39,761 nucleotides of DNA from positions 1 through 39,761 of the forward strand of contig CAZSZY010000005.1 of NCBI GenBank assembly GCA_964611285.1, in the 5' to 3' direction. This DNA comes from an uncultured Methanosarcinales archaeon (GTDB lineage: Archaea; Nanobdellota; Nanobdellia; Woesearchaeales; SKGA01). Within the stretch, counting starts at the first letter, position 1; the number at the start of each line of letters is the position of its first letter. The notes beneath the pieces were generated by a model that saw nothing but the letters and a program-made list of their open reading frames with translations, was not told where the DNA came from and did no database searches. A program made the translations under genes and the position numbers. Shown in pieces: positions 1 through 39,761 of this stretch.

Positions 1-1
1 C

Positions 2-2218
2 ATGCTTCAAGGTATAGTTCCCAGACCCTATCAACAGGACATTTTTCAAGCGGCAAAAAACAAAAATACTTTAGTAGTTTTACCAACAGGTTTAGGAAAA
101 ACCGCCATTGCTCTTCTTTTAGCTGCGTATCGTCTGGTAAGTTTTCCAAAAAAGAAAATTGTTTTTGTGGCGCCCACTAAACCTTTAGTGGAACAACAGT
201 TATCAGTATTTCAAAAATCTATACTTCTACCTAAAGAAGATTTTTCTTTATTTACAGGATCCGTTTCTCCAGAAAAACGTCACCAGCAATGGCAAAATGC
301 GCGCATCATATTTTCAACACCCCAATCTTTAGAAAACGATCTGTTAAGTGGAAAAATTTCTTTTCAAGATGTTGCTTTACTTATTGTTGATGAGGCGCAT
401 CGCGCGACAGGAGATTATGCTTATACTTTTCTTGCAAAAAAATATGTTGAACAAGCAACTCACACAAGAATTATTGCGTTAACCGCTTCGCCCGGTTCAG
501 ATGAAGCAAAAATAAATGAAGTGTGTACCAATTTACACATAGAACATGTAGAGTATAGAAAAGCATCCGACAACGACGTAAAACCCTTCACAGAAGAAAC
601 TATTATTAAATGGGAAGAAGTTGAGCTAACTCCTGAAATTAAAGCAATAATAAAGTATCTCAAGGATTGTAACACAGAAAAATTAGCAAAAGTTTCCGAG
701 TACGGTTTACTTCCAAAACCCGCGTCGTTTTATTCAAAGACCGCAATTCTCATGCTACAAAGAGCTATTCATGTTCGAATAAGTGAAGGTGAAAAATCTT
801 TTGAAATGCTTCACACGATGAGTCTTTTAGCGCAGAGTTTAAAATTACAACACGCGTTAGAACTTGCTGAAACACAAACTCTTCACGCTCTTTATACTTA
901 TTTTACCTCAATTTTATTAGCTGCAAAACAAGGAAAAACAAAAGCAGTAAAAAATCTAGCTAGAAATCCTTTATTTTTAGCGGCGTTTGCTAAAACCCGC
1001 AATATGATTGCAGATAATAAAGAACATCCCAAAATTAATGCTTTGAAAAATTCCTTGCAAAAAACGTTAGAACAAAAACCTTCCGCAAAAATTATTGTTT
1101 TTACACATTTTAGAGATACCGCTATTCGTTTACAAAAAGAATTAACTCTTTCTTGCAAGCTTTTTTTTGGTCAAGCAAAAAAGAACGGAGAAGGGCTTTC
1201 TCAAAAAGAACAAAAAGAAATTTTGAATAGTTTTAGAGCGGGAGAATTTAACATTCTTATTGCAACAAGTGTTGCTGAAGAAGGGTTGGACATTCCTTCC
1301 GTTGATAATGTATTATTTTTTGAACCAGTTCCTAGTGCAATTCGTTCAGTACAACGAAGAGGAAGAACAGGCAGGCACAGTAAGGGTTTTGTAACGGTTT
1401 TCATTACGAAAGGAACAAGAGATGAAAGCAACAGGTGGTCTGCATTTCACAAAGAAAAACGAATGTTTCGGGCTTTAGAAAAAGTCAATGATATAGCCCC
1501 TCAAAACAAAATTAATTCTTCTCAAAAAGAACTCACTTCATTTCAAAGCGAAAAGAATGTACGTATTGTTGCTGATTTTAGAGAAAAAGGTTCTCCAGTT
1601 CTTAAAGTTCTTCTTGATCAGAAAGTCAACCTAGAATTAAAACAATTGCAAGTTGGTGACTTTGTTTTATCAAAAGATGTTTGTGTAGAATATAAACGAA
1701 TGGACGATTTTCTTTCATCTATTATTGATGGGCGATTATTAACACAACTACGTTCATTAGTGCAATACGAAAAACCTTTGCTTATTTTGGAAGGGAATGA
1801 AAACTTTTCCACGATGAGAAAAGTTGAACAATCCGCCATTCTTGGTATGTATGCAACAATTGCAACATCTTACAAAATCCCCCTGCTTAGAACGTTCTCC
1901 CCAATCGAGACTGCGCGTTTATTGATTACAATCGCTAAACACGAACAATTCGAAGATAAAAGCTCTTTTTCATTTCATTCAGTAAAACCATTTGATAAGG
2001 CGACGCTTCAAGAGTATGTAGTGAGTAGTTTTCCTCAAATAGGTGGTGCGCTTGCTAAAGCATTGCTCAGTCATTTTGACTCGCTTCACAGTTTGGTTAC
2101 AGCGTCCATTGAAGAATTACAGCAAGTACCTCTTATAGGAAAGAAAAAGGCGGAGGAGCTTCATCTCTTGTTTTCTCAGTCCTATAAATCCGCAAAAGAG
2201 GAGTTTTTAGATGTCTGA
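2..2218 (+). CDS. hef: Hef-type helicase-nuclease (SF2 helicase + ERCC4/XPF nuclease + HhH2)
   Basis: 738-aa ORF. Helicase motifs VLPTGLGKT, VDEAHR, TSVAEEGLDIP, QRRGRTGR. C-terminal ERCC4-like region VADFRE...VGDFVL...VEYKRMDDF...IIDGRL, then HhH repeats (IGGALAKALL, VPLIGKKKAEEL). The ATG at nt 2 aligns with the usual Hef N-terminus (PRPYQ), so it is probably complete. Confidence 0.85.
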   Translation: MLQGIVPRPYQQDIFQAAKNKNTLVVLPTGLGKTAIALLLAAYRLVSFPKKKIVFVAPTKPLVEQQLSVFQKSILLPKEDFSLFTGSVSPEKRHQQWQNARIIFSTPQSLENDLLSGKISFQDVALLIVDEAHRATGDYAYTFLAKKYVEQATHTRIIALTASPGSDEAKINEVCTNLHIEHVEYRKASDNDVKPFTEETIIKWEEVELTPEIKAIIKYLKDCNTEKLAKVSEYGLLPKPASFYSKTAILMLQRAIHVRISEGEKSFEMLHTMSLLAQSLKLQHALELAETQTLHALYTYFTSILLAAKQGKTKAVKNLARNPLFLAAFAKTRNMIADNKEHPKINALKNSLQKTLEQKPSAKIIVFTHFRDTAIRLQKELTLSCKLFFGQAKKNGEGLSQKEQKEILNSFRAGEFNILIATSVAEEGLDIPSVDNVLFFEPVPSAIRSVQRRGRTGRHSKGFVTVFITKGTRDESNRWSAFHKEKRMFRALEKVNDIAPQNKINSSQKELTSFQSEKNVRIVADFREKGSPVLKVLLDQKVNLELKQLQVGDFVLSKDVCVEYKRMDDFLSSIIDGRLLTQLRSLVQYEKPLLILEGNENFSTMRKVEQSAILGMYATIATSYKIPLLRTFSPIETARLLITIAKHEQFEDKSSFSFHSVKPFDKATLQEYVVSSFPQIGGALAKALLSHFDSLHSLVTASIEELQQVPLIGKKKAEELHLLFSQSYKSAKEEFLDV

Positions 2219-2262
2219 TAACAGAAATCTTTTTATCTGTGGGCTTATTTGGAGAAGCTAAT

Positions 2263-3876
2263 ATGTTCATAGCAACTTCTTTATCTCATTATAAGCGCAT
2301 CCAAGTAAGAAAGAAGATTATTGCGCAAGCCGAACATAAAGAAGTTAGTGTTATGTATGGGTTAGAAAAGTTTGGAAAGCGACCAGATGTTCTCACGTAT
2401 GAAAATGATGTGCTAGAACTTGCTAAAAAAAAGGCAACTTCTTTTCATTGTTCTGAAGAATCATGGGAAAATCCTTTAGCAATTACTACGGGTTCTTCGC
2501 GTAAAGACTTGGATGCTCTTCGTATTGGATGGGATTTGATTTTGGATATTGATTGTCCTAATTGGAAACTTTCTCGAATAATTACTCATTTATTCATCAA
2601 AGCACTGCAAGATCATGGTATAGTTGCAGTTACTGCAAAGTTTTCAGGTAACAAAGGATTTCATATTGCAGTTCCTTTCGAATCATTTCCCTCACAAATT
2701 CCTTTTCAAGGAGAAATGAAATTAACAAAAGATTTATTTCCTGAAGGTCCACGAAAAATAGCGCTCTATTTACTTTCTTACATTACAAAAAATTATGTTC
2801 GTGTTTTTGATAAAGAACAAAAAGTTATTTTTGAAAATAAACACGAGTTTTTGTTTAGTGATTTTGATTCTATTTTGGAAAAAAACAAAAAGAATCTTGT
2901 TATTCGACAGTGTAGTGATTGTGAAAAATTATTTGAACAAAATACTCGCATAAAAACTTCTGTATTGTATCAGTGTGAGCAATGCGGCGCAGTTTCTAAA
3001 CCAAAAGGATCTCCAGAAATTATTCGTTGCGAAAAATGTTCTTATCCAGTGTCGCCACAACAAAATTCTCGTGCAAATGCTTGTCCTCATTGCGGTTCAA
3101 TAAAAAAACCTCGTCCAGAATTTAATTTGCCAGCAATAGTGGAAGTAGATACAGTGCTTATTGCGTCACGACATTTGTATCGTATGCCTTATTCTTTACA
3201 CGAAAAGTCGGAACTCGCTTCTGTACCTGTTCGATTGGATGATGTTCTTTCCTTTGAAAAGCAATTTGCAGCGCCAGAAAATATTTCTTTTGATGTTTCT
3301 TTTTTAGATAGGTTACAAGCAGTTCCTGGCGAGGGTGGACAATTATTAGTTCGTGCATTTGATGACACTTATGTTCCTGAAGAAGAAGAGCGGGCTAAGG
3401 CAAAGGTTATTGATGTACCTGCTGATGCTATTCCTGAAGACTTTTTCCCTCCTTGTATTAGAAATATTTTGAGTGGTTTAGAAGACGGTAAAAAAAGGGG
3501 ATTGTTTATTTTGGTTAATTTCCTTCGTGTATCTGGTTGGGGTGCTGAACAGATTAAAGAATTAGTGTATGCATGGAACGAGAAAAATCCAGAACCACTT
3601 AAAGAACAATATTTATTAGGTCAACTTAATCAAATAAAGAAGGGTCGAGCACCCATGCCACCTCCTAATTGTTCTAACAAAGACTATTATATTTCTTTAT
3701 TAGTATGTAAGCCAGATGACTTTTGTCCAAAAATTAGAAATCCAGCTATGTATGCTCGTAGAAGAGCAGAGTTAGGAAAGAAGACAATAAAGAAGAAGTC
3801 CAAGAAAGAATCTACTAAAAAAGTAGCAAAATCTTCAAAATCAACTGGAAGAACAGTACAAAAAGACAAAAAATGA
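2263..3876 (+). CDS. Archaeo-eukaryotic DNA primase, PriS catalytic domain fused to a PriL C-terminal (Fe-S) like domain
   Basis: AEP motifs LILDIDCP (DxD), FSGNKGFHIAV, VDTVLIASRHLYRMPYSLH. Two CxxC...CxxC zinc ribbons are inserted between them. The C-terminal FFPPCIRNIL...FLRVSGW...C-x12-C-x5-C resembles the PriL/p58C Fe-S domain. Start moved from the track GTG at 2239 to ATG 2263, which has GGAG 9 nt upstream. Confidence 0.8.
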   Translation: MFIATSLSHYKRIQVRKKIIAQAEHKEVSVMYGLEKFGKRPDVLTYENDVLELAKKKATSFHCSEESWENPLAITTGSSRKDLDALRIGWDLILDIDCPNWKLSRIITHLFIKALQDHGIVAVTAKFSGNKGFHIAVPFESFPSQIPFQGEMKLTKDLFPEGPRKIALYLLSYITKNYVRVFDKEQKVIFENKHEFLFSDFDSILEKNKKNLVIRQCSDCEKLFEQNTRIKTSVLYQCEQCGAVSKPKGSPEIIRCEKCSYPVSPQQNSRANACPHCGSIKKPRPEFNLPAIVEVDTVLIASRHLYRMPYSLHEKSELASVPVRLDDVLSFEKQFAAPENISFDVSFLDRLQAVPGEGGQLLVRAFDDTYVPEEEERAKAKVIDVPADAIPEDFFPPCIRNILSGLEDGKKRGLFILVNFLRVSGWGAEQIKELVYAWNEKNPEPLKEQYLLGQLNQIKKGRAPMPPPNCSNKDYYISLLVCKPDDFCPKIRNPAMYARRRAELGKKTIKKKSKKESTKKVAKSSKSTGRTVQKDKK

Positions 3877-3969
3877 GTTCTTTTTAGACTAAAAAGCCAG
3901 AATTACCCCTTAAGAAAGAAAAAGAACGTCGTTCTAGTCTCTGTTTCGGGTTTTGGTTATTCTCAACGG

Positions 3970-3985
3970 AAACATTTATAAAGAG
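3970..3985 (+). promoter_or_regulatory. Candidate TATA-box promoter of the ribosomal-protein supercluster
   Basis: aacaTTTATAAAgag lies about 150 nt upstream of the rpl3 ATG, in the only sizeable non-coding gap before the cluster. Confidence 0.4.
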
Positions 3986-4129
3986 ATTGTTGTTTCTCCT
4001 CGTTACTCGCAAATTGAGTATTGCGATTAAGTTGGCCTGAAAATAAGCCTTTTTCAGTACCGCATAATAACCGGTTTCTAAAAAAGAGTATTTACTTTCA
4101 GATACAGCCATCTCACAAAGGTTATTAAT

Positions 4130-5116
4130 ATGGGCAAAAGGTTAAATCCGCGACATGGAAGCATGCAAGTATGGCCTCGAAAGAGAGCCGCTAGACAATA
4201 TGCTCGAGTTCGATCATCCCCCAATGCAAAAGATGCAAAACCACTTGGTTTCGCTGGCTATAAAGCAGGAATGACGCACGTTGTGGCTTTAGATTCCTAT
4301 AAACATTCATTAACTAAAGGGGAGCGAGTATCATTTCCTGTAACCGTCATCGAATGTCCTCCACTTCGAATTTCTTCTGTCCGTTTCTATTCCGCTTCTG
4401 GATATGGAATTGATGTGAGTAATGAATTATTTTTTAAAACTGATAAAACTTTTATTCGAAAAACACCTTCTGCAAAAAAACTTTCTACCGATAAAGATAT
4501 TGAATCTGCAGATGTAGCAGGAGTTTCCGATATTTCTATTCAAGTATATACACAACCAAAATTAGTTGGCTTTGGTAAAAAAGTTCCTGAAGTCTTCGAA
4601 TTGCGATTAGGCGGTTCAATTGAAGAAAAACTTAATTTTGTAAAAGAACATTTCAACAAAGAAATTACTGTACGAGATGTTTTAGCCGAAGGAGCAAAAG
4701 TTGATGCTCGAGCAATTACAAAAGGAAAAGGTTTCCAAGGACCTGTTAAACGTTTTGGTGTAAGTCTTCGATCTCATAAATCTGAAAAGACAAAACGAGG
4801 ACCTGGTTCATTAGGTGCCTGGATAGCGCAAGGTCACACCATGTATAGAATGGCTTTTGCAGGTCAAATGGGTTATCATCAACGATTTCAACACAACAAT
4901 TTAATTTTAGGAATTTATGATGATGTTGAGAAAGTAAATCCTGATGGTGGCTTTATTAATTATGGAAATGTAAAGAACACTTATCTTTTAGTAAAAGGTT
5001 CAGTTCCTGGCCCTAAAAAAAGATTAGTTATGCTAACACCTCCTCTTCGAGAAACAAAATCAAAAGCAGTACCAGCAGTCGAGTTTATCAGTACTGAATC
5101 AAAACAAGGTAACTAA
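4130..5116 (+). CDS. rpl3: 50S ribosomal protein uL3
   Basis: N-terminal PRHGSMQVWPRKRA, FAGYKAGMTH, and KGKGFQGPVKRFGV are typical archaeal L3. It is first in the conserved gene order. Confidence 0.97.
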   Translation: MGKRLNPRHGSMQVWPRKRAARQYARVRSSPNAKDAKPLGFAGYKAGMTHVVALDSYKHSLTKGERVSFPVTVIECPPLRISSVRFYSASGYGIDVSNELFFKTDKTFIRKTPSAKKLSTDKDIESADVAGVSDISIQVYTQPKLVGFGKKVPEVFELRLGGSIEEKLNFVKEHFNKEITVRDVLAEGAKVDARAITKGKGFQGPVKRFGVSLRSHKSEKTKRGPGSLGAWIAQGHTMYRMAFAGQMGYHQRFQHNNLILGIYDDVEKVNPDGGFINYGNVKNTYLLVKGSVPGPKKRLVMLTPPLRETKSKAVPAVEFISTESKQGN

Positions 5117-5125
5117 GGTAACAAA

Positions 5126-5956
5126 ATGAAACTAAAAGTCTTTGACAAAACAAATACTGAAAAAAAATCAGTAGAACTACCTGTTCAATTTAATGAACCT
5201 GTTAGATTAGACCTTGTTAAAAGAGCAGTATTAGCACTTCAAGCAGCACGACGACAAAAATATGGAGCAATGCCTGGTGCTGGTCAACGACATTCATCAT
5301 TCCTTTCAAAAAGACGTCATAAGTACAAAAGCACTTATGGTATTGGTCAATCTCGAACTCCAAGAAAGGTTTTGAACAGACGAGGAACAAGATTTTATTA
5401 TGTTGGAGCAACCGCACCACAAACAGTTGGTGGTCGTCGAGCTCATCCTCCTAAAGCAGAAAAAGAGTGGGATCAAAAAATTAATGTTCGTGAGAAGAGA
5501 AAAGCTATTCGTTCTGCTCTTACAGCAACTCTTGATGCACAACTCGTTGCACAACGAGGACATAAAGTTCCAACTACCTATCCTTTTGCAATCGATTCTT
5601 CTTTTGAAGAATTAAATAAAACAAAAGAGGTTATACAAGCTCTAAACACATTAGGTCTATCCGAAGAATTAGAACGAGCAAATGTTACTAGCATCCGAGC
5701 AGGTAAAGGCAAACGACGAGGTCGAAAAACCATTACAAAAAAGTCTGTTCTTTTTGTTGTTTCAAAAGATTGTCCGCTTCTAAAGTCAGGAGCAAATATT
5801 CCAGGAGCAGACATTGTTCCAGTAGCGTCACTTAATGCAGAATTACTGGCGCCTGGAACACACCTTGGTCGTTTAACACTTTTTACTGATACTGCGCTTG
5901 ATATATTAGAACAACAACAATTATTCCTAGACGCAAAGAAAGGTGAAATGAAATGA
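5126..5956 (+). CDS. rpl4: 50S ribosomal protein uL4
   Basis: Position after L3, plus GQSRTPRK...GGRRAHPPK and RAGKGKRRGRK motifs. Confidence 0.95.
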   Translation: MKLKVFDKTNTEKKSVELPVQFNEPVRLDLVKRAVLALQAARRQKYGAMPGAGQRHSSFLSKRRHKYKSTYGIGQSRTPRKVLNRRGTRFYYVGATAPQTVGGRRAHPPKAEKEWDQKINVREKRKAIRSALTATLDAQLVAQRGHKVPTTYPFAIDSSFEELNKTKEVIQALNTLGLSEELERANVTSIRAGKGKRRGRKTITKKSVLFVVSKDCPLLKSGANIPGADIVPVASLNAELLAPGTHLGRLTLFTDTALDILEQQQLFLDAKKGEMK

Positions 5957-6201
5957 TTATTCAAGCAGCACTTTCAACAGAAAAAGCAATTCGTCTAATG
6001 GAATCAGAAAACAAATTAGTATTCATTGTCGATATAAAAGCTACAAAAGCAGATGTAAAAAAAGAACTTGAAACGCTTTTCAAGGCAAAGGTAAAAAAAG
6101 TAAATACATTCATTGGTCCAGACACCAAGAAAAAAGCATATGTCACATTTACCGATGAGACTCCTGCAATTGACATTGCAACAAAATTAGAACTCATGTA
6201 A
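5953..6201 (+). CDS. rpl23: 50S ribosomal protein uL23
   Basis: 82 aa; LSTEKAIRLMESENKLVFIVDIKATKADVKKELE is L23-like. The ATGA overlaps the rpl4 stop. Confidence 0.95.
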   Translation: MIIQAALSTEKAIRLMESENKLVFIVDIKATKADVKKELETLFKAKVKKVNTFIGPDTKKKAYVTFTDETPAIDIATKLELM

Positions 6202-6211
6202 GGTTAACAAA

Positions 6212-6928
6212 ATGGGAAAGATGATTACAGCACAAAAACGGGGTAAAGGAAACGCAACTTTTACAGCACCATCCTTTAAGTTTAAAGGAGAAGCTAAAGT
6301 TTTACCTAGAGAAAGTGCTATGATTATGGATCTCGTTCACTGTGCAGGGCACACCGCACCTCTAGCTCAAGTTTTCTATGAAGACGGGTCAGCTGGTTAC
6401 ATTATCGCAGGAGAAGGAATGGCTGTTGGTGAAGAACTTAACATGAAAGATGCATCCGTTTCACACGGTAATGTCCTTGCACTAAAAGATATTCCTGAAG
6501 GCGTTAACGTCTTTAACATCGAAGCACGTCCAAATGATGGCGGAAAATTCGTTCGTGGTAGCGGAACAACTGCAAAAATCATTTCAAAAGTAAAGGATGG
6601 TGTTATCATTCAATTACCTTCAAAAAAGCAGAAAAAATTTCACCCTGACTGTCGCGCTACAATTGGTGTTGTAGCTGGTGGTGGAAGAGTTGAAAAACCA
6701 TTCCTAAAAGCAGGAAAGAAATTTTACGCTGCAAAAGCTCGAAACAAATATTGGCCAGTTGTGTCAGCAAGTGCAATGAACGCAGTTGCTCACCCATTTG
6801 GTAACAAAAGAACAGCACGTAAATCAAAAGCAAAACCCGCACCTAAGAACGCTCCACCTGGACGACGTGTTGGTGCAATCAGACCTCGTCAAACAGGAAG
6901 ATCTCGTGGTAAACGGGTTAAAGGATAA
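6212..6928 (+). CDS. rpl2: 50S ribosomal protein uL2
   Basis: GGKFVRGSGTTAKII and SAMNAVAHPFGNKRTARK motifs, plus synteny. Confidence 0.97.
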   Translation: MGKMITAQKRGKGNATFTAPSFKFKGEAKVLPRESAMIMDLVHCAGHTAPLAQVFYEDGSAGYIIAGEGMAVGEELNMKDASVSHGNVLALKDIPEGVNVFNIEARPNDGGKFVRGSGTTAKIISKVKDGVIIQLPSKKQKKFHPDCRATIGVVAGGGRVEKPFLKAGKKFYAAKARNKYWPVVSASAMNAVAHPFGNKRTARKSKAKPAPKNAPPGRRVGAIRPRQTGRSRGKRVKG

Positions 6929-6933
6929 ATAAA

Positions 6934-7296
6934 ATGGCAATAAAAGTTTTCAAATTCAAAGGCAAGACGATTGGGGAATTAAAAGAATTATCTATTGATG
7001 ATTTCATGATGTTACTTCCTTCACGTCAACGAAGATCCTACAAGAGAGGATTTTCAGACGAAAAGAAAAAACTTATCGCAAAAATACAAAAAAAAGACAA
7101 CGTAAAAACTCATATTCGTGATTTTATTATTCTGCCTCTCATGGTCGGAAAAACTATTCACATTCATACTGGTAAAGCATTCGTTCCTCTAGTTGTTCTA
7201 GATGAAATGATTGGTCACTCTCTTGGCGACTTCGCACTTACTAGAAAACGAGTAGCACACACAAGTGTTGGCGTAACAAACAAACCGAAAAAATAA
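6934..7296 (+). CDS. rps19: 30S ribosomal protein uS19
   Basis: LPSRQRRSYKRG and IHIHTGKAFVPLVV...IGHSLGDFALTRK motifs, plus synteny. Confidence 0.96.
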   Translation: MAIKVFKFKGKTIGELKELSIDDFMMLLPSRQRRSYKRGFSDEKKKLIAKIQKKDNVKTHIRDFIILPLMVGKTIHIHTGKAFVPLVVLDEMIGHSLGDFALTRKRVAHTSVGVTNKPKK

Positions 7297-7306
7297 GGAT
7301 TAAAAA

Positions 7307-7987
7307 ATGACTACATATGCATTCAAAAATGATGGCAATGATACAGCTAAGGCCTATGGCTCTAACCTAGACATATCTGTAAAAACATCAATTAACATTT
7401 GCAATAAAATTCGTGGTCTAGATGCACAAAAAGCAATAGTTCTCTTAGCAAGAGTACAAAATAAAGAAGAAGCAATTCCTTTCACTCGGTTCACAGATGG
7501 TGTAGGTCATCGAAGAGGAATGGCATCTGGTCGTTATCCTCTTAAAGCATCAGCCGCAATTAGTGATATTATTAAATCTGCAGTTGCAAATGCAGCAAAC
7601 AAAGGTCTTGCTGAAGAACTAGAAATTGTACATATATGCGCACACAAAGCAGGAAGTCCTATGCATCAAGGACGTCAACAACGACGAGCAATGAAAAGAA
7701 CTCATATTGAAGTTGTCCTAAAAGAATCAGAAGTAAAAGCAAAACCTGCAAAGAAAAAAGCAGAAGCTAAATCAAAATCAAAACAAGTAACGCAGAACAC
7801 TGAAAAACCGAAAGCAGATGTTGCGCCTGTTGTCCCTAAAGGATCAAAATCAGAAGAAAAAAAGTCAAAGGATAAACCAGAATCTGTTAAGAAAACTGAA
7901 GAAAAATCCGTGGCTGTTGAAAAATCACAGTCAGAAAAGCTGGACGCCGCAAAGCCGAAAGTAGTCGAGGGGTCTAAGGAACAATGA
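7307..7987 (+). CDS. rpl22: 50S ribosomal protein uL22 with about 85-aa K/E/S-rich C-terminal extension
   Basis: The L22 core is AKAYGSNLDISVKTSINICNKIRG...GHRRGMASGRYPLKA...HIEVVL. The low-complexity tail begins at about residue 139. Confidence 0.95.
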   Translation: MTTYAFKNDGNDTAKAYGSNLDISVKTSINICNKIRGLDAQKAIVLLARVQNKEEAIPFTRFTDGVGHRRGMASGRYPLKASAAISDIIKSAVANAANKGLAEELEIVHICAHKAGSPMHQGRQQRRAMKRTHIEVVLKESEVKAKPAKKKAEAKSKSKQVTQNTEKPKADVAPVVPKGSKSEEKKSKDKPESVKKTEEKSVAVEKSQSEKLDAAKPKVVEGSKEQ

Positions 7988-8853
7988 TTGAAAGAAAATT
8001 CGTTGCACAAAATTTCAAAGAATTCCAAATCAAGGAATACATCAAGAAAGAATTAAGTAGAGTTGGTTTAAGTAACGTTAAACTTCAAAGAACCAGTCTT
8101 GGTGAAAAAATCATTATTTCCGCATCACGCCCAGGTTTAGTAGTTGGTCGAGGAGGCGCAACCATACAACGTCTTACCAGAGAACTACGAGCAAAATTCA
8201 AATTAGAAAATCCTCAAATTGAAATTGAGGAAATTACAGACATTAGCATGGACTCAGGTGTTATCGCTGAAATGATTGTTAATCAATTAGAAAGATTCGG
8301 CACACAAAGGTTCAAAGGCATCGGTCACAAAACATTAGAATCAGTAATGAGAGGAGGCGCACTTGGTGTAGAGATCCTTATCTCAGGAAAAATACCTTCA
8401 TCACGAGCAAAAACTTGGCGATTTGTTGATGGTTACATGAAAAAGTGTGGCGACTTAGCAATCACAGGTGTTAGCACTGCAAAAGAATTTGCAAAATTAA
8501 AAACAGGAATTGTTGGTGTACAAGTAAGAATTATGCCAGGAACAACCGTTCTTCCTGATCAGATTACATTCCACGAAATTGAAGCTCTTTCAGGGCCAGT
8601 TATTGAAGAAGTAGACACTAAAGTAGAACCAGATGCAGAAGCAACCTCTAAAGAAACAACTGAAGAGAAACCAAAAAAAGAATCAAAGAAGACTGCAAAA
8701 ACAACAACTAAAACACGAAACAACACCACGCCTCGCTCTGGCGTAAACAAAGTTGCTGGTGCGCAGAAACAAGAAGTTTCTAGCGAAACAACGAAAAAGG
8801 TTGCAAAGACAGAAAAGCAGACCGCTGTAAAGCAGGAGGCTGATGAGAAGTGA
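7984..8853 (+). CDS. rps3: 30S ribosomal protein uS3 with K/T/E-rich C-terminal extension
   Basis: KH-domain core (ISASRPGLVVGRGGATIQRLTRELR, GHKTLESVMRGGALGVEILISGK). The tail carries NKVAGAQKQEVSS. The ATGA overlaps the rpl22 stop. Confidence 0.96.
   Translation: MIERKFVAQNFKEFQIKEYIKKELSRVGLSNVKLQRTSLGEKIIISASRPGLVVGRGGATIQRLTRELRAKFKLENPQIEIEEITDISMDSGVIAEMIVNQLERFGTQRFKGIGHKTLESVMRGGALGVEILISGKIPSSRAKTWRFVDGYMKKCGDLAITGVSTAKEFAKLKTGIVGVQVRIMPGTTVLPDQITFHEIEALSGPVIEEVDTKVEPDAEATSKETTEEKPKKESKKTAKTTTKTRNNTTPRSGVNKVAGAQKQEVSSETTKKVAKTEKQTAVKQEADEK
8752..8786 (+). repeat. Copy 1 of a conserved 35-nt module (gttgctggtgcgcagaaacaagaagtttctagcga) inside the rps3 tail
   Basis: 34/35 identical to 15606-15640. 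Contains CGC-AGAAAC-AAGAA-GTTTCT-A-GCG hairpin potential. Confidence 0.9.
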
Positions 8854-9050
8854 AGTTTAAAGAACTAAAAGCACTTAGTCCTGCTGACCGAGAGAAAAAA
8901 CTTCTCGAAGCAAAGCAAGAACTCATTAAACTTAACGGTCAAGTAGCCACAGGAACAACCCTGAAAAGTCCTGGCCAAATAAAACAACTAAAGCGAACTA
9001 TAGCTAAACTATTAACGCTACAAAACGAGGAAAAAACAAACAATGGTTGA
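8850..9050 (+). CDS. rpl29: 50S ribosomal protein uL29
   Basis: 66 aa; LKALSPADREKKLLEAKQELIKL...IKQLKRTIAKLLT is L29-like. GTG start with GGAGG about 10 nt upstream. Confidence 0.93.
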   Translation: MKFKELKALSPADREKKLLEAKQELIKLNGQVATGTTLKSPGQIKQLKRTIAKLLTLQNEEKTNNG

Positions 9051-9360
9051 ATTTGATCCAATAACAGGCCTTCCTAAGGAATTATCCGCGTGGGATAATA
9101 TAGCAAAGGAAAATCAAACAGTAAACGTTTCAATTATCAAAAAAAAGTTTGGAAAACAATATACAATTATTGATGGTATCAACGCAAGCGAAATCAACAT
9201 CAAAGATGTTGCAAAAAAACTAAAAAACAAATTCGCTTGTGGAGGAACAGCAAAAAAAGATGTAATTGAACTTCAAGGAAACCACATTAAAACAATAAAG
9301 GATGCATTGGTTGAATTCGGCTTTACGCCAGAAACCATTCAATTGAAAAGTGGAAAGTGA
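9043..9360 (+). CDS. Translation initiation factor aSUI1 (eIF1 family)
   Basis: KFGKQYTIIDGI...LKNKFACGGTAKKDVIELQGNH is the SUI1 signature. This is the usual archaeal position between L29 and Rpp29. Confidence 0.92.
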   Translation: MVEFDPITGLPKELSAWDNIAKENQTVNVSIIKKKFGKQYTIIDGINASEINIKDVAKKLKNKFACGGTAKKDVIELQGNHIKTIKDALVEFGFTPETIQLKSGK

Positions 9361-9595
9361 AAATTACATCGGAAAAACGTGCACAATAACTAAAGCGAAA
9401 AACAAAGCATATGAAGGTCTCAACGGAACCATCATCAACGAAACAAAAAACACCATTGTGTTACTCGTTAATGGAACCGAAAAAAAGATCCTCAAGAATG
9501 CCGCAACATTCACAATCAACAAAAAAAAGGTCGAAGGAAAAAACATCATAAAACATATTGAAGACCGAATCAAATCCAGAGGAAAAAAACAATGA
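9350..9595 (+). CDS. rnp1: RNase P protein component 1 (Rpp29/Pop4 family)
   Basis: 81 aa; IGKTCTITKAKNKAYEGLNGTIINETKNTIVLL...KKILKNAATFTI matches the Rpp29 Sm-like barrel pattern. GTG start. Conserved position before S17. Confidence 0.85.
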   Translation: MESENYIGKTCTITKAKNKAYEGLNGTIINETKNTIVLLVNGTEKKILKNAATFTINKKKVEGKNIIKHIEDRIKSRGKKQ

Positions 9596-9855
9596 ATAAC
9601 ATCAGCGTGAGAGGAAAAACATTCACAGGCATCGTAGTTAGTGCTAAAATGCACAAAACAGTTCTTGTAGAATGGGAACGACGAGTTGCAATTCCAAAAT
9701 ATGAGCGTTTCGAAAAACGACGATCAAAAGTTGCAGCACACAATCCTGATGAAATTAATGCGCAAGAAGGCGACATTGTTAAAATTCAAGAAACAAAACC
9801 CATTTCAAAAACAAAGAATTTCGTTGTAATTGAAATTATCAAAAAGGCAGAGTAA
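9592..9855 (+). CDS. rps17: 30S ribosomal protein uS17
   Basis: GKTFTGIVVSAKMHKTVLVEWERRVAIPKYERFEKRRSKVAAHNP. Confidence 0.96.
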   Translation: MNNISVRGKTFTGIVVSAKMHKTVLVEWERRVAIPKYERFEKRRSKVAAHNPDEINAQEGDIVKIQETKPISKTKNFVVIEIIKKAE

Positions 9856-9856
9856 A

Positions 9857-10258
9857 ATGAAAGCAATAAAAGCAAAAATCACAAATGGTTTACAGACAGG
9901 TTCTGTACTAGAAACATGTGATAACTCTGGAGCAAAAGTTATCAAAATCACAGGCGTAAAAAGGAAAAAAACTGTTAAAGGTCGAATACCCGGTGCAGGT
10001 GTTGGCGACATGGTCATAGCATCCGTAAAAAAAGGAAGACCTGACATGAGAAAAACAGTTGTTTTCGCAATCATTGCACGTCAGAAAAAAGAATATCGAA
10101 GACCAGATGGTACTCGAGTAACTTTTGAAGATAACTCAGCAGTTGTTCTAAAGGATGACAAAGGAAATCCAAAAGGAACAATCTTCAAAGGACCAATTGC
10201 AAAAGAAGTAGCAAACAAATGGCCTGCTGTTGCAAAAGTAGCAAACACAATCATATAA
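9857..10258 (+). CDS. rpl14: 50S ribosomal protein uL14
   Basis: ETCDNSGAK...GDMVIASVKKG...FEDNSAVVL motifs. Start set to ATG 9857, immediately after the rps17 stop, instead of the track start at 9830 that overlaps rps17. Confidence 0.95.
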   Translation: MKAIKAKITNGLQTGSVLETCDNSGAKVIKITGVKRKKTVKGRIPGAGVGDMVIASVKKGRPDMRKTVVFAIIARQKKEYRRPDGTRVTFEDNSAVVLKDDKGNPKGTIFKGPIAKEVANKWPAVAKVANTII

Positions 10259-10279
10259 AATTATTAACAGGAAAACAAA

Positions 10280-10666
10280 ATGAAATCAGCATTTTCAATA
10301 CAATGGATTAAAAGCATACAACCGCGAAAGCAACGAAAGTATCGTTTTAATGCTCCGGCTCATATTAGAAGTAAATTTATGGCTGTTCGTCTAGTTAAAG
10401 AATTACAAAAGAAGTATGAAACAAGATCACTACGTGTAAGAAAAGGCGATAAAGTAAAAATCCTTAGAGGAACATTCAAAGGTCATGCAGGAACTGTTGA
10501 AAAAGTAATTGCAATCCGAGAACAAGTATTTGTATCCGGTGCTGAAAACGTCAAAAAAGATGGCGGAAAAGTTCCTTACCCAATTCATCCATCAAATTTA
10601 CTGCTTACAACTATTGTAACAGATGATAAGCGAAGATTCAAAAAACAAAAATCAGAAGAGAAATAA
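10280..10666 (+). CDS. rpl24: 50S ribosomal protein uL24
   Basis: KOW motif VRKGDKVKILRGTFKGHAGTVEKV, plus synteny. Confidence 0.95.
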   Translation: MKSAFSIQWIKSIQPRKQRKYRFNAPAHIRSKFMAVRLVKELQKKYETRSLRVRKGDKVKILRGTFKGHAGTVEKVIAIREQVFVSGAENVKKDGGKVPYPIHPSNLLLTTIVTDDKRRFKKQKSEEK

Positions 10667-10667
10667 A

Positions 10668-11357
10668 ATGGTAAAACAACACCTTAAACGATTAGCATCA
10701 CCACGAACTTGGCCTATTGGCAAAAAAACTTTAACTTTTGTAGCTCGGCCGCTTCCCGGACCAAACAAAAAGGAACATTACTTACCAATCACAGTTATAC
10801 TTAGAGATTTAATTGGTATTGCATCAACAACAAAAGAAGTAAAGTTTATTCAACACAACAAAGATTGTTTAATTGATGGAAAAGTAAGTCATGATAACAA
10901 ACAACCTTTAGGTCTTTTAGGCGTTGTATCTCTTCCTAAAATAAAAGAATCTTATAGACTAACAATCACCGAAAAGAACAAACTACAAGTCATTAAAGTT
11001 GATGAAAAAGAAGCAAACCAAAAAGTAAGTAAAATTATTGGTAAAACAATTCTAAAGAAAGGAAAAGTTCAATTAAACCTTTCAGACGGAAGAAATGTTC
11101 TTGTAGCAAAAGATACTTACAAAGTAGGAGATTCCTTACATTTAGAAGTTCCTTCTCAAAAAATAATTAGTGTTTTATCTTTTGAAAAAGGCGCCTTGGT
11201 CTTCCTTGACGGAGGATCTCACGTTGGAAAACTAGGAACTGTTGAATCAATAGAAAAAGAAACAATTACAATAAAATTCGAAAAAGAATTATACAAAACC
11301 AAAAAAGAATACGCAATAGTTATTGGTAAAGAAAAACCAATTATTACGGTGCAATAA
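10668..11357 (+). CDS. rps4e: 30S ribosomal protein eS4
   Basis: MVKQHLKRLASPRTWPI is the classic S4e N-terminus. Start set to ATG 10668, directly after the rpl24 stop. Confidence 0.95.
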   Translation: MVKQHLKRLASPRTWPIGKKTLTFVARPLPGPNKKEHYLPITVILRDLIGIASTTKEVKFIQHNKDCLIDGKVSHDNKQPLGLLGVVSLPKIKESYRLTITEKNKLQVIKVDEKEANQKVSKIIGKTILKKGKVQLNLSDGRNVLVAKDTYKVGDSLHLEVPSQKIISVLSFEKGALVFLDGGSHVGKLGTVESIEKETITIKFEKELYKTKKEYAIVIGKEKPIITVQ

Positions 11358-11359
11358 AA

Positions 11360-11869
11360 ATGAATGTGATGAAAGAAATTAAAATTGAGAAATTAACACT
11401 CAACATTGGTGCTGGACGAGATGAGAAAGTACTAGTTAAAGCCGTTAAACTTCTTAAAAACATCACAGGCATTGAACCTGTTCAAACTATCACAACTAAA
11501 AGATTAGCAGCGTGGGGTCTTAGACCAGGACTTCCAATTGGTGCAAAAATAACTCTTCGTGGAGAAGAAACACAAGCTTTAGTGAAAAGATTACTTGCAG
11601 CTAAAGAAAACAAAGTTAAACCAACTTGGTTTGATAACTTTGGAAATGTTTCCTTTGGAATTCACGAATATGTTGATATTCCTGAAGTAAAATATGATAC
11701 GGAAATAGGAATTTTAGGCTTACAAGTTTCGTTAACACTAGCAAGACCAGGATTTAGAATAAAAAAACGAAAAATGCGAAAAGCATCAGTTGGTAAAAAA
11801 CACCTTATCAGAAAAGAAGAAGCAATTAAATTCATGACCGATAACTTCGGTGTTACAATGGAGGAATAA
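11360..11869 (+). CDS. rpl5: 50S ribosomal protein uL5
   Basis: IEKLTLNIGAG...RLAAWGLRPGLPIGAKITLRG...FGIHEYVDIPEVKYD. Confidence 0.96.
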   Translation: MNVMKEIKIEKLTLNIGAGRDEKVLVKAVKLLKNITGIEPVQTITTKRLAAWGLRPGLPIGAKITLRGEETQALVKRLLAAKENKVKPTWFDNFGNVSFGIHEYVDIPEVKYDTEIGILGLQVSLTLARPGFRIKKRKMRKASVGKKHLIRKEEAIKFMTDNFGVTMEE

Positions 11870-11870
11870 G

Positions 11871-12101
11871 ATGACAACATCAGATCATACTAAAGTACTC
11901 AAACAAATTGGCAACAAGCCAGGTAAACACCAGAAGTATCTCAAACACAATTTACCACGTGAAAGAAAATTCGGAGAATCTACAAAAAAATGCGAAGTTT
12001 GTGGAAGAACCGGCGGTCACATTTCAAAGTACGGCATGAACATTTGTCGTCAATGCTTCCGAGACTATGCATTAAAACTCGGTTTTAAAAAATTCGATTA
12101 G
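11871..12101 (+). CDS. rps14: 30S ribosomal protein uS14 (zinc-binding type)
   Basis: CEVCGRTGGHISKYGMNICRQCFR zinc motif. Start set to ATG 11871. Confidence 0.93.
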   Translation: MTTSDHTKVLKQIGNKPGKHQKYLKHNLPRERKFGESTKKCEVCGRTGGHISKYGMNICRQCFRDYALKLGFKKFD

Positions 12102-12113
12102 GAGAAAAAGAAA

Positions 12114-12506
12114 ATGTCATTAAACGATCCTTTAGCAAGCGTATTGTCACAAATCAACAACGCAAAGAGAGTTGGTAAACAGCAAGTGACAACTAATATT
12201 AGCTCCACAATTATCAAAAAAGTTTTAGAAATCATGCACGACCAAGGATATATTGGAGACGTAGAAGAAATCATTGATGCAAAAGGAAATTACCTTATTA
12301 TCAATTTAATTGGTCACTTAAATGCTTGTGGTGTTATTAAACCTCGATTTTCCATCAAACTTGATGGTTTTGAAAAGTTTGAAAAAAGTTATTTGCCCGC
12401 AAGAGGATTTGGTGTACTTATTGTTTCAACAAACCAAAGTCTCATGACGCATGTTGAAGCAAAAGAAAAAGGAGTCGGTGGACGACTTATTAGTTATTGT
12501 TACTAA
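12114..12506 (+). CDS. rps8: 30S ribosomal protein uS8
   Basis: DPLASVLSQINNAKRVGK...VLIVSTNQSLMTHVEAKEKGVGGRLISYCY. Confidence 0.96.
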   Translation: MSLNDPLASVLSQINNAKRVGKQQVTTNISSTIIKKVLEIMHDQGYIGDVEEIIDAKGNYLIINLIGHLNACGVIKPRFSIKLDGFEKFEKSYLPARGFGVLIVSTNQSLMTHVEAKEKGVGGRLISYCY

Positions 12507-12520
12507 ATACTGAGAATAAA

Positions 12521-13066
12521 ATGAAAGCTGAAAACGTAAATGAAACAATTTCCTTGCCAGAAGGCGTAACTGCGCAAGCTACGCAAGGAATGTTAACTAT
12601 TAAAGGACCTAAAGGAGAAGTACAAAGAAACTTTCTTCATCCTAAAGTATTTGTTTCAGCTACGCAAGCAGATGTTGTTTTTGACGTAAAACTATTCGGC
12701 AAAGCAGAGAAAAAAATACTAAACACATTCAAAGCACACGTAAAAAATTTCATCAAAGGCGTAACAGAAGGCCATGAATACAAATTACGTATTTGTTCAG
12801 GTCACTTTCCAATGAACGTTTCAATTAAAGGAAATGGCTTGGAAGTTAAAAACTTCATCGGAGAAGCAGTTCCTCGAACATTAACATTCAAAGAAGGCAC
12901 TGACGTTAAACTTGATGGAGACATTATTACAGTTACAGGTATTAACAAAGAAGTAGTTGCACAAGGTGCTGCTTCAATCGAAAAACTAACTCGTCGAAAT
13001 GGTTTTGATAGACGTAGATTCCAAGACGGTATTTACATTACAGAAAAAGACGGTAAAAAATTATAG
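12521..13066 (+). CDS. rpl6: 50S ribosomal protein uL6
   Basis: TIKGPKGEVQRNF...YKLRICSGHFPMNVSIKG...RRRFQDGIYI. Start set to ATG 12521. Confidence 0.95.
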   Translation: MKAENVNETISLPEGVTAQATQGMLTIKGPKGEVQRNFLHPKVFVSATQADVVFDVKLFGKAEKKILNTFKAHVKNFIKGVTEGHEYKLRICSGHFPMNVSIKGNGLEVKNFIGEAVPRTLTFKEGTDVKLDGDIITVTGINKEVVAQGAASIEKLTRRNGFDRRRFQDGIYITEKDGKKL

Positions 13067-13075
13067 GTTAACTTT

Positions 13076-13702
13076 ATGGAACAACTCCTCACAATTAGAA
13101 AATTACTCAAAGGAAAAAAACCAACGTTTACTAGACATGACGCTCACAAAAAGAAAAGAGTAGGTATTGGCTGGCGAAGACCTAAGGGACGACAAAACAA
13201 AATGCGTTTACATCGAAAAGGTTACGCTAAAATTCGTTCAACAGGTTATGGATCGCCTGTTGCAGTCAAAGGATTATCCAAACAAGGTTTAACACAAAAC
13301 GTTGTTGCAAATTTAAAAGATTTTCAAACTCTTGACGCAAAAAAAGATGGAATTATTATTTCAGGAACTGTCGGCGCAAGAAAAAAAATAGTATTAATCG
13401 AATTTGCAGAAAAAAACAATTTCACAATTATTAATCTCGACGCAAAAGCTACGAAAAAGTCAATTGAGGACAAAGTAGAAGCAAAAAAAGCTCGAAGAAA
13501 AGTGCTCTTGAAACGAAAAGACACTAAAAAGAAAGCAAAAGAAAAAGCAGCAGCGAAAGATGATGCTGAAGCTAAAAAAGAAGAAGTAAAAACCAAAATG
13601 CAGGACACTGAAAAGCCAGTTTCAAAAGATGTGGAAACAGAAAAAGAAGCAAAGCTAGAAGAGAAAAAAGAACACGACAAAGTCCTCATAAGAAAAGAAT
13701 AG
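13076..13702 (+). CDS. rpl32e: 50S ribosomal protein eL32 with about 80-aa K/E/A-rich C-terminal extension
   Basis: PTFTRHDAHKKKRVGIGWRRPKGRQNKMRLHRKGY...GYGSP core, followed by a charged low-complexity tail. Confidence 0.94.
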   Translation: MEQLLTIRKLLKGKKPTFTRHDAHKKKRVGIGWRRPKGRQNKMRLHRKGYAKIRSTGYGSPVAVKGLSKQGLTQNVVANLKDFQTLDAKKDGIIISGTVGARKKIVLIEFAEKNNFTIINLDAKATKKSIEDKVEAKKARRKVLLKRKDTKKKAKEKAAAKDDAEAKKEEVKTKMQDTEKPVSKDVETEKEAKLEEKKEHDKVLIRKE

Positions 13703-13712
13703 GTCCTAAAAA

Positions 13713-14171
13713 ATGAAACTCAACGTGCAAAAAAGGCTGGCAGGAGACATTCTCAAATGTTCACCAAAAAGAGTGTGGTTCGCACCAGATAGACTTGCAG
13801 ATATCAAAGAAGCAATCACCAAAGCAGACATTAGAGGTCTCGTTGGCGAAGGCGTTATTGTAAAAGAGCAAGAGAAAGGAGTTTCTCGAGCAAGAGCAAA
13901 TCATCGCGCCATCCAACGAAGAAAAGGTTTACAACGAGGAGCAGGTAAACGAAAAGGTAAGAAAACCGCAATTGTTCCTCGAAAAGAAGCATGGATGTCT
14001 AAAATCCGAGCACAAAGATTACTATTAACTGACCTGCGTCAAGGAAAAGTTGTATCAGAAGAAACATACAAAAATCTTTATCGAAAAGCAAAAGGTGGTT
14101 TTTTCCGTAACAGACGTCACATAAAAGTTTATATTAAAGAACAAAATTTAGTACAGAAAAAGGAGAAGTAA
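13713..14171 (+). CDS. rpl19e: 50S ribosomal protein eL19
   Basis: LNVQKRLAGDILKCSPKRVWF...RGAGKRKGKKTA...WMSKIRAQR. Confidence 0.96.
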   Translation: MKLNVQKRLAGDILKCSPKRVWFAPDRLADIKEAITKADIRGLVGEGVIVKEQEKGVSRARANHRAIQRRKGLQRGAGKRKGKKTAIVPRKEAWMSKIRAQRLLLTDLRQGKVVSEETYKNLYRKAKGGFFRNRRHIKVYIKEQNLVQKKEK

Positions 14172-14175
14172 AAGA

Positions 14176-14691
14176 ATGGCTAAAAACGCAATATACACTC
14201 TGGCATTCAGACGAAAACGAGAAGGAAAAACTAATTACAAAAAAAGATTAGAGTTTTTGAAAAGCACAAAATCTCGTTTAGTTATTCGTAGATCTAACTC
14301 TGCTGTATCTATTCAATTTGTTAATTATGATCCTGATGGGGACAAAGTAGTTGTAACATTACATTCAAGTAAGTTAGAAAGCTTCGGTTGGAAGTTTTCA
14401 AAAAAATCATTACCAGCATGTTATTTGGCAGGTTTAGCAGCAGGAGTTGCTGCAAGTAAAAAAGGAGTTAAAGACGCAATTTTAGATATTGGTTTACAGA
14501 CACCAAAAAAAGGTTCTAGAATCTACGCAGCATTAAAAGGAGTTATTGATGCAGGAGTAACAGTTCCTAGCTCAGAAGAAATCTTCCCTTCCAAAGAAAG
14601 ATTATCTGGAAAGCATATTGTGGATTACAGAGACTCCGCTAAAACTTTACCAAAAACATTCGAAGACGTAAAGAAAAAAATACTATCATAG
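14176..14691 (+). CDS. rpl18: 50S ribosomal protein uL18
   Basis: LAFRRKREGKTNYKKRLEFLKS...RLVIRRSNSAVSIQFV...YLAGLAAG. Confidence 0.95.
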   Translation: MAKNAIYTLAFRRKREGKTNYKKRLEFLKSTKSRLVIRRSNSAVSIQFVNYDPDGDKVVVTLHSSKLESFGWKFSKKSLPACYLAGLAAGVAASKKGVKDAILDIGLQTPKKGSRIYAALKGVIDAGVTVPSSEEIFPSKERLSGKHIVDYRDSAKTLPKTFEDVKKKILS

Positions 14692-14702
14692 GTGACATTA
14701 TT

Positions 14703-15680
14703 ATGCGTGAAGAAATAAAAAAAGCATTTGACATTGGCTCTTGGCAACCTAAAACAGAATTAGGTAAAAAGGTAAAGTCAGGAGAAATAAAAGATATTGA
14801 TGAAATTTTAGGTAGTGGTAAGAAAATTTTAGAAACTGAAATTATTGATGCATTACTAAAAACAGAATCAGAACTTTTACTTATTGGTCAAGCTAAAGGT
14901 AAATTTGGTGGCGGTCAACGAAGAGTTTTCCGACAAACGCAGAAAAAAACTCGAGAAGGTAATAGACAATCATTTGCAACATTTGCTGTTGCAGGGGATG
15001 GTAATGGTCATGTTGGCGTGGGTTATGGTAAGTCTAAAGAAACTGTTCCAGCAAGAGAAAAATCTTTCCGACAAGCAAAACTTAATATGATGATGATAAG
15101 ACGAGGAACTGGTTCTTGGGAAGATCAAAGTGTAGAACCTCACTCAATTCCATTCGCAGTTGAAGGAAAATGTGGCTCTTACAAAATTATACTGATGCCT
15201 GCACCAAAAGGTAAAGGACTTATTTGTGACAAAGAAGTTGCAAAAATTCTCAAAGCAGCAGGAATTCAAAACATTTGGTCAAAAAGTTTTGGTCAAACAA
15301 AAAACAAAATCAATGTTATTAAAGCAACTATGCAAGCGCTAAGAAAACTTTCACAAGTAAGTGTTCAACCATCTCACAGAGATGTACTTGCAGTGACAGA
15401 AGGATCTTACGGCAAAGTTGAAAAACCACTTTTAATAGAAGAAATTGCAGCTGAAGCAAAAGCAGACGCAGAAGAAACAAAAGAAGAAGTAAAAACTGAA
15501 AAGCCAGTTACAGAAAAATCAGAAGTAACTAAGAAAGCCCCTGCAAAAAAAGCAGCTAAAAAAACAACTAAAAAAGAAGCAAAAACCGAAACACGAAGCA
15601 ACGATGTTGCTGGTGCGCAGAAACAAAAAGTTTCTAGCGAGCAGAACGCAGACAAACAGGAGGCGGCTAAAGATGAGTAA
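14703..15680 (+). CDS. rps5: 30S ribosomal protein uS5 with about 90-aa K/E/A/T-rich C-terminal extension
   Basis: FAVAGDGNGHVGVGYGKSKETVPAREKSFRQAK...GKCGSYKIILMPAPKGKGL core. The tail carries NDVAGAQKQKVSS. Confidence 0.95.
   Translation: MREEIKKAFDIGSWQPKTELGKKVKSGEIKDIDEILGSGKKILETEIIDALLKTESELLLIGQAKGKFGGGQRRVFRQTQKKTREGNRQSFATFAVAGDGNGHVGVGYGKSKETVPAREKSFRQAKLNMMMIRRGTGSWEDQSVEPHSIPFAVEGKCGSYKIILMPAPKGKGLICDKEVAKILKAAGIQNIWSKSFGQTKNKINVIKATMQALRKLSQVSVQPSHRDVLAVTEGSYGKVEKPLLIEEIAAEAKADAEETKEEVKTEKPVTEKSEVTKKAPAKKAAKKTTKKEAKTETRSNDVAGAQKQKVSSEQNADKQEAAKDE
15597..15640 (+). repeat. Copy 2 of the conserved module (agcaacgat-gttgctggtgcgcagaaacaaaaagtttctagcga) inside the rps5 tail
   Basis: Two consecutive potential hairpins: AGCAAC-GAT-GTTGCT and CGC-AGAAAC-AAAAA-GTTTCT-A-GCG. 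Near-identical to the copies in rps3 and rpl15. Confidence 0.9.
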
Positions 15681-16035
15681 AATAGCAGTAATCCTCGTTC
15701 GTGGTTTAGTTGGTATTAATAGAGATACTAAAGACACTCTAGCTTATCTTAACTTAAGAAAAAAACATGCTTGCGCAATTATTGAAGACACTCCAGTTAC
15801 TCGTGGAATGATTAAAAAAGCTCAAGGATACATTACCTTTGGTCCTGTAAGTGAAGAAGTACTCAAAGAACTTATCACAAAACGTGGCAAGACTAGTAAA
15901 GATAACAAAGTTTTCTTCCTAGCTCCACCTGTCGGCGGCTTTGAACGAAAAGGAATCAAACAATCATTTGTTGTTGGTGGCGTTTTAGGCGACCGAAAAG
16001 AAGCAATTAATGATTTACTCAAAAAAATGATGTAA
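15673..16035 (+). CDS. rpl30: 50S ribosomal protein uL30
   Basis: MSKIAVILVRGLVGINRDTKDTLAYLNLRKKH is L30-like. Start set to ATG 15673 (GGAGG 10 nt upstream, 8-nt overlap with the rps5 end) instead of the track start at 15604. Confidence 0.93.
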   Translation: MSKIAVILVRGLVGINRDTKDTLAYLNLRKKHACAIIEDTPVTRGMIKKAQGYITFGPVSEEVLKELITKRGKTSKDNKVFFLAPPVGGFERKGIKQSFVVGGVLGDRKEAINDLLKKMM

Positions 16036-16045
16036 GTGATGTATA

Positions 16046-16666
16046 ATGACTAATAACATTCGTAAAAAAAGCAGCAGACACCGAGGATCGTTCACTCATG
16101 GCCATGGCGAGAAGAAGAAAAGGCGAGGAGCAGGTCACCGAGGAGGCAGAGGTAATGCTGGTTCAGGAAAGCGTGGCGATGCAAAGAAACCATCCTACTG
16201 GAAAGACACAAAATATATGGGCAAGTTTGGATTTACCAATCCAACAACTAAAGATGTAAACACAATTAGCATCGCTCAGTTGAATTCATCAATTGAAAAT
16301 CTTGTTGCGGAAGGTTTTGCAACAAAAAATCAAAACAAATTCACAATAAATCTTACAGCAATGAATTGCGACAAACTTTTAGGTACTGGAAAACCAGTAG
16401 CCCAATATGTTATATCTGTTGCAGCTGCTACCGTTGGTGCTATTGAAAAAATCAAAGCAGCAGGTGGAGAAGTAATTATTGCTGTCAAAGAAGTTAAAGA
16501 AGTAAAACCAAAAGCAGAAGTAAAAAAACCTGCAAAATCAGAACCTAAAGTAGAGAAATCTGATAAAGCCGCAGAAAAACCTGTAGAGCAGAAAGCTAAA
16601 GCACAAAGCAACAAGGTTGCTGGTGCACAGAAACAAAAAGTTTCTAACAAGCCGTCTGCAGAGTAG
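16046..16666 (+). CDS. rpl15: 50S ribosomal protein uL15 with about 60-aa K/E/A-rich C-terminal extension
   Basis: SRHRGSFTHGHGEKKKRRGAGHRGGRGNAGSGKRG core. The tail carries NKVAGAQKQKVSN. Confidence 0.95.
   Translation: MTNNIRKKSSRHRGSFTHGHGEKKKRRGAGHRGGRGNAGSGKRGDAKKPSYWKDTKYMGKFGFTNPTTKDVNTISIAQLNSSIENLVAEGFATKNQNKFTINLTAMNCDKLLGTGKPVAQYVISVAAATVGAIEKIKAAGGEVIIAVKEVKEVKPKAEVKKPAKSEPKVEKSDKAAEKPVEQKAKAQSNKVAGAQKQKVSNKPSAE
16607..16650 (+). repeat. Copy 3 of the conserved module (agcaacaag-gttgctggtgcacagaaacaaaaagtttctaacaa) inside the rpl15 tail
   Basis: 32/35 identical to the rps5 copy over the core. Both inner hairpin stems (AGCAAC/GTTGCT and AGAAAC/GTTTCT) are retained. Confidence 0.9.
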
Positions 16667-16703
16667 GAAGCTTTTTAACTAATTATTGTGAGAAGGGATA
16701 GTA

Positions 16704-18050
16704 ATGGGCTACAAAGATTTACTTCGTTTCCTTCCGGAAGTGAAGTCACCAACACAAAAGCATCTTTCTTTTAAGCAGAAGCTCATTTGGACAGGTATTG
16801 TACTTCTCATTTTCTTTGTTCTTGGAGCAGTTCCTCTTTTTGGTTTAGATTCAGCTCCTTTGCAAAATTTCAAATTTCTTTCAGTTGTTCTTGGTGCTAG
16901 TTTTGGTTCCATTATTTCTTTAGGTATCGGACCAATTGTAACTGCATCTATTGTATTACAGCTTTTAGCAGGTTCAGGTCTTATAGGTATTGACACTTCA
17001 ACTGCTGAAGGAAAATCATTATTTCAAGGAACTCAAAAGATATTAACATATTTCTTCATTTTATTAGAAGGTATTATTTATGTAAAATTAGGTGGTTTGC
17101 AACCAATCTCAGGTTATGCTGGAGCAGTTATATTGCAGCTTTTCATTGGTGGTTTGATTATTGTTTTCCTTGATGATCTCTTGAACAAATGGGGTTTTGG
17201 AAGCGGTGTATCACTCTTTATTGCTGCAGGTGTATCGCAACAAATTTTTATTCAAGCATTAAGTCCTTTGCATCCAATTGAAGTAACAGGTATTGTTAAT
17301 CAAGAAGCATATGCTGGTGCAATACCAAAATTGTTTCAAGCATTATCACAAGGTCAAGCGGCAACAGCGGGCTTAGAACTCAGCATGATAGTTGCAACGT
17401 TACTGATTTTTGCTGTTGTTGTTTTTGCGCAAGCAATGAAAGTAGAGATACCACTCTCGTTTGGAAGAATACGTGGTCATGGTGTTCGATGGCCATTAAA
17501 TTTTGTCTATACAAATGTTCTACCAGTTATCTTAGTTTCTGCACTCGTTGCAAACTTACGATTATTTAGTTCGCTTGGTGGAGGAGGTAGTTGGATTAGT
17601 AGAAATCTTATTCCGTTTATTACTAACACTAATTTATTACAACACGTTATGAATCACAATGCTTCAGGTCTATTAATTATACAAAGTTTTACCTATATGT
17701 TGTTCTTTATGGCTGCTTCAGTGCTTTTTAGTTGGTTCTGGATGCAAACATCAGGTCTTGACCCAAAATCTCAAGCAAAACAAATGATGGCTTCAGGTCT
17801 ACAAATTCCAGGTTTTAGGAAAGATCAGCGAGTATTAGAAAGACTATTAAAGAAATATATCTATCCTTTAACAGTAATGGGAGGTTTATTCATTGGTTTC
17901 CTTGCATCCATAGCAGATATGACGGGTGCATTTGGAAGTGGTACTGGTTTACTTCTTACAGTTATGATTATCTACAAACTTTACGAAGATATTGCTAAAC
18001 AACACATGGAAGATATGAATCCTATGCTTCGTAAAATGATGGGTAAATAA
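16704..18050 (+). CDS. secY: Preprotein translocase subunit SecY
   Basis: 448 aa, about 10 TM segments, with LGIGPIVTASIVLQLL and GLQIPGFRKD motifs. Follows uL15 as in all prokaryotes. Confidence 0.96.
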   Translation: MGYKDLLRFLPEVKSPTQKHLSFKQKLIWTGIVLLIFFVLGAVPLFGLDSAPLQNFKFLSVVLGASFGSIISLGIGPIVTASIVLQLLAGSGLIGIDTSTAEGKSLFQGTQKILTYFFILLEGIIYVKLGGLQPISGYAGAVILQLFIGGLIIVFLDDLLNKWGFGSGVSLFIAAGVSQQIFIQALSPLHPIEVTGIVNQEAYAGAIPKLFQALSQGQAATAGLELSMIVATLLIFAVVVFAQAMKVEIPLSFGRIRGHGVRWPLNFVYTNVLPVILVSALVANLRLFSSLGGGGSWISRNLIPFITNTNLLQHVMNHNASGLLIIQSFTYMLFFMAASVLFSWFWMQTSGLDPKSQAKQMMASGLQIPGFRKDQRVLERLLKKYIYPLTVMGGLFIGFLASIADMTGAFGSGTGLLLTVMIIYKLYEDIAKQHMEDMNPMLRKMMGK

Positions 18051-18053
18051 ATA

Positions 18054-18839
18054 ATGGCTTTAGCAAATATTTTAGACCCTATACTCGGTCCATTATTACA
18101 GGGGACAGGTCCCTTTGCCACTTTACTCATAGTTAGTATTGTTGTTTCTGTTTTTACCACATTAATTCATATGTTTGCAACAGATCAAGAGAAATTAAAA
18201 CGTCTCAAAGCAGATATGAAAAGGTATCAAGCAAAACTCAAGACATTAAAAGATAGTCCTGACAAAGCTATGAAAGTACAAAAAGATTTAATGAAGCTCA
18301 ATGGCGAGTTCATGAAATCATCTTTTAAAACAACATTTTATACTATCATTCCTTTACTTATTTTCTTTGGATGGCTTGGCGTAAATTTAGCATTCGCACC
18401 ATTACTTCCAGATACTTCTTTTGATGTGGGTGTTACGATGCAAGAAGGAGTTAATGGAGCTGTCTCGTTGATACTGCCTGCTAATCTCAGTATCACAAGC
18501 AATCTTACACAATCAACCTCAGAAAATACAGCTTCATGGAGTGGTATTAGTGGTCCCGCTGGTGAGTATGAGTTATTTGTAATGTATAATGAGACTGGCG
18601 AAGAACAATTTTTCTCAATAATTATTACTGAAGATTTTGCTTATGAAAATCCTGTTGTTCTTCTAGAATCAGACATTTTCAAACAAATTATTGTTGGTAA
18701 TGAAAAGCTCTATATTTTTAGAAATATTTTCTTATTCAAAGATATACCTGTCATTAAGAATGCGGGTTGGTTGGGTGCATATATTTTGTTCTCCCTAGTT
18801 TTTTCAACAGGTCTTAGAAAAGTTCTAAAACTAGCATAA
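18054..18839 (+). CDS. DUF106/EMC3-TMCO1-like membrane protein (archaeal Oxa1/YidC-superfamily insertase candidate) with about 100-aa inserted extracytoplasmic segment
   Basis: TM1, then the amphipathic coiled coil DQEKLKRLKADMKRYQAKLKTLKD...MKLNGEFMKSSFK, then further TMs. Sits in the conserved archaeal position downstream of secY. Family assignment is by pattern recall, not by search. Confidence 0.65.
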   Translation: MALANILDPILGPLLQGTGPFATLLIVSIVVSVFTTLIHMFATDQEKLKRLKADMKRYQAKLKTLKDSPDKAMKVQKDLMKLNGEFMKSSFKTTFYTIIPLLIFFGWLGVNLAFAPLLPDTSFDVGVTMQEGVNGAVSLILPANLSITSNLTQSTSENTASWSGISGPAGEYELFVMYNETGEEQFFSIIITEDFAYENPVVLLESDIFKQIIVGNEKLYIFRNIFLFKDIPVIKNAGWLGAYILFSLVFSTGLRKVLKLA

Positions 18840-18873
18840 TTACTATAGTTATCATTCTTTGCACTAAGAGAAG

Positions 18874-18898
18874 CTTTATAAATAAAACTTGATTTCTC
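18874..18898 (+). promoter_or_regulatory. TATA-box promoter of rpl34e (probably a leaderless transcript)
   Basis: cTTTATAAATAAaacttgatttctc; the TATA centre lies about 26 nt before the rpl34e ATG (18906). 24/25 identical to 25099-25123. Confidence 0.6.
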
Positions 18899-18905
18899 CT
18901 TATCT

Positions 18906-19178
18906 ATGCCTCAAGGAATGTTTAAATCAAGAACTCTCCGACGTGTTAGCAAGCGCGTGCCAGGAGGAAAGGCAGTTAAACGCTATGAACAGCGAAAGCC
19001 AAGTTCAGCACGATGTGCTGTAACAGGTGAATTGCTTCATGGTGTGCCTCGAGAGTTGCCAACGCAATTAGCGAAGCTGTCAAAGACAAAGAGACGACCA
19101 GAGCGACCTTATGGGGGCGTTTTGAGCAGCCGGGCATCACGACAAGTTATCAAAGAAGAAGCGCGTGAGACCCAATAA
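18906..19178 (+). CDS. rpl34e: 50S ribosomal protein eL34
   Basis: FKSRTLRRVSKRVPGGKAVKRYEQRKPSSARCAVTGELLHGVP is L34e-like. Confidence 0.93.
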   Translation: MPQGMFKSRTLRRVSKRVPGGKAVKRYEQRKPSSARCAVTGELLHGVPRELPTQLAKLSKTKRRPERPYGGVLSSRASRQVIKEEARETQ

Positions 19179-19245
19179 ACGAGTTTTTATCCATCATAGG
19201 AGCAAAGGGTGACCAGCTCCCTAAAAGAGATGAAGGAGACGTAAA

Positions 19246-19575
19246 ATGTTATTTGAAATAGGAACTATATGTATTAAATTAGCAGGTAGAGATGCCGGTA
19301 AAAAATGTGTTGTAGTTGATGTCATTGATGATGTATATGTACTTATAGATGGTCAAACCAGACGACGAAAATGCAATGTTGCTCATCTCGAGCCATTAAA
19401 ATCTAAACTCAATATCAAAAAAGGCACAGATACTGCGGCTGTTACCAAGGCATTTGATGCTATTGGTGTGACTGTTGTTGCTACTAAACCTAAAAAAGCA
19501 GCTTCTCGGCCGCTAAAACCTCGAGCACTTCCTCAACAGAAGAAGAAAACTGAGAAAAAGGTTTCAAAAAAGTAG
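19246..19575 (+). CDS. rpl14e: 50S ribosomal protein eL14
   Basis: KOW-like GTICIKLAGRDAGKKCVVVDVIDDVYVLIDGQTRRRKCNVAHLEP, with a basic tail. Confidence 0.9.
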   Translation: MLFEIGTICIKLAGRDAGKKCVVVDVIDDVYVLIDGQTRRRKCNVAHLEPLKSKLNIKKGTDTAAVTKAFDAIGVTVVATKPKKAASRPLKPRALPQQKKKTEKKVSKK

Positions 19576-19585
19576 TTATTTGAGT

Positions 19586-20086
19586 TTAAAGACGGAATTC
19601 TTTCATAATTCCGTATAAATATTCTTTATTGTTTATATTTATTAATTCTAGCCGTTTTTCGGCTCTTAATTCATTTAAATAGCGATAAAAGGTTGCTTTT
19701 GAACAATAATTATGTTTATCTACGATAATTTCTTTGAGCTGTTTTGCAGTAACACGATTTTTGTTGGCAACACCAATGATCTTTTGTTTGATAATATGTT
19801 TCTTGTTTTTAGTTACTGTCGCAATAGCTTCCTGTTCTAAAATATCTATATTTGTTGTTTGCTTTTGTTTTGGGCTCTCTAAGACAATATAATCTGGTTC
19901 TGGTTCTGCAAGTATTGCTTCTTGTATAGGCAAATCTAATGCTTCTTCAGACATAATTTCTTCACTCAGTACTTCATGTTCGAGCTCTAGAAGAGTGTTT
20001 TTCAGACGTTCTACGCGTTCTACAAGCTTATGAAGCTCTTTTCCATCAGGACGCTTAATTCCTTTACGTAGAAACAAATCTTTCAT
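19586..20086 (-). CDS. Hypothetical protein: N-terminal coiled coil, acidic linker, C-terminal (w)HTH-like DNA-binding region
   Basis: 166-aa ORF. The C-terminal VTAKQLKEIIVDKHNYCSKATFYRYLNELRAEKRLELI looks like a helix-turn-helix. A TATA-like ttttaaataag lies about 25 nt upstream, suggesting a leaderless transcript. No family recognised. Confidence 0.55.
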   Translation of the reverse strand: MKDLFLRKGIKRPDGKELHKLVERVERLKNTLLELEHEVLSEEIMSEEALDLPIQEAILAEPEPDYIVLESPKQKQTTNIDILEQEAIATVTKNKKHIIKQKIIGVANKNRVTAKQLKEIIVDKHNYCSKATFYRYLNELRAEKRLELININNKEYLYGIMKEFRL

Positions 20087-20127
20087 GAATAAAGAGAAAT
20101 TCTTCAGCTTATTTAAAATTTTCCTGC

Positions 20128-20311
20128 AGTCTCAATATTGTCTCAGTGTCTCAGAGACTGCCTCAAGACTGTTCTGAGACTATTTTTGAGACTAAGAGTG
20201 TATTTGTGAGACTATGAAATCTTCTTTTCCATAGGAAACAAGGGGGTGTTCACAAGTCTCAGTTAATTTATTTGAGACTAGACTTTTTGAGACTGAGACT
20301 ATACTGAGACT
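20128..20311. repeat. Array of about 12 TGAGACT/AGTCTCA heptamer repeats (iteron/operator-like)
   Basis: Perfect TGAGACT starts at 20175, 20187, 20207, 20273, 20288, 20294 and 20305. Perfect AGTCTCA starts at 20128 and 20255. There are near copies at 20139-20159, including the GTCTC-A-GAGAC palindrome, and at 20164-20170. Confidence 0.9.
20227..20247 (+). promoter_or_regulatory. ORB-like (origin recognition box, Orc1/Cdc6-binding type) element
   Basis: TTCCATAGGAAACAAGGGGGT matches the archaeal ORB pattern TCCA-NN-GGAAAC-N3-GGGG(T). For comparison, Aeropyrum/Sulfolobus ORBs read about CTCCACAGGAAACGGAGGGGT as I recall them. Only one copy is present. Confidence 0.45.
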
Positions 20312-20449
20312 GATACTTCTTTTACGACCTTCACTGGTCAGTCCCACATAATATATATAAATATCCCAACCTCACCCATTTCTAAGGCAACCCCCTCATC
20401 AGAATCGTTGGTGGGTGAAATAAGAAGGGAAACCAAGGAGGTCTTAGCC

Positions 20450-20728
20450 ATGGAAAACATAAATACAGATAAAAATAGTCCCGAGCGAAAGTTTCGGGCA
20501 AGTCCAGTTACAGCAACAATCTGGACAAATGAAGCAAAAGGAAAAGATGGAGAAACAAACCTGTTTCGAACCATTACTTTAGACAGAACCTACAAAGACA
20601 AAGAAGGTTCTTGGAAAAAAACGAATTCTTTTCGTGTAAACGACTTGCCAAAAGCAGTTTTGGTACTCAATAAAGCGTTTGAATATGTCAGCATTAAAGA
20701 AGAAGGCGACATTATAGGAGAAGACTAA
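20450..20728 (+). CDS. Small PC4/YdbC-like putative ssDNA-binding protein
   Basis: 92 aa from ATG 20450, with AAGGAGG 7 nt upstream. FRASPVTATIWTNE...LFRTITLDRTYKDKEGSWKKTNSFRVNDLPKAVLVLNKAFEYV resembles the PC4 beta-sheet-plus-helix pattern (...IDIREYW.D..GE.KPGRKGISL..EQW..L). Assignment is by eye only. Confidence 0.45.
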   Translation: MENINTDKNSPERKFRASPVTATIWTNEAKGKDGETNLFRTITLDRTYKDKEGSWKKTNSFRVNDLPKAVLVLNKAFEYVSIKEEGDIIGED

Positions 20729-20729
20729 A

Positions 20730-21665
20730 ATGAACGGTCCTAAAGTTGAAGATTTACCTGGTGTTGGTGCCGCAACAGTTGAAAAACTAGAAGCGGGAGG
20801 ATTTGGAAACCTCATGTCTATAGCTGTTGCAACACCTGGACAGCTCGCAAATGCAAGTGGCGTAACTGAAGTCGCTGGAAGAAAAATGATTCAAGCAGCA
20901 CGAAGTATGATGGATATGGGTTTTCAATCAGGCGAGGATTTACTTGCAAAACGAGCAAAAGTAATTAAGATTTCTTGTGGGGCAAAAGGATTTGATGATA
21001 TGCTTGATGGTGGCTTTGAAACAGGAGCTATCAGCGAATGTTTTGGCCAATATGGGAGTTCCAAAACACAAATAGCGCATGCACTTTGTGTAAGCTGTCA
21101 AGTAAACGAACCAGATGCTATTGCAGTGTACATTGATACAGAAAACACTTTTCGACCAGAAAGAATTATGCAGATGGCAAAAGGTTTTGGTCTTGAACCT
21201 GAGCAAGTTCTCAAAAATATTCGTGTAGCAAGAGCTTTCAACTCTGATCATCAAATGCTTCTTGCAGAAAAGGTTGATGATTTAGTTCAAGAAGGTCAAA
21301 AAGTTCGTGTTATTGTTGTAGACTCACTAACTGCACACTTTAGAGCAGAATTTGTAGGTCGAGGAACTTTAGCAGAACGACAACAAAAGTTAAACAAGCA
21401 CATGCACGTATTGGCAAAACTAGCTGATATTCACAACGCTTGTGTTTTTGTAACTAATCAAGTAATGTCTAAACCAGACGCGTTTTTTGGCGATCCAACT
21501 GAAGCAATTGGTGGTCACATTGTTGGACACAACAGCACATTCCGTATTTATCTTCGTAAAGGAAAAAAAGGAACTCGCGTTGCAAAACTTGTTGATGCAC
21601 CAAATTTGGCTGATGCAGAATGTATTTATGAAGTAACTGAAGATGGTCTAAAAGACGCATCTTAA
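20730..21665 (+). CDS. radA: DNA repair and recombination protein RadA
   Basis: N-terminal HhH (LPGVGAATVEKLEAGGF), an ATPase core with Walker B VRVIVVDSLTAHFRAEF, and NQVMSKPDAFFGDPTEAIGGHIVGH. Walker A is atypical: GQYGSSKTQ. Confidence 0.92.
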   Translation: MNGPKVEDLPGVGAATVEKLEAGGFGNLMSIAVATPGQLANASGVTEVAGRKMIQAARSMMDMGFQSGEDLLAKRAKVIKISCGAKGFDDMLDGGFETGAISECFGQYGSSKTQIAHALCVSCQVNEPDAIAVYIDTENTFRPERIMQMAKGFGLEPEQVLKNIRVARAFNSDHQMLLAEKVDDLVQEGQKVRVIVVDSLTAHFRAEFVGRGTLAERQQKLNKHMHVLAKLADIHNACVFVTNQVMSKPDAFFGDPTEAIGGHIVGHNSTFRIYLRKGKKGTRVAKLVDAPNLADAECIYEVTEDGLKDAS

Positions 21666-21700
21666 TTTTTTTTATTTCTTGTTTTTTAGTTTTTACTTAC
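21664..21700 (+). terminator. T-tract terminator region after radA
   Basis: taattttttttatttcttgttttttagttttt contains several oligo-T runs, as in archaeal intrinsic termination signals. Confidence 0.45.
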
Positions 21701-21778
21701 CTTTCCTATAGTTTGATTTTCTGATAATTCTAACAACTTAACAAGTTTTTTATACTCCTTCTTTCTTTTCTTCTTTTC

Positions 21779-22825
21779 ATGATACCTTTAAAAAAGGATT
21801 TCAAACAGGGAAATGTCTCCCTCAAAGTCACTTTATCAGATGATTTGTGGTATTTATCACATATTATAGCACCTGGTGATGAAATGACAATGAAAACCGA
21901 GCGTAAGCTTAAGTTAGGTAGTTCGGACACTAATATGAAAGTTGTTCGAAAACAAATGGTGTTGCGTCTACGAATTGAATCAGTTGATTTATCTGATGCA
22001 ACGCAACTTCGCGTAAAAGGCACTGTTGTCTCAGGTCCGGAAGATGTTCCTCATGGTTCATATCACACATTCGGTATTAGTGTAGATGGATCATTTACTT
22101 TGCACAAACCGTCATGGCCAACATACCTCGTAGACAAACTTGATGAAGCGTTAGCAAATAGTTCTCAATCAGTAATTATTGCGCAATATGACAGAGAACA
22201 AGCGCTTTTTTCTTTAGTACGTCAAACAGGAATAGAGCATCTTGCCGAGATTAAAGTTGCTGTTGCTAAAAAACAATATACTCAGTCAACAAATGGTTCG
22301 TTGTATGAGCAAATTATTCAAAAAGTTAACGAATACGTTTCCTCTTACAAAGCAACAGGTGTGGTTTTTGCAAGTGCTGATTTTTGGAAAAAATATGTGC
22401 AAGAAAAATTATCTCCTGAATTAACCAAAATTAGTATTTTTGTTTCTACTCCTGAAGTTTCTCGCGCTAGCGTTGGAAAATTATTAACTAGACCCGAACT
22501 TCATCAATTGCTTGCAAATCAACGTTTACAAAAAGAAGAATCTTTAGTTGATGAGATTCTAAAAAAACTAGATCAAGACTTAGCAGTTTATGGTTTTGAT
22601 GATGTGAAAGTTGCTGCAAATTCAGGTTCCATAGAGAAACTCACAGTTACAGAAAAATTTCTTGTGAATAAAAAAGAAGAAGGATTATATGATGAATTAG
22701 ATACTGTTCTAAAAGCTGTTGATATATCTAAAGGTAAAGTTTTATTTTTGCATGCAGAGCAAACAACAAAAATAATAGATGGTTTGGGAGGAATAGTTGG
22801 TACCTTACGATGGAAAACGAATTAA
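21779..22825 (+). CDS. pelA: Pelota (aPelota/Dom34) ribosome rescue factor
   Basis: LSDDLWYLSHIIAPGDEMTMKTERK is a typical Pelota N-terminus. 348 aa with eRF1-like domain organisation. Confidence 0.88.
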   Translation: MIPLKKDFKQGNVSLKVTLSDDLWYLSHIIAPGDEMTMKTERKLKLGSSDTNMKVVRKQMVLRLRIESVDLSDATQLRVKGTVVSGPEDVPHGSYHTFGISVDGSFTLHKPSWPTYLVDKLDEALANSSQSVIIAQYDREQALFSLVRQTGIEHLAEIKVAVAKKQYTQSTNGSLYEQIIQKVNEYVSSYKATGVVFASADFWKKYVQEKLSPELTKISIFVSTPEVSRASVGKLLTRPELHQLLANQRLQKEESLVDEILKKLDQDLAVYGFDDVKVAANSGSIEKLTVTEKFLVNKKEEGLYDELDTVLKAVDISKGKVLFLHAEQTTKIIDGLGGIVGTLRWKTN

Positions 22826-23637
22826 AATTTTCTTCAGAACTAGTTTCACTTATTAAAGAAAAACAAGAGTTATCTTCACTTGATGATGAGTTTGTATACA
22901 AAATATTATCTTCTCAAACTATTGAAATACCTGATAAATACAAAACATTTGCGCAGTTCAGAAAAAGCTCTGCTTGTAAAAAAATAGTTTCTGAAACAAG
23001 AAAAAAACTACGAGAAGTATACGGGGTTTTCATAAGAAAACCTCTTGCAAAACTTTCAACAAAGGACACAAACACCATTTTACAATCACATCAATCAACT
23101 CATGAACGTTTTGACTACTTAGAAATTATCTACGAATTATTATTTGATAAATTATTTGCTTTGGGTTTACCTAAAAAATTTTCACTCTTAGATATTGCTT
23201 GCGGGTTTACACCTTTTTCACTTTCTTATTTTCCTATTAAACCAACCAATTATGTTGCGTGCGATTTATCTTCACAGGATATGAAAAGCGTGCAACATTT
23301 TTTTGATGAACAACATCAAAAAAGTATCACAAAAGCAATTGATGTTGTCAGCGATGAATTTCTTTTATGGGTGACTTCTCAGAAAACAAATGTTTGCTTT
23401 TTGCTTAAAGCATTAGATTCTTTTGAACAAAGAACAAGAAATAGTTCAAAACCAATTTTAATAGCAATCCCTGCAAGGTTTTTAGTGGTTTCATTCGCAT
23501 TAAGATCTATCGGTGGTAATGCAGTAATTGGAGCGGAAAAGAGAACTTGGTTTGAAAAATTCTGCACAAAACAAAATTGGGCTTTTGAAACAATCCAAGT
23601 CCCAAACGAAATTTTTTACATCGTTAGCAAGGAGTAA
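22810..23637 (+). CDS. FmrO-family 16S rRNA methyltransferase homologue (ArmA/RmtB/Sgm-like, m7G1405 type)
   Basis: Collinear matches to recalled ArmA/RmtB motifs: TRKKLREVYGVF (RmtB TRLHGICGAY), HQSTHERF (HASTKERL), LLDIACGFTPFSL (VLDIACGLNPLAL), VCFLLKALDSFEQR (ALIFKLLPLLEREQ), LVVSFALRSIGG (MAVSFPTRSLGG), NEIFYIVSK (TELIYLIKK). Overlaps pelota by 16 nt. Confidence 0.72.
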   Translation: MENELKFSSELVSLIKEKQELSSLDDEFVYKILSSQTIEIPDKYKTFAQFRKSSACKKIVSETRKKLREVYGVFIRKPLAKLSTKDTNTILQSHQSTHERFDYLEIIYELLFDKLFALGLPKKFSLLDIACGFTPFSLSYFPIKPTNYVACDLSSQDMKSVQHFFDEQHQKSITKAIDVVSDEFLLWVTSQKTNVCFLLKALDSFEQRTRNSSKPILIAIPARFLVVSFALRSIGGNAVIGAEKRTWFEKFCTKQNWAFETIQVPNEIFYIVSKE

Positions 23638-23851
23638 TTTCCTCTTGTTACTTGATAGTTTTTCTTCTCTTTTCTACCTGTGGAGAGGTACTTAGTCACT
23701 CACTGTATTGCTTGAATACAAGAGTTTTAAGCTCCAGTATACTTTTTTCTGTGTAACCATTTTTGCGATACAACCAATAGTAACATATAAATAGTAGTTA
23801 TTCGCCATTGAACAATTGAAAGGGGTGAGGTTTCCTTTTGGAGGGTAAAAT

Positions 23852-24661
23852 ATGATAGTTAAGGAAGAGTTTTTGAGTAAGTTACGACGCTACTTCTCAT
23901 TGAATTTGTATGAAGCGAAAGTGTGGACTGCTCTTCTCTCTAGAGGTGTTAGTACTGCAGGTGAACTTTCAGACATTGCAAACGTGCCAAGATCACGAAG
24001 CTACGATGTTTTAGAGTCACTTGAAAAAAAAGGATTTGTTGTGATGAAGATTGGGAAACCAATTAAGTATATTGCAGTTCCGCCAAAAGAAGTTCTAGAA
24101 CGAGTTAAGAAAAATTTATTGACAGCAACAGAATCGCATGTTAAAAAACTTGATGAACTAAAAAGTACGGATCTTATTGCTGAATTAAATTCATTACATA
24201 CACAGGGTGTTGAACTTGTTGAACCAACTGATCTTTCAGGTTCGCTACGTGGTCGACTTAATTTATACAACCACATAGAGTTTACAATTCGTAGTGCAGA
24301 AGAAACTGTTACTATGATGACTACAACACAAGGGCTTATCAGAAAAGCAGAAGGACTCAAACCTTTGTTTGAAGAACTTTCAAAAAGAGGCGTAAAAATT
24401 AATATTGCCGCGCCTTTAACAACTGATGAAGCAAAAGCAGTAGCAAAAGATTTAGAAGGAATTGCTGAAGTTCGTCACCTAGATCACATTAGTGCACGAT
24501 TTGTTGTCGTTGATGGAACTGAAGTGATCTTTATGGTAATGAATGATGATGATGTACATCCAACATATGATATTGGTATTTGGGTAAACACAGCATTCTT
24601 TGCTTCGGCTTTAGAACAACTCTTTGAGCTTGCATGGGTTACGCTTAAAACAAAGGTATAA
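23852..24661 (+). CDS. TrmB-family transcriptional regulator
   Basis: N-terminal wHTH LYEAKVWTALLSRGVSTAGELSDIANVPRSRSYDVLESLEKKGFV, a coiled-coil linker and a C-terminal TrmB-like domain. GGAGG lies upstream. Confidence 0.85.
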   Translation: MIVKEEFLSKLRRYFSLNLYEAKVWTALLSRGVSTAGELSDIANVPRSRSYDVLESLEKKGFVVMKIGKPIKYIAVPPKEVLERVKKNLLTATESHVKKLDELKSTDLIAELNSLHTQGVELVEPTDLSGSLRGRLNLYNHIEFTIRSAEETVTMMTTTQGLIRKAEGLKPLFEELSKRGVKINIAAPLTTDEAKAVAKDLEGIAEVRHLDHISARFVVVDGTEVIFMVMNDDDVHPTYDIGIWVNTAFFASALEQLFELAWVTLKTKV

Positions 24662-24750
24662 ACCATGAATTTTTTTCTTTTTTATTTGATTTTTTTCTTG
24701 TCAACTAGGCAAAATTATTTAAACAAGACCGTATTTATCTGTGATAACTA

Positions 24751-25086
24751 ATGAAACCAAAATTTTCTCAAAACCAGACTCCACCTATTGATGTTGGAGA
24801 AGAGTACACTGGCATTATTGATGCAGTGGGTGAGAAGGGTGATGGGGTTCTTCGTATAAAAGGATTTGTAGTTTTTGTACCAGGTGTTGCAAAAGGCGAC
24901 TTTGTTAAAGTAAAAATTACTAAAGTTTTAGCAAAAGTATCCTTTGGTGAGCTAGTAGAAAAGTTAAAAGAACCTAAAAAAGAAGATTTTATCCCTAAAC
25001 CAAAGCCAAAAGTACCTGCTGAAGATGTTTCTCATCTTTTAACTACAGACGGGGATACAGAGGATTTTGGAGAAGGCGACGACTAA
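24751..25086 (+). CDS. TRAM-domain protein with acidic C-terminal tail
   Basis: GEEYTGIIDAVGEKGDGVLRIKGFVVFVPGVAKGDFVKVKITKVLAKVSFGELV is a TRAM (OB-like) fold signature. Confidence 0.8.
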   Translation: MKPKFSQNQTPPIDVGEEYTGIIDAVGEKGDGVLRIKGFVVFVPGVAKGDFVKVKITKVLAKVSFGELVEKLKEPKKEDFIPKPKPKVPAEDVSHLLTTDGDTEDFGEGDD

Positions 25087-25098
25087 CTCTACGGCAAC

Positions 25099-25123
25099 CT
25101 TTATAAATAAAACTTGTTTTCTC
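25099..25123 (+). promoter_or_regulatory. TATA-box promoter, near-identical copy of the rpl34e promoter, 210 nt upstream of rps2
   Basis: cTTTATAAATAAaacttgttttctc is 24/25 identical to 18874-18898. There is no ATG at the equivalent leaderless position. Confidence 0.55.
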
Positions 25124-25332
25124 TACTGTTATAACCTGTTTGTAGGTCTAAAAAATCAATTGATTTTGACAGCACTTTAAGCTGTTTTAAAGGCTTTACA
25201 AAAAACCCAAGGGTTTGACGCCAGGTAAAAATAAAGCGCAGAAAATCACGTTTTCTGACATCGCTACGAGGATAAAAATGACACGTACAAATTATTTGTG
25301 GACGTCCATTTGATTTTCCGGAGAAAAATAAA

Positions 25333-25932
25333 ATGACAGATGAAGAATTATTAATTCCAAACGAAGACTACTTAAAAAGCGGTATTCACATTGGTACAAA
25401 ATTTCGTACAAAATACATGGAAAATTTCGTGTATAAAACAAGACCTGATGGACTTTCAGTTTTAAACATAAAACAAATTGATAGTCGTATCAAATTAGCA
25501 GCTCAATTACTTTCACATTTTGAACCAGAAGATATTTTAATTGTATCTCGTCGTGAAAATGGTTGGAGACCTGTTCGTATGTTTGAAAAAGCAACTAATG
25601 CAAAATGTTTTCCAGGGAGATACCCTCCAGGAATTCTTACTAACGCACAATTAAAGAATTTCACCGAAGCAAAAGTTATGGTTGTTACTGACGTAGGTCC
25701 TGATAAAAACGCGGTAAAAGACGCATTAAGTGTTGGTATTCCTATTGTTGCTTTATGCGATACAAACAATCAAGTAAATAATATTGATCTTGTTATTCCT
25801 TGTAACAATAAAGGTAAGAAAAGTCTAGGACTTGTGTTCTGGTTACTAGCAAAAACATACCTTGAATTAAAAGGAATTACAAATAAAGGTCAAGCATTCG
25901 AATACAATCTCGAACAGTTTACTGAAGAATAA
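25333..25932 (+). CDS. rps2: 30S ribosomal protein uS2
   Basis: YLKSGIHIGTKFRTKYMENFVYKTRPDGLSVLNI...IPIVALCDTNN. Confidence 0.95.
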   Translation: MTDEELLIPNEDYLKSGIHIGTKFRTKYMENFVYKTRPDGLSVLNIKQIDSRIKLAAQLLSHFEPEDILIVSRRENGWRPVRMFEKATNAKCFPGRYPPGILTNAQLKNFTEAKVMVVTDVGPDKNAVKDALSVGIPIVALCDTNNQVNNIDLVIPCNNKGKKSLGLVFWLLAKTYLELKGITNKGQAFEYNLEQFTEE

Positions 25933-25989
25933 ATTATTTCTTTTTTATTTTAATTATTTTTTTCTTACTGAGTCAATTTCACCAATTTT

Positions 25990-26676
25990 TCATTTATCTT
26001 CCTCTTGTACTTCTTCAATACCTAGGTCTGTAATCTTAAAAAAGATTGTTTTATCTTCTTCTATTGATCGGTGTTTACGAACTATTGCTTTTCGCACACC
26101 GTTTTCTTTTTTTTGTAATTCAATAAGGCATTTACTTTGGTATTTGAGCAAATCACCACCTACAATATTTACTTTTTCTTTATTTTCAAAATCTTGATAG
26201 ACTTGATTAGTAATAAGTACAGGAATACCATTTTTTCTTGCTATCTCTGTTAAAAACGATAATTGTATGCCTAATTGTCTATTAACATCATAAACATTCT
26301 TTGTTTGACCCATTTCTAGTCTATACAGCATTGCAATACTATCAACTATGATGATGCCAATATCTTTATTGACTAATGTTCGAAGTTTTTCAAATGCTTT
26401 TTTCTGTTCTTGAAAGGTAGTTGGTTTAAGAAGAATAATATTTTTTAATGATTCTTTGTATTTATCGGTGATTTGTCGAAATCTGGAGATAGAAAAAGAT
26501 CCTTCTGTGTCTACATAGATGACTTTTTTCCCTTTAAATGAGTTTGCGCAGAGTAAACAAAGGTTTGTTTTCCCACTGCCCGCAGGACCATAAATAGTTG
26601 TAATGACTTCTTTTTCATATCCTCCTTCGAGGAGCCAGTCAACTACTTCTGTTCCTGTATTAATTTTTGTTTCCAT
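25990..26676 (-). CDS. radB: RadB (RadA paralogue, RecA-superfamily ATPase)
   Basis: 228 aa with no HhH domain. Walker A GPAGSGKTNLCL, Walker B IIIVDSIAMLYR, and TNQV. Confidence 0.85.
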   Translation of the reverse strand: METKINTGTEVVDWLLEGGYEKEVITTIYGPAGSGKTNLCLLCANSFKGKKVIYVDTEGSFSISRFRQITDKYKESLKNIILLKPTTFQEQKKAFEKLRTLVNKDIGIIIVDSIAMLYRLEMGQTKNVYDVNRQLGIQLSFLTEIARKNGIPVLITNQVYQDFENKEKVNIVGGDLLKYQSKCLIELQKKENGVRKAIVRKHRSIEEDKTIFFKITDLGIEEVQEEDK

Positions 26677-26678
26677 TT

Positions 26679-27125
26679 TTAATTTGTTTTTTGGATACTA
26701 GAATGAAGCGATTCTATTCCTTCCTTCAAACTTTCTTTTTCAGTTATTTTATGATGTGCGGCGGGATTAATGAGCCAAACTTCATTAGAGCCTGGGTGAG
26801 CGAACAAAATAGTGATGCTTTTATTGGCAATTAATGAATCCCAATTATCGAGCAATGTTTTGATGTTCTTTTTACTATTTAAGCAAACAAAGTATGTTTT
26901 TTCAGAACCTGTTTTGGAAAGAATTTCCCCCAGTTCATCATGAACAAAATATGTTTTGTTTTCTTTTCCTGGAGCTTCACTCTGGGTGTCGGAAATTGTT
27001 TTATTTCCGCGCATTTTCTTCTCTGTTACAATGATTTTGTCGGTTTCTTCTTTTATATCAACAATTTGTTTTTTCACACAGTCTTTAAACTGAATGTAAT
27101 GTTTAAGCCATTTAATTAACTGCAT
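26679..27125 (-). CDS. Hypothetical protein (148 aa)
   Basis: ORF lies 2 nt from radB and overlaps the upstream membrane-protein gene by 14 nt. No recognisable motifs. Confidence 0.55.
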   Translation of the reverse strand: MQLIKWLKHYIQFKDCVKKQIVDIKEETDKIIVTEKKMRGNKTISDTQSEAPGKENKTYFVHDELGEILSKTGSEKTYFVCLNSKKNIKTLLDNWDSLIANKSITILFAHPGSNEVWLINPAAHHKITEKESLKEGIESLHSSIQKTN

Positions 27126-27624
27126 GTTCTTTCCTCTTTACAGTAATAAATATGAGGTAGGGGAGAAGGGCCCCGATACTATAAGCAATCCCTAAAAGAA
27201 GTGGATTATGAATTGCTTCAAGAGATATTGCGGCAGTTATTCTTGCTGCTTGTTTTGTAAGAATAATACTAGTAATGATTGCTGTGAGTGGTATAATTAA
27301 CGAAGAAATGATGTGGTGATGTGTTTGTAATTCTTCAATATCTCTAAATAGTATTGTTGCTAAACTTCCAAATAATAATCCGAAAACAACTACCGCTACA
27401 ACTGCTTGTCCGGTATTGGTTACTAATAATATAGGTTCTATGACCCATGCACCTATGATGGTGCCAATAACAATTATAAGAAGCATCACCCAATACAATG
27501 CTTTTTCTAATAGAATTTTTTTAGGGTGTTTTTTTTCTTCTGCTCGAACAAGAATTTCTCTGGCATGTTCTATTTCTTCTTCAGACCAACCTTTTTTCCT
27601 TAGATTTTGTTCTTGCAGTTGCAT
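27112..27624 (-). CDS. Hypothetical integral membrane protein (about 4 TM)
   Basis: Hydrophobic segments YWVMLLIIVIGTIIGAWVI, AVVAVVVFGLLFGSLATILF, LIIPLTAIITSIIL and LLGIAYSIGALLPYLIFI. Start placed at ATG 27624 (GAGGA about 8 nt upstream). The track start at 27693 is an alternative. Confidence 0.55.
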   Translation of the reverse strand: MQLQEQNLRKKGWSEEEIEHAREILVRAEEKKHPKKILLEKALYWVMLLIIVIGTIIGAWVIEPILLVTNTGQAVVAVVVFGLLFGSLATILFRDIEELQTHHHIISSLIIPLTAIITSIILTKQAARITAAISLEAIHNPLLLGIAYSIGALLPYLIFITVKRKEHAVN

Positions 27625-27737
27625 AAGATATCCTCGTTTGTTAGAACTTAAAAAATTCTTATTTTTTAAAACTTGAAAAGTTTCACTTTTCAAAACTTAA
27701 AAAACTTTCTTTATTATTAATAAGCGTTTAAATAACT

Positions 27738-30203
27738 TTATTCAATGTGCACTATGGCTGTGGCCTTGACTTGGTCTCCATCAACAAGTCGCATAACGCG
27801 AAGTCCTTGTGTGTTTCTACCAATAATGCTTATTTGATTGATTGCTGTTCTAATAATTATTCCTTTCATGGAGATAAGAAGCATTTCTTCATCGCCCGTG
27901 ACTGCTCGCACGCTTGCAACAGGACCATTTCGTTTGCTACATATAATATTTCGAACTCCTTTTCCTCCTCGATTGATAAGTCTGTAGTCTGTTACAGGGG
28001 TTCTTTTTCCGTAACCATTTTCAGTTACTGTCATGATTGCATTCTCATCTCTTGCATGCACTGCTCCTATGATGTTATCCTTTGGATCTAAGAGCATTCC
28101 TCGTACTCCTCGACTAGTTCTTCCAATTGGCCGAGCATCTTGCTCATTAAATCTGATTGCTTGTCCCCATTTACTTGCAAGAAGAATATTTTGTGATCCG
28201 TTTGTTTTAAGAACATTCACAACACTATCACCTTCGTCAAGGGTAATTCCTATAATTCCTGTCTGTCGAGGTCGAGAGTATGCTTCTAGAGATGTTTTTT
28301 TGATAATTCCTTTTTTAGTTACAAGTAGTAAGTAATCTGTCGCCAAGAATTCTTTTACAGGAATAACTGCTGCAACTTTTTCTCCTTGATCCATTTGCAC
28401 GAGGTTGATAAGTGCCTTTCCTTTGGCTTGCCTTGATGCTTCTGGCATTTTGTAGACTTTTAACCAATAGACTTGTCCTTTGTCTGTAAAGATGAGTAAG
28501 TATGAGTGTGTATTCGCAACGAAAAGATGTTCAACAATGTCTTCTTCTTTCATACTAGTGCCAATAACACCTTTTCCTCCTCTATTTTGAACTTTGTAAG
28601 TGTCTAGTGATAATCGCTTAGCATAACCAGAGTTAGTGATGGTGACAACTTGATTTTCTTGAGGAATTAAATCTTCATCTTCGATTTCTTCATCTTCAAC
28701 GAGTTCTATTTTTGTTCTTCGTTCATCACCATACTGTTCTTTAAGATCAACAAGTTCTTGTTTAATGATGTCTTTTACTTTTTGTTCACTTGCAAGGATT
28801 GATTTAAGTTCTGCAATGAGTGTTATTGTGGTTTCATAATCTTCTCGAATTTTTCCTTGTTCTAAATTAGTGAGTTTTTGTAATTTCATATCAAGTATTG
28901 CTTGAGATTGTTCTTCACTAAATGTAAATTGTGCGATGAGTTGTTCTTTTGCATCAATTGCTGCTTTTGCTTTTTTAATAAGTGCGATAACTGCATCAAT
29001 ATTGTCAAGCGCTTTTGTTAATCCTTCAAGTAAGTGTGCTTTTTTCTCAGCTTTTGCTAAATCAAATTTTGTTCGTCGTGTAACAACTTCTTTTCTATGC
29101 GCGATGAAGTGTTCCATCATTTCTTTAATATTAAGAACTTTTGGTTCTTTATTGACTATTGCTAAGAAAATCATACTTAATGTTGTTTGCAATCGTGAGT
29201 GTTTGAGTAATTGGTTTTGAACAACGTCTGTGTTTGCATCTTTTTTAAGTTCAAAAACAATTCTCATTCCCGTTCTGTCTGATTCATCTCTGATGTCATG
29301 CACTTGTTCTATTCGTCCTTCTCGAACCGCGTCAGCTATTTGTTCAATAAGTGCTGTTTTGTTAACTTGATAAGGTATTTCTGTGACAATGATTGCTTGT
29401 CGCCCTCGAACTTCTTCAATGTGCATACTTGCACGAACTCTTACTTTTCCTCGTCCAGTATGATATGCTTGCATTGCTCCTGCCGTTCCAATAATATTTC
29501 CTCCTGTTGGGAAGTCAGGTCCTTGAACGTATTCGCAGAGTTGCGAGATTGTTGTTTCTTCATCTTCTAATAATCTGATTATTCCATCAGTAATTTCTAC
29601 AAGGTTGTGTGGGGGAATGTTTGTTGCCATCCCTACCGCAATACCATTAGATCCATTTACTAATAGATTTGGTAAACTGTTTGGTAAAACTGATGGTTCT
29701 TCTAAACTATCATCGAAGTTTGGTCGAAAGTCAACAGTATTTTTTTCAATATCTGTTAACATGCTGTTACTGATTTTTGCAAGTTTTGCTTCAGTATAAC
29801 GCATAGCTGCCGCACTATCACCATCTATACTTCCAAAGTTTCCTTGTCCTTTGATGAGTGGATATCTTAATGCAAAATCTTGAGCCATTCGTACAAGACT
29901 TTCATAAACTGCACTATCGCCGTGTGGGTGATATTTACCTAATACTTCCCCAACAATTCTTGCAGATTTTTTGAATGATTTAGAAAATGTGATTCCCATT
30001 TCGTTCATGGCAAAAAGTATTCGCCGATGGACTGGTTTTAGACCGTCTCGAACGTCTGGTAAAGCTCGTCCAACAATAACTGACATTGCATAATCTAAGT
30101 ATGCTGTTTTCATTTCTTCTTCAATTACAGCAGGTATGATGTGGTCTCTTTTTTTGTCTATAGAATTGCTTTTTTCGTCAGTTATTTCTTGGTCGTTTTT
30201 CAC
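27738..30203 (-). CDS. gyrA: DNA gyrase subunit A
   Basis: [44 protein letters not shown], the active-site AAMRYTE, and a C-terminal beta-pinwheel with GyrA-box-like QNRGGKG. GTG start. No gyrB in the window. Confidence 0.96.
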
Positions 30204-30275
30204 AGTAAAACAGAATTGCTAACGGTTTATAAGTGTTACGGATAGAATGCATTTAAACCCACTTTTTAGGCGTTT

Positions 30276-30425
30276 TCAGGGCTTTTCCGTCTTAATAAAA
30301 CTATCTTCATTTATGCGAAAACTTCTTCCGCAATAGACGCATGTTTTTCGTTTAGAAATAAGGTTGTCTCGAGGCTCATATTTCATACTTTGTTTACATC
30401 GTGGACAACGGACAAGAACTATCAT
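30276..30425 (-). CDS. Small zinc-ribbon protein (49 aa), absent from the ORF track
   Basis: Hand translation: MIVLVRCPRCKQSMKYEPRDNLISKRKTCVYCGRSFRINEDSFIKTEKP (CPRC...CVYC). Its ATG overlaps the scpB TGA as ATGA. Resembles small archaeal DUF1922-type zinc ribbons; this is tentative. Confidence 0.55.
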   Translation of the reverse strand: MIVLVRCPRCKQSMKYEPRDNLISKRKTCVYCGRSFRINEDSFIKTEKP

Positions 30426-31339
30426 AAATACTTTTTATCCTCTTTTTCTTCTTGATTTTCAGCAAATGTTTCCATTGCTTTTAGAGGATCTTCTTCAGCT
30501 TCTTTTTTTGTTTGTTTTTGCTCTTTAGTGAGTTCTTTTTTCTTGTTTCCTTCTGCTCCTTTTTCACTAACTTCTTCATTTTCTTCCTGTTCTTCACGTT
30601 GATGTTTTGGAAGTTTATGTTCATCAACTCGTTTACTAATTGCATTAATCCCTTCATCAATTCGTGTTAGAAAATCTTTTTCTTCTTGCTCATCTTCTTC
30701 TGTTTTTTCTCTTGTCCGAGGAGCAATTTCTATAACATCTAATTCACCAAGATGGTTTTTATCTTCTTCGGCTTCTTTTTTTGCTTGTTTTTTTTCTTCG
30801 CCAGGTTTGGCGTCAACTATTTGTAGATTTCCAAGCGTTTTTTGCTTTTCTCGAAGTTTAGAAAAGACTTCTTGAATTTCTTCATCTCCTTCAACATCAA
30901 AATAATTATAGAATTTGTCCGTTATTTTTAGTAGAAAACTTCTTCCTCGTTCATCTTTGGTAAGAAATTTTTGTTTGGCAAGCTCTTTAATATGTTCATA
31001 AGCGCTTTGTCCACGCATATTTACGACATCTGCTTGGAGAATAGGGCTCTTATATGCAACAACTGCTAATGTTCTAAGAATTGGTCCTGATAATTCAGTT
31101 TCACTCACAATATTTTCTACATCTTTAAGATATTTACCGCGAACAGTCATTTTCCAACGATTGTTATGTAAAGAAACAATGAGACTTCCTTCTCTTTTCT
31201 CTAGGTCTTGTTGTAATTGTGCTAGTGTTTTTTTTACTGCTTTATCGTCTACTTCGCAGTATTTGGCTAACTCTTCTTCAGTTACGCCTTTTCCCGATGC
31301 AAATAAAATTGCTTCAACACGATTACATAATTCATCCAT
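30422..31339 (-). CDS. scpB: ScpB-like segregation and condensation protein B with long E/K-rich C-terminal extension
   Basis: VEAILFASGKGVTEEELAKYC...GPILRTLAVVAYKSPILQADVVNMRG are tandem ScpB winged-helix signatures. Start set to ATG 31339, with GAGGA upstream. Confidence 0.8.
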   Translation of the reverse strand: MDELCNRVEAILFASGKGVTEEELAKYCEVDDKAVKKTLAQLQQDLEKREGSLIVSLHNNRWKMTVRGKYLKDVENIVSETELSGPILRTLAVVAYKSPILQADVVNMRGQSAYEHIKELAKQKFLTKDERGRSFLLKITDKFYNYFDVEGDEEIQEVFSKLREKQKTLGNLQIVDAKPGEEKKQAKKEAEEDKNHLGELDVIEIAPRTREKTEEDEQEEKDFLTRIDEGINAISKRVDEHKLPKHQREEQEENEEVSEKGAEGNKKKELTKEQKQTKKEAEEDPLKAMETFAENQEEKEDKKYL

Positions 31340-31347
31340 AGTTATCC

Positions 31348-31941
31348 TCACGCAATAAGATGATATTTATTTTTGTCCTTTTTAACTTTTTTCTCTTCTA
31401 TTAAAGCTTCAAGGAATTTTTCTGTGTGTTCGCTTGCCATTCCTATTCGTTTAGAGATTTGTTCGAGTTCAGATGACTCTTTAAGAACTAATAAAATTGC
31501 GTTTCTAGTCATTGCATTAAAATTTCTAATAAGGCCTTGATGTTGGCTAGTTAGTGTTTTTTGTCCAACTCCAATTTCGTGCAGTCTTGAAAGTAAATCA
31601 TTGTACCAGTTAGTCATTTCTTTTTGTTCAATAGTAATTTGTGCTGGTTCAAGAATTTCTAATGATGCTGGTGTGAAATTAACACATAGCCAGGTTAATT
31701 TTTCAGTATTTTGTAAAAGCAATTCTATTTCTGCAATTGCTCCAAAAACACCTTCTTCCATTTCCTCTGCGTCATCAAATTCTTCACTGACAAAAATTAA
31801 CTCAGTATCTTTTTTTAGATTTTCAATGTATGCTGACATTGTTTTTTGAACATGTTCTTTTGGTCTTCCAACAACTTCAAACATAACACGAATGTGTAAG
31901 TACTTTTTCCCTAAGTATTCTTTAATTTCTTTGGAGTTCAT
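31348..31941 (-). CDS. Hypothetical protein with C-terminal winged-helix-like region, in the position usually held by scpA
   Basis: 197 aa. The C-terminus is NAILLVLKESSELEQISKRIGMASEHTEKFLEALIEEKKV. A TATA-like gctttataaaaac lies about 25 nt upstream. I see no kleisin signature. Confidence 0.5.
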   Translation of the reverse strand: MNSKEIKEYLGKKYLHIRVMFEVVGRPKEHVQKTMSAYIENLKKDTELIFVSEEFDDAEEMEEGVFGAIAEIELLLQNTEKLTWLCVNFTPASLEILEPAQITIEQKEMTNWYNDLLSRLHEIGVGQKTLTSQHQGLIRNFNAMTRNAILLVLKESSELEQISKRIGMASEHTEKFLEALIEEKKVKKDKNKYHLIA

Positions 31942-31974
31942 ATTTGCCTGTCTAACCAGTCTGTTTTTATAAAG

Positions 31975-33393
31975 CTATTGGTCTCGTTCTTCTCTGCGTT
32001 TTCGAAGGTTAGAGAGCTTGTACGTGCCAACAATACCAATAATCATTAAAGCTAGTGCAATTAAAATAATCCTTTGAGCATTGTTTTGTTTTGTTATTTG
32101 CGGACTGGTAATGATTTTTTTGGTAGATTCTTTTTGGGTTTGATTATTCGCGCTATTGGTTTTACTTAGTATTGTTTGTACATTCACTTCTTCTTTTTGG
32201 TTTACTTCTTTGTTTTTTTCTTTTTCATTTTTTGTGGTGATCTTTGGTTGTTCTGTAGAGTTAATTGTGTTGTTTATTTTTGGAAAGAGAATTTCTTGCT
32301 CTACTGTTAATCCCAACCCTTCGCAAAGAAGCGTTGTAATATCTTCTTTGGTGCGTCTAAAAGGAATTTCTACATTAATTTTTTGATTTTGAGTCATTAA
32401 CCTTAATTTAAAGTCTTCATTAACTCTTCGTCCCGCCGCATCAACTTGTTTGCACGTAATAACACTTTTAGCCGTGGCTCCTTTTTGAGCTTCAAGAGTA
32501 ACTAGTGCAACATCTTTTTTTATTTCAATTTCTTTAATATTTATTTTTTCAGTAATAATATCATCAAGTTCTTCTTCTGTTGCTAGGTTTTCTTTACGTA
32601 CAACAACCAACTTATTTTTTTCAATCTCAGAGCATGCATCACTAATAATGCTTTTTAGAATATATGCTTTATCTGGTTGATCAATATTTTTGAATGTATA
32701 GGTTTTCTTATTAAGATTATTTGTGGTATAACTTTTTTTAACAACATGTCCTTGCAAGTCTTCTATCCAATAAGTAATTGTAAATGAGTCGCTTATCGGT
32801 CGCAAATAAAATTGTATTTCTGCTTGTTCGCCTTCAGCGTAAATTTCTTTATTAAAATATATTTCAGCAAATTCAAAACATGCCTGCTCTTGTTCTATTT
32901 CTTCTTCAATGGCGCTATTCTCCTCTGTTAATGTACTGATATTAATTATTTCTTCTTGGTTTGATTGGTTGGTTGTTAAATTAACAAGTGTTGTTACATT
33001 GGTTTCTTGATTGCTACATCTTCCTTGAAGGTGCCACGTAATTGTTTTGTTTCTTGCTTGAATTTTTATTTCGTAGTTTTCTGTTGAAGAAATATTAAGA
33101 AATCCTGTTTTTGTTACTGTGTATTTGTTAATTTCTTTTATAATTGTCTTATTTACAATAGTTTTGTTATTTGCCCAAACCTCTTGTATATATGTTACTT
33201 GGATTGTATCCATTCCTCCACTATAATTTAACCGTTCTATTCGAAAAACATTTTCTGTTGTCTCGCATGTTCCATTAGAAAGCAGTGTGAAATTCAATAT
33301 TTCATTTTCAATTTCTACCAATTGATAGTTGCTAGCATGCACAAAAGACGCACAGATAAGAACTAGAGTGATGAGCAAAATAATTTTTCTCAT
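31975..33393 (-). CDS. Secreted, C-terminally membrane-anchored surface protein, probably N-glycosylated
   Basis: N-terminal signal peptide MRKIILLITLVLICASFVHA. About a dozen N-x-S/T sequons. C-terminal TM IILIALALMIIGIVGTY followed by the basic KLSNLRKRREERDQ. Confidence 0.6.
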   Translation of the reverse strand: MRKIILLITLVLICASFVHASNYQLVEIENEILNFTLLSNGTCETTENVFRIERLNYSGGMDTIQVTYIQEVWANNKTIVNKTIIKEINKYTVTKTGFLNISSTENYEIKIQARNKTITWHLQGRCSNQETNVTTLVNLTTNQSNQEEIINISTLTEENSAIEEEIEQEQACFEFAEIYFNKEIYAEGEQAEIQFYLRPISDSFTITYWIEDLQGHVVKKSYTTNNLNKKTYTFKNIDQPDKAYILKSIISDACSEIEKNKLVVVRKENLATEEELDDIITEKINIKEIEIKKDVALVTLEAQKGATAKSVITCKQVDAAGRRVNEDFKLRLMTQNQKINVEIPFRRTKEDITTLLCEGLGLTVEQEILFPKINNTINSTEQPKITTKNEKEKNKEVNQKEEVNVQTILSKTNSANNQTQKESTKKIITSPQITKQNNAQRIILIALALMIIGIVGTYKLSNLRKRREERDQ

Positions 33394-33540
33394 GTTTCTC
33401 TTTTATATTGCTTGTTTAAAATTTGTTTCTGGTTTTTTTTCGAAAATATTTCGGCGAAGGTTGATTGATTGTTTCTTGGAAGGGGTGACAAAACTTTTAA
33501 TAGTATCTTCAGCTATTTCATTTAAAAAGAGGGCGTTGTA

Positions 33541-34206
33541 ATGACATTTCTGGGTTTATTCAAGAAAAAAGAACAAGAAGTACTTCCAATTGATACTAAT
33601 TTGGAGCCCGTACCTACGTCAGTGCCAACACAACCCATGCCCGATCAAATTTCTTCTGACTCTGCTGCAGAACTACAAGCTGAAGATGAAGAAGCGCCTT
33701 TGTTAGGTGCACAATCAGAAACAAAAGAGGCACAACCAACTTCTTCAGAACCAATTATTCTTGGCGAAATGCCCATACCTGGTTTAGCTGCAACGTCTCC
33801 TTCGCCTGCATCTGCACCACTAGAAAAATCAATTTCAACTCCTTCAATTAATGAAGCCAAACCAGCACAACAAGAGGTCCCAGAAACACAAGTATTGTCG
33901 CAGCATAAAGAAATAAAAGAAATGGGAACTTTGCGTAAAGAAACAGTTCCTGATATTGTAGCTTATCCTGGTGCGCCAGGCTCAGGGAAAATATTTGAAG
34001 GAATATATGTTAGAAAAGAACGATATATAGAACTCTTAGAATCGCTGAGAGATAATAGAGTATCATTGCAAGAACAATTATCCAATGAAGAACGACTTTT
34101 GCAGTTGCAAGAGAAAATTGTTCATAACTTAGAGAAAGAAGAATCTTTACTCAATGAATTATTTGAAAAAGTTATGACAATGGAATTATTAACAAAAAGG
34201 TGTTAA
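33541..34206 (+). CDS. Hypothetical protein: P/S/A/E-rich disordered N-terminal part plus C-terminal coiled-coil module (paralogue 1 of 3)
   Basis: 221 aa. The C-terminal IYVRKERYIELLESLRDNRVSLQEQL... is similar to the start of the next two ORFs. Confidence 0.55.
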   Translation: MTFLGLFKKKEQEVLPIDTNLEPVPTSVPTQPMPDQISSDSAAELQAEDEEAPLLGAQSETKEAQPTSSEPIILGEMPIPGLAATSPSPASAPLEKSISTPSINEAKPAQQEVPETQVLSQHKEIKEMGTLRKETVPDIVAYPGAPGSGKIFEGIYVRKERYIELLESLRDNRVSLQEQLSNEERLLQLQEKIVHNLEKEESLLNELFEKVMTMELLTKRC

Positions 34207-34208
34207 CA

Positions 34209-34436
34209 ATGGGTGAAAAATCGCCAGTATTTATCAAAATTGACGAGTATAAAGAAGTATTAGATACTATTGACAATCTTAAAAAAGAATTAGGTGACGT
34301 TCGTTTAACGCTTGAAGAAATAAAAAAACTTCGAACAGAAGAAGAACAAACTCTAGATAATTGGGAGAAAAATGTTCATGAGGCAGAAGCAAAGCTTCTT
34401 GAGTTAGACAAATCACTATTTGAACCGGATGCATAA
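34209..34436 (+). CDS. Hypothetical small coiled-coil protein (paralogue 2 of 3)
   Basis: VFIKIDEYKEVLDTIDNLKKELGDVRLTLEEIKKLRTEEEQTLDNWEKNV... Start at ATG 34209, with AGGTG 8 nt upstream and 2 nt after the previous stop. Confidence 0.55.
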   Translation: MGEKSPVFIKIDEYKEVLDTIDNLKKELGDVRLTLEEIKKLRTEEEQTLDNWEKNVHEAEAKLLELDKSLFEPDA

Positions 34437-34440
34437 GGAA

Positions 34441-34803
34441 ATGGCTGAAGACTATTTTGTAAGAATTGATGATGTTAAACACATCGAAGGACAACGCTTG
34501 CAAGTAGCTCGGCGAGTACTTCTTTCATCTGCAGCATATCTCACATTAAAAGATATTCGTGTGAGAAAAGCGCAACTAACAGCTAATCTTAAAATACAAA
34601 TGGATTCTACTGCTCACTTGTTTCATCAACTAGAGGGATTTTTACCTCACCAAGAATTATTATCCAAAAAAGATATTTCAAAGCCAAATGAACCAAAACG
34701 AGAAAAAATAGTTTCGCCCGTCAGTGTATCAACTCATAAAATGGAGAAATTGCAAGAAGCGTTAGCTCTTATTGAGAAAAAAATTGAAAGCTTAAACTTG
34801 TAG
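34441..34803 (+). CDS. Hypothetical coiled-coil protein (paralogue 3 of 3)
   Basis: YFVRIDDVKHIEGQRLQVARRVL... Start ambiguous: ATG 34441 is preferred, with ATG 34429 and TTG 34420 as alternatives. Confidence 0.5.
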   Translation: MAEDYFVRIDDVKHIEGQRLQVARRVLLSSAAYLTLKDIRVRKAQLTANLKIQMDSTAHLFHQLEGFLPHQELLSKKDISKPNEPKREKIVSPVSVSTHKMEKLQEALALIEKKIESLNL

Positions 34804-34852
34804 AAGTTTTTATAAACAATTTCTTATTCTTTTTACCTAAGCAATTAGTTAT

Positions 34853-34936
34853 GCGGGGATGCCGGAGTGGTCAAACGGGGCAGACTCAAAATCTGTTGGC
34901 TTAGTGCCTACGAGGGTTCGAACCCCTTTCCCCGCA
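34853..34936 (+). tRNA. tRNA-Leu (anticodon CAA), class II with long variable arm, no intron, CCA not encoded
   Basis: Acceptor GCGGGGA/TCCCCGC with discriminator A. Anticodon stem GCAGA/TCTGT and loop CT-CAA-AA. Variable arm GGC-TTAG-TGCC. T arm GAGGG-TTCGAAC-CCCTT. TATA-like ttttataaa lies about 40 nt upstream. Confidence 0.9.
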
Positions 34937-34955
34937 GTTTTTTTACGAAAAAAAC
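34937..34955 (+). terminator. T7 tract / perfect hairpin after tRNA-Leu
   Basis: GTTTTTTT-ACG-AAAAAAAC lies immediately 3' of the tRNA. Confidence 0.5.
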
Positions 34956-34970
34956 CGGGAAAAAAGAAGT

Positions 34971-36314
34971 ATGTTTCGCGCTTTGCGCTCAAGCATACGG
35001 AAATATAAATTGACATTCACAATTATTCCTCTTGGTGGCGCACAAGAAATTGGTCGCAATTGCTTCGCTATAGATATTAATAGAAAAATAGTCATTCTTG
35101 ATATGGGTTTTCATTTAGAACGATTTATTGAGTTAACAGAAACTGACTTTCCTAATAAAAAACATTCATTAAGACAATTTATTTCATCAGGTGCTCTTCC
35201 AAATATCAGACTTCTTCGTAAAAGAAAAAAAGATGTTGTTGGTATTGTTTGTTCTCACGCACATTTAGACCATGTCGCGGGCATTCCTTTTCTAGCTAAA
35301 CGTTTTAATTGCGACGTGCATGCAACACCTTTTACAGGACAATTAATTCGCTCTTTAGCCGAAGATAGAGGAGTTAAAGTGAGTATCAAACAACACGCTC
35401 CAAAAAGCACTTTTATGATAGGCGAGATTAAAATTGAATTTATTCCTATTGCGCACTCTACACCTCAAACAGTTGCAGTTGCAATTCATACATCTAATGG
35501 CGTTGTTCTTTATGCTAATGATTTTAAAAATGATCAGTCTCCTCCTTTTGAAGAAGCAACAGATATAAAACGACTTGCAGAATTAAAAGGTAAAGTAAAA
35601 GTGTTGTTGCTTGATTCTCTTTATGCTCCTCGAAATGAATTTTGTCCTTCAGAGCGTATAGCACAAAAAAAACTTAATGATTTAGTTCCAAAATTAAGTG
35701 AGTATCGTGCAATTATTGCATCTACTTTTTCGTCTCATATTTATCGTTTAAGAGAACTTTGTGATGTGGCCGACACGCTTCAAAGAAAAGTTGTTTTTGT
35801 TGGACGCTCGCTAGCAAGATATATTGCTGCAGCAAAAGAAGCTGATGTTGTTGACCTGACGCAGCGAGGAAGTGTTCTTAAATTTGCAAACCAAGCAAGA
35901 AACTTTTTTGCAAAGTTGCAGCATCCAGAAGAATATTTTTTTATTGTGACAGGTCATCAAGGAGAACCTCAAGCAGTATTAAATAGAATGGCAGATGGAT
36001 TGTTTTCATTTACTGCAAAAGATGTAGTTATTTTTTCTTGTCAAATTATTCCTGTACCTATCTCTCTTCAAAACAGAGCAAAATTAGAAGATAAATTGCA
36101 CGCAAAAAAAGTTAATTTATTCACTGATGTTCATGTTTCAGGTCATGCATTTGCAAAAGATCATCAAGCACTACTTTCTTTACTTGAGCCAGAATTTGTT
36201 CTTCCTATTCATGGCGAGCCAAAGATGATACGCGCGATGGAAAAACTCATAAAAAATCATTCTCAAGCAAAACCAGTCATTCTTTCTGTTGGCGAGCGAA
36301 AAGCGTTCTCGTAG
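34971..36314 (+). CDS. rnj: Archaeal RNase J (beta-CASP metallo-beta-lactamase ribonuclease)
   Basis: IIPLGGAQEIGRNCFAI, HAHLDHVAG, and the later IAHS and HVSGHA motifs. 447 aa, without the KH domains of aCPSF1. Confidence 0.82.
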   Translation: MFRALRSSIRKYKLTFTIIPLGGAQEIGRNCFAIDINRKIVILDMGFHLERFIELTETDFPNKKHSLRQFISSGALPNIRLLRKRKKDVVGIVCSHAHLDHVAGIPFLAKRFNCDVHATPFTGQLIRSLAEDRGVKVSIKQHAPKSTFMIGEIKIEFIPIAHSTPQTVAVAIHTSNGVVLYANDFKNDQSPPFEEATDIKRLAELKGKVKVLLLDSLYAPRNEFCPSERIAQKKLNDLVPKLSEYRAIIASTFSSHIYRLRELCDVADTLQRKVVFVGRSLARYIAAAKEADVVDLTQRGSVLKFANQARNFFAKLQHPEEYFFIVTGHQGEPQAVLNRMADGLFSFTAKDVVIFSCQIIPVPISLQNRAKLEDKLHAKKVNLFTDVHVSGHAFAKDHQALLSLLEPEFVLPIHGEPKMIRAMEKLIKNHSQAKPVILSVGERKAFS

Positions 36315-36404
36315 CTGTTTTGGGCTGTTTTATAAACTCCCTAGCACAATATTTATATACGTAGGGCTCATTTTTCTTTTTGTACCACATAGGGGGTCAC
36401 GTGA

Positions 36405-37145
36405 ATGAAACTAACTCTTGCAGAACCAAAATATCTCAAAGAAAGTGTTGCAATTATTTCTGAAATTGTAACTGAGGCAACATTAAAAATAACTTCAGAA
36501 GCCATAGAACTTGTAGCTATGGATCCAGCAAATGTCGCGTTGGTCATCTTCAAATTATTATCATCTTCATTTGTAACATATGAAATTGAAGGTCCAACAA
36601 ATATCACTGTTAACTTAAACAATTTAAAACAAGTTCTTCGTCGAGTAAAAGGTAGCGATACATTAACATTAGAACTTGAAGAAAACAAATTAAAAATAAC
36701 TCTGCAATCAACAAGCAAAAGAACGTTTCACTTACCACTTATTGATTTAGATGATAAAGAACAACGAGTTCCCGATCTTTCTTTTACTGCAACAATCGTT
36801 TCTCAATCAAGTACACTTATTGATGCAGTTGATGATGTGGATGTTGTTGGAGAAAGTGTCACATTTAGCGCAACAGCTGATAAATTTTCTATTAGTAGTA
36901 AAGGCGATTTAACCAAAGCAGCTGTCGATATTCCTGCAGATAAAACAACCAAGATTGTTTGCACAGAAGATAATGCTAAAGCAAAGTATTCAATAGAATA
37001 TTTGAAAAAAATGATGCAGGGTGCAAAGTTAGCTGATGTTGTACAAATTAAATTCAGTAGAGATTATCCTCTTCGTTTAGAATACATTGTGCAAAACAAA
37101 CTAGAATTATCTTTTGTCCTCGCTCCACGTGTTGACAACGATTAA
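36405..37145 (+). CDS. pcn: DNA polymerase sliding clamp PCNA
   Basis: 246 aa; LKESVAIISEIVTEATLKITSEAIELVAMDPANVALV...AKYSIEYLKKM...PLRLEY is PCNA-typical. Confidence 0.92.
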   Translation: MKLTLAEPKYLKESVAIISEIVTEATLKITSEAIELVAMDPANVALVIFKLLSSSFVTYEIEGPTNITVNLNNLKQVLRRVKGSDTLTLELEENKLKITLQSTSKRTFHLPLIDLDDKEQRVPDLSFTATIVSQSSTLIDAVDDVDVVGESVTFSATADKFSISSKGDLTKAAVDIPADKTTKIVCTEDNAKAKYSIEYLKKMMQGAKLADVVQIKFSRDYPLRLEYIVQNKLELSFVLAPRVDND

Positions 37146-37194
37146 TTTTTTTCTCTTATTTTCTTTTTTTGTATATCCTCTTTTCATAACTTCT

Positions 37195-37755
37195 TTAAAG
37201 AATAAATAATCCTTTATGCCATGTCATTCTTTTATGATCTTTCATTTCTTCTTGTCTATTATATGGTTGGTCGTAGATTATTTGTTCCCATGTTGGTTTC
37301 ATAAGTCCAGTTATGTTCGGTTTATCATCAATAAGATAATCTCCTCGAACAAGTGTTTTATCTTTTGTAATTATCATTCTTCGCACCCAAAACATTCCTA
37401 AATGTTGTTTAATCCATTGTTTTTTCCCGTATTCACAATGTTTGTTAAATACATTTGGACTAGTACATATATAGACTTCATTGTTCGCATGCATCAACCT
37501 TTCAATTCCTTCTGTTGCTCCAGGAAATGATTCTAAACTTTCAAAAAAATCTTTCTTGCGACTTATTGCTCTAATATCATCTCCATATTTGACATCATAA
37601 TGAGTTTCAATATCGTGTGTAATCATGGTTTCTCTTGGTACAAACGGTCGTTGAGGATATTTTTCTTGCCATCGTTTATTGTATTCGCCGACGTAGTCTG
37701 CTAAAACACCGTCCATGTCGACCAGATATGTTCCTTTTGGTAGTTCTTGTTTCAT
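37195..37755 (-). CDS. 5'(3')-deoxyribonucleotidase (HAD superfamily, NT5C family)
   Basis: YLVDMDGVLADY is the HAD motif I in its NT5C form. 186 aa, with later ICTSP and LIDDKP motifs. Confidence 0.78.
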   Translation of the reverse strand: MKQELPKGTYLVDMDGVLADYVGEYNKRWQEKYPQRPFVPRETMITHDIETHYDVKYGDDIRAISRKKDFFESLESFPGATEGIERLMHANNEVYICTSPNVFNKHCEYGKKQWIKQHLGMFWVRRMIITKDKTLVRGDYLIDDKPNITGLMKPTWEQIIYDQPYNRQEEMKDHKRMTWHKGLFIL

Positions 37756-37812
37756 GTATAAAGAATTATTTTAGTAACTTTTTTATATTACTATTAATTA
37801 TTTATTATTAAA

Positions 37813-38565
37813 ATGTTTAATGAGCTTAAAACCTTTGGTTTAACCGGTTATGAAATTAAAGTCTATGAAGCGTTGCTCAAGCAAGGTTCTTCATCTGCTA
37901 GAGAATTACATAGTCTTTCAAAAGTACCTATTACAGCCATTTATCCAAATATTAAATCTTTAGAAGAAAAGGGTTTAGTAAAGTCTTTTGCAGGTGACAT
38001 AAAAAAATATGAAGTTATTAATCCCAAAATAGCATTAAAACAACTAGCAGAAAAAAAGTCTGCAGAGTTACTTAACTTACATGAGAAAATTTCTCCGCGC
38101 TTAACCAACCTAAAGAATGAACGGATCGTGAAGCATCTCGATCCAGTAGAACTTTCGGCAGGCGCCAAAGCGTCTTTAGATTTATCCTATTCCTTAGTTG
38201 ATAAAGCTGAAAAGTCTTTTTACATTGTTGGTTGGGGTTTTAGAAAACTCAAGTCTCTTCATAGGGCAGTTAAGTTATTTCAAAAGTTAGGTCAAAAAAA
38301 TATTGATGTCCGAGTTATTTTTGGTGATGATAATGAACGAACCAGATTTTTAGCAAAGAAATGTGATGAATTTGGTGTTCAAGCCCGTTTTTTCCCTATG
38401 AATAATTGCTCGTTAGTCATGGCGGATAGTACTGATTGCAAATTAACATTAAAACGAAGAAATTTACCAGAACAAGTTAATATTCATATTGTAGATACGG
38501 ACTTAGTTTCTGCTTTCAACGATTATGCCTTACTTTTATGGGGAAAAGCCCATATTTTCGAGTAA
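37813..38565 (+). CDS. TrmB-family transcriptional regulator (second copy)
   Basis: LTGYEIKVYEALLKQGSSSARELHSLSKVPITAIYPNIKSLEEKGLV wHTH plus a C-terminal domain. Confidence 0.8.
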   Translation: MFNELKTFGLTGYEIKVYEALLKQGSSSARELHSLSKVPITAIYPNIKSLEEKGLVKSFAGDIKKYEVINPKIALKQLAEKKSAELLNLHEKISPRLTNLKNERIVKHLDPVELSAGAKASLDLSYSLVDKAEKSFYIVGWGFRKLKSLHRAVKLFQKLGQKNIDVRVIFGDDNERTRFLAKKCDEFGVQARFFPMNNCSLVMADSTDCKLTLKRRNLPEQVNIHIVDTDLVSAFNDYALLLWGKAHIFE

Positions 38566-38607
38566 TCTTTACAAATATTTTTATAGGACACTTCTTTTAG
38601 ATTCTTT

Positions 38608-39761
38608 ATGGAGGAGGTTTTGCCAACTGGCTACGAAGATAGTATTCCACATTATAAAGAATACAAAAGAAAACTAGCGCTTAGTCCTATTGCTCAAGAT
38701 TTGCTTCGTATGCGTTATCTAAAGCGCAACCAAGAAGGAAATATTGTAGAAGATCCTGTTGGGATGTTTCATCGAGTAGCGCAAAATATTGCTCTTGGAG
38801 ATAAAAAATATGGTGGAAATGTTAAAGGGGCCGAACAATCTTTTTTTGCACATTTAATTAATCAAGATTTTATTCCGGCTTCACCAATTTTAATGAATGC
38901 AGGAAATACTTTACAATTCTTATTTTCTGATCATGCACTTGATGTGCCTGACTCTGTTGAAGAAATTTTTGATGTGCTTAAGTTAGGCGCAACTATTCAA
39001 CAACATGGAGGTGGAGTTGGTTTTAGCTTTTCTAAAATTCGTCCACGAAAAGACTCAGTATCAGGCATGAAAAATGTGGCTTTTGGTCCGATGAGTGTTA
39101 TGAAAATATTTGATACGTCGTTTAGTGCAATTATTCAAGGCGGAAGAAGAAGCGGAGCAAACATGGCAATACTCCATATCACCCATCCAGATATCATGTC
39201 TTTTATTGAAGCTAAAAGTGACTTACAAGCGTTGCAAAATTTTAATTTATCTGTTGCGGTAACTGATGAATTTATGCAGGCCGTAAATGAAGGTAAAAAT
39301 TTTTCTTTAATTAATCCTCGAAATGGCGAAGTGGTAAGAACAATTCCTGCAAAATTATTATTTGATGCGATTGTCGAGCAATCCTGGCAAACAGGAGATC
39401 CTGGAGTTATTTTTATTGACGAGATGAACAGAAAATATCCTTTCAAAAACAAAGATGTACTTTGCACAGGTTCTTGCGGACAATATGAGTTGGAGTCTTT
39501 TGAAGGCGTTCCTTATGCGCACATTAATCTTCTGAAAATTCTTGTTGAAAAAAATGGCGTGTTTGCAATAGATGAACAAACGCTCCGTCACCTTATTAGA
39601 GATGTCGTTCATTTTTTAGATAACTGTGTCGACATGCACGCATATACAAATGCTATCATTGAAGAAAAAACTAAAGCATCAAGAAAAATAGGTTTAGGAG
39701 TTTTAGGTTTTGCAGACATGCTCTTTAAGATGGGTGTTTCCTACGGTTCTGATGATTCTGT
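38608..39761 (+). CDS. Class II (NrdJ-type) ribonucleotide reductase-like protein, 3'-truncated by the window end, with non-canonical active-site residues
   Basis: Hand-translated open frame running to the window end. RNR family motifs: LLRMRYLKRN, SPILMNAG, DSVEEIF, GGGVGFSFSKIRP, GGRRSGANMAILHITHPDI, FNLSVAV, WQTGDPGVIFID, FLDNCVD, SRKIGLGVLGFADML. Not in the ORF track because there is no stop codon. Confidence 0.85.
   Translation, partial: MEEVLPTGYEDSIPHYKEYKRKLALSPIAQDLLRMRYLKRNQEGNIVEDPVGMFHRVAQNIALGDKKYGGNVKGAEQSFFAHLINQDFIPASPILMNAGNTLQFLFSDHALDVPDSVEEIFDVLKLGATIQQHGGGVGFSFSKIRPRKDSVSGMKNVAFGPMSVMKIFDTSFSAIIQGGRRSGANMAILHITHPDIMSFIEAKSDLQALQNFNLSVAVTDEFMQAVNEGKNFSLINPRNGEVVRTIPAKLLFDAIVEQSWQTGDPGVIFIDEMNRKYPFKNKDVLCTGSCGQYELESFEGVPYAHINLLKILVEKNGVFAIDEQTLRHLIRDVVHFLDNCVDMHAYTNAIIEEKTKASRKIGLGVLGFADMLFKMGVSYGSDDS

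What the first reader, a model, noticed from the sequence alone, without database searches (positions are those of the whole stretch)
15597..15640. Near-identical 35-44 nt double-hairpin module (peptide VAGAQKQ[KE]VS) in the C-terminal tails of three unrelated ribosomal proteins
**What the sequence shows**
- gttgctggtgc[g/a]cagaaaca[a/g]gaagtttcta[g/a]c[g/a]a occurs at 8752-8786 (rps3), 15606-15640 (rps5) and 16616-16650 (rpl15).
- By hand alignment, identity to the rps5 copy is 34/35 (rps3) and 32/35 (rpl15), including synonymous positions.
- The surrounding K/E/A/T-rich tail sequence is not alignable at nucleotide level.
- The module can fold as AGCAAC-NNN-GTTGCT followed by (CGC)AGAAAC-AAAAA-GTTTCT(A-GCG).
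- Each copy sits 16-70 nt before a cistron boundary (uS3|uL29, uS5|uL30, uL15|secY).

**Why it matters**
Conservation of a short island inside otherwise divergent low-complexity tails argues for selection on this element itself.

**Possible functions**
- An RNA element in the polycistronic mRNA (processing, translational coupling or protein binding).
- A short linear peptide motif displayed three times on the ribosome surface.
- Ongoing gene conversion between the tails.
Basis: seen in the sequence. Interest (0 to 1): 0.72.

Follow-up and report, generated by a model that had tools for sequence, protein, structure and literature searches.

The report
Hairpin repeats inside ribosomal-protein tails
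Three ribosomal-protein genes of a tiny DPANN archaeon (Woesearchaeota) carry near-identical copies of a short element made of 24-base hairpin units written in-frame into their disordered tails; relatives keep the base-pairing but not the peptide, so it is a nucleic-acid element, not a protein motif.

Summary
The 35-mer occurs three times (uS3, uS5, uL15 tails) against 0 expected. Nine of 10 shared-residue codons are identical, against 3.1 expected from codon usage. The unit is larger than reported: a 48-nt short form (uS5, uL15) and a 74-nt long form (uS3).

It is built from tandem 24-nt (8-codon) hairpin units with one architecture: RCAC-RR-6 bp-NNN-6 bp-R-GUGY. Copies also occur in the eS19, eL31 and uS5 tails of other Woesearchaeota. 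There the peptide differs (RTESSS, VSKET, VPKTKSLS) but the stems are kept by compensatory changes: 6 of 10 pairs covary, 98.9% of cells pair, and 0 of 500 shuffles match.

Differences between copies are mostly non-synonymous. One copy lies just after a stop codon. The closest relatives lack the element altogether. All copies are sense-strand, in one codon phase, and only in ribosomal-protein genes.

Best reading: a structure-selected hairpin repeat, RNA-compatible on the sense strand, copied among tail-coding 3' ends by segmental gene conversion, with the peptide as a by-product. Whether it is a cis-acting mRNA element or RPE/REP-like selfish DNA is unresolved. There is no Rfam match and no literature precedent.

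The parts
8713..8786 (+). Long-form module in the uS3 tail. Unit 1 is ACAC(8713-8716)-GA-AACAAC(8719-8724), then a 27-nt loop, then GTTGCT(8752-8757)-G-GTGC(8759-8762). The loop holds an inner hairpin, ACGCC(8728-8732)-TCGCTCT-GGCGT(8740-8744). Unit 2 is CGC-AGAAAC-AAGAA-GTTTCT-A-GCG (8762-8785). It encodes TRNNTTPRSGVNKVAGAQKQEVSS.
   Evidence: CM hit of 18.7 bits. It is near-identical to the long forms in the L015/L016 eS19 and eL31 tails.
15591..15640 (+). Short-form module in the uS5 tail (the finding's own site). Unit 1 is ACAC-GA-AGCAAC-GAT-GTTGCT-G-GTGC (15591-15616). Unit 2 is CGC-AGAAAC-AAAAA-GTTTCT-A-GCG (15616-15639). It encodes TRSNDVAGAQKQKVSS.
   Evidence: MFE -18.5 kcal/mol, z -3.1; CM 36.2 bits on the sense strand against 10.1 bits antisense.
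16601..16650 (+). Short-form module in the uL15 tail. Unit 1 is GCAC-AA-AGCAAC-AAG-GTTGCT-G-GTGC (16601-16626). Unit 2 is AGAAAC-AAAAA-GTTTCT (16629-16645), with the outer helix lost. It encodes AQSNKVAGAQKQKVSN.
   Evidence: MFE -17.4 kcal/mol, z -3.5; CM 40.6 bits on the sense strand against 11.3 bits antisense.
8582..8853 (+). K/E/A/T-rich C-terminal tail of uS3, the host context. It lies beyond the Pfam domains, which end at residue 183.
   Evidence: Tails are also present in the orthologues L011-L013, but there they lack the module.
15409..15680 (+). K/E/A/T-rich C-terminal tail of uS5, the host context.
   Evidence: 118 of 120 orthologues lack the motif, yet many keep a conserved ...VKSDE end, which shows that the tails are translated.
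16485..16666 (+). K/E/A/P-rich C-terminal tail of uL15, the host context.

Best explanation
The module is a nucleic-acid element, and the peptide VAGAQKQ[KE]VS is only its translation.

Anatomy (shown). It is built from tandem 24-nt (8-codon) units. Each unit folds as a hairpin with a fixed architecture: an outer 3-4 bp helix (RCAC/GUGY or CGC/GCG), a 0-2 nt 5' internal loop, a 6-7 bp inner helix, a 3-5 nt A-rich loop, and a 1-nt purine bulge on the 3' side. Units sit in one codon phase, on the sense strand, in the DNA coding for the disordered C-terminal tails of ribosomal proteins in some Woesearchaeota (uS3, uS5 and uL15 here; eS19, eL31 and uS5 elsewhere).

What is conserved (shown). The base-pairing is kept by compensatory changes, and the peptide is not. 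G.U pairs make the fold work only on the sense strand. Copies within a genome are near-identical. Close relatives lack them.

Spread (inferred). Units are copied and homogenised among the compositionally similar tail-coding 3' ends by segmental gene conversion or duplication. Small in-frame indels (the 24-nt long/short difference) and changes in unit number accompany this.

Function (inferred). The hairpin is kept by selection on structure. It most likely acts in the polycistronic r-protein mRNAs as a stem-loop recognised by a protein or nuclease, affecting stability, processing or co-regulation near the 3' ends of cistrons. The disordered tails are simply the place where such an element can be carried in a genome with almost no non-coding DNA.
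For: Repeat beyond chance:
- 3 matches against 0 expected.
- 9 of 10 codons identical against 3.1 expected, P about 4e-5.

Peptide not under selection:
- pN is at least pS in most pairs; for example, the L015 eS19 and eL31 copies differ by 3 non-synonymous and 0 synonymous changes.
- No protein family shares the peptide, and no archaeal hit appeared in the scan of GTDB species representatives.
- In L016 the eL31 ORF stops at a TAA immediately 5' of an intact module.

Structure conserved while sequence changes:
- Inner-helix (P2) variants are AGCAAC/GTTGCT, AGAACT/AGTTCT, ATCAGC/GCTGAT, AGCAGC/GCTGCT and AGUAAC/GUUGCU.
- Second-unit stems are AGAAAC/GTTTCT, GTCTC/GAGAC, CAAAGAC/GTCTTTG and CAAAAG/CTTTTG.
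- On 9 units, 98.9% of cells pair, 6 of 10 pairs change on both sides, and 0 of 500 shuffles reach this. Register slides fall to 17-46% paired.
- RNAalifold predicts the same fold independently.
- Folding z-scores are -3.1 to -4.9 for the short forms.

Strand and location:
- The G.U pairs in L017 copy 1, L021 unit 2 and the L015/L016 inner hairpin would be A.C mismatches on the other strand.
- The CM scores 36-41 bits on the sense strand against 10-11 bits antisense.
- Across about 190 kb, both strands, every good CM hit lies in an r-protein tail.

Spread by copying:
- Relatives with 74-86% uS5 identity lack the element in all three genes.
- The eS19/eL31 homology tract is about 100-120 nt with ragged ends.
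- Neighbouring copies are the most alike (uS5 with uL15; eS19 with eL31).
Against: - No function has been demonstrated. Distribution is patchy: L023 lacks the element at 72% eL31 identity, L022 at 67% looks like a decayed relic, yet it is intact at 49-53%. That fits a dispensable or selfish element better than an essential regulator.
- Some substitutions break terminal pairs (uS3 A.C; L015 eL31 C.U; the uL15 outer helix is lost).
- Translating ribosomes would unwind hairpins that lie inside ORFs.
- Quasi-palindrome template-switch repair can mimic compensatory change without selection.
- The covariation set is small (9 units from 5 lineages). One unit (L011 u1) was found with a structure-based descriptor.
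- The rest of the source genome is unseen, so intergenic or antisense copies cannot be excluded.
Confidence: 0.55

Rival explanations
1. Selfish palindromic DNA, the archaeal counterpart of Rickettsia palindromic elements or REP/BIME. On this view the hairpin is kept because a DNA-hairpin-recognising enzyme or a recombination process propagates it. Disordered tails are merely the permissive landing sites. There is no benefit to the host.
For: - The element is multi-copy and near-identical within a genome.
- It is patchy among close relatives and occurs in different host genes in different genomes.
- Tandem unit number varies from 2 to 4.
- L022 holds what looks like a decayed relic.
- One copy was tolerated after loss of translation.
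- In-frame palindromic repeats in unrelated genes are documented for RPEs (PMC10969869) and PARCELs (PMC2996958).
Against: - There are no intergenic, antisense or non-r-protein copies in about 190 kb.
- No transposase is encoded in the window.
- Homology tracts have ragged ends rather than defined termini or target-site duplications.
- The G.U pairs and the conserved asymmetric internal loop favour a sense-strand RNA.
- The IMG/VR viral contigs hold no match.
Confidence: 0.28
2. Neutral concerted evolution. On this view, low-complexity tails recombine with each other, the shared island is simply the most recent conversion tract, and the hairpins are accidental or are generated by quasi-palindrome template switching.
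For: - Physically close copies are the most similar, and flanks share composition.
- Tails evolve fast through indels and tandem duplication.
Against: - The same asymmetric architecture recurs in five lineages with four to five different inner-stem sequences and a conserved outer helix.
- The modules have 50-54% G+C in a 35% G+C genome, and they use the rare codons GCG, CAG and AGC exactly where pairing needs them.
- Template switching would tend to erase the conserved 2-nt/1-nt asymmetry.
Confidence: 0.1
3. A short linear peptide motif ([ND][KD]VAGAQKQ[KE]VS) displayed on the ribosome surface, which recruits a partner.
For: - All copies are read in the same frame, and the peptide is hydrophilic.
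- The tails are really translated, since their extreme C-termini are conserved in orthologues.
Against: - pN is at least pS.
- Synonymous sites are frozen rather than free.
- Homologous units encode unrelated peptides (RTESSS, ISKADS, VSKET, VPKTKSLS).
- 118 of 120 uS5 orthologues lack the motif.
- The representative-protein search returned only one unrelated chance hit at E <= 0.001.
- One copy is untranslated.
Confidence: 0.04

Closest known systems
Rickettsia palindromic elements (RPEs; Ogata et al. 2000/2002, as summarised in PMC10969869)
   Same: Both are multi-copy, hairpin-forming repeats found in-frame inside unrelated protein-coding genes. Both add a tolerated peptide segment and are patchy between related genomes.
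   Different: RPEs are about 100-150 bp, bacterial, and scattered through many metabolic genes as well as non-coding DNA. The element here is built from 24-nt units (48-74 nt in total), is archaeal, is confined so far to ribosomal-protein tails on the sense strand, and appears to spread by conversion of ragged tracts.
REP/BIME elements with RAYT transposases (PMC2817692, PMC3116915)
   Same: Both are imperfect palindromes of about 25-35 nt with a conserved short terminal motif. In both, stems covary between lineages, units form tandem arrays within operons, and known roles are as mRNA 3' stabilisers.
   Different: REPs are extragenic, usually alternate in orientation, number in the hundreds per genome, and are bacterial with a cognate RAYT. 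Here the units are intragenic, all in direct orientation, and no RAYT has been seen.
[quoted passage not shown]
   Same: Both are tandem intragenic repeats whose coding DNA has dyad symmetry. Both have a punctate distribution and are shuffled within genomes.
   Different: PARCEL units are 25 residues long, amphipathic and conserved as a protein HMM, and they occur in membrane or surface ORFs. Here the units are 8 residues long, the peptide is not conserved, and the hosts are ribosomal proteins.
Autoregulatory r-protein mRNA structures (Rfam ribosomal-protein leaders; established knowledge of S8/spc, L4/S10 and L1 control)
   Same: Both are covariation-supported RNA structures inside r-protein operons.
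   Different: The known elements are single-copy, lie in 5' UTRs or intercistronic regions, and mimic one rRNA site for one protein. This element is repeated across at least two operon clusters, sits inside ORFs near their 3' ends, and has no Rfam match.

Membership tests
RPE-like in-frame coding palindromic repeats | Near-identical repeat present in-frame in several unrelated protein-coding genes | tested here: met
   uS3, uS5 and uL15 in the window; eS19, eL31 and uS5 in other loci. All copies are in the same phase.
RPE-like in-frame coding palindromic repeats | Palindromic, hairpin-forming sequence | tested here: met
RPE-like in-frame coding palindromic repeats | Element of about 100-150 bp belonging to the RPE sequence families of Rickettsia, also found in non-coding DNA | tested here: not met
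   Units are 24 nt and modules 48-74 nt, in an archaeal host. The only non-coding copy is the post-stop one in L016.
REP/BIME-RAYT | Extragenic location | tested here: not met
   All copies are inside ORFs or derived from an ORF tail.
REP/BIME-RAYT | Arrays with alternating orientation | tested here: not met
   All units are in direct, sense orientation.
REP/BIME-RAYT | Cognate RAYT (Y1 transposase) in the genome and a high copy number | not testable with these tools
   Only a contig of about 40 kb is available, and it encodes no transposase. The source genome is not among the GTDB species representatives.
Known cis-regulatory or other RNA families (Rfam 15) | Match to a curated covariance model | tested here: not met
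   No hit at the sites at gathering score. Only sub-threshold noise appears at E <= 10.
Structured RNA element (generic) | Base pairs supported by compensatory changes across homologues | tested here: met
   6 of 10 pairs change on both sides, 98.9% of cells pair, 0 of 500 shuffles reach this, and the slid registers collapse. RNAalifold agrees.
Short linear peptide motif | Peptide conserved while codons vary, and present in orthologues | tested here: not met
PARCEL | 25-residue amphipathic repeat recognisable as a protein profile | tested here: not met
   Units are 8 residues long and hydrophilic, and the peptide is not conserved. No Pfam domain is reported beyond the ribosomal core domains of uS3, uS5 and uL15.

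The most novel reading that the evidence does not exclude
The hairpin unit is a shared cis-acting RNA signal carried by several ribosomal-protein operons of some Woesearchaeota. It is embedded in coding tails because these genomes have almost no UTRs. A trans-acting protein or nuclease reads it to co-regulate r-protein mRNA stability or processing. This would be an archaeal, 3'-proximal, coding-embedded analogue of regulon-wide signals such as the eukaryotic 5'TOP motif. A corollary is that r-protein tails in this lineage grow partly by accretion of such units.
Probability: 0.2. Interest if true: 0.8.

Novelty: new variant of a known kind. Interest (0 to 1): 0.64.

Why it matters
Coordinate control of ribosomal-protein synthesis in Archaea is poorly understood. 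DPANN genomes are so compact that regulatory RNA has little room outside ORFs.

A covariation-supported hairpin family restricted to r-protein mRNAs would be a concrete, testable candidate for such control. If it is instead selfish, it would be the first archaeal case of palindromic DNA colonising coding regions. It would also offer a mechanism for how the unusual low-complexity tails of Woesearchaeota ribosomal proteins are built and reshuffled.

The finding carries a practical warning as well. A recurrent "peptide motif" in disordered tails can be the shadow of a nucleic-acid structure.

Tried and rejected
- **Genome scan for the peptide.** A degenerate DNA scan for VAGAQKQ[KE]V in the GTDB species genomes returned only 10 bacterial chance hits and no archaea. 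The source genome is not a representative.
- **Motif-profile protein search.** A profile search with the motif (A3) failed. The third returned "no candidate shares three 5-residue words", even though the window's own proteins contain the motif. That result is therefore uninformative, and the word index seems blind to these tails.
- **Representative-protein search.** phmmer of the 30-aa uS3 module against 1.84 billion representatives gave one unrelated repetitive protein, P0121.
- **Viral contigs.** Neither the peptide pattern nor the hairpin pattern found anything.
- **Structure-only descriptor scan.** It proved too permissive: 33 hits against 4-20 in shuffles. I used it only as a lead, and it pointed to L011 unit 1. 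A first version of the script timed out.
- **Other recurrent eL31 tail peptides.** KGTARTPEGDVK and D[VI]RKAPQPKxQKQG..HEE were tested as possible translated hairpins. Their DNA has no such fold (L019, L020).
- **Alternative RNA or DNA identities, considered and dismissed from the anatomy.**
  - K-turn, bulge-helix-bulge intron, H/ACA or C/D guide RNA: the internal loop is 2x1, and there are no boxes and no 3-nt bulges.
  - -1 frameshift stimulator: no correctly spaced slippery site.
  - CRISPR array: no spacers.
  - Palindromic transcription-factor operator: two different inner stems occur within one genome.
- **Translational coupling.** A role at stop/start overlaps does not generalise, because the eL31 copies lie at operon ends.

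Full report
**1. The observation**

None of 100 dinucleotide-preserving shuffles gave a match.

Pfam identifies the host ORFs as uS3 (7984-8853), uS5 (14703-15680) and uL15 (16046-16666). They are followed by uL29, uL30 and SecY. The window is a 35% G+C archaeal S10/spc-type ribosomal-protein cluster. The closest database proteins are labelled Woesearchaeota, Nanoarchaeota or Nanobdellota, which are DPANN archaea.

All three copies lie in K/E/A/T-rich C-terminal tails beyond the Pfam domains. The flanking tail DNA does not align.

Among the 10 codons that encode the same residue in all three copies, 9 are identical. The window's own codon usage predicts 3.1 (P about 4e-5). Peptide conservation plus codon bias therefore cannot explain the identity.

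**2. True extent and anatomy**

Aligning the copies shows that the module begins about 15 nt further upstream, at ACAC/GCAC. It comes in two forms:
- a short form of about 48-50 nt, in uS5 at 15591-15640 and in uL15 at 16601-16650;
- a long form of 74 nt, in uS3 at 8713-8786. It carries 24 extra nucleotides (8 codons, TTPRSGVN) that contain their own small hairpin, ACGCC-N7-GGCGT.

The short forms fold as two adjacent hairpins, with MFE of -17 to -18.5 kcal/mol and z-scores of -3.1 to -3.5.
- Hairpin 1 is RCAC - RR - 6 bp - NNN - 6 bp - R - GUGY.
- Hairpin 2 has the same plan: CGC - AGAAAC - AAAAA - GUUUCU - A - GCG.

In a relative (L011) four such units follow one another at an exact 24-nt spacing: 10823, 10847, 10871 and 10895. 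The basic building block is therefore a 24-nt, 8-codon hairpin unit. In every copy I examined the unit starts at codon position 1; this is computed from the coordinates.

**3. Relatives: the peptide is not what is conserved**

Orthologous tails exist throughout the clade, but the motif does not.
- Of 120 uS5 orthologues only one other (P0080) has anything similar.
- Two relatives with complete operons, at 77% and 74% uS5 identity (L012, L013), lack the motif in uS3, uS5 and uL15. The covariance model gives no convincing hit in them, only two matches at E 7.7.
- A degenerate scan for the peptide in 185,579 species genomes found no archaeal instance.
- A full HMMER scan of 1.84 billion representative proteins found only one unrelated chance hit.

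A peptide-pattern scan of JGI metagenomes recovered two contigs.
- L014 is 1980/1980 identical to the window.
- L015 is a 1.3-kb contig with two further long-form copies. One is in the tail of eS19 and one in the tail of eL31; the genes were identified through L016-L018.

The two L015 copies differ by three substitutions, all non-synonymous: K>E, Q>P and Q>P. Across all near-identical copies pN is equal to or larger than pS.

In L016, a near-identical strain, the eL31 ORF ends at a TAA placed immediately 5' of an intact module. The old C-terminal coding sequence is still in frame behind it. The module therefore persists untranslated there.

**4. Relatives: the base-pairing is what is conserved**

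More distant Woesearchaeota carry recognisable units whose peptides are unrelated but whose stems pair perfectly.

- L011, uS5 tail:
  - GCAC-AA-ATCAGC-AAA-GCTGAT-A-GTGC
  - GCAC-GA-AGAACT-GAA-AGTTCT-A-GTGC
  - CAGAAAC-AAGAA-GTTTCTG
  - GAAGC-AAA-GCTTC
- L017, eL31 tail, two copies: ACAC-AA-AG[U/C]AAC-AAA-GTTGCT-A-GTGT, followed by GTCTC-AAAA-GAGAC.
- L018, eL31 tail: ACAC-AG-AGCAAC-AAA-GTTGCT-A-GTGT, followed by GC-CAAAGAC-TAA-GTCTTTG-A-GC.
- L021, eL31 tail, combined MFE -30.4 kcal/mol:
  - GCAC-AG-AGCAGC-GAA-GCTGCT-A-GTGC
  - GCGC-TC-AGAACT-GAA-AGTTCT-G-GCGT
  - GC-CAAAAG-ATAAA-CTTTTG-A-GC

On nine aligned units, 98.9% of cells form standard pairs, and 6 of the 10 pairs show changes on both sides. 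No shuffle out of 500 reaches these values. Sliding the 3' partners by 1-3 columns drops pairing to 17-46%. RNAalifold predicts the same structure independently.

One caveat applies: L011 unit 1 was found with a structure descriptor. The other units were found by sequence or peptide similarity, and the signal was already present in the seven-unit set, which still included that unit.

**5. Strand, specificity and distribution**

- G.U pairs occur in L017 copy 1, in L021 unit 2 and in the inner hairpin of the L015/L016 long forms (U.G, where the window has C-G). On the opposite strand these would be A.C mismatches.
- The internal loop is asymmetric, so the covariance model scores 36-41 bits on the sense strand against 10-11 bits on the antisense strand.
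- Over about 190 kb searched on both strands (window and L011-L023), every convincing hit lies in a ribosomal-protein tail, or, in L016, just beyond its premature stop. None is intergenic, antisense or in another kind of gene.
- The modules have 50-54% G+C in a 35% G+C genome. They use the rare codons GCG, CAG and AGC exactly where pairing requires them.
- Rfam 15 has no matching family. I found nothing in the literature about such an element or about Woesearchaeota r-protein tails.

**6. How copies spread**

- Distribution is patchy. The element is absent from the closest uS5 relatives. For eL31 it is absent at 72% identity (L023), looks like a decayed relic at 67% (L022) and is intact at 49-53% (L017, L018, L021).
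- Within a genome, copies are nearly identical, and physically close copies are the most alike: uS5 with uL15, 1 kb apart; eS19 with eL31, 0.8 kb apart.
- In L015/L016 the homology between the eS19 and eL31 tails extends about 20-25 nt beyond the module on each side and has ragged ends.
- There are no terminal inverted repeats or target-site duplications, and no transposase is encoded in the window.

I infer segmental gene conversion or duplication among compositionally similar tails, not cut-and-paste transposition. This step is inference.

**7. Interpretation**

What is shown: the conserved entity is a hairpin of defined geometry; the peptide is a by-product; the element is multi-copy, labile and restricted, as far as sampled, to the sense strand of r-protein genes.

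What is inferred: selection acts on the structure. The most economical place for that selection is the polycistronic mRNA, with a stem-loop read by a protein or nuclease that affects stability, processing or co-regulation.

The main rival is a selfish palindromic repeat in the manner of Rickettsia RPEs or REP/BIMEs (PMC10969869, PMC2817692). It explains the patchiness and turnover well. It does not explain the absence of intergenic or antisense copies, or the sense-strand G.U pairs.

Neutral concerted evolution, with hairpins made by quasi-palindrome template switching, is possible. However, it should erase the conserved 2-nt/1-nt asymmetry rather than keep it.

The peptide-motif reading is essentially refuted.

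A role in translational coupling at stop/start overlaps does not generalise, because the eL31 copies sit at the ends of operons.

**8. Comparison with what is known**

- In behaviour the element resembles RPEs (in-frame palindromic repeats in unrelated genes), REP/BIME arrays (short covarying palindromes within operons) and PARCELs (dyad-symmetric intragenic tandem repeats; PMC2996958).
- It fails defining features of each. These are size and host for RPEs; extragenic location, alternating orientation and a RAYT for REPs; and a conserved 25-residue amphipathic protein repeat for PARCELs.
- It is also unlike the known r-protein autoregulatory RNAs, which are single-copy, lie in leaders or intercistronic regions, and mimic an rRNA site.

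I therefore class it as a new variant of a known kind: coding-embedded palindromic repeats. It has one unusual property, its restriction to ribosomal-protein mRNAs in an archaeon. That restriction keeps a more novel regulatory reading open, which I put at about 0.2.

**9. Limits**

- Only about 40 kb of the source genome is available.
- The covariation set is small: nine units from five lineages.
- One protein search was uninformative because the word index did not even retrieve the query's own proteins.
- No expression or structure-probing data exist.

Noticed in passing
L016:2290-2440 (compare L015:830-985): In a near-identical strain the eL31 ORF ends at a TAA placed immediately 5' of the hairpin module. 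The module and the old C-terminus (...AKAEPLKEEAKKE*) remain in frame behind it. This is either a very recent truncation or a stop codon followed by a stable hairpin that might allow read-through.
   Followed up: partly
uS5 orthologues P0007-P0067; window 15663-15680: Behind highly variable low-complexity tails, most Woesearchaeota uS5 proteins end in a conserved ...(E)VK[SAQ][DN]E* terminus (the window has AAKDE*). Many eL31 tails likewise end in ...K[AKT]E*. This suggests that the extreme C-termini are functional and that the tails are translated to the end.
   Followed up: no
eL31 orthologues P0128, P0138, P0140 and P0172 (L019:2304-2369); P0159, P0165, P0167-P0169 and P0182 (L020:6436-6513): Two other recurrent tail peptides appear in eL31: KGTARTPEGDVK, and a C-terminal D[VI][RK]KAPQPKxQKQG..HEE*. 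Their DNA shows no hairpin unit, so these may be genuine peptide-level motifs.
   Followed up: partly
window 15604-16035: The uL30 reading frame is open upstream to an ATG that sits in the loop and 3' arm of hairpin 1 of the uS5 copy (GAUGUUGCU). This would give a 143-aa N-terminally extended uL30. The other copies have no ATG there, so it is probably accidental.
   Followed up: no
window 2239-3876: A single 545-aa ORF matches both the small (PriS) and the large (PriL) primase-subunit families, plus a zinc ribbon. It appears to be a fused archaeal primase.
   Followed up: no
window 34385-34399: A perfect AGAAGC-AAA-GCTTCT hairpin lies near the 3' end of a small non-ribosomal ORF (34200-34436). 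It is a weak covariance-model hit (14.3 bits). It resembles L011 unit 4 (GAAGC-AAA-GCTTC) but lacks the outer helix, so it may be chance.
   Followed up: partly
L022:10346-10441: The eL31 tail (TGVNNNVAKKETSKV; ...GGCGTAAATAATAACGTAGCAAAAAAAGAAACTTCAAAAGTTAATGCGCC) looks like a decayed relic of the long-form module, with its stems broken.
   Followed up: partly
L018:8994-9770: The eS19 tail contains about three tandem repeats of roughly 25-30 residues (...KEVAPVKKEVKEVVETKTEAKEVVKQD.TP...). This shows that these r-protein tails also grow by ordinary tandem duplication.
   Followed up: no
window 34853-34936: A tRNA gene spans 84 nt for a 71-position model (56.5 bits), so it may carry an intron. 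It lies just upstream of an RNase J-like beta-CASP gene (34971-36314).
   Followed up: no
window 7307-7987 and 13076-13702: uL22 (226 aa) and eL32 (208 aa) also have long K/E-rich tails but carry no hairpin unit. Tails and units are therefore separable features.
   Followed up: yes

Follow-up and report, generated by a model that had tools for sequence, protein, structure and literature searches.

A single perfect origin recognition box (ORB) lies at the centre of a conserved, phased array of TGAGACT heptamers, in the intergenic region between divergent genes at positions 20087-20449 of a stretch of DNA from a Woesearchaeota/Nanobdellota archaeon. One of the two divergent transcription units encodes a 166-aa coiled-coil/winged-helix protein and, on sequence comparison, the heptamers are well supported as its predicted binding sites. 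The region may be a composite platform, on which the heptamer protein and Orc1/Cdc6 would sit in one complex that marks or controls an origin, and we regard this proposal as evenly poised. All positions refer to the window, that is to say the whole analysed stretch of 39,761 nucleotides, which belongs to the core chromosome of its host. The gene for the putative binding protein and the components of the array are the following:

19586-20086, minus strand: open reading frame of the 166-aa protein, with an invariant MKDLF N-terminus and the recognition helix YCSKATFYRY; putative heptamer-binding protein.
20175, 20187, 20207, 20273, 20288, 20294 and 20305, plus strand: the seven perfect TGAGACT copies.
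20128 and 20255, minus strand: the two perfect copies, read as AGTCTCA.
20139 (minus), 20147 (minus), 20153 (plus), 20311 (plus) and 20340 (minus): one-mismatch heptamers.
20128-20159: promoter-proximal heptamer group, three copies on the minus strand (20128, perfect; 20139 and 20147, one mismatch) and one on the plus strand (20153), holding the palindrome GTCTCAGAGAC.
20175-20213, plus strand: left direct-repeat group, TGAGACT at 20175, 20187 and 20207, with GAGAC cores at -51, -39 and -19 from the ORB start.
20227-20247, plus strand: ORB, predicted Orc1/Cdc6 site, TTCCATAGGAAACAAGGGGGT, perfect, 21 bp long and inside the array.
20255-20311: right heptamer group, AGTCTCA at 20255 (minus strand) and TGAGACT at 20273, 20288, 20294 and 20305, with cores at +29, +47, +62, +68 and +79 from the ORB start.

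When both strands of the 39.7-kb window were counted, 13 exact TGAGACT copies were found, nine of them within 184 bp (20128-20311) and four in the other 39.6 kb. The chance expectation is 5.2 copies per window and 0.024 per 184 bp, and the Poisson probability of at least nine copies in the array is 7e-21. These results are in agreement with the initial annotation, which had reported seven TGAGACT and two AGTCTCA copies in about 185 bp and had considered such a heptamer to be expected far less than once in a stretch of this size. The inverted pair of one-mismatch copies that it had pointed out is present as the palindrome at 20148-20158; it had counted about three such copies and the recount lists five, including the two that form the palindrome. 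Its extended sequence context for the repeat was partly right: the consensus of 157 sites from 16 loci is T(92%)-GAGAC-T(69%)/A(24%), the 5' flank being rich in T. The spacings between heptamers of the same orientation cluster at 6, 11-12, 21-22, 32-33 and 43-44 bp, near multiples of 11 bp.

The GAGAC core was found 12 times in the 363-bp intergenic region, and its density in the array is 42-fold that of the remaining window. Outside the region 31 copies were counted against 29.8 expected under a maximal-order Markov model, so that elsewhere in the window the motif is about as frequent as chance predicts. GAGAC is also the core of the BsmAI site; restriction-site avoidance and a genome-wide motif were both rejected on the basis of the same count.

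The element described at first as ORB-like proved to be a perfect ORB and the sole one in the 39.7-kb window, where no second copy could be detected even with up to five mismatches allowed. Matches to the 12-mer ORB core with up to two mismatches are at chance level in the window (32 against 35 expected). The box carries a TTCC...GGAA dyad and a G-string, and its TTCC...GAA core is in line with the ORBs and mini-ORBs of the literature (PMC1904270). In GTDB genomes, the exact 20-mer ORB pattern was found at 96 loci, mostly archaeal, against about four expected by chance. At 13 of these it lies within 400 bp of orc1/cdc6 and directly upstream of it; most of the 13 are from DPANN archaea, often with the box 5-10 bp before the gene start. 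In each ORB-bearing genome one exact ORB locus was found, even where contigs are as long as 782 kb (L044, of the HTH type) and 599 kb, and no genome was found to have both an orc1-linked and an HTH-linked exact ORB; an exact-match scan of this kind would miss diverged ORBs beside orc1, and most of the genomes are incomplete MAGs.

The AlphaFold2 model of the 166-aa protein consists of a long N-terminal helix, an acidic disordered linker and a C-terminal winged helix with a pLDDT above 90, the last being compatible with the C-terminal HTH recognised in the initial annotation. Foldseek searches with this model highlighted generic winged-helix regulators only; against the PDB the matches were weak generic winged helices, among which the ORC2 winged-helix domain ranked 39th. 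No curated family scored above threshold for the protein (no Pfam, NCBIfam or PHROG Rep match), and a PDB profile search with the HTH family gave only spurious matches to bL19m. The family is large (504 clusters match at E<=1e-3), uncharacterised and without annotation. It is confined to DPANN-type metagenomic archaea, and no relatives were found in IMG/VR, PLSDB or INPHARED. A second coiled-coil/HTH family (MDPIKEAF), from Pace- and Woesearchaeota, carries an ORB in-frame within its own coding sequence; homology between the YCSKATFYRY and MDPIKEAF families is undetectable (hhalign probability 0.9%).

About 26 loci were included in the comparison. In a phylogenetic footprint of eight of them, with an HTH protein identity of 39-79%, the blocks formed by the heptamers and the ORB are invariant amid diverged sequence. 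AGTCTCA at 20128-20134 is invariant in this alignment, as are all three blocks of the left group, the spacers of which have diverged. The offsets of the heptamers from the ORB, from -51 to +79 as listed above, are conserved, those of the right group being identical in L004, L005, L007 and L008.

The gene and the array were also found together. An HTH homologue adjoins the ORB in 12 of the 96 GTDB loci; eleven of these 12 have 5-13 GAGAC copies within 200 bp on either side and the remaining one (L087) has two, and the 84 ORB loci with no HTH homologue have at most three over the same distance. In four of the 12 (L044, L052, L087 and L105) radA is not adjacent and other neighbours are present, from which it follows that the HTH gene and the array are the conserved unit. 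Across loci, L14e is found on one side of this unit, and 92-aa/RadA, DUF192, metallophosphoesterase or other genes on the opposite side.

A second sample of loci was picked by protein similarity and is not biased toward ORBs. The members with the CSKATFYRY helix (L107, L119-L125, L128 and L129) have 3-17 GAGAC copies upstream, and an ORB or ORB-like element lies within the array in seven of the nine protein-found loci having enough upstream sequence. Two ORBs in tandem are present in L044, L052, L087, L123 and L125. The repeat changes with the recognition helix: L108, in which the helix reads CSKSSFYRL, has 21 TCCCA cores (ATTCCCA/AGTCCCA) within 400 bp upstream, with one run at an 11-bp period, and the three CSKATFYNY members have no array upstream. 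L112, with a KAS helix, is an exception and has no upstream array. An operator for the adjacent HTH protein, one of the functions first suggested for the array, is well supported by this covariation and by the co-occurrence of gene and array. The array is present without a good ORB in L119, L122 and L108, indicating that the heptamer-protein pair serves a purpose for which Orc1 is not strictly required.

The remaining features of the region and of the downstream operon are the following:

20108-20124, minus strand: BRE/TATA promoter of the HTH gene, reading GGAAAATTTTAAATAAG and lying some 22 nt before the ATG.
20330-20364, plus strand: promoter of the 92-aa/radA operon, a conserved TTCACTGGTCA motif followed by the BRE/TATA CACATAATATATATAAATAT.
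20390-20449, plus strand: structured 5' leader of the 92-aa/radA operon, outer helix 20393-20396/20426-20429 and inner hairpin 20398-20403/20407-20412.
20450-21665, plus strand: downstream operon, 92-aa protein (20450-20728) and then RadA (20730-21665).

The promoter of the HTH gene is a predicted one, assigned from the archaeal TATA/BRE consensus, and its distance from the ATG suggests that the mRNA is leaderless or nearly so. Within it, TTTATTTAAAATTTTC is invariant in the five closest loci and the flanks vary. The heptamer at 20128-20134 starts 4 nt past the BRE/TATA block, a spacing that is kept in the same five loci. Located beside this promoter, the inverted copies and the palindrome GTCTCAGAGAC probably autoregulate the HTH gene. 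On the other side of the array, the block CACTGG[AT]CA...TAT[AT]TAAA of the 92-aa/radA promoter is conserved in 12 loci. Its distance from the array varies from about 25 to about 150 bp among relatives, and for this reason the radA-operon promoter is not part of the array unit.

The leader, although located within 20087-20449, is a feature separate from the array. In the RNAalifold analysis, seven of its ten pairs have compensatory changes; 86.7% of cells are paired against 40-52% with slid partners, and the covariation score is 0.61 against 0.23 at most. A conserved GUGAAAUAAGAAGGGAAACCAAGGAGG, which includes the Shine-Dalgarno, is found 3' of the helices. The leader has no match in Rfam. At gathering thresholds Rfam returned nothing, a permissive scan of 20050-20500 gave chance-level matches only (E above 1), and a non-coding RNA reading of the region was dropped on these grounds. 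As regards the operon itself, the assignment of radA is confirmed by Pfam (Rad51, 8e-86). The 92-aa protein has the topology (four beta strands and a C-terminal helix) implied by its earlier description as PC4-like, but no significant structure or sequence match to go with it.

The position of the array between two BRE/TATA promoters, with its leftmost copies at a fixed distance from that of the HTH gene, speaks for purely transcriptional control. According to this explanation, an autoregulated HTH factor would use a multi-site operator between divergent promoters, and Orc1/Cdc6 at the ORB would be only a co-regulator (cell-cycle or damage-linked, for example) of the HTH gene and perhaps of the 92-aa/radA operon, with no replication start. 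The persistence of arrays without an ORB in the three loci mentioned above (L119, L122 and L108) is in its favour, and so is the location of the ORB 5-10 bp before the orc1 start codon in other DPANN archaea, a position that would suit autorepression. Sulfolobus Orc1-2, a DNA-damage transcription regulator, provides a precedent on the same side. However, twelve phased sites over 190 bp far exceed the needs of simple autoregulation. Control of radA, moreover, is not the conserved function, because the gap between array and promoter is variable (about 25 to about 150 bp) and four lineages have other genes in place of radA. Transcriptional control alone also predicts that another ORB cluster should be found at the real origin, and the exact-match search revealed none, even on the 782-kb contig. 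On balance, we consider this explanation somewhat unlikely.

The features that usually accompany an origin were then set against the locus. The AT content reaches a maximum of 78% per 60 bp within 500 bp on either side and no stretch reaches 85%; at most orc1-linked ORBs of other DPANN archaea, sequence of 85% AT or more extends over 100-190 bp. A conserved AT-rich TTTCTATATAGWAAATA element, which accompanies several ORBs linked to orc1 or trmB, does not occur in the window, and an inverted ORB pair flanking an unwinding element was not found in it. No orc1/cdc6 was detected near the site by tblastn with Woesearchaeal Orc1 (in the window, in L001-L010 and L107-L130, and within 5 kb on either side in relatives), and none of the best 120 of 8000 matches in the Woesearchaeal Orc1 search could be matched to a contig with the HTH locus. 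Over only 40 kb, the cumulative GC skew climbs through 20.2 kb with no inflection and tracks the gene strand, and the GC3 skew (-0.056 on the left of the site, -0.012 on its right) has no inflection either. Finally, transcription runs toward the array over about 16 kb of ribosomal-protein and SecY genes, which would meet a leftward fork head-on. The lack of an unwinding element, second ORB or adjacent orc1, or of a skew change over the 40 kb, is also compatible with the transcriptional explanation. The initial suggestion that the heptamers are origin iterons gains a true ORB at the centre of the array; the second inverted ORB, AT-rich unwinding element and neighbouring orc1 are missing, no skew inflection is seen over the 40 kb, and this reading is plausible but unproven.

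The genome setting bears on a further suggestion of the initial annotation, namely that the region controls an integrated or relic plasmid-like replicon. In such a plasmid or viral relic, the HTH protein would act as an initiator of the Rep type with the heptamers as iterons, and the ORB would be an initiator site captured from the host. Direct repeats together with an inverted repeat close to the promoter of a neighbouring winged-helix gene do follow the logic of iteron plasmids, and for Sulfolobus oriC3/WhiP the capture of an origin from extrachromosomal elements has been put forward, as mentioned in a citation within PMC12141716. Nevertheless, the array is flanked by strictly conserved core synteny, with the ribosomal-protein/SecY/L34e/L14e block on one side and radA/pelota on the other, and this order is constant across loci with an HTH protein identity of 39-79%. 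The locus has neither an integrase nor a tRNA target, and its composition is not anomalous (GC of 0.39 at the array and 0.31-0.39 across the window). The 166-aa protein contains a single winged helix and does not resemble Rep families, and IMG/VR, PLSDB and INPHARED contain no member of its family. The replicon reading is largely refuted by these data and we hold it to be very improbable; a mobile element in general was dropped on account of the conserved synteny and the lack of viral or plasmid relatives. SMC/ScpAB genes were observed elsewhere in the window.

Another explanation is that of a centromere-like or chromosome-organising site, a counterpart of parC/ParR or parS/ParB, in which a small dimeric protein would coat phased repeats upstream of its own gene, near the origin. 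Two groups of short repeats with a phasing of about 11 bp do surround a core beside the promoter of the protein's own gene, and the protein is small and combines a coiled coil with a DNA-binding domain. The presence of a single cluster per 40 kb, with no dispersed regulon sites, and its association with an origin marker (the ORB) are likewise in agreement with this proposal. It is made improbable by the lack of an adjacent ParA/SegA/ParM-type NTPase gene in the roughly 26 loci and by a winged helix in place of the ribbon-helix-helix typical of ParR-type binders; nor is the family linked to SMC/ScpAB beyond the presence of those genes elsewhere in the window.

In the composite platform that we propose, each winged helix would read one asymmetric heptamer, and protomers would be joined through the N-terminal coiled coil; sites at multiples of about 11 bp, on one face of the DNA, would in this way be bound cooperatively. 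The 21-bp ORB would be bound by the single Orc1/Cdc6 of these archaea. Because the heptamer positions are fixed relative to the ORB, the 166-aa protein and Orc1 would most likely assemble into one nucleoprotein complex. This complex would mark the chromosomal origin, or control Orc1 activity there, and the origin would thus be located away from orc1. A wider generalisation is advanced with some reserve: in a clade of Woesearchaeales/Nanobdellota, an origin away from orc1 might be jointly specified by one Orc1 box and by phased arrays that serve the new YCSKATFYRY family of putative origin-binding proteins (at least 500 clusters); with the MDPIKEAF family as a second case, small lineage-specific HTH proteins encoded at the ORB might then act quite generally as co-initiators or regulators of origins in DPANN archaea.

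We know of no experimental study of replication initiation in DPANN archaea, and the locus supplies both a concrete DNA element, a single canonical ORB within a conserved array of predicted sites for a second protein, and a candidate partner protein from a large unannotated family. A 2026 preprint on 208 complete Nanobdellota genomes simply assumed that the origin is at orc1 (bioRxiv 10.64898/2026.05.13.725050). If the origin reading is true, the locus would be the third archaeal example of accessory or alternative origin-binding factors, after WhiP and UBP, the origin would have been relocated away from orc1, and the common practice of rotating such genomes to orc1 would misplace the origin for these lineages. 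If it fails, the locus would still be a clear case of Orc1/Cdc6 and a transcription factor on a common regulatory platform.

The locus resembles the Orc1/Cdc6-dependent oriC of known archaea (Sulfolobus oriC1, Pyrococcus oriC and Aeropyrum oriC1) by its perfect ORB and by its intergenic location between divergent genes. It differs from them in having a single ORB instead of inverted ORBs around an AT-rich unwinding element, no orc1 nearby, and about 12 putative sites for a second protein around the ORB. Binding of non-Orc1 factors to non-ORB motifs in archaeal origins is known for UBP at ucm (PMC12141716) and for WhiP at oriC3 (PMC3607249). As in the case of WhiP/oriC3, the candidate second protein is encoded next to the ORB region (PMC3607249; PMC12141716). 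UBP, an abundant protein of the nucleoid, binds through beta-hairpins and has a single 11-bp site per Sulfolobales origin and hundreds genome-wide, whereas here about 12 sites are clustered and none is enriched elsewhere in the window. In contrast to both WhiP and UBP, the YCSKATFYRY family is restricted to DPANN-type metagenomic archaea.

With type II parC/ParR, the locus shares two helically phased blocks of short repeats on either side of a central element, ahead of the gene that encodes the binding protein; it has no partner NTPase, its protein has a winged helix and not a ribbon-helix-helix, and its central element is an ORB instead of a promoter. Iteron replicons (RepA/RepE/pi, with iterons of 17-22 bp) likewise have direct repeats in helical phase and an inverted repeat beside the promoter of a neighbouring winged-helix gene, and in both cases autoregulation and origin binding are likely to be linked. 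Unlike in those replicons, the repeat core is here 7 bp long and the protein combines one winged helix with a coiled coil and has no Rep similarity, and the locus is chromosomal and non-mobile, with the predicted site of the host initiator at its centre.

The exact heptamer TGAGACT occurs 13 times on the two strands of the 39,761-bp window, and nine of these copies lie within 20128-20311, the same seven direct and two inverted copies that the initial annotation had counted in about 185 bp. Dinucleotide shuffles predict 5.2 copies window-wide, which corresponds to 0.024 per 184 bp (Poisson P(>=9) = 7e-21), in agreement with the earlier statement that far less than one copy is expected in such a stretch. 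One-mismatch copies, also announced there together with an inverted pair, were located at 20139(-), 20147(-), 20153(+), 20311(+) and 20340(-). Of the GAGAC cores, the 363-bp intergenic region holds 12 and the rest of the window 31, where 29.8 are expected; the motif is therefore special only in the intergenic region. Over the whole window, one-mismatch variants of TGAGACT are rarer than in dinucleotide shuffles (76 vs 121 +- 11), a shortage that probably reflects coding constraints and not avoidance. Outside the array, exact 5- to 7-mers agree with the maximal-order Markov expectation.

Features of the locus
19586-20086, - strand: gene of the 166-aa helix-turn-helix (HTH) protein
20128-20311, seven copies on + and two on -: exact heptamers of the array
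20148-20158: palindrome GTCTCAGAGAC, among the one-mismatch copies
20227-20247, + strand: TTCCATAGGAAACAAGGGGGT, predicted origin recognition box (ORB)
20330-20340, + strand: TTCACTGG[AT]CA
20390-20449, + strand: 60-nt leader
20450-20728, + strand: 92-aa ORF preceding radA

The locus belongs to the core chromosome of a DPANN archaeon. According to Pfam scans, the left part carries, in order, Hef, a fused primase-like ORF, a ribosomal-protein operon, SecY, L34e, L14e and the 166-aa gene (-), and the intergenic region is followed on the right by the 92-aa ORF, RadA, Pelota, an FmrO methyltransferase, TrmB, TRAM, S2, a RadB-like ATPase, GyrA and ScpB. A single 545-aa ORF (2239-3876, +) weakly matches both primase subunits in Pfam, PriS (small) as well as PriL (large), which suggests a fused primase. 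Synteny was identical in the five relatives (5/5) with fetched contigs, and where relatives of the 166-aa protein are named, they belong to MAGs of Candidatus Woesearchaeota and Nanobdellota. Two findings contradict the integrated or relic plasmid-like replicon envisaged at first: this core synteny, and the lack of any family member in IMG/VR, PLSDB and INPHARED.

The element TTCCATAGGAAACAAGGGGGT has no second match in the window, even when five mismatches are tolerated. The pattern TTCCAYAGGAAAYAAGGGGG, scanned across one genome per GTDB species, gave 96 loci against roughly four by chance, the majority archaeal and from several phyla. In 13 of them, mostly DPANN, the box lies less than 400 bp from orc1/cdc6, often 5-10 bp ahead of the start codon, and its TTCC...GAA core agrees with the published ORB and mini-ORB (PMC1904270). 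Judged by its sequence, the central element, initially called ORB-like, is a genuine ORB and a canonical Orc1 site. In seven DPANN loci (L024, L026, L042, L059, L066, L083 and L088) the orc1/cdc6 start codon comes 5-10 bp after the end of a single ORB, whose G-string is thus in Shine-Dalgarno position, and a 100-190 bp tract of at least 85% AT is found 250-490 bp upstream. The element TTTCTATATAGWAAATA is common to four loci, including the trmB-linked L097.

Some matches, situated in conserved protein-coding sequence, are probably coding coincidences and not origin elements: those of Methanococcoides (L023, L045, L090, L092) are inside an RtcA-like 331-aa ORF, reading FFPQEIRGG, and two from bacterial MAGs (L019, L077) are opposite in strand to the 454-aa ORF that contains them. 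About 18 genomes of Pace- and Woesearchaeota have the ORB within a 196-245-aa ORF (MDPIKEAF... coiled coil, low-complexity linker, C-terminal HTH).

Loci with the ORB inside an MDPIKEAF ORF
L013, 6097-6687, and L015, 6998-7675: short tandem repeats adjoin the ORB
L071, L072, L073: orc1 at 2-5 kb from the ORB
L021, L022, L029, L031, L032, L035, L049, L051, L056, L063, L085, L094, L103: further loci

The box is read in two frames among these members, S[TI]GNKGV or [VL]PQEIRG, indicating that the DNA and not the peptide is conserved. No relation to the HTH family of the window was detected by hhalign (probability 0.9%).

Homologues of the 166-aa gene beside the 96 ORB loci were detected by tblastn and the family HMM, and one directly adjoins the ORB in 12 of them. 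Within +-200 bp of the ORB, 11 of these 12 loci contain 5-13 GAGAC cores and L087 contains two, vs at most three in the other 84. The opposite neighbour in L044, L052, L087 and L105 is a DUF192, metallophosphoesterase or other gene instead of radA. In radA-type loci, between about 25 and about 150 bp separate the array from the radA-operon promoter, and its distance to the HTH promoter is fixed. The array and the 166-aa gene are conserved together, independently of radA. At E<=1e-3 the family profile matches 504 clusters, of which nearly all have a [YL]CSKA[TS]FYRY recognition helix.

Recognition helix and upstream repeats in loci fetched by protein similarity
CSKATFYRY (L107, L119-L125, L128, L129): 3-17 GAGAC upstream
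CSKSSFYRL (L108): 21 TCCCA cores (ATTCCCA/AGTCCCA), run at 11-bp period; no ORB
CSKATFYNY (L110, L127, L130): no array
CSKASFYRY (L112): no upstream array; ORB-like element within the gene

Where the helix is conserved the motif is conserved, and where it is changed the repeat is changed or lost. Among the computational evidence, this covariation speaks most strongly for a reading of the heptamers by the 166-aa protein, a well supported proposal which sustains the site-recognition part of the operator suggested for the adjacent HTH protein. An ORB or ORB-like element was found inside the array in 7 of the 9 CSKATFYRY loci with enough upstream sequence, L119 and L122 being the exceptions. In L119 (2100-2376) the radA context is retained, the HTH protein starts MGDLFDLF, the array has grown to 17 GTCTC/GAGAC copies and the degenerate remnant TCTTTCCTTTATTC is all that is left at the ORB position; the ORB can thus be lost while the array persists. 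In L108 (about 2600-3000), a divergent family member, the upstream intergenic region measures 840 bp and the TCCCA cores fall within 400 bp of it, a few inverted copies being those nearest the gene. In L112 (760-780) and L124 (1302-1322) the ORB-like TTCCACTGGAAATGATGGGGT overlaps the 5' coding part of family members. A beginning of ATGGGGG (MG[DE]...), similar to the ORB 3' end, is found in many genes of the family, and the true starts may be inside an ORB or immediately behind it.

An AlphaFold2 model built from a 12-sequence alignment shows a long helix in the N-terminal part (residues 14-49), joined by a disordered acidic linker to another long helix, and a winged helix modelled with confidence (pLDDT above 90, residues 100-155), compatible with the C-terminal HTH first predicted. 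Foldseek against the PDB returned generic winged-helix regulators only (E>=4e-3; Fur, ArsR/NolR, PadR, SSV1 F-93), among which the winged-helix domain of ORC2 ranked 39th, and no Pfam, NCBIfam or PHROG family scored above threshold. Residues 1-5, MKDLF, are invariant in the close subfamily while the next 60 diverge; they may form a short interaction motif.

Close relatives of the protein number only 12 in 5.8 billion sequences. Alignment of the intergenic regions from fetched relatives revealed heptamers and ORB as invariant islands amid diverged sequence. GAGAC/GTCTC cores are kept across loci at -51, -39, -19, +29 (inverted), +47, +62, +68 and +79 from the ORB start, and 157 sites give the consensus T-GAGAC-T/A with a T-rich 5' flank. 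Same-orientation spacings peak at 6, 11-12, 21-22, 32-33 and 43-44 bp, placing the sites on one face of the helix; as the loci are related, this clustering is a description and not a formal statistical test. The offsets fixed relative to the ORB suggest one complex holding both proteins.

The right-hand third of the intergenic region (20330-20449) is outside the array and contains the 92-aa/radA operon promoter, with the conserved motif TTCACTGGWCA in front of it. This TTCACTGG[AT]CA, about 8 nt upstream of BRE/TATA and conserved in 12/12 radA-type loci, is fixed relative to the promoter and not to the array, and is probably the site of a separate regulator; read in reverse complement (TGWCCAGTGAA), it has a loose likeness to a mini-ORB. 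In 12 loci, compensatory changes accompany a fold of the leader that consists of a 4-bp outer helix and an inner hairpin (pairing in 86.7% of cells vs 40-52% in slid controls); a conserved GUGAAAUAAGAAGGGAAACCAAGGAGG comes after it. Without match in Rfam, the leader is a candidate cis-regulatory RNA for the recombination operon. The 92-aa protein, of a family conserved in DPANN (75 clusters) without Pfam domain, is modelled as four beta strands and a 26-residue helix (AlphaFold2 pLDDT 84). The topology would suit a nucleic-acid binder of the PC4/Pur-alpha/Whirly type, but neither structure nor sequence comparison gave a significant match for the PC4 likeness proposed earlier, the best nucleic-acid-binding structural neighbour being Pur-alpha with only 0.57 probability.

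The heptamers and the ORB are well supported as a binding platform, and the chances that the locus functions as an origin are roughly even. In favour, it carries a canonical Orc1 box at the sole exact ORB locus found in each such genome (one per genome, except two contig ends of one MAG, and including genomes with 782-kb and 599-kb contigs), and none of the scanned genomes showed both an orc1-linked and an HTH-linked exact ORB. The fixed geometry and the accessory origin-binding proteins described from other archaea count in favour as well. Against it, the window contains neither a second ORB nor an orc1/cdc6 gene, the locus has no AT-rich unwinding tract such as accompanies the majority of orc1-linked ORBs of other DPANN (100-190 bp, >=85% AT), and about 16 kb of highly expressed genes are directed at it; the skew check proposed initially, run over these 40 kb alone, gave no inflection there. 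The array also persists without a good ORB in some lineages. The main alternative, less likely but possible, is an operator that serves transcription only, Orc1 acting as co-regulator. An organising site akin to a centromere is improbable, and no gene for a partner NTPase is present.

Our literature search found no paper linking ORBs to DPANN or Woesearchaeota, and a 2026 preprint simply rotated 208 complete Nanobdellota genomes to orc1 (bioRxiv 10.64898/2026.05.13.725050). What is new is the conserved architecture, not described before, and a widespread, uncharacterised protein family; the idea of an ORB combined with accessory sites is already known, accessory origin-binding proteins having been reported in archaea as UBP/ucm and WhiP/oriC3 (PMC12141716; PMC3607249).

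Follow-up and report, generated by a model that had tools for sequence, protein, structure and literature searches.

To our knowledge, m7G at the equivalent of G1405 is so far known only as an antibiotic-resistance mark. Sgm of Micromonospora zionensis (PDB 3LCU/3LCV), a producer-type 16S rRNA m7G1405 methyltransferase, is the product of a self-resistance gene in an antibiotic-producing bacterium; the acquired enzymes RmtB, RmtC, RmtF and ArmA are plasmid-borne, mostly on conjugative plasmids. The SAM carboxylate is bound by H102, S104, T105 and R108 in Sgm (PMC2896518) and by S107 and R111 in RmtC (PMC10054953), while the SAM ribose is held by Sgm D156 and RmtC D160 (PMC2896518, PMC10054953). 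In RmtC, the aromatic Y60 and a universally conserved lysine hold the flipped guanine, Lys204 touching N7 of flipped G1405 (PMC10054953). Its N1 residues K20, Y21, R50 and His54 are all essential for activity, the first three through 30S docking and His54 with no measurable effect on binding (PMC10054953). Loop237-246 of RmtC, which passes from disorder to order, distorts h44. An archaeal member has also been described: NEQ545 of Nanoarchaeum equitans, presented by Husain et al. in 2010 as the 'first archaeal ortholog' of the Arm family (PMC2896518). Its catalytic-domain motifs are well conserved, its helical N-terminal domain is strongly diverged, and its function was left open (PMC2896518).

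The gene described here adds a member to this archaeal kind, reported since 2010. It occupies 22810..23637 on the + strand of the window, that is, of the whole 39,761-nucleotide stretch of DNA that was analysed; a check of the window's reading frames and translations gives an ATG start and 275 amino acids followed by a stop. Conservation of the N-terminal pattern MExxxxF..EL in relatives supports this start codon. Going by its published description, NEQ545 is likewise a chromosomal Arm/FmrO member of a DPANN archaeon. Our gene, however, falls in a Woesearchaeota branch and is ~30% identical to Nanoarchaeales-type members; moreover, the 2010 account of NEQ545 comes without pelota coupling, clade size or vertical inheritance (PMC2896518). 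We think it probable that the gene encodes a native, vertically inherited Woesearchaeota SAM-dependent RNA guanine-N7 methyltransferase of the Arm/Rmt/Kgm (FmrO) family, with the G1405 equivalent of its own small subunit as the likely target.

The family assignment rests on the reading frame, on Pfam and NCBIfam profiles and on AF2 and Foldseek results. Pfam FmrO (PF07091) matches residues 86-271 with E=2.2e-21 and 76.9 bits, well over the gathering cutoff of 27, and is likewise present in 41/41 close homologues. The generic NCBIfam Rmt model (Rmt_gen, NF000466) gives E=1.4e-33; its 116.3 bits fall short of the equivalog cutoff of 250, so the protein does not rank among the equivalogs of the characterised enzymes. 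The models for RmtB/C/D/E/F/G/H, with cutoffs of 500-550, give scores of 29-53 bits. In the PDB, significant sequence matches are limited to Sgm, RmtB, RmtC and ArmA, and a family profile run against the PDB retrieves Sgm at 2.4e-35, RmtC at 1e-31 and ArmA at 6e-29. Neither the PDB sequence matches nor the top 50 fold matches include a Kam/NpmA chain, and the protein is of the FmrO/Arm-Rmt G1405 type, not of the Kam/NpmA A1408 type. An earlier note, written from the sequence alone, had proposed an ArmA/RmtB (FmrO) homologue, suggesting PF07091 as a check and leaving the choice between G1405 and A1408 types to be made. Its reading frame and family similarity are confirmed, far beyond chance, and all the motifs it listed are found in the translation, among them FLLKAL (residues 197-202), VSFALRSIGG (227-236) and EIFYI (267-271).

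The predicted structure tells the same story. In the AF2 model (pLDDT 93, pTM 0.89), the protein adopts the two-domain fold of the FmrO family, with helical N1/N2 followed by a class I Rossmann domain. All of the top 15 Foldseek matches in the PDB are G1405 methyltransferases (Sgm/RmtB/RmtC/RmtF/ArmA, E 1e-16 to 1e-10); those that follow are unrelated methyltransferases at 1e-7. Sgm is the best match by both sequence profile and structure, its full-length chain aligning with TM 0.73/0.77 over 287 alignment columns (E=1e-16), although identity in the structural alignment is ~19%. RmtB, RmtC, RmtF and ArmA share the two-domain architecture and the SAM site with our protein at 24-25% identity. 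The N-terminal helical domain (residues 1-85; 22810..23064, + strand), presumed from its modelled helices (8-15, 26-34, 47-51 and 54-70) and basic pI to be the rRNA-docking N1/N2 region, has a pI of 9.52, the C-terminal domain one of only 6.49; the family median for the N-terminal domain is 9.65, and a basic N-terminal domain is common to our protein, Sgm, RmtB and RmtC. The C-terminal methyltransferase domain (residues 86-275; 23065..23634, + strand), delimited by the Pfam match, the model and the profile alignment to Sgm, RmtC and ArmA, shows alternating strands and helices in the model.

Selection was assessed through residue conservation in an alignment of 255 relatives instead of dN/dS, because synonymous sites are saturated at protein identities of 65% or lower. 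The HQSTHER motif (residues 94-100; 23089..23109, + strand), which by analogy would bind the SAM carboxylate, has S96, E99 and R100 conserved at 100%. The SAM motif region, LLDIACGFTPFSL (residues 126-138), includes SAM-binding motif I, LLDIACG (residues 126-132; 23185..23205, + strand), which aligns to DLACG of Sgm; its D128 and G132 are invariant (alignment A3). The acidic D152 (23263..23265, + strand), counterpart of RmtC D160 and Sgm D156 is a predicted SAM-ribose ligand; 75% of relatives have D there and the remaining 25% E, so that the position is D/E throughout. D178 aligns with the SAM-binding D182 of Sgm. Residue by residue, Sgm H102, S104, T105, R108, D156 and D182 correspond to H94, S96, T97, R100, D152 and D178, all identical. 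The residues around the flipped guanine are kept as well: K200 (23407..23409, + strand), equivalent to the catalytic RmtC Lys204, is present in 100% of relatives, as are the equivalents of RmtC S107, E110 and R111, and the aromatic stacker F74, at the place of RmtC Y60, is always F/Y, F occurring in 90% of relatives and Y in 10%.

The docking surface departs further from RmtC. From the N1 set K20, Y21, R50 and His54, only the N1 arginine R50 is retained, as R64 (R/K in 100% of the family). In a loop where the alignment is uncertain, E20/L21 take the places of RmtC K20/Y21 (E in 76% and L in 77% of the family), and the near-universal His54 corresponds to Arg68 (family R 75%, H 21%). K18, nearly invariant and two residues upstream of E20, might stand in for K20. 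Ser61 at RmtC K47 and Asn237 at RmtC R241 are minority states among the 255 relatives, where the latter position is K in 67% and R in 13% (K/R 80%). N237 belongs to the loop of residues 232-245 (RSIGGNAVIGAEKR; 23503..23544, + strand), the equivalent of RmtC Loop237-246. This loop is one residue shorter than that of Sgm and is where the model is least confident (pLDDT 71-83), consistent with the disorder-to-order behaviour of its RmtC counterpart; within it, I240 stands at RmtC M245, a position that is M in 44%, I in 44% and M/I/L/F in ~97% of the family. With the residues at K20/Y21/His54/K47/R241 changed, the protein could dock in a different geometry and might even act on a different nucleotide.

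It is possible, though we hold it doubtful, that the same fold and chemistry serve a different target: another guanine, for example a neighbouring G in h44/h45 of the archaeal small subunit, one in a pre-30S intermediate or one in some other RNA, reached by a diverged docking domain. The E/L/R states that most of the family carry at the K20/Y21/H54 equivalents point that way, as do the score far under the Rmt equivalog cutoff and the long branch that parts the archaeal clade from the characterised enzymes; the linkage to a Dim2/Pno1-like gene in two loci (L026 and L027) hints at late small-subunit maturation and not at mature subunits. Yet the residues touching SAM and the flipped guanine are all invariant, most members retain the basic and hydrophobic residues of the loop that distorts h44, the basic N1 face is maintained by K18, R64 and K57, and both domains together can be laid over Sgm and RmtB.

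The RNA side of the reaction could be inspected in a relative. The window contains no 16S gene of its own organism, but the 16S (6561-8011) of L031, a relative bearing the family, contains GCCCGUCA, AAGUCGU and an h45 GGGGAA loop. We take GCCCGUCA to hold G1405, C1407 and A1408, and AAGUCGU to hold A1492, A1493, U1495 and C1496 (E. coli numbering). On this reading, the nucleotides of the FmrO substrate (G1405-C1496, A1408, U1495 and h45 G1515-A1518) are all present in the 16S of that relative.

The most likely function of the protein would be constitutive N7-methylation of the G1405 equivalent in its own small-subunit rRNA; we infer that 30S is the substrate, which nucleotide is modified and what this does for the cell. 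The basic N-terminal helical domain would dock onto the h24/h27/h44/h45 surface of the organism's small ribosomal subunit, while the Rossmann domain with its flexible loop would deform the upper end of helix 44 and turn the guanine that corresponds to E. coli G1405 out of the helix. The invariant Lys200 and the aromatic Phe74 would place this guanine for N7 methylation. Ribosomes modified in this way would, as a result, be insensitive to 4,6-disubstituted deoxystreptamine aminoglycosides.

The upstream partner of the gene is pelota, a ribosome-rescue factor of 348 amino acids (21779..22825, + strand), recognised by Pfam eRF1_1/2/3 and by TIGR00111 (E=7.9e-51; 173.4 bits, just under the cutoff of 177.65). 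It ends 16 nt inside the FmrO frame (overlap 22810..22825, + strand), as the earlier note had pointed out, and the FmrO ATG is made by its Arg-Trp codons (cgATGg). With the ATG lying inside the last codons of pelota, the two genes are translationally coupled. Pelota is kept upstream in relatives, and the FmrO start lies within it in 21/24 pelota-linked sequences, by 4, 13, 16, 19 or 25 nt and always in the same relative frame, which strengthens the co-expression deduced earlier from the overlap. Through such coupling, production of the enzyme would be constitutive and tied to that of a translation factor, making it an inbuilt modifier of the ribosome. A search for transcripts showing pelota-FmrO co-transcription found the stretch in two marine DNA metagenome runs only, and a sigma-70 scan, whose model is not applicable to archaeal promoters, returned 10 promoters against 9.6 expected and 0 terminators.

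Around this pair runs a conserved block, ssb-like-RadA-pelota-FmrO-TrmB-TRAM-S2, whose synteny holds down to 33% identity. Its next gene is a TrmB-family transcription regulator (23852..24661, + strand; Pfam TrmB), 69-95% identical across loci. Whereas Sgm belongs to a producer and the acquired Rmt and ArmA genes to plasmids, this gene is chromosomal and sits in an archaeal translation and repair block: in place of the plasmid, transposon, integron or biosynthetic cluster of resistance genes, its neighbours are RadA, pelota, TrmB, a TRAM protein and ribosomal protein S2. Within the conserved block we found no aminoglycoside biosynthesis, mobile-element or other resistance genes. In L026 and L027, FmrO overlaps not pelota but a KH gene of KRR1/PNO1 (Dim2-like) type. 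When loci were sampled by a TrmB anchor, independently of FmrO, the gene followed pelota in 18/34 pelota loci, a frequency more in keeping with a modifier that cells can do without than with an essential housekeeping enzyme.

Such patchiness also resembles an accessory, environment-dependent trait, and all characterised family members confer aminoglycoside resistance. A native gene could accordingly have been selected as long-standing intrinsic protection against the aminoglycosides of neighbouring microbes. We judge this unlikely: the block lacks the companions expected of resistance, the gene is carried in many habitats, marine, groundwater and sediment metagenomes among them, and the fixed coupling to pelota, or to a Dim2-like factor in other lineages, suggests a part in the life cycle of the ribosome. 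At the molecular level the enzyme would work identically in either case, the selective reason alone being different. From sequence, which can prove neither, we favour a native decoding-centre modification over acquired self-protection.

The gene is native and vertically inherited. Its GC3 of 0.215 lies within the 0.19-0.23 of the neighbouring translation and repair genes, and its GC is similarly alike, in the comparison of composition that the earlier note had called for. FmrO distances among loci correlate with those of pelota (r=0.85) and TrmB (r=0.70), values reached by 0/999 permutations in Mantel tests. The locus scan, run with a narrow family alignment, placed 35/35 GTDB loci in Woesearchaeota/Nanoarchaeota MAGs, and every named database match is from Woesearchaeota or an 'archaeon', few clusters carrying taxon names. 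At least 518 of the 1,089 clusters found (50% identity) belong to the archaeal branch. In the tree, the bacterial enzymes group in a clade of their own (support 0.996) that leaves out 253/255 relatives, and a long branch sets off the archaeal clade from the characterised enzymes. Pelota-linked members occur on either side of the deepest archaeal split, and the Nanoarchaeales-type loci L030 and L031 share one archaeal clade with our gene. Plasmid-borne resistance genes are at most ~25% identical to it. The family comprises hundreds of Woesearchaeota clusters, many of them already labelled automatically by IMG; together with NEQ545, known since 2010 (PMC2896518), they contradict the view that an archaeal copy is unexpected.

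The horizontal origin raised in the earlier note fares no better. That the gene is a recent, horizontally acquired resistance determinant of bacterial origin is suggested by the family name alone, the characterised relatives all coming from producers or plasmids, and this very improbable origin is already contradicted by the neighbour-like GC and GC3, the conserved synteny, the divergence in step with pelota and TrmB, the distinct bacterial clade and the low identity to any plasmid gene. Least credible of all is an inactive pseudo-enzyme or decaying gene: the protein does evolve fast (~45% identity to relatives in which RadA and TrmB keep 80-87%) and is absent from about half of the pelota loci, but its frame is intact, its fold confidently predicted and its SAM-binding and catalytic residues 100% conserved in 255 sequences.

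A native decoding-centre modification would have wider implications. If the predicted activity is real, a mark that medicine knows only as high-level aminoglycoside resistance would be an ordinary inherited ribosome feature in a large uncultured archaeal radiation, with a bearing on the origin of the resistance family and on the effect of m7G1405 on decoding without drug. We put forward a bolder version as a long shot: m7G at the G1405 equivalent may be a constitutive decoding-centre mark in about half of Woesearchaeota lineages, co-translated with pelota since it tunes A-site or decoding-centre behaviour in stalled-ribosome rescue. As part of the same long shot, and given its share of the clusters, the archaeal branch may be an ancient source of the bacterial resistance enzymes. 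A concrete hypothesis for testing comes from the conserved coupling of FmrO translation to pelota. On the practical side, automatic 'resistance gene' calls for the FmrO family in sediment, groundwater and sea water metagenomes will largely concern native archaeal genes, which should not count as mobile resistance.

Two further candidates turned out otherwise. The ORFs of ~275 amino acids downstream of TrmB in loci without FmrO, considered as missed divergent copies, are transketolase N-terminal subunits. Some relatives are fusions of 480 aa whose additional domain, considered as a Kam/NpmA-type A1408 methyltransferase, is a generic Methyltransf_11/25 domain that matches no specific family.

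The ORF at 22810..23637 (+) opens with ATG, encodes 275 amino acids and overlaps by 16 nt the pelota gene (21779..22825 (+), a 348-aa ORF carrying Pfam eRF1_1/2/3; TIGR00111 E=7.9e-51), as described in the earlier note. The motifs quoted there are all found in the translation: HQSTHER, LLDIACGFTPFSL, FLLKAL, VSFALRSIGG and EIFYI. The annotated start is supported by an N-terminus that relatives keep (MExxxxF..EL). The proposed family also stands: in Pfam the protein falls into FmrO (PF07091), with E=2.2e-21 and a score of 76.9 bits where the cutoff is 27. The generic Rmt model of NCBIfam matches at E=1.4e-33 and 116 bits, far under the 250 bits of its equivalog cutoff; scores with the RmtB-H models reach only 29-53 bits.

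Significant PDB sequence matches are limited to Sgm, RmtB, RmtC, ArmA and RmtF; a profile of 23 relatives finds Sgm at 2.4e-35, RmtC at 1e-31 and ArmA at 6e-29. The AlphaFold2 model built from the same alignment is confident (pLDDT 93, pTM 0.89), and every one of its best 15 Foldseek matches in the PDB is a G1405 methyltransferase (E 1e-16 to 1e-10; TM 0.73/0.77 against full-length Sgm), followed by unrelated class I methyltransferases at ~1e-7. Since no A1408-type (Kam/NpmA) enzyme occurs among the PDB sequence matches or the best 50 Foldseek matches, the ORF is placed in the G1405-type branch.

Functional residues were taken from the structure of Sgm (PMC2896518) and the cryo-EM structure of RmtC on the 30S subunit (PMC10054953), and mapped on an alignment of 255 family members with full-length ArmA, RmtB and RmtC from plasmid records and a fragment of Sgm. 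RmtC S107, E110, R111 and K204 correspond to S96, E99, R100 and K200, each conserved in 100% of the 255 members. D160 corresponds to D152 (D/E in 100%), Y60 to F74 (F/Y in 100%) and R50 to R64 (R/K in 100%). The SAM site and the residues holding the flipped guanine are thus intact throughout the family.

The diverged positions lie mainly on the docking surface. RmtC K20/Y21 align to E20/L21 (E in 76% and L in 77% of the family), the near-universal His54 is replaced by Arg68 (R 75%, H 21%) and M245 by Ile240 (M or I in 88%). At two further positions the query carries a minority state: Ser61 for K47 (K in 84% of the family) and Asn237 for R241 (K/R in 80%). In common with the characterised enzymes, the N-terminal domain is basic, with a pI of 9.5 (family median 9.65), compared with 6.5 in the catalytic domain. 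With SAM-site residues kept and docking residues changed, the chemistry looks conserved and the details of 30S recognition do not.

On balance we favour a native small-subunit rRNA guanine-N7 methyltransferase that would act on the G1405 equivalent and be produced alongside pelota. The leading alternative, an enzyme of identical chemistry working at another site or at another stage of maturation, is made plausible by the changed docking residues; we consider it less likely.

The window holds no rRNA gene. A complete archaeal 16S gene (6561-8011 (-), 1328.7 bits) is found by chance in one locus bearing the family, L031 of archaeon UBA583, convergent with FmrO and 631 nt from it. Over h44/h45 the sequence of this gene is ...ACACACUGCCCGUCAAACCA... 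and ...GGUUAAGUCGUCACAAGGUAUCCGUAGGGGAACCUGCGGAUGGAUCACCUCCU, containing what we take, by E. coli numbering, to be G1405, C1407, A1408, A1492, A1493, U1495 and C1496, as well as the h45 GGGGAA loop. Equivalents of these nucleotides and of this loop are contacted by RmtC (PMC10054953). With all of them in place, the clade does possess the substrate site, and we infer that the G1405 equivalent is the methylated position. The same 16S gene has U at the position of E. coli C1400 (ACACACUGCCCG), to our knowledge a nearly universal position.

The ATG of FmrO arises from the penultimate Arg-Trp codons of pelota (cgATGg). The start falls 4, 13, 16, 19 or 25 nt inside pelota, with a constant relative frame, in 21 of the 24 sequences linked to pelota. 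Translational coupling would be expected to show such a geometry, and the co-expression inferred in the earlier note holds at the level of gene arrangement. In two more distant loci (L026 and L027) FmrO overlaps the end of a gene with two KH domains (5471-5989 and 5471-5995, respectively) in place of pelota; this KRR1/PNO1-type gene matches archaeal Dim2/Pno1, a late small-subunit biogenesis factor acting at the 3' end of 16S rRNA. With pelota as with the KH-domain gene, the linkage points to the small ribosomal subunit. FmrO also occurs in variants of ~480-490 aa, fused to a second class I methyltransferase domain of the generic Methyltransf_11/25 type (L036 6001-7449; proteins P0061, P0081, P0135 and P0206). 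The fusion lies directly 3' of pelota in L036 and L037 and adjoins TrmB in L036. Its extra domain is not Kam/NpmA-like.

A horizontal origin, raised in the earlier note, is not borne out. The gene has a GC of 0.312 and a GC3 of 0.215, against a GC3 of 0.19-0.23 for RadA, pelota, TrmB, TRAM and S2, and no compositional break is visible around it in the window; among plasmid-borne genes (1,551 records), none exceeds ~25% identity to the query. The block ssb-like-RadA-pelota-FmrO-TrmB-TRAM-S2 is kept in 12 species, and its core, pelota-FmrO-TrmB, is still present where FmrO identity falls to 33-39%. Pairwise distances of FmrO in 20 loci follow the distances of pelota (Spearman 0.85) and of TrmB (0.70); none of 999 Mantel permutations reached the observed value. 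Trees set the four bacterial enzymes apart as a clade with a support of 0.996; this clade sits on a long branch and lies outside 253 of the 255 relatives. With the root placed on these enzymes, pelota-linked members fall to either side of the deepest split among the archaea, so pelota linkage is ancestral and relocations came later. We read the gene as native and vertically inherited.

A 106-aa ORF without Pfam match lies directly 5' of radA (20408-20728 (+)); 12 related loci have it in this place too, with 62-83% identity. The window's pelota is divergent, scoring 173.4 bits with TIGR00111, just below the 177.65 cutoff, and only 20.1 bits against 27.1 for the central eRF1_2 domain. Among relatives the evolution of pelota is as rapid as that of FmrO, the mean pairwise distances being 0.57 and 0.56, respectively.

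The closest named proteins belong to Candidatus Woesearchaeota archaea. When GTDB was scanned with one genome for each species, 35 loci were obtained, and every one comes from a MAG of Woesearchaeota, Nanoarchaeota or Nanoarchaeia. Among 1.84 billion representatives, searched exhaustively, 1,089 clusters (50% identity) match at E≤1e-3, and 518 clusters do so at E≤1e-10. Because the characterised enzymes score ~42 bits against the query, which rescales from the exhaustive-search scores to only roughly E≈1e-6 in that library, each of the 518 clusters would lie nearer to the archaeal FmrO type than any characterised enzyme does. Many family proteins carry the automatic IMG label '16S rRNA (guanine(1405)-N(7))-methyltransferase'. 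Several binchicken MAGs named 'uncultured Methanosarcinales archaeon' (L001, L003, L004, L007, L009, L012, L024, L029) match Woesearchaeota-type FmrO, and the first five, with enough flank, match the window in the complete Woesearchaeota gene order; their organism name is probably erroneous or a placeholder. Some contigs binned as Woesearchaeota or Nanoarchaeia have bacterial-looking FmrO neighbours: an HTH and sigma-70 (regions 2, 3, 4) fusion (L032 6715-8451), a phage-type integrase and a GGDEF protein (L025 5195-6004 and 6830-7471) and a full MutS (L029 3473-5965). Mis-binning of bacterial contigs, or transfer, may account for them.

Contrary to the earlier note, an archaeal copy is not unexpected: NEQ545 of Nanoarchaeum equitans was reported in 2010 as 'the first archaeal ortholog' of the Arm family, and its catalytic motifs were described as conserved, its N-terminal domain as diverged and its function as unclear (Husain et al. 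2010, PMC2896518). Our literature search found no further mention of NEQ545 and no paper combining FmrO with archaea or G1405 with DPANN; for 16S-RMTases in archaea and intrinsic or environmental m7G1405, the titles and abstracts found dealt with bacteria or general RNA modification only. What is added here is the family-wide residue map, the conserved geometry of the pelota overlap, the co-inheritance test and an FmrO-independent estimate of occupancy.

For the latter, 80 metagenome loci were gathered with the highly conserved TrmB regulator as bait, and occupancy was counted in the 34 showing pelota and at least 900 nt downstream. FmrO directly follows pelota in 18 of these TrmB-anchored loci (~53% occupancy) and is missing there in 16, where pelota abuts TrmB or an acetyl-CoA synthetase gene comes next. 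The latter count, which refers to the pelota site only, tempers any description of the gene as 'core housekeeping': it is common and old, and tightly coupled wherever it occurs, but apparently dispensable.

The acetyl-CoA synthetase gene (~650 aa) fills the pelota-TrmB slot in L056 (1811-3766), L061 and L071, and these lineages have split transketolase genes 3' of TrmB, which sets the regulator beside carbon-metabolism genes there. In the window the TrmB-family regulator (23852-24661 (+); relatives L041-L120) lies 3' of FmrO. It is more conserved than RadA, with 69-90% identity and ~150 invariant columns across 11 species, against identities down to 30-50% for pelota and FmrO, and its relatives occur in more than 562 metagenome loci.

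Follow-up and report, generated by a model that had tools for sequence, protein, structure and literature searches.

The window, by which we mean the whole 39,761-nucleotide stretch of DNA analysed here, ends inside a gene related to the adenosylcobalamin (AdoCbl)-dependent class II ribonucleotide reductases (RNRs), NrdJ. We call it NrdJ-prime, our own name for the paralogue family to which it belongs. The open reading frame occupies 38608..39759 (+), begins with ATG and runs off the 3' end of the window; for the sequence beyond that end we used L027, a 99%-identical contig, and not the window's own genome, and on that contig the complete protein (P0004) is ~597 aa long. The translation, motifs and coordinates given by the first-pass annotation proved exact: 38929-38931 is GAT and encodes D108, 39466-39483 encodes TGSCGQ, and 39502-39531 encodes EGVPYAHINL. 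Two further genes and a short spacer lie upstream (Table 1). The TTTTTATA stretch in this spacer could, on its sequence, be the gene's own archaeal promoter; no NrdR-box-like palindrome was found within these 42 bp.

Table 1. Features at and upstream of the NrdJ-prime gene in the window.
Feature	Position	Strand	Detail
NT5C-type 5'(3')-deoxyribonucleotidase gene	37195..37755	-	PF06941
TrmB-family regulator gene, directly upstream	37813..38565	+	PF01978
42-bp spacer before the start codon	38566..38607	+	A/T-rich TTTTTATA stretch
NrdJ-derived paralogue (NrdJ-prime), first 384 codons	38608..39761	+	Pfam PF00317 + PF02867
Apical phosphate-binding loop P-A-S-P	38875..38886	+	NDP-type P-N-S-P with N->A
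Asp108, replacing the bottom-face redox Cys (T. maritima C134, E. coli C225)	38929..38931	+	Strand motif F-S-D-H-A-L-D
Finger loop T-G-S-C-G-Q	39466..39483	+	Gly288 for Asn320, Cys290 kept, Gln292 for Glu324
Strand βF E-G-V-P-Y-A-H-I-N-L	39502..39531	+	Val301 for the second redox Cys (C333)

Membership of the class II RNR family, claimed on first inspection, was borne out by both domain content and fold. Pfam searches of the open reading frame returned PF02867 (E 3.7e-67) and PF00317 (E 2.6e-18). An AF2 model of the full-length, 99%-identical P0004 (pLDDT 87.9, pTM 0.90) has the RNR fold, an N-terminal all-alpha domain followed by a 10-stranded alpha/beta barrel, and Foldseek superposed it on 1XJJ, 1XJE and 3O0O at TM 0.87. 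The dimeric NrdJ of T. maritima (1XJE, 3O0O) has both domains in common with NrdJ-prime, at about 31% sequence identity. P0004 scores 537 bits against the TIGR02504 NrdJ_Z equivalog, above the cut-off of 399.95, which accounts for its public label of 'adenosylcobalamin-dependent ribonucleoside-diphosphate reductase'. Membership of NCBIfam NF005401 (PRK06948), a named 'ribonucleotide reductase-like protein' family whose proteins are, like NrdJ-prime, about 600 aa long, was considered and rejected (P0004 reaches 208 bits where the cut-off is 906).

Aligned by phmmer to T. maritima NrdJ (1xje; E 1.6e-57), NrdJ-prime carries D108 in place of C134, G288 in place of N320, Q292 in place of E324 and V301 in place of C333, and keeps C322 as C290. 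Farther along strand βF, N334, L335 and S337 are replaced by Pro, Tyr and His. The HMMER mapping and the AF2 superposition agree, so the residue alignment is not shifted. The original hand alignment, which had placed the Cys, Asn and Glu replacements and the retained thiyl Cys by eye, is therefore upheld.

These replacements are conserved. In the F-S-D-H-A-L-D motif, S107 and D108 are invariant in the clade and H109 becomes Tyr or Asn in distant subclades. Cys290, at the thiyl-radical position on the finger-loop tip, is present in every full-length member (49/49); Gln292 is invariant in the clade, and position 288 is Gly or, in some members, Ser. Among the new βF residues, Pro302 and His305 are invariant and Tyr303 occurs in 98% of members. 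The redox Cys pair that T. maritima carries on βA and βF (C134/C333) is absent, the clade having D...V/I at these sites and one member a Cys at the second. As a set, D108, G/S288, Q292, V301, P302, Y303 and H305 are as conserved as the residues they replaced.

The C terminus has changed as well. In NrdJ, the active site is re-reduced by cysteines at the C terminus, either a pair or those of a Cys-rich zinc-finger domain (PMC5704485). The portion of the gene beyond the window also lacks these redox cysteines: full-length members end in ...YRDGCRxDQ..K.QT[RK]LxAF(E/D), with no Cys pair, TSCPD or zinc ribbon, and a conserved K-x-Q-T-[RK]-L-x-A-F tail stands in place of the Cys-rich one. Since the redox Cys pair, the Asn and the Glu are all replaced, canonical reduction should fail, as had been predicted from the partial gene. 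Judged by its residues, canonical disulfide-coupled reduction by NrdJ-prime is excluded.

Much of the nucleotide-binding apparatus is retained. The apical loop reads P-N-S-P in NDP-type and P-A-G-R in NTP-type enzymes (PMC8365446); the P-A-S-P of NrdJ-prime keeps the S-P that defines the NDP type, with N->A fixed in the clade (P90, A91 and P93 invariant, S92 in at least 90% of members). The distal phosphate loop APTGSTS is kept, and its APTGS is common to T. maritima NrdJ. Effector-site residues D141 and R171, loop 1 and much of loop 2 (Q203, R207) are conserved, whereas loop-2 K202 and R208 of the T. maritima enzyme are not. The βJ strand KGxTxYRDG is retained, as is the beta-hairpin, which is thought to help cofactor binding (PMC9531940). 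At hairpin positions R514 and 528 (T. maritima numbering), canonical relatives are at least 97% conserved and NrdJ-prime is variable.

When positions conserved in at least 90% of both NrdJ-prime and canonical NrdJ were compared, 129 were shared and 16 were fixed differently. Nearly all of the 16 fall in the ribose/phosphate pocket (N90A, T93I, S132F, A133S, C134D, E324Q, S332G, C333V, N334P, L335Y and S337H), and divergence from the canonical enzymes is concentrated in the segments FSDHALD, CTG[SA]CGQY and EGVPYAH of the ribose pocket. Such a distribution is what a remodelled pocket would show, as opposed to one that has been abandoned.

A search for homologues with the same D/G/C/Q/V pattern recovered 55 database clusters, 48-84% identical and labelled Woesearchaeota or Nanoarchaeota, that carry the replacement residues. 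These clusters, with D-(G/S)-C-Q-(V/I/C) at the catalytic positions, formed one clade (SH-aLRT 100%) nested in the NDP-type NrdJ, and branches inside it were no longer than those of the real enzymes. By its phylogeny, NrdJ-prime is a monophyletic, DPANN-restricted family descended from a dimeric NDP-type class II RNR. A contig scan yielded 26 loci; the tabulated open reading frames other than that of L001 (L002 and 20 of L003-L026) have canonical catalytic residues.

Comparison with the 99%-identical strain gave a dN/dS of 0.069, and comparison with an 84%-identical orthologue gave a pN of 0.10 with pS saturated. Two independent marine-metagenome runs contain the stretch with no indels and with the catalytic codons unchanged; 20 of the 26 strain differences in these runs lie at third codon positions. 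No RNA run contained the NrdJ-prime gene. The combination of residues fixed throughout the clade and purifying selection indicates a selected protein, and neither a dead gene nor a normal reductase.

The immediate neighbours of the gene were less informative. The first-pass annotation had set it beside a TrmB regulator and an NT5C deoxyribonucleotidase, and both genes are indeed present, but orthologous loci have neither NT5C nor an intact TrmB (L001 carries YjbQ and a TrmB remnant, L028 GH3/ThiI). As they are not conserved there, these neighbours give no functional link.

A different neighbour recurs. In five lineages, namely the 99%-identical contig and four more distant ones, a second, canonical RNR lies directly downstream, an NTP-type NrdJ without an ATP-cone at a distance of 150-240 bp, with a PduO adenosyltransferase (ATR) nearby. 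This tandem was found at L001, L027, L028-30, L031-33 and L038. At L036, NrdJ-prime sits directly behind a different type of NrdJ, a long PNSP form, in place of the PAGR NTP-type neighbour of most lineages. Altogether, a canonical NrdJ is adjacent in five of the six contexts examined; the exception is L034 (the P0051 subclade), where the ±10 kb around the gene contain no RNR.

The ATR is conserved in the NrdJ-prime locus, and in one lineage it is fused to NrdJ-prime (P0047, on two independent contigs). Among the best 150 representatives, no fusion of NrdJ-prime to canonical NrdJ was found. Two proteins that matched over a double stretch, P0124 and P0125, were rejected as such fusions and are canonical NrdJs with duplications or inteins. 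Odd patterns among the long matches were mostly intein artefacts.

In the main clade, NrdJ-prime lies outside the NrdR-box pair that precedes canonical nrdJ. At L001, a tandem pair of NrdR-box-like palindromes stands upstream of the ATR gene and also upstream of nrdJ, a sequence arrangement suggestive of one regulon covering both the enzyme and the supply of its cofactor. Rfam detected no RNA element in the spacer between nrdJ-prime and nrdJ; the conservation there lies in a DNA palindrome.

The first-pass annotation named a pseudoenzyme, an RNR with another reductant and a new radical enzyme as candidates and chose none of them; each keeps some probability here. We tentatively favour the view, to which we give a little less than an even chance, that NrdJ-prime is a neofunctionalised AdoCbl/thiyl enzyme. 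Such a protein would still bind a nucleoside diphosphate and, judging from context, adenosylcobalamin, and the thiyl radical on Cys290 would still be formed. With a C134-C333 disulfide impossible, the nucleotide would undergo another kind of radical reaction in the rebuilt ribose pocket, one that involves no disulfide. This might be a dehydration or rearrangement that needs no thiol, with a product that enters the neighbouring dNTP pathway or is rescued by it, and the protein would serve a function tied to deoxynucleotide or B12 metabolism. A simple 2'-dehydratase would need another base, because Gln replaces the Glu that serves as base in the first, water-eliminating step of RNR chemistry.

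The unbroken conservation of Cys290 and the fixed polar pocket may, with similar caution, be taken as support for a radical enzyme, and independence from NrdJ is supported by the P0051 subclade with no RNR nearby, by the position of the gene outside the NrdR boxes and by the varying type of the neighbouring NrdJ. Purifying selection on the gene favours this reading too, and the ATR of the locus, with its fusion to NrdJ-prime, supplies a link to B12. The relaxed hairpin (R514/528) and loop-2 (K202/R208) positions speak against a radical enzyme. So does the tight and recurrent pairing with canonical NrdJ (5/6 contexts), which fits a non-catalytic partner.

That NrdJ-prime is such a partner, or a nucleotide sensor, for the neighbouring cone-less NrdJ is the strongest alternative, although we consider it rather unlikely. 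Nucleotides would be bound at the effector site, at the dead active site or at both, and the paralogue would act through a heterodimer across the alphaA/alphaB interface or by docking through its conserved C-terminal tail. It would thereby supply the regulation that relatives with an ATP-cone have in cis. The recurrent placement beside or behind a canonical NrdJ favours this reading, as does the finding that in 16 of 27 partner-clade clusters the longest contig is exactly the same size as that of a variant cluster. The partner NrdJs have no ATP-cone; their nearest relatives (56-59% identical) have one, and those at L039 and L041 share the same nrdJ-ATR-NFACT-RsmB synteny with no paralogue. A second paralogue family, which lacks one or both redox cysteines and bears an ATP-cone, likewise adjoins a cone-less NrdJ (L040, the P0394 context). 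The contrast between conserved D141, R171 and loop 1 and relaxed K202 and R208 would also suit a partner, and the tail, disordered in the model yet conserved, may resemble a docking motif.

However, a scaffold would need neither an invariant radical Cys nor new polar pocket residues that are invariant or nearly so. The partner NrdJ is 30% identical and changes type with lineage, which sits poorly with a dimer interface that has co-evolved, and the paralogue gene is not under the NrdR boxes preceding nrdJ. One subclade stands alone with no RNR nearby, and the sole fusion detected joins the paralogue to the adenosyltransferase and not to NrdJ. In a test for an asymmetric heterodimer, two positions were relaxed in loop 2 of the paralogue and three in loop 1 of the partner, numbers near a rough background estimate; relaxation in these loops was statistically indistinguishable from background.

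The conserved ATR, fused to the paralogue in P0047, and the palindrome pairs preceding ATR and nrdJ at L001 would also fit a cobalamin-handling protein, one that receives AdoCbl from ATR and stores it, protects it or delivers it to NrdJ in a corrinoid scavenger. We think this improbable. It leaves the invariant phosphate loops, the effector site and the rebuilt ribose pocket unexplained, and cone-bearing relatives manage with NrdJ and ATR alone. AdoCbl binds class II RNR reversibly, and no such AdoCbl chaperone is known for these enzymes.

Slightly less probable still is a genuine RNR whose reductant, something other than a protein thiol, would be delivered straight to the pocket, much as formate serves class III enzymes. 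In its favour, NrdJ-prime retains the thiyl Cys, the phosphate loops for the substrate and the effector site, N320->Gly and C333->Val/Pro might open space in the pocket, and in one subclade no further RNR is encoded within 20 kb. Against this, neither bottom-face cysteine survives, the Glu base and the Asn have been lost as well, and most lineages have a fully canonical NrdJ next door. Class III RNRs themselves keep one bottom-face cysteine (Table 1 of PMC4390871).

Of the five catalytic residues four are absent, and the window's end cuts the gene, but we give almost no credence to an assembly or alignment artefact or a decaying pseudogene, the last being ruled out by purifying selection (dN/dS about 0.07), since the frame is open for 597 codons in the 99%-identical strain and likewise in 49 full-length relatives, the residues that took their place vary little or not at all, independent runs carry the same codons and the structure-level alignment concurs.

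RNR-family proteins that have lost catalytic residues and are nevertheless conserved and functional include yeast Rnr4 (beta-prime) and the betaherpesvirus R1 homologues M45 and UL45. Rnr4 is a class I beta subunit, and M45/UL45 are viral alpha homologues that have lost practically all catalytic residues. Unlike these, NrdJ-prime is an archaeal class II alpha protein with a radical Cys and a newly fixed pocket. Glycyl-radical enzymes offer a precedent, since in them the finger-loop Cys persists and the pocket of the 10-stranded barrel has been remodelled for new chemistry. Pyruvate formate-lyase, B12-independent glycerol dehydratase and choline TMA-lyase resemble NrdJ-prime in this way (PMC4390871), but in them a glycyl radical and a radical-SAM activase take the place of AdoCbl, and their sequence relation to the clade is undetectable beyond the fold.

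In the literature we searched, we found no AdoCbl-dependent member of the barrel other than RNR. Work on NrdJ in DPANN, RNR pseudoenzymes and adenosylcobalamin yielded no published NrdJ-prime-like protein, and the RNR phylogeny and evolution papers searched made no mention of such proteins. It is possible, though we hold this a shade more loosely than the radical-enzyme reading itself, that NrdJ-prime is the first AdoCbl-dependent enzyme on the RNR barrel to do something other than disulfide-coupled reduction: a thiyl-radical enzyme whose substrate is a nucleoside diphosphate bound in an Asp/His/Tyr/Gln pocket, and part of a broader radiation of NrdJ descendants in DPANN from which the otherwise universal redox-Cys pair has been lost.

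The five catalytic residues have been treated as universal in class I and class II RNRs. NrdJ-prime passes the NCBIfam equivalog threshold and is consequently annotated as a functional reductase, so that reconstructions of DPANN metabolism in which it figures as an RNR, or as a second NDP-specific NrdJ, are probably in error. The clade would represent a novel type of B12 radical enzyme with the RNR fold or else the first regulatory class II RNR pseudoenzyme.

The translation of the open reading frame that runs off the 3' end of the window was identical to the protein quoted in the first-pass annotation, and contains the all-alpha (PF00317, E 2.6e-18) and barrel (PF02867, E 3.7e-67) Pfam domains of ribonucleotide reductases (RNRs). 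Alignment of this class II RNR paralogue, NrdJ-prime, with T. maritima NrdJ (1xje; phmmer E 1.6e-57) reproduced all five residue pairings proposed by hand, and the codon coordinates were right on recheck. The AlphaFold2 model of P0004, a 99%-identical full-length NrdJ-prime (pLDDT 87.9, pTM 0.90), superposed on T. maritima NrdJ structures with a TM score of 0.87, and a shift in the hand alignment was therefore excluded. The stretch had no indels and no key-codon changes in two independent marine-metagenome runs, where 20 of 26 strain differences fell at third codon positions.

Coordinates of NrdJ-prime, its key residues, related loci and candidate NrdR boxes
Feature	Position	Strand	Description
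NrdJ-prime ORF	38608..39759	+	ATG start; window ends inside ORF; 384-residue translation
Asp108	opposite T. maritima C134		phmmer alignment
Gly288	opposite T. maritima N320		phmmer alignment
Cys290	opposite T. maritima C322		phmmer alignment
Gln292	opposite T. maritima E324		phmmer alignment
Val301	opposite T. maritima C333		phmmer alignment
TrmB remnant	L001:7721-7993		90-aa ORF matching TrmB C-terminus only
Cone-bearing NrdJ	L039:8001-11135		Woesearchaeota/DPANN
Cone-bearing NrdJ	L041:8001-11147		Woesearchaeota/DPANN
P0390	L040:12364-14511		715 aa, ATP-cone; I-S-C-E-A at the five sites; then CobA-type adenosyltransferase
P0430	L042:9001-11016		C-C-S-C cluster at betaA strand; no C-terminal Cys tail
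Tandem palindromes	L027:2019-2066		before canonical nrdJ
Tandem palindromes	L001:9874-9939 and 13079-13126		before canonical nrdJ and before PduO ATR gene
Tandem palindromes	L028:11960-12007		before canonical nrdJ
Tandem palindromes	L038:11852-11899		before canonical nrdJ
Tandem palindromes	L036:6027-6074		before nrdR-nrdJ operon

The remainder of the gene and its downstream neighbour were read from relatives' contigs. The full-length gene, sought beyond the window, encodes 597 aa in P0004 (contig L027), which matches the window protein at 380 of 384 residues. A second RNR, for which the first-pass annotation had proposed a search, lies directly downstream: on L027 a gene beginning 148 bp 3' of P0004 matches the canonical NrdJ N-terminus over its first 80 residues, and on L001, beside an 84%-identical orthologue of 596 aa, this gene is complete, encoding a 791-aa NrdJ with NCFVIP, TNPCGEQ, GVCNL and a C-terminal zinc-ribbon cysteine tail. 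The same order recurs in three further lineages (L028-30, L038 and L031-33; paralogue identity 67%, 65% and 59%), with the paralogue followed by a 150-240 bp spacer, canonical NrdJ (773-791 aa) and, 1-4 genes beyond, a PduO-type cob(I)alamin adenosyltransferase (ATR). For 16/27 partner-clade clusters the longest contig exactly equals a paralogue cluster's in size, indicating that both genes lie on the same contigs. Schell et al. (PMC8365446) read substrate type from the phosphate loop (P-N-S-P, NDP type; P-A-G-R, NTP type); on that basis the partner is NTP type (P-A-G-R), and the P-A-S-P of NrdJ-prime appears to derive from NDP-type P-N-S-P. Because the loop types differ and the tandem proteins are only 30% identical, the pair is, judged from sequence, not a recent duplication.

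The TrmB gene of the window is intact (250 aa); at the corresponding place L001 has a remnant, with a YjbQ-family gene ahead of it. The TrmB/NT5C surroundings are therefore lineage-specific. The label 'uncultured Methanosarcinales archaeon' on the L001 MAG (CAYRYB010000006.1) seems to be a mistake of binning or classification: both its NrdJ-prime and its NrdJ group with proteins from Woesearchaeota/Nanoarchaeota, and its gene order is that of DPANN contigs.

Searching a 5.8-billion-protein collection with a full-length orthologue returned 55 NrdJ-prime clusters (48-84% identity, about 580-625 aa), named Woesearchaeota, Nanoarchaeota or Nanobdellota. The D/G/Q/V pattern first seen in the window extends to all of them, the five sites reading D-(G/S)-C-Q-(V/I; C in one). 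The next matches, at ≤46% identity, were NrdJs with the canonical C-N-C-E-C residues and either an ATP-cone or a TSCPD domain, and among the best 150 of 25,943 RNR-like proteins from a profile search of 1.84 billion representatives the D/G/C/Q/V pattern was confined to the clade's own representatives. Phylogeny placed the family as one clade (SH-aLRT 100; stem 0.43) nested among NDP-type NrdJs, with internal branches not longer than those of real enzymes. S107, D108, C290, G291, Q292, P302 and H305 are invariant across 49 full-length members and Y303 is conserved in 98%; H109 is conserved in the main clade and replaced by Tyr or Asn in distant subclades. A decaying gene was ruled out by this conservation of the replacement residues and by a dN/dS of 0.069 in comparison with the 99% strain. 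For the 84% orthologue, pN was 0.10 with pS saturated; dN/dS and pN were on par with those of the PCNA and RNase J genes nearby.

Canonical ribonucleotide reduction requires the C134/C333 pair, E324 and a C-terminal redox shuttle (Table 1 of PMC4390871; PMC5704485). All are missing from NrdJ-prime, whose C-terminus has no cysteine pair, and its sequence therefore indicates that it is not a conventional reductase, as the first-pass annotation had reasoned. In public records the family is listed as a functional adenosylcobalamin-dependent ribonucleoside-diphosphate reductase, since its score of 537 bits clears the TIGR02504 (NCBIfam) equivalog cut-off of 400; this looks like systematic over-annotation. 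A full-text literature search, including RNR phylogeny and evolution papers, found no account of any comparable class II RNR paralogue.

In a comparison of the 49 full-length NrdJ-prime proteins with 66 close canonical NrdJs, the same residue was ≥90% conserved in both groups at 129 positions, including S91 and P92 of the apical phosphate loop, the distal loop A-P-T-G-x-x-S, effector-site D141 and R171, loop-2 Q203, G204 and R207, the IEP hairpin start, and the motifs GGGxG, FNLS, WxxGDPG, FLDN, R(K/R)xGLGxxGFA, SKTxN and KGxTxYRDG. Only 16 positions were conserved with different residues; these concentrate round the ribose/phosphate pocket (N90A, T93I, S132F, A133S, C134D, E324Q, S332G, C333V, N334P, L335Y, S337H), and three lie within or just ahead of helix alphaB. 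Other positions conserved in canonical enzymes vary in NrdJ-prime (e.g., loop-2 K202 and R208, hairpin 514 and 528). The pocket has apparently been rebuilt and then frozen, within a scaffold still apparently suited to binding both a nucleoside diphosphate and an effector.

The main rival explanation, possible though rather unlikely, is that NrdJ-prime serves the cone-less NrdJ as a non-catalytic partner or nucleotide sensor. It draws on the repeated tandem pairing, the conserved effector site with relaxed loop 2, a docking-like tail, and a distribution complementary with ATP-cones. The tail (K-x-Q-T-[RK]-L-x-A-F; Q585, L588 and F591 in 49/49) is predicted to be disordered; residues 583-591 of P0004 (…RLSAFE…) may resemble the class I beta-subunit C-terminal alpha-binding peptides (…LSNFQL, E. 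coli), a lead for a putative docking function. Partner NrdJs have no ATP-cone, a domain present in the proteins most closely related to them (56-59% identity; CPR bacteria, DPANN archaea); from sequence comparison, NrdJs behind NrdJ-prime have evidently lost it. The cone-bearing loci L039 and L041 have nrdJ-ATR-NFACT-RsmB synteny in common and no upstream paralogue.

On L040 a different degenerate paralogue (P0390) lies 2 kb downstream of a cone-less canonical NrdJ. Its small family (P0390, P0391, P0393, P0394) has an ATP-cone, keeps the radical Cys and Glu, and varies at the redox positions (ISCEA, VSCEC, GSCES, CSCET), suggesting that these are under relaxed constraint. Both contexts viewed adjoin a cone-less RNR gene (catalytic residues checked for that of L040 only) and a CobA-type adenosyltransferase gene. 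Other NrdJ-like proteins have E324 and no C333: P0430/P0437 (C-G-C-E-T), P0268 (S-D-C-E-T) and P0270 (S-S-C-E-A), with an ATP-cone in P0430, P0437 and P0268. The P0430 gene (L042) is followed by a CobA-type adenosyltransferase, with no second RNR within 9 kb. P0430 may be an NrdJ whose resolving cysteine has been relocated, or an intermediate toward the D/G/C/Q/V clade.

In the P0047 lineage (two independent contigs), a PduO adenosyltransferase domain (PF01923, E 1.3e-29) is N-terminal to NrdJ-prime in a single 774-aa protein, encoded 10 bp behind a long P-N-S-P-type NrdJ in the row nrdR-nrdJ-ATR::paralogue. That NrdJ-prime is a cobalamin-handling protein is improbable, and a reductase with a non-thiol reductant seems slightly more so. 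In P0051, the most divergent subclade (FSDYVFV / CTGSCGQS), the 10 kb to each side of the gene contain no RNR gene.

The spacer before canonical nrdJ contains two palindromes 32 bp apart that fit the bacterial NrdR-box consensus, ACACTAnATATAGTGT, one box having zero mismatches in each of L001, L027, L028 and L038. No box with ≤3 mismatches was found in the whole 39.7-kb window, including the 42-bp spacer before the paralogue. In the main clade, then, NrdR control seems to cover nrdJ and its cofactor-supply gene and to leave out the paralogue.

We tentatively favour NrdJ-prime as an active AdoCbl/thiyl-radical enzyme with altered chemistry, because the radical Cys does not vary and the new polar residues of the pocket vary little or not at all, the phosphate loops are preserved, the sole fusion found is to an adenosyltransferase, the predicted boxes separate its regulation from that of nrdJ, and the neighbouring NrdJ varies in type or is absent. 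NrdJ-prime, whose sequence, fold, conservation, selection, synteny and fusion are shown, would then bind AdoCbl, form a radical and act on a putative substrate. The palindromes imply an NrdR regulon in DPANN archaea, cofactor supply included, and if the radical-enzyme reading is true, NrdJ-prime could become categorically new.
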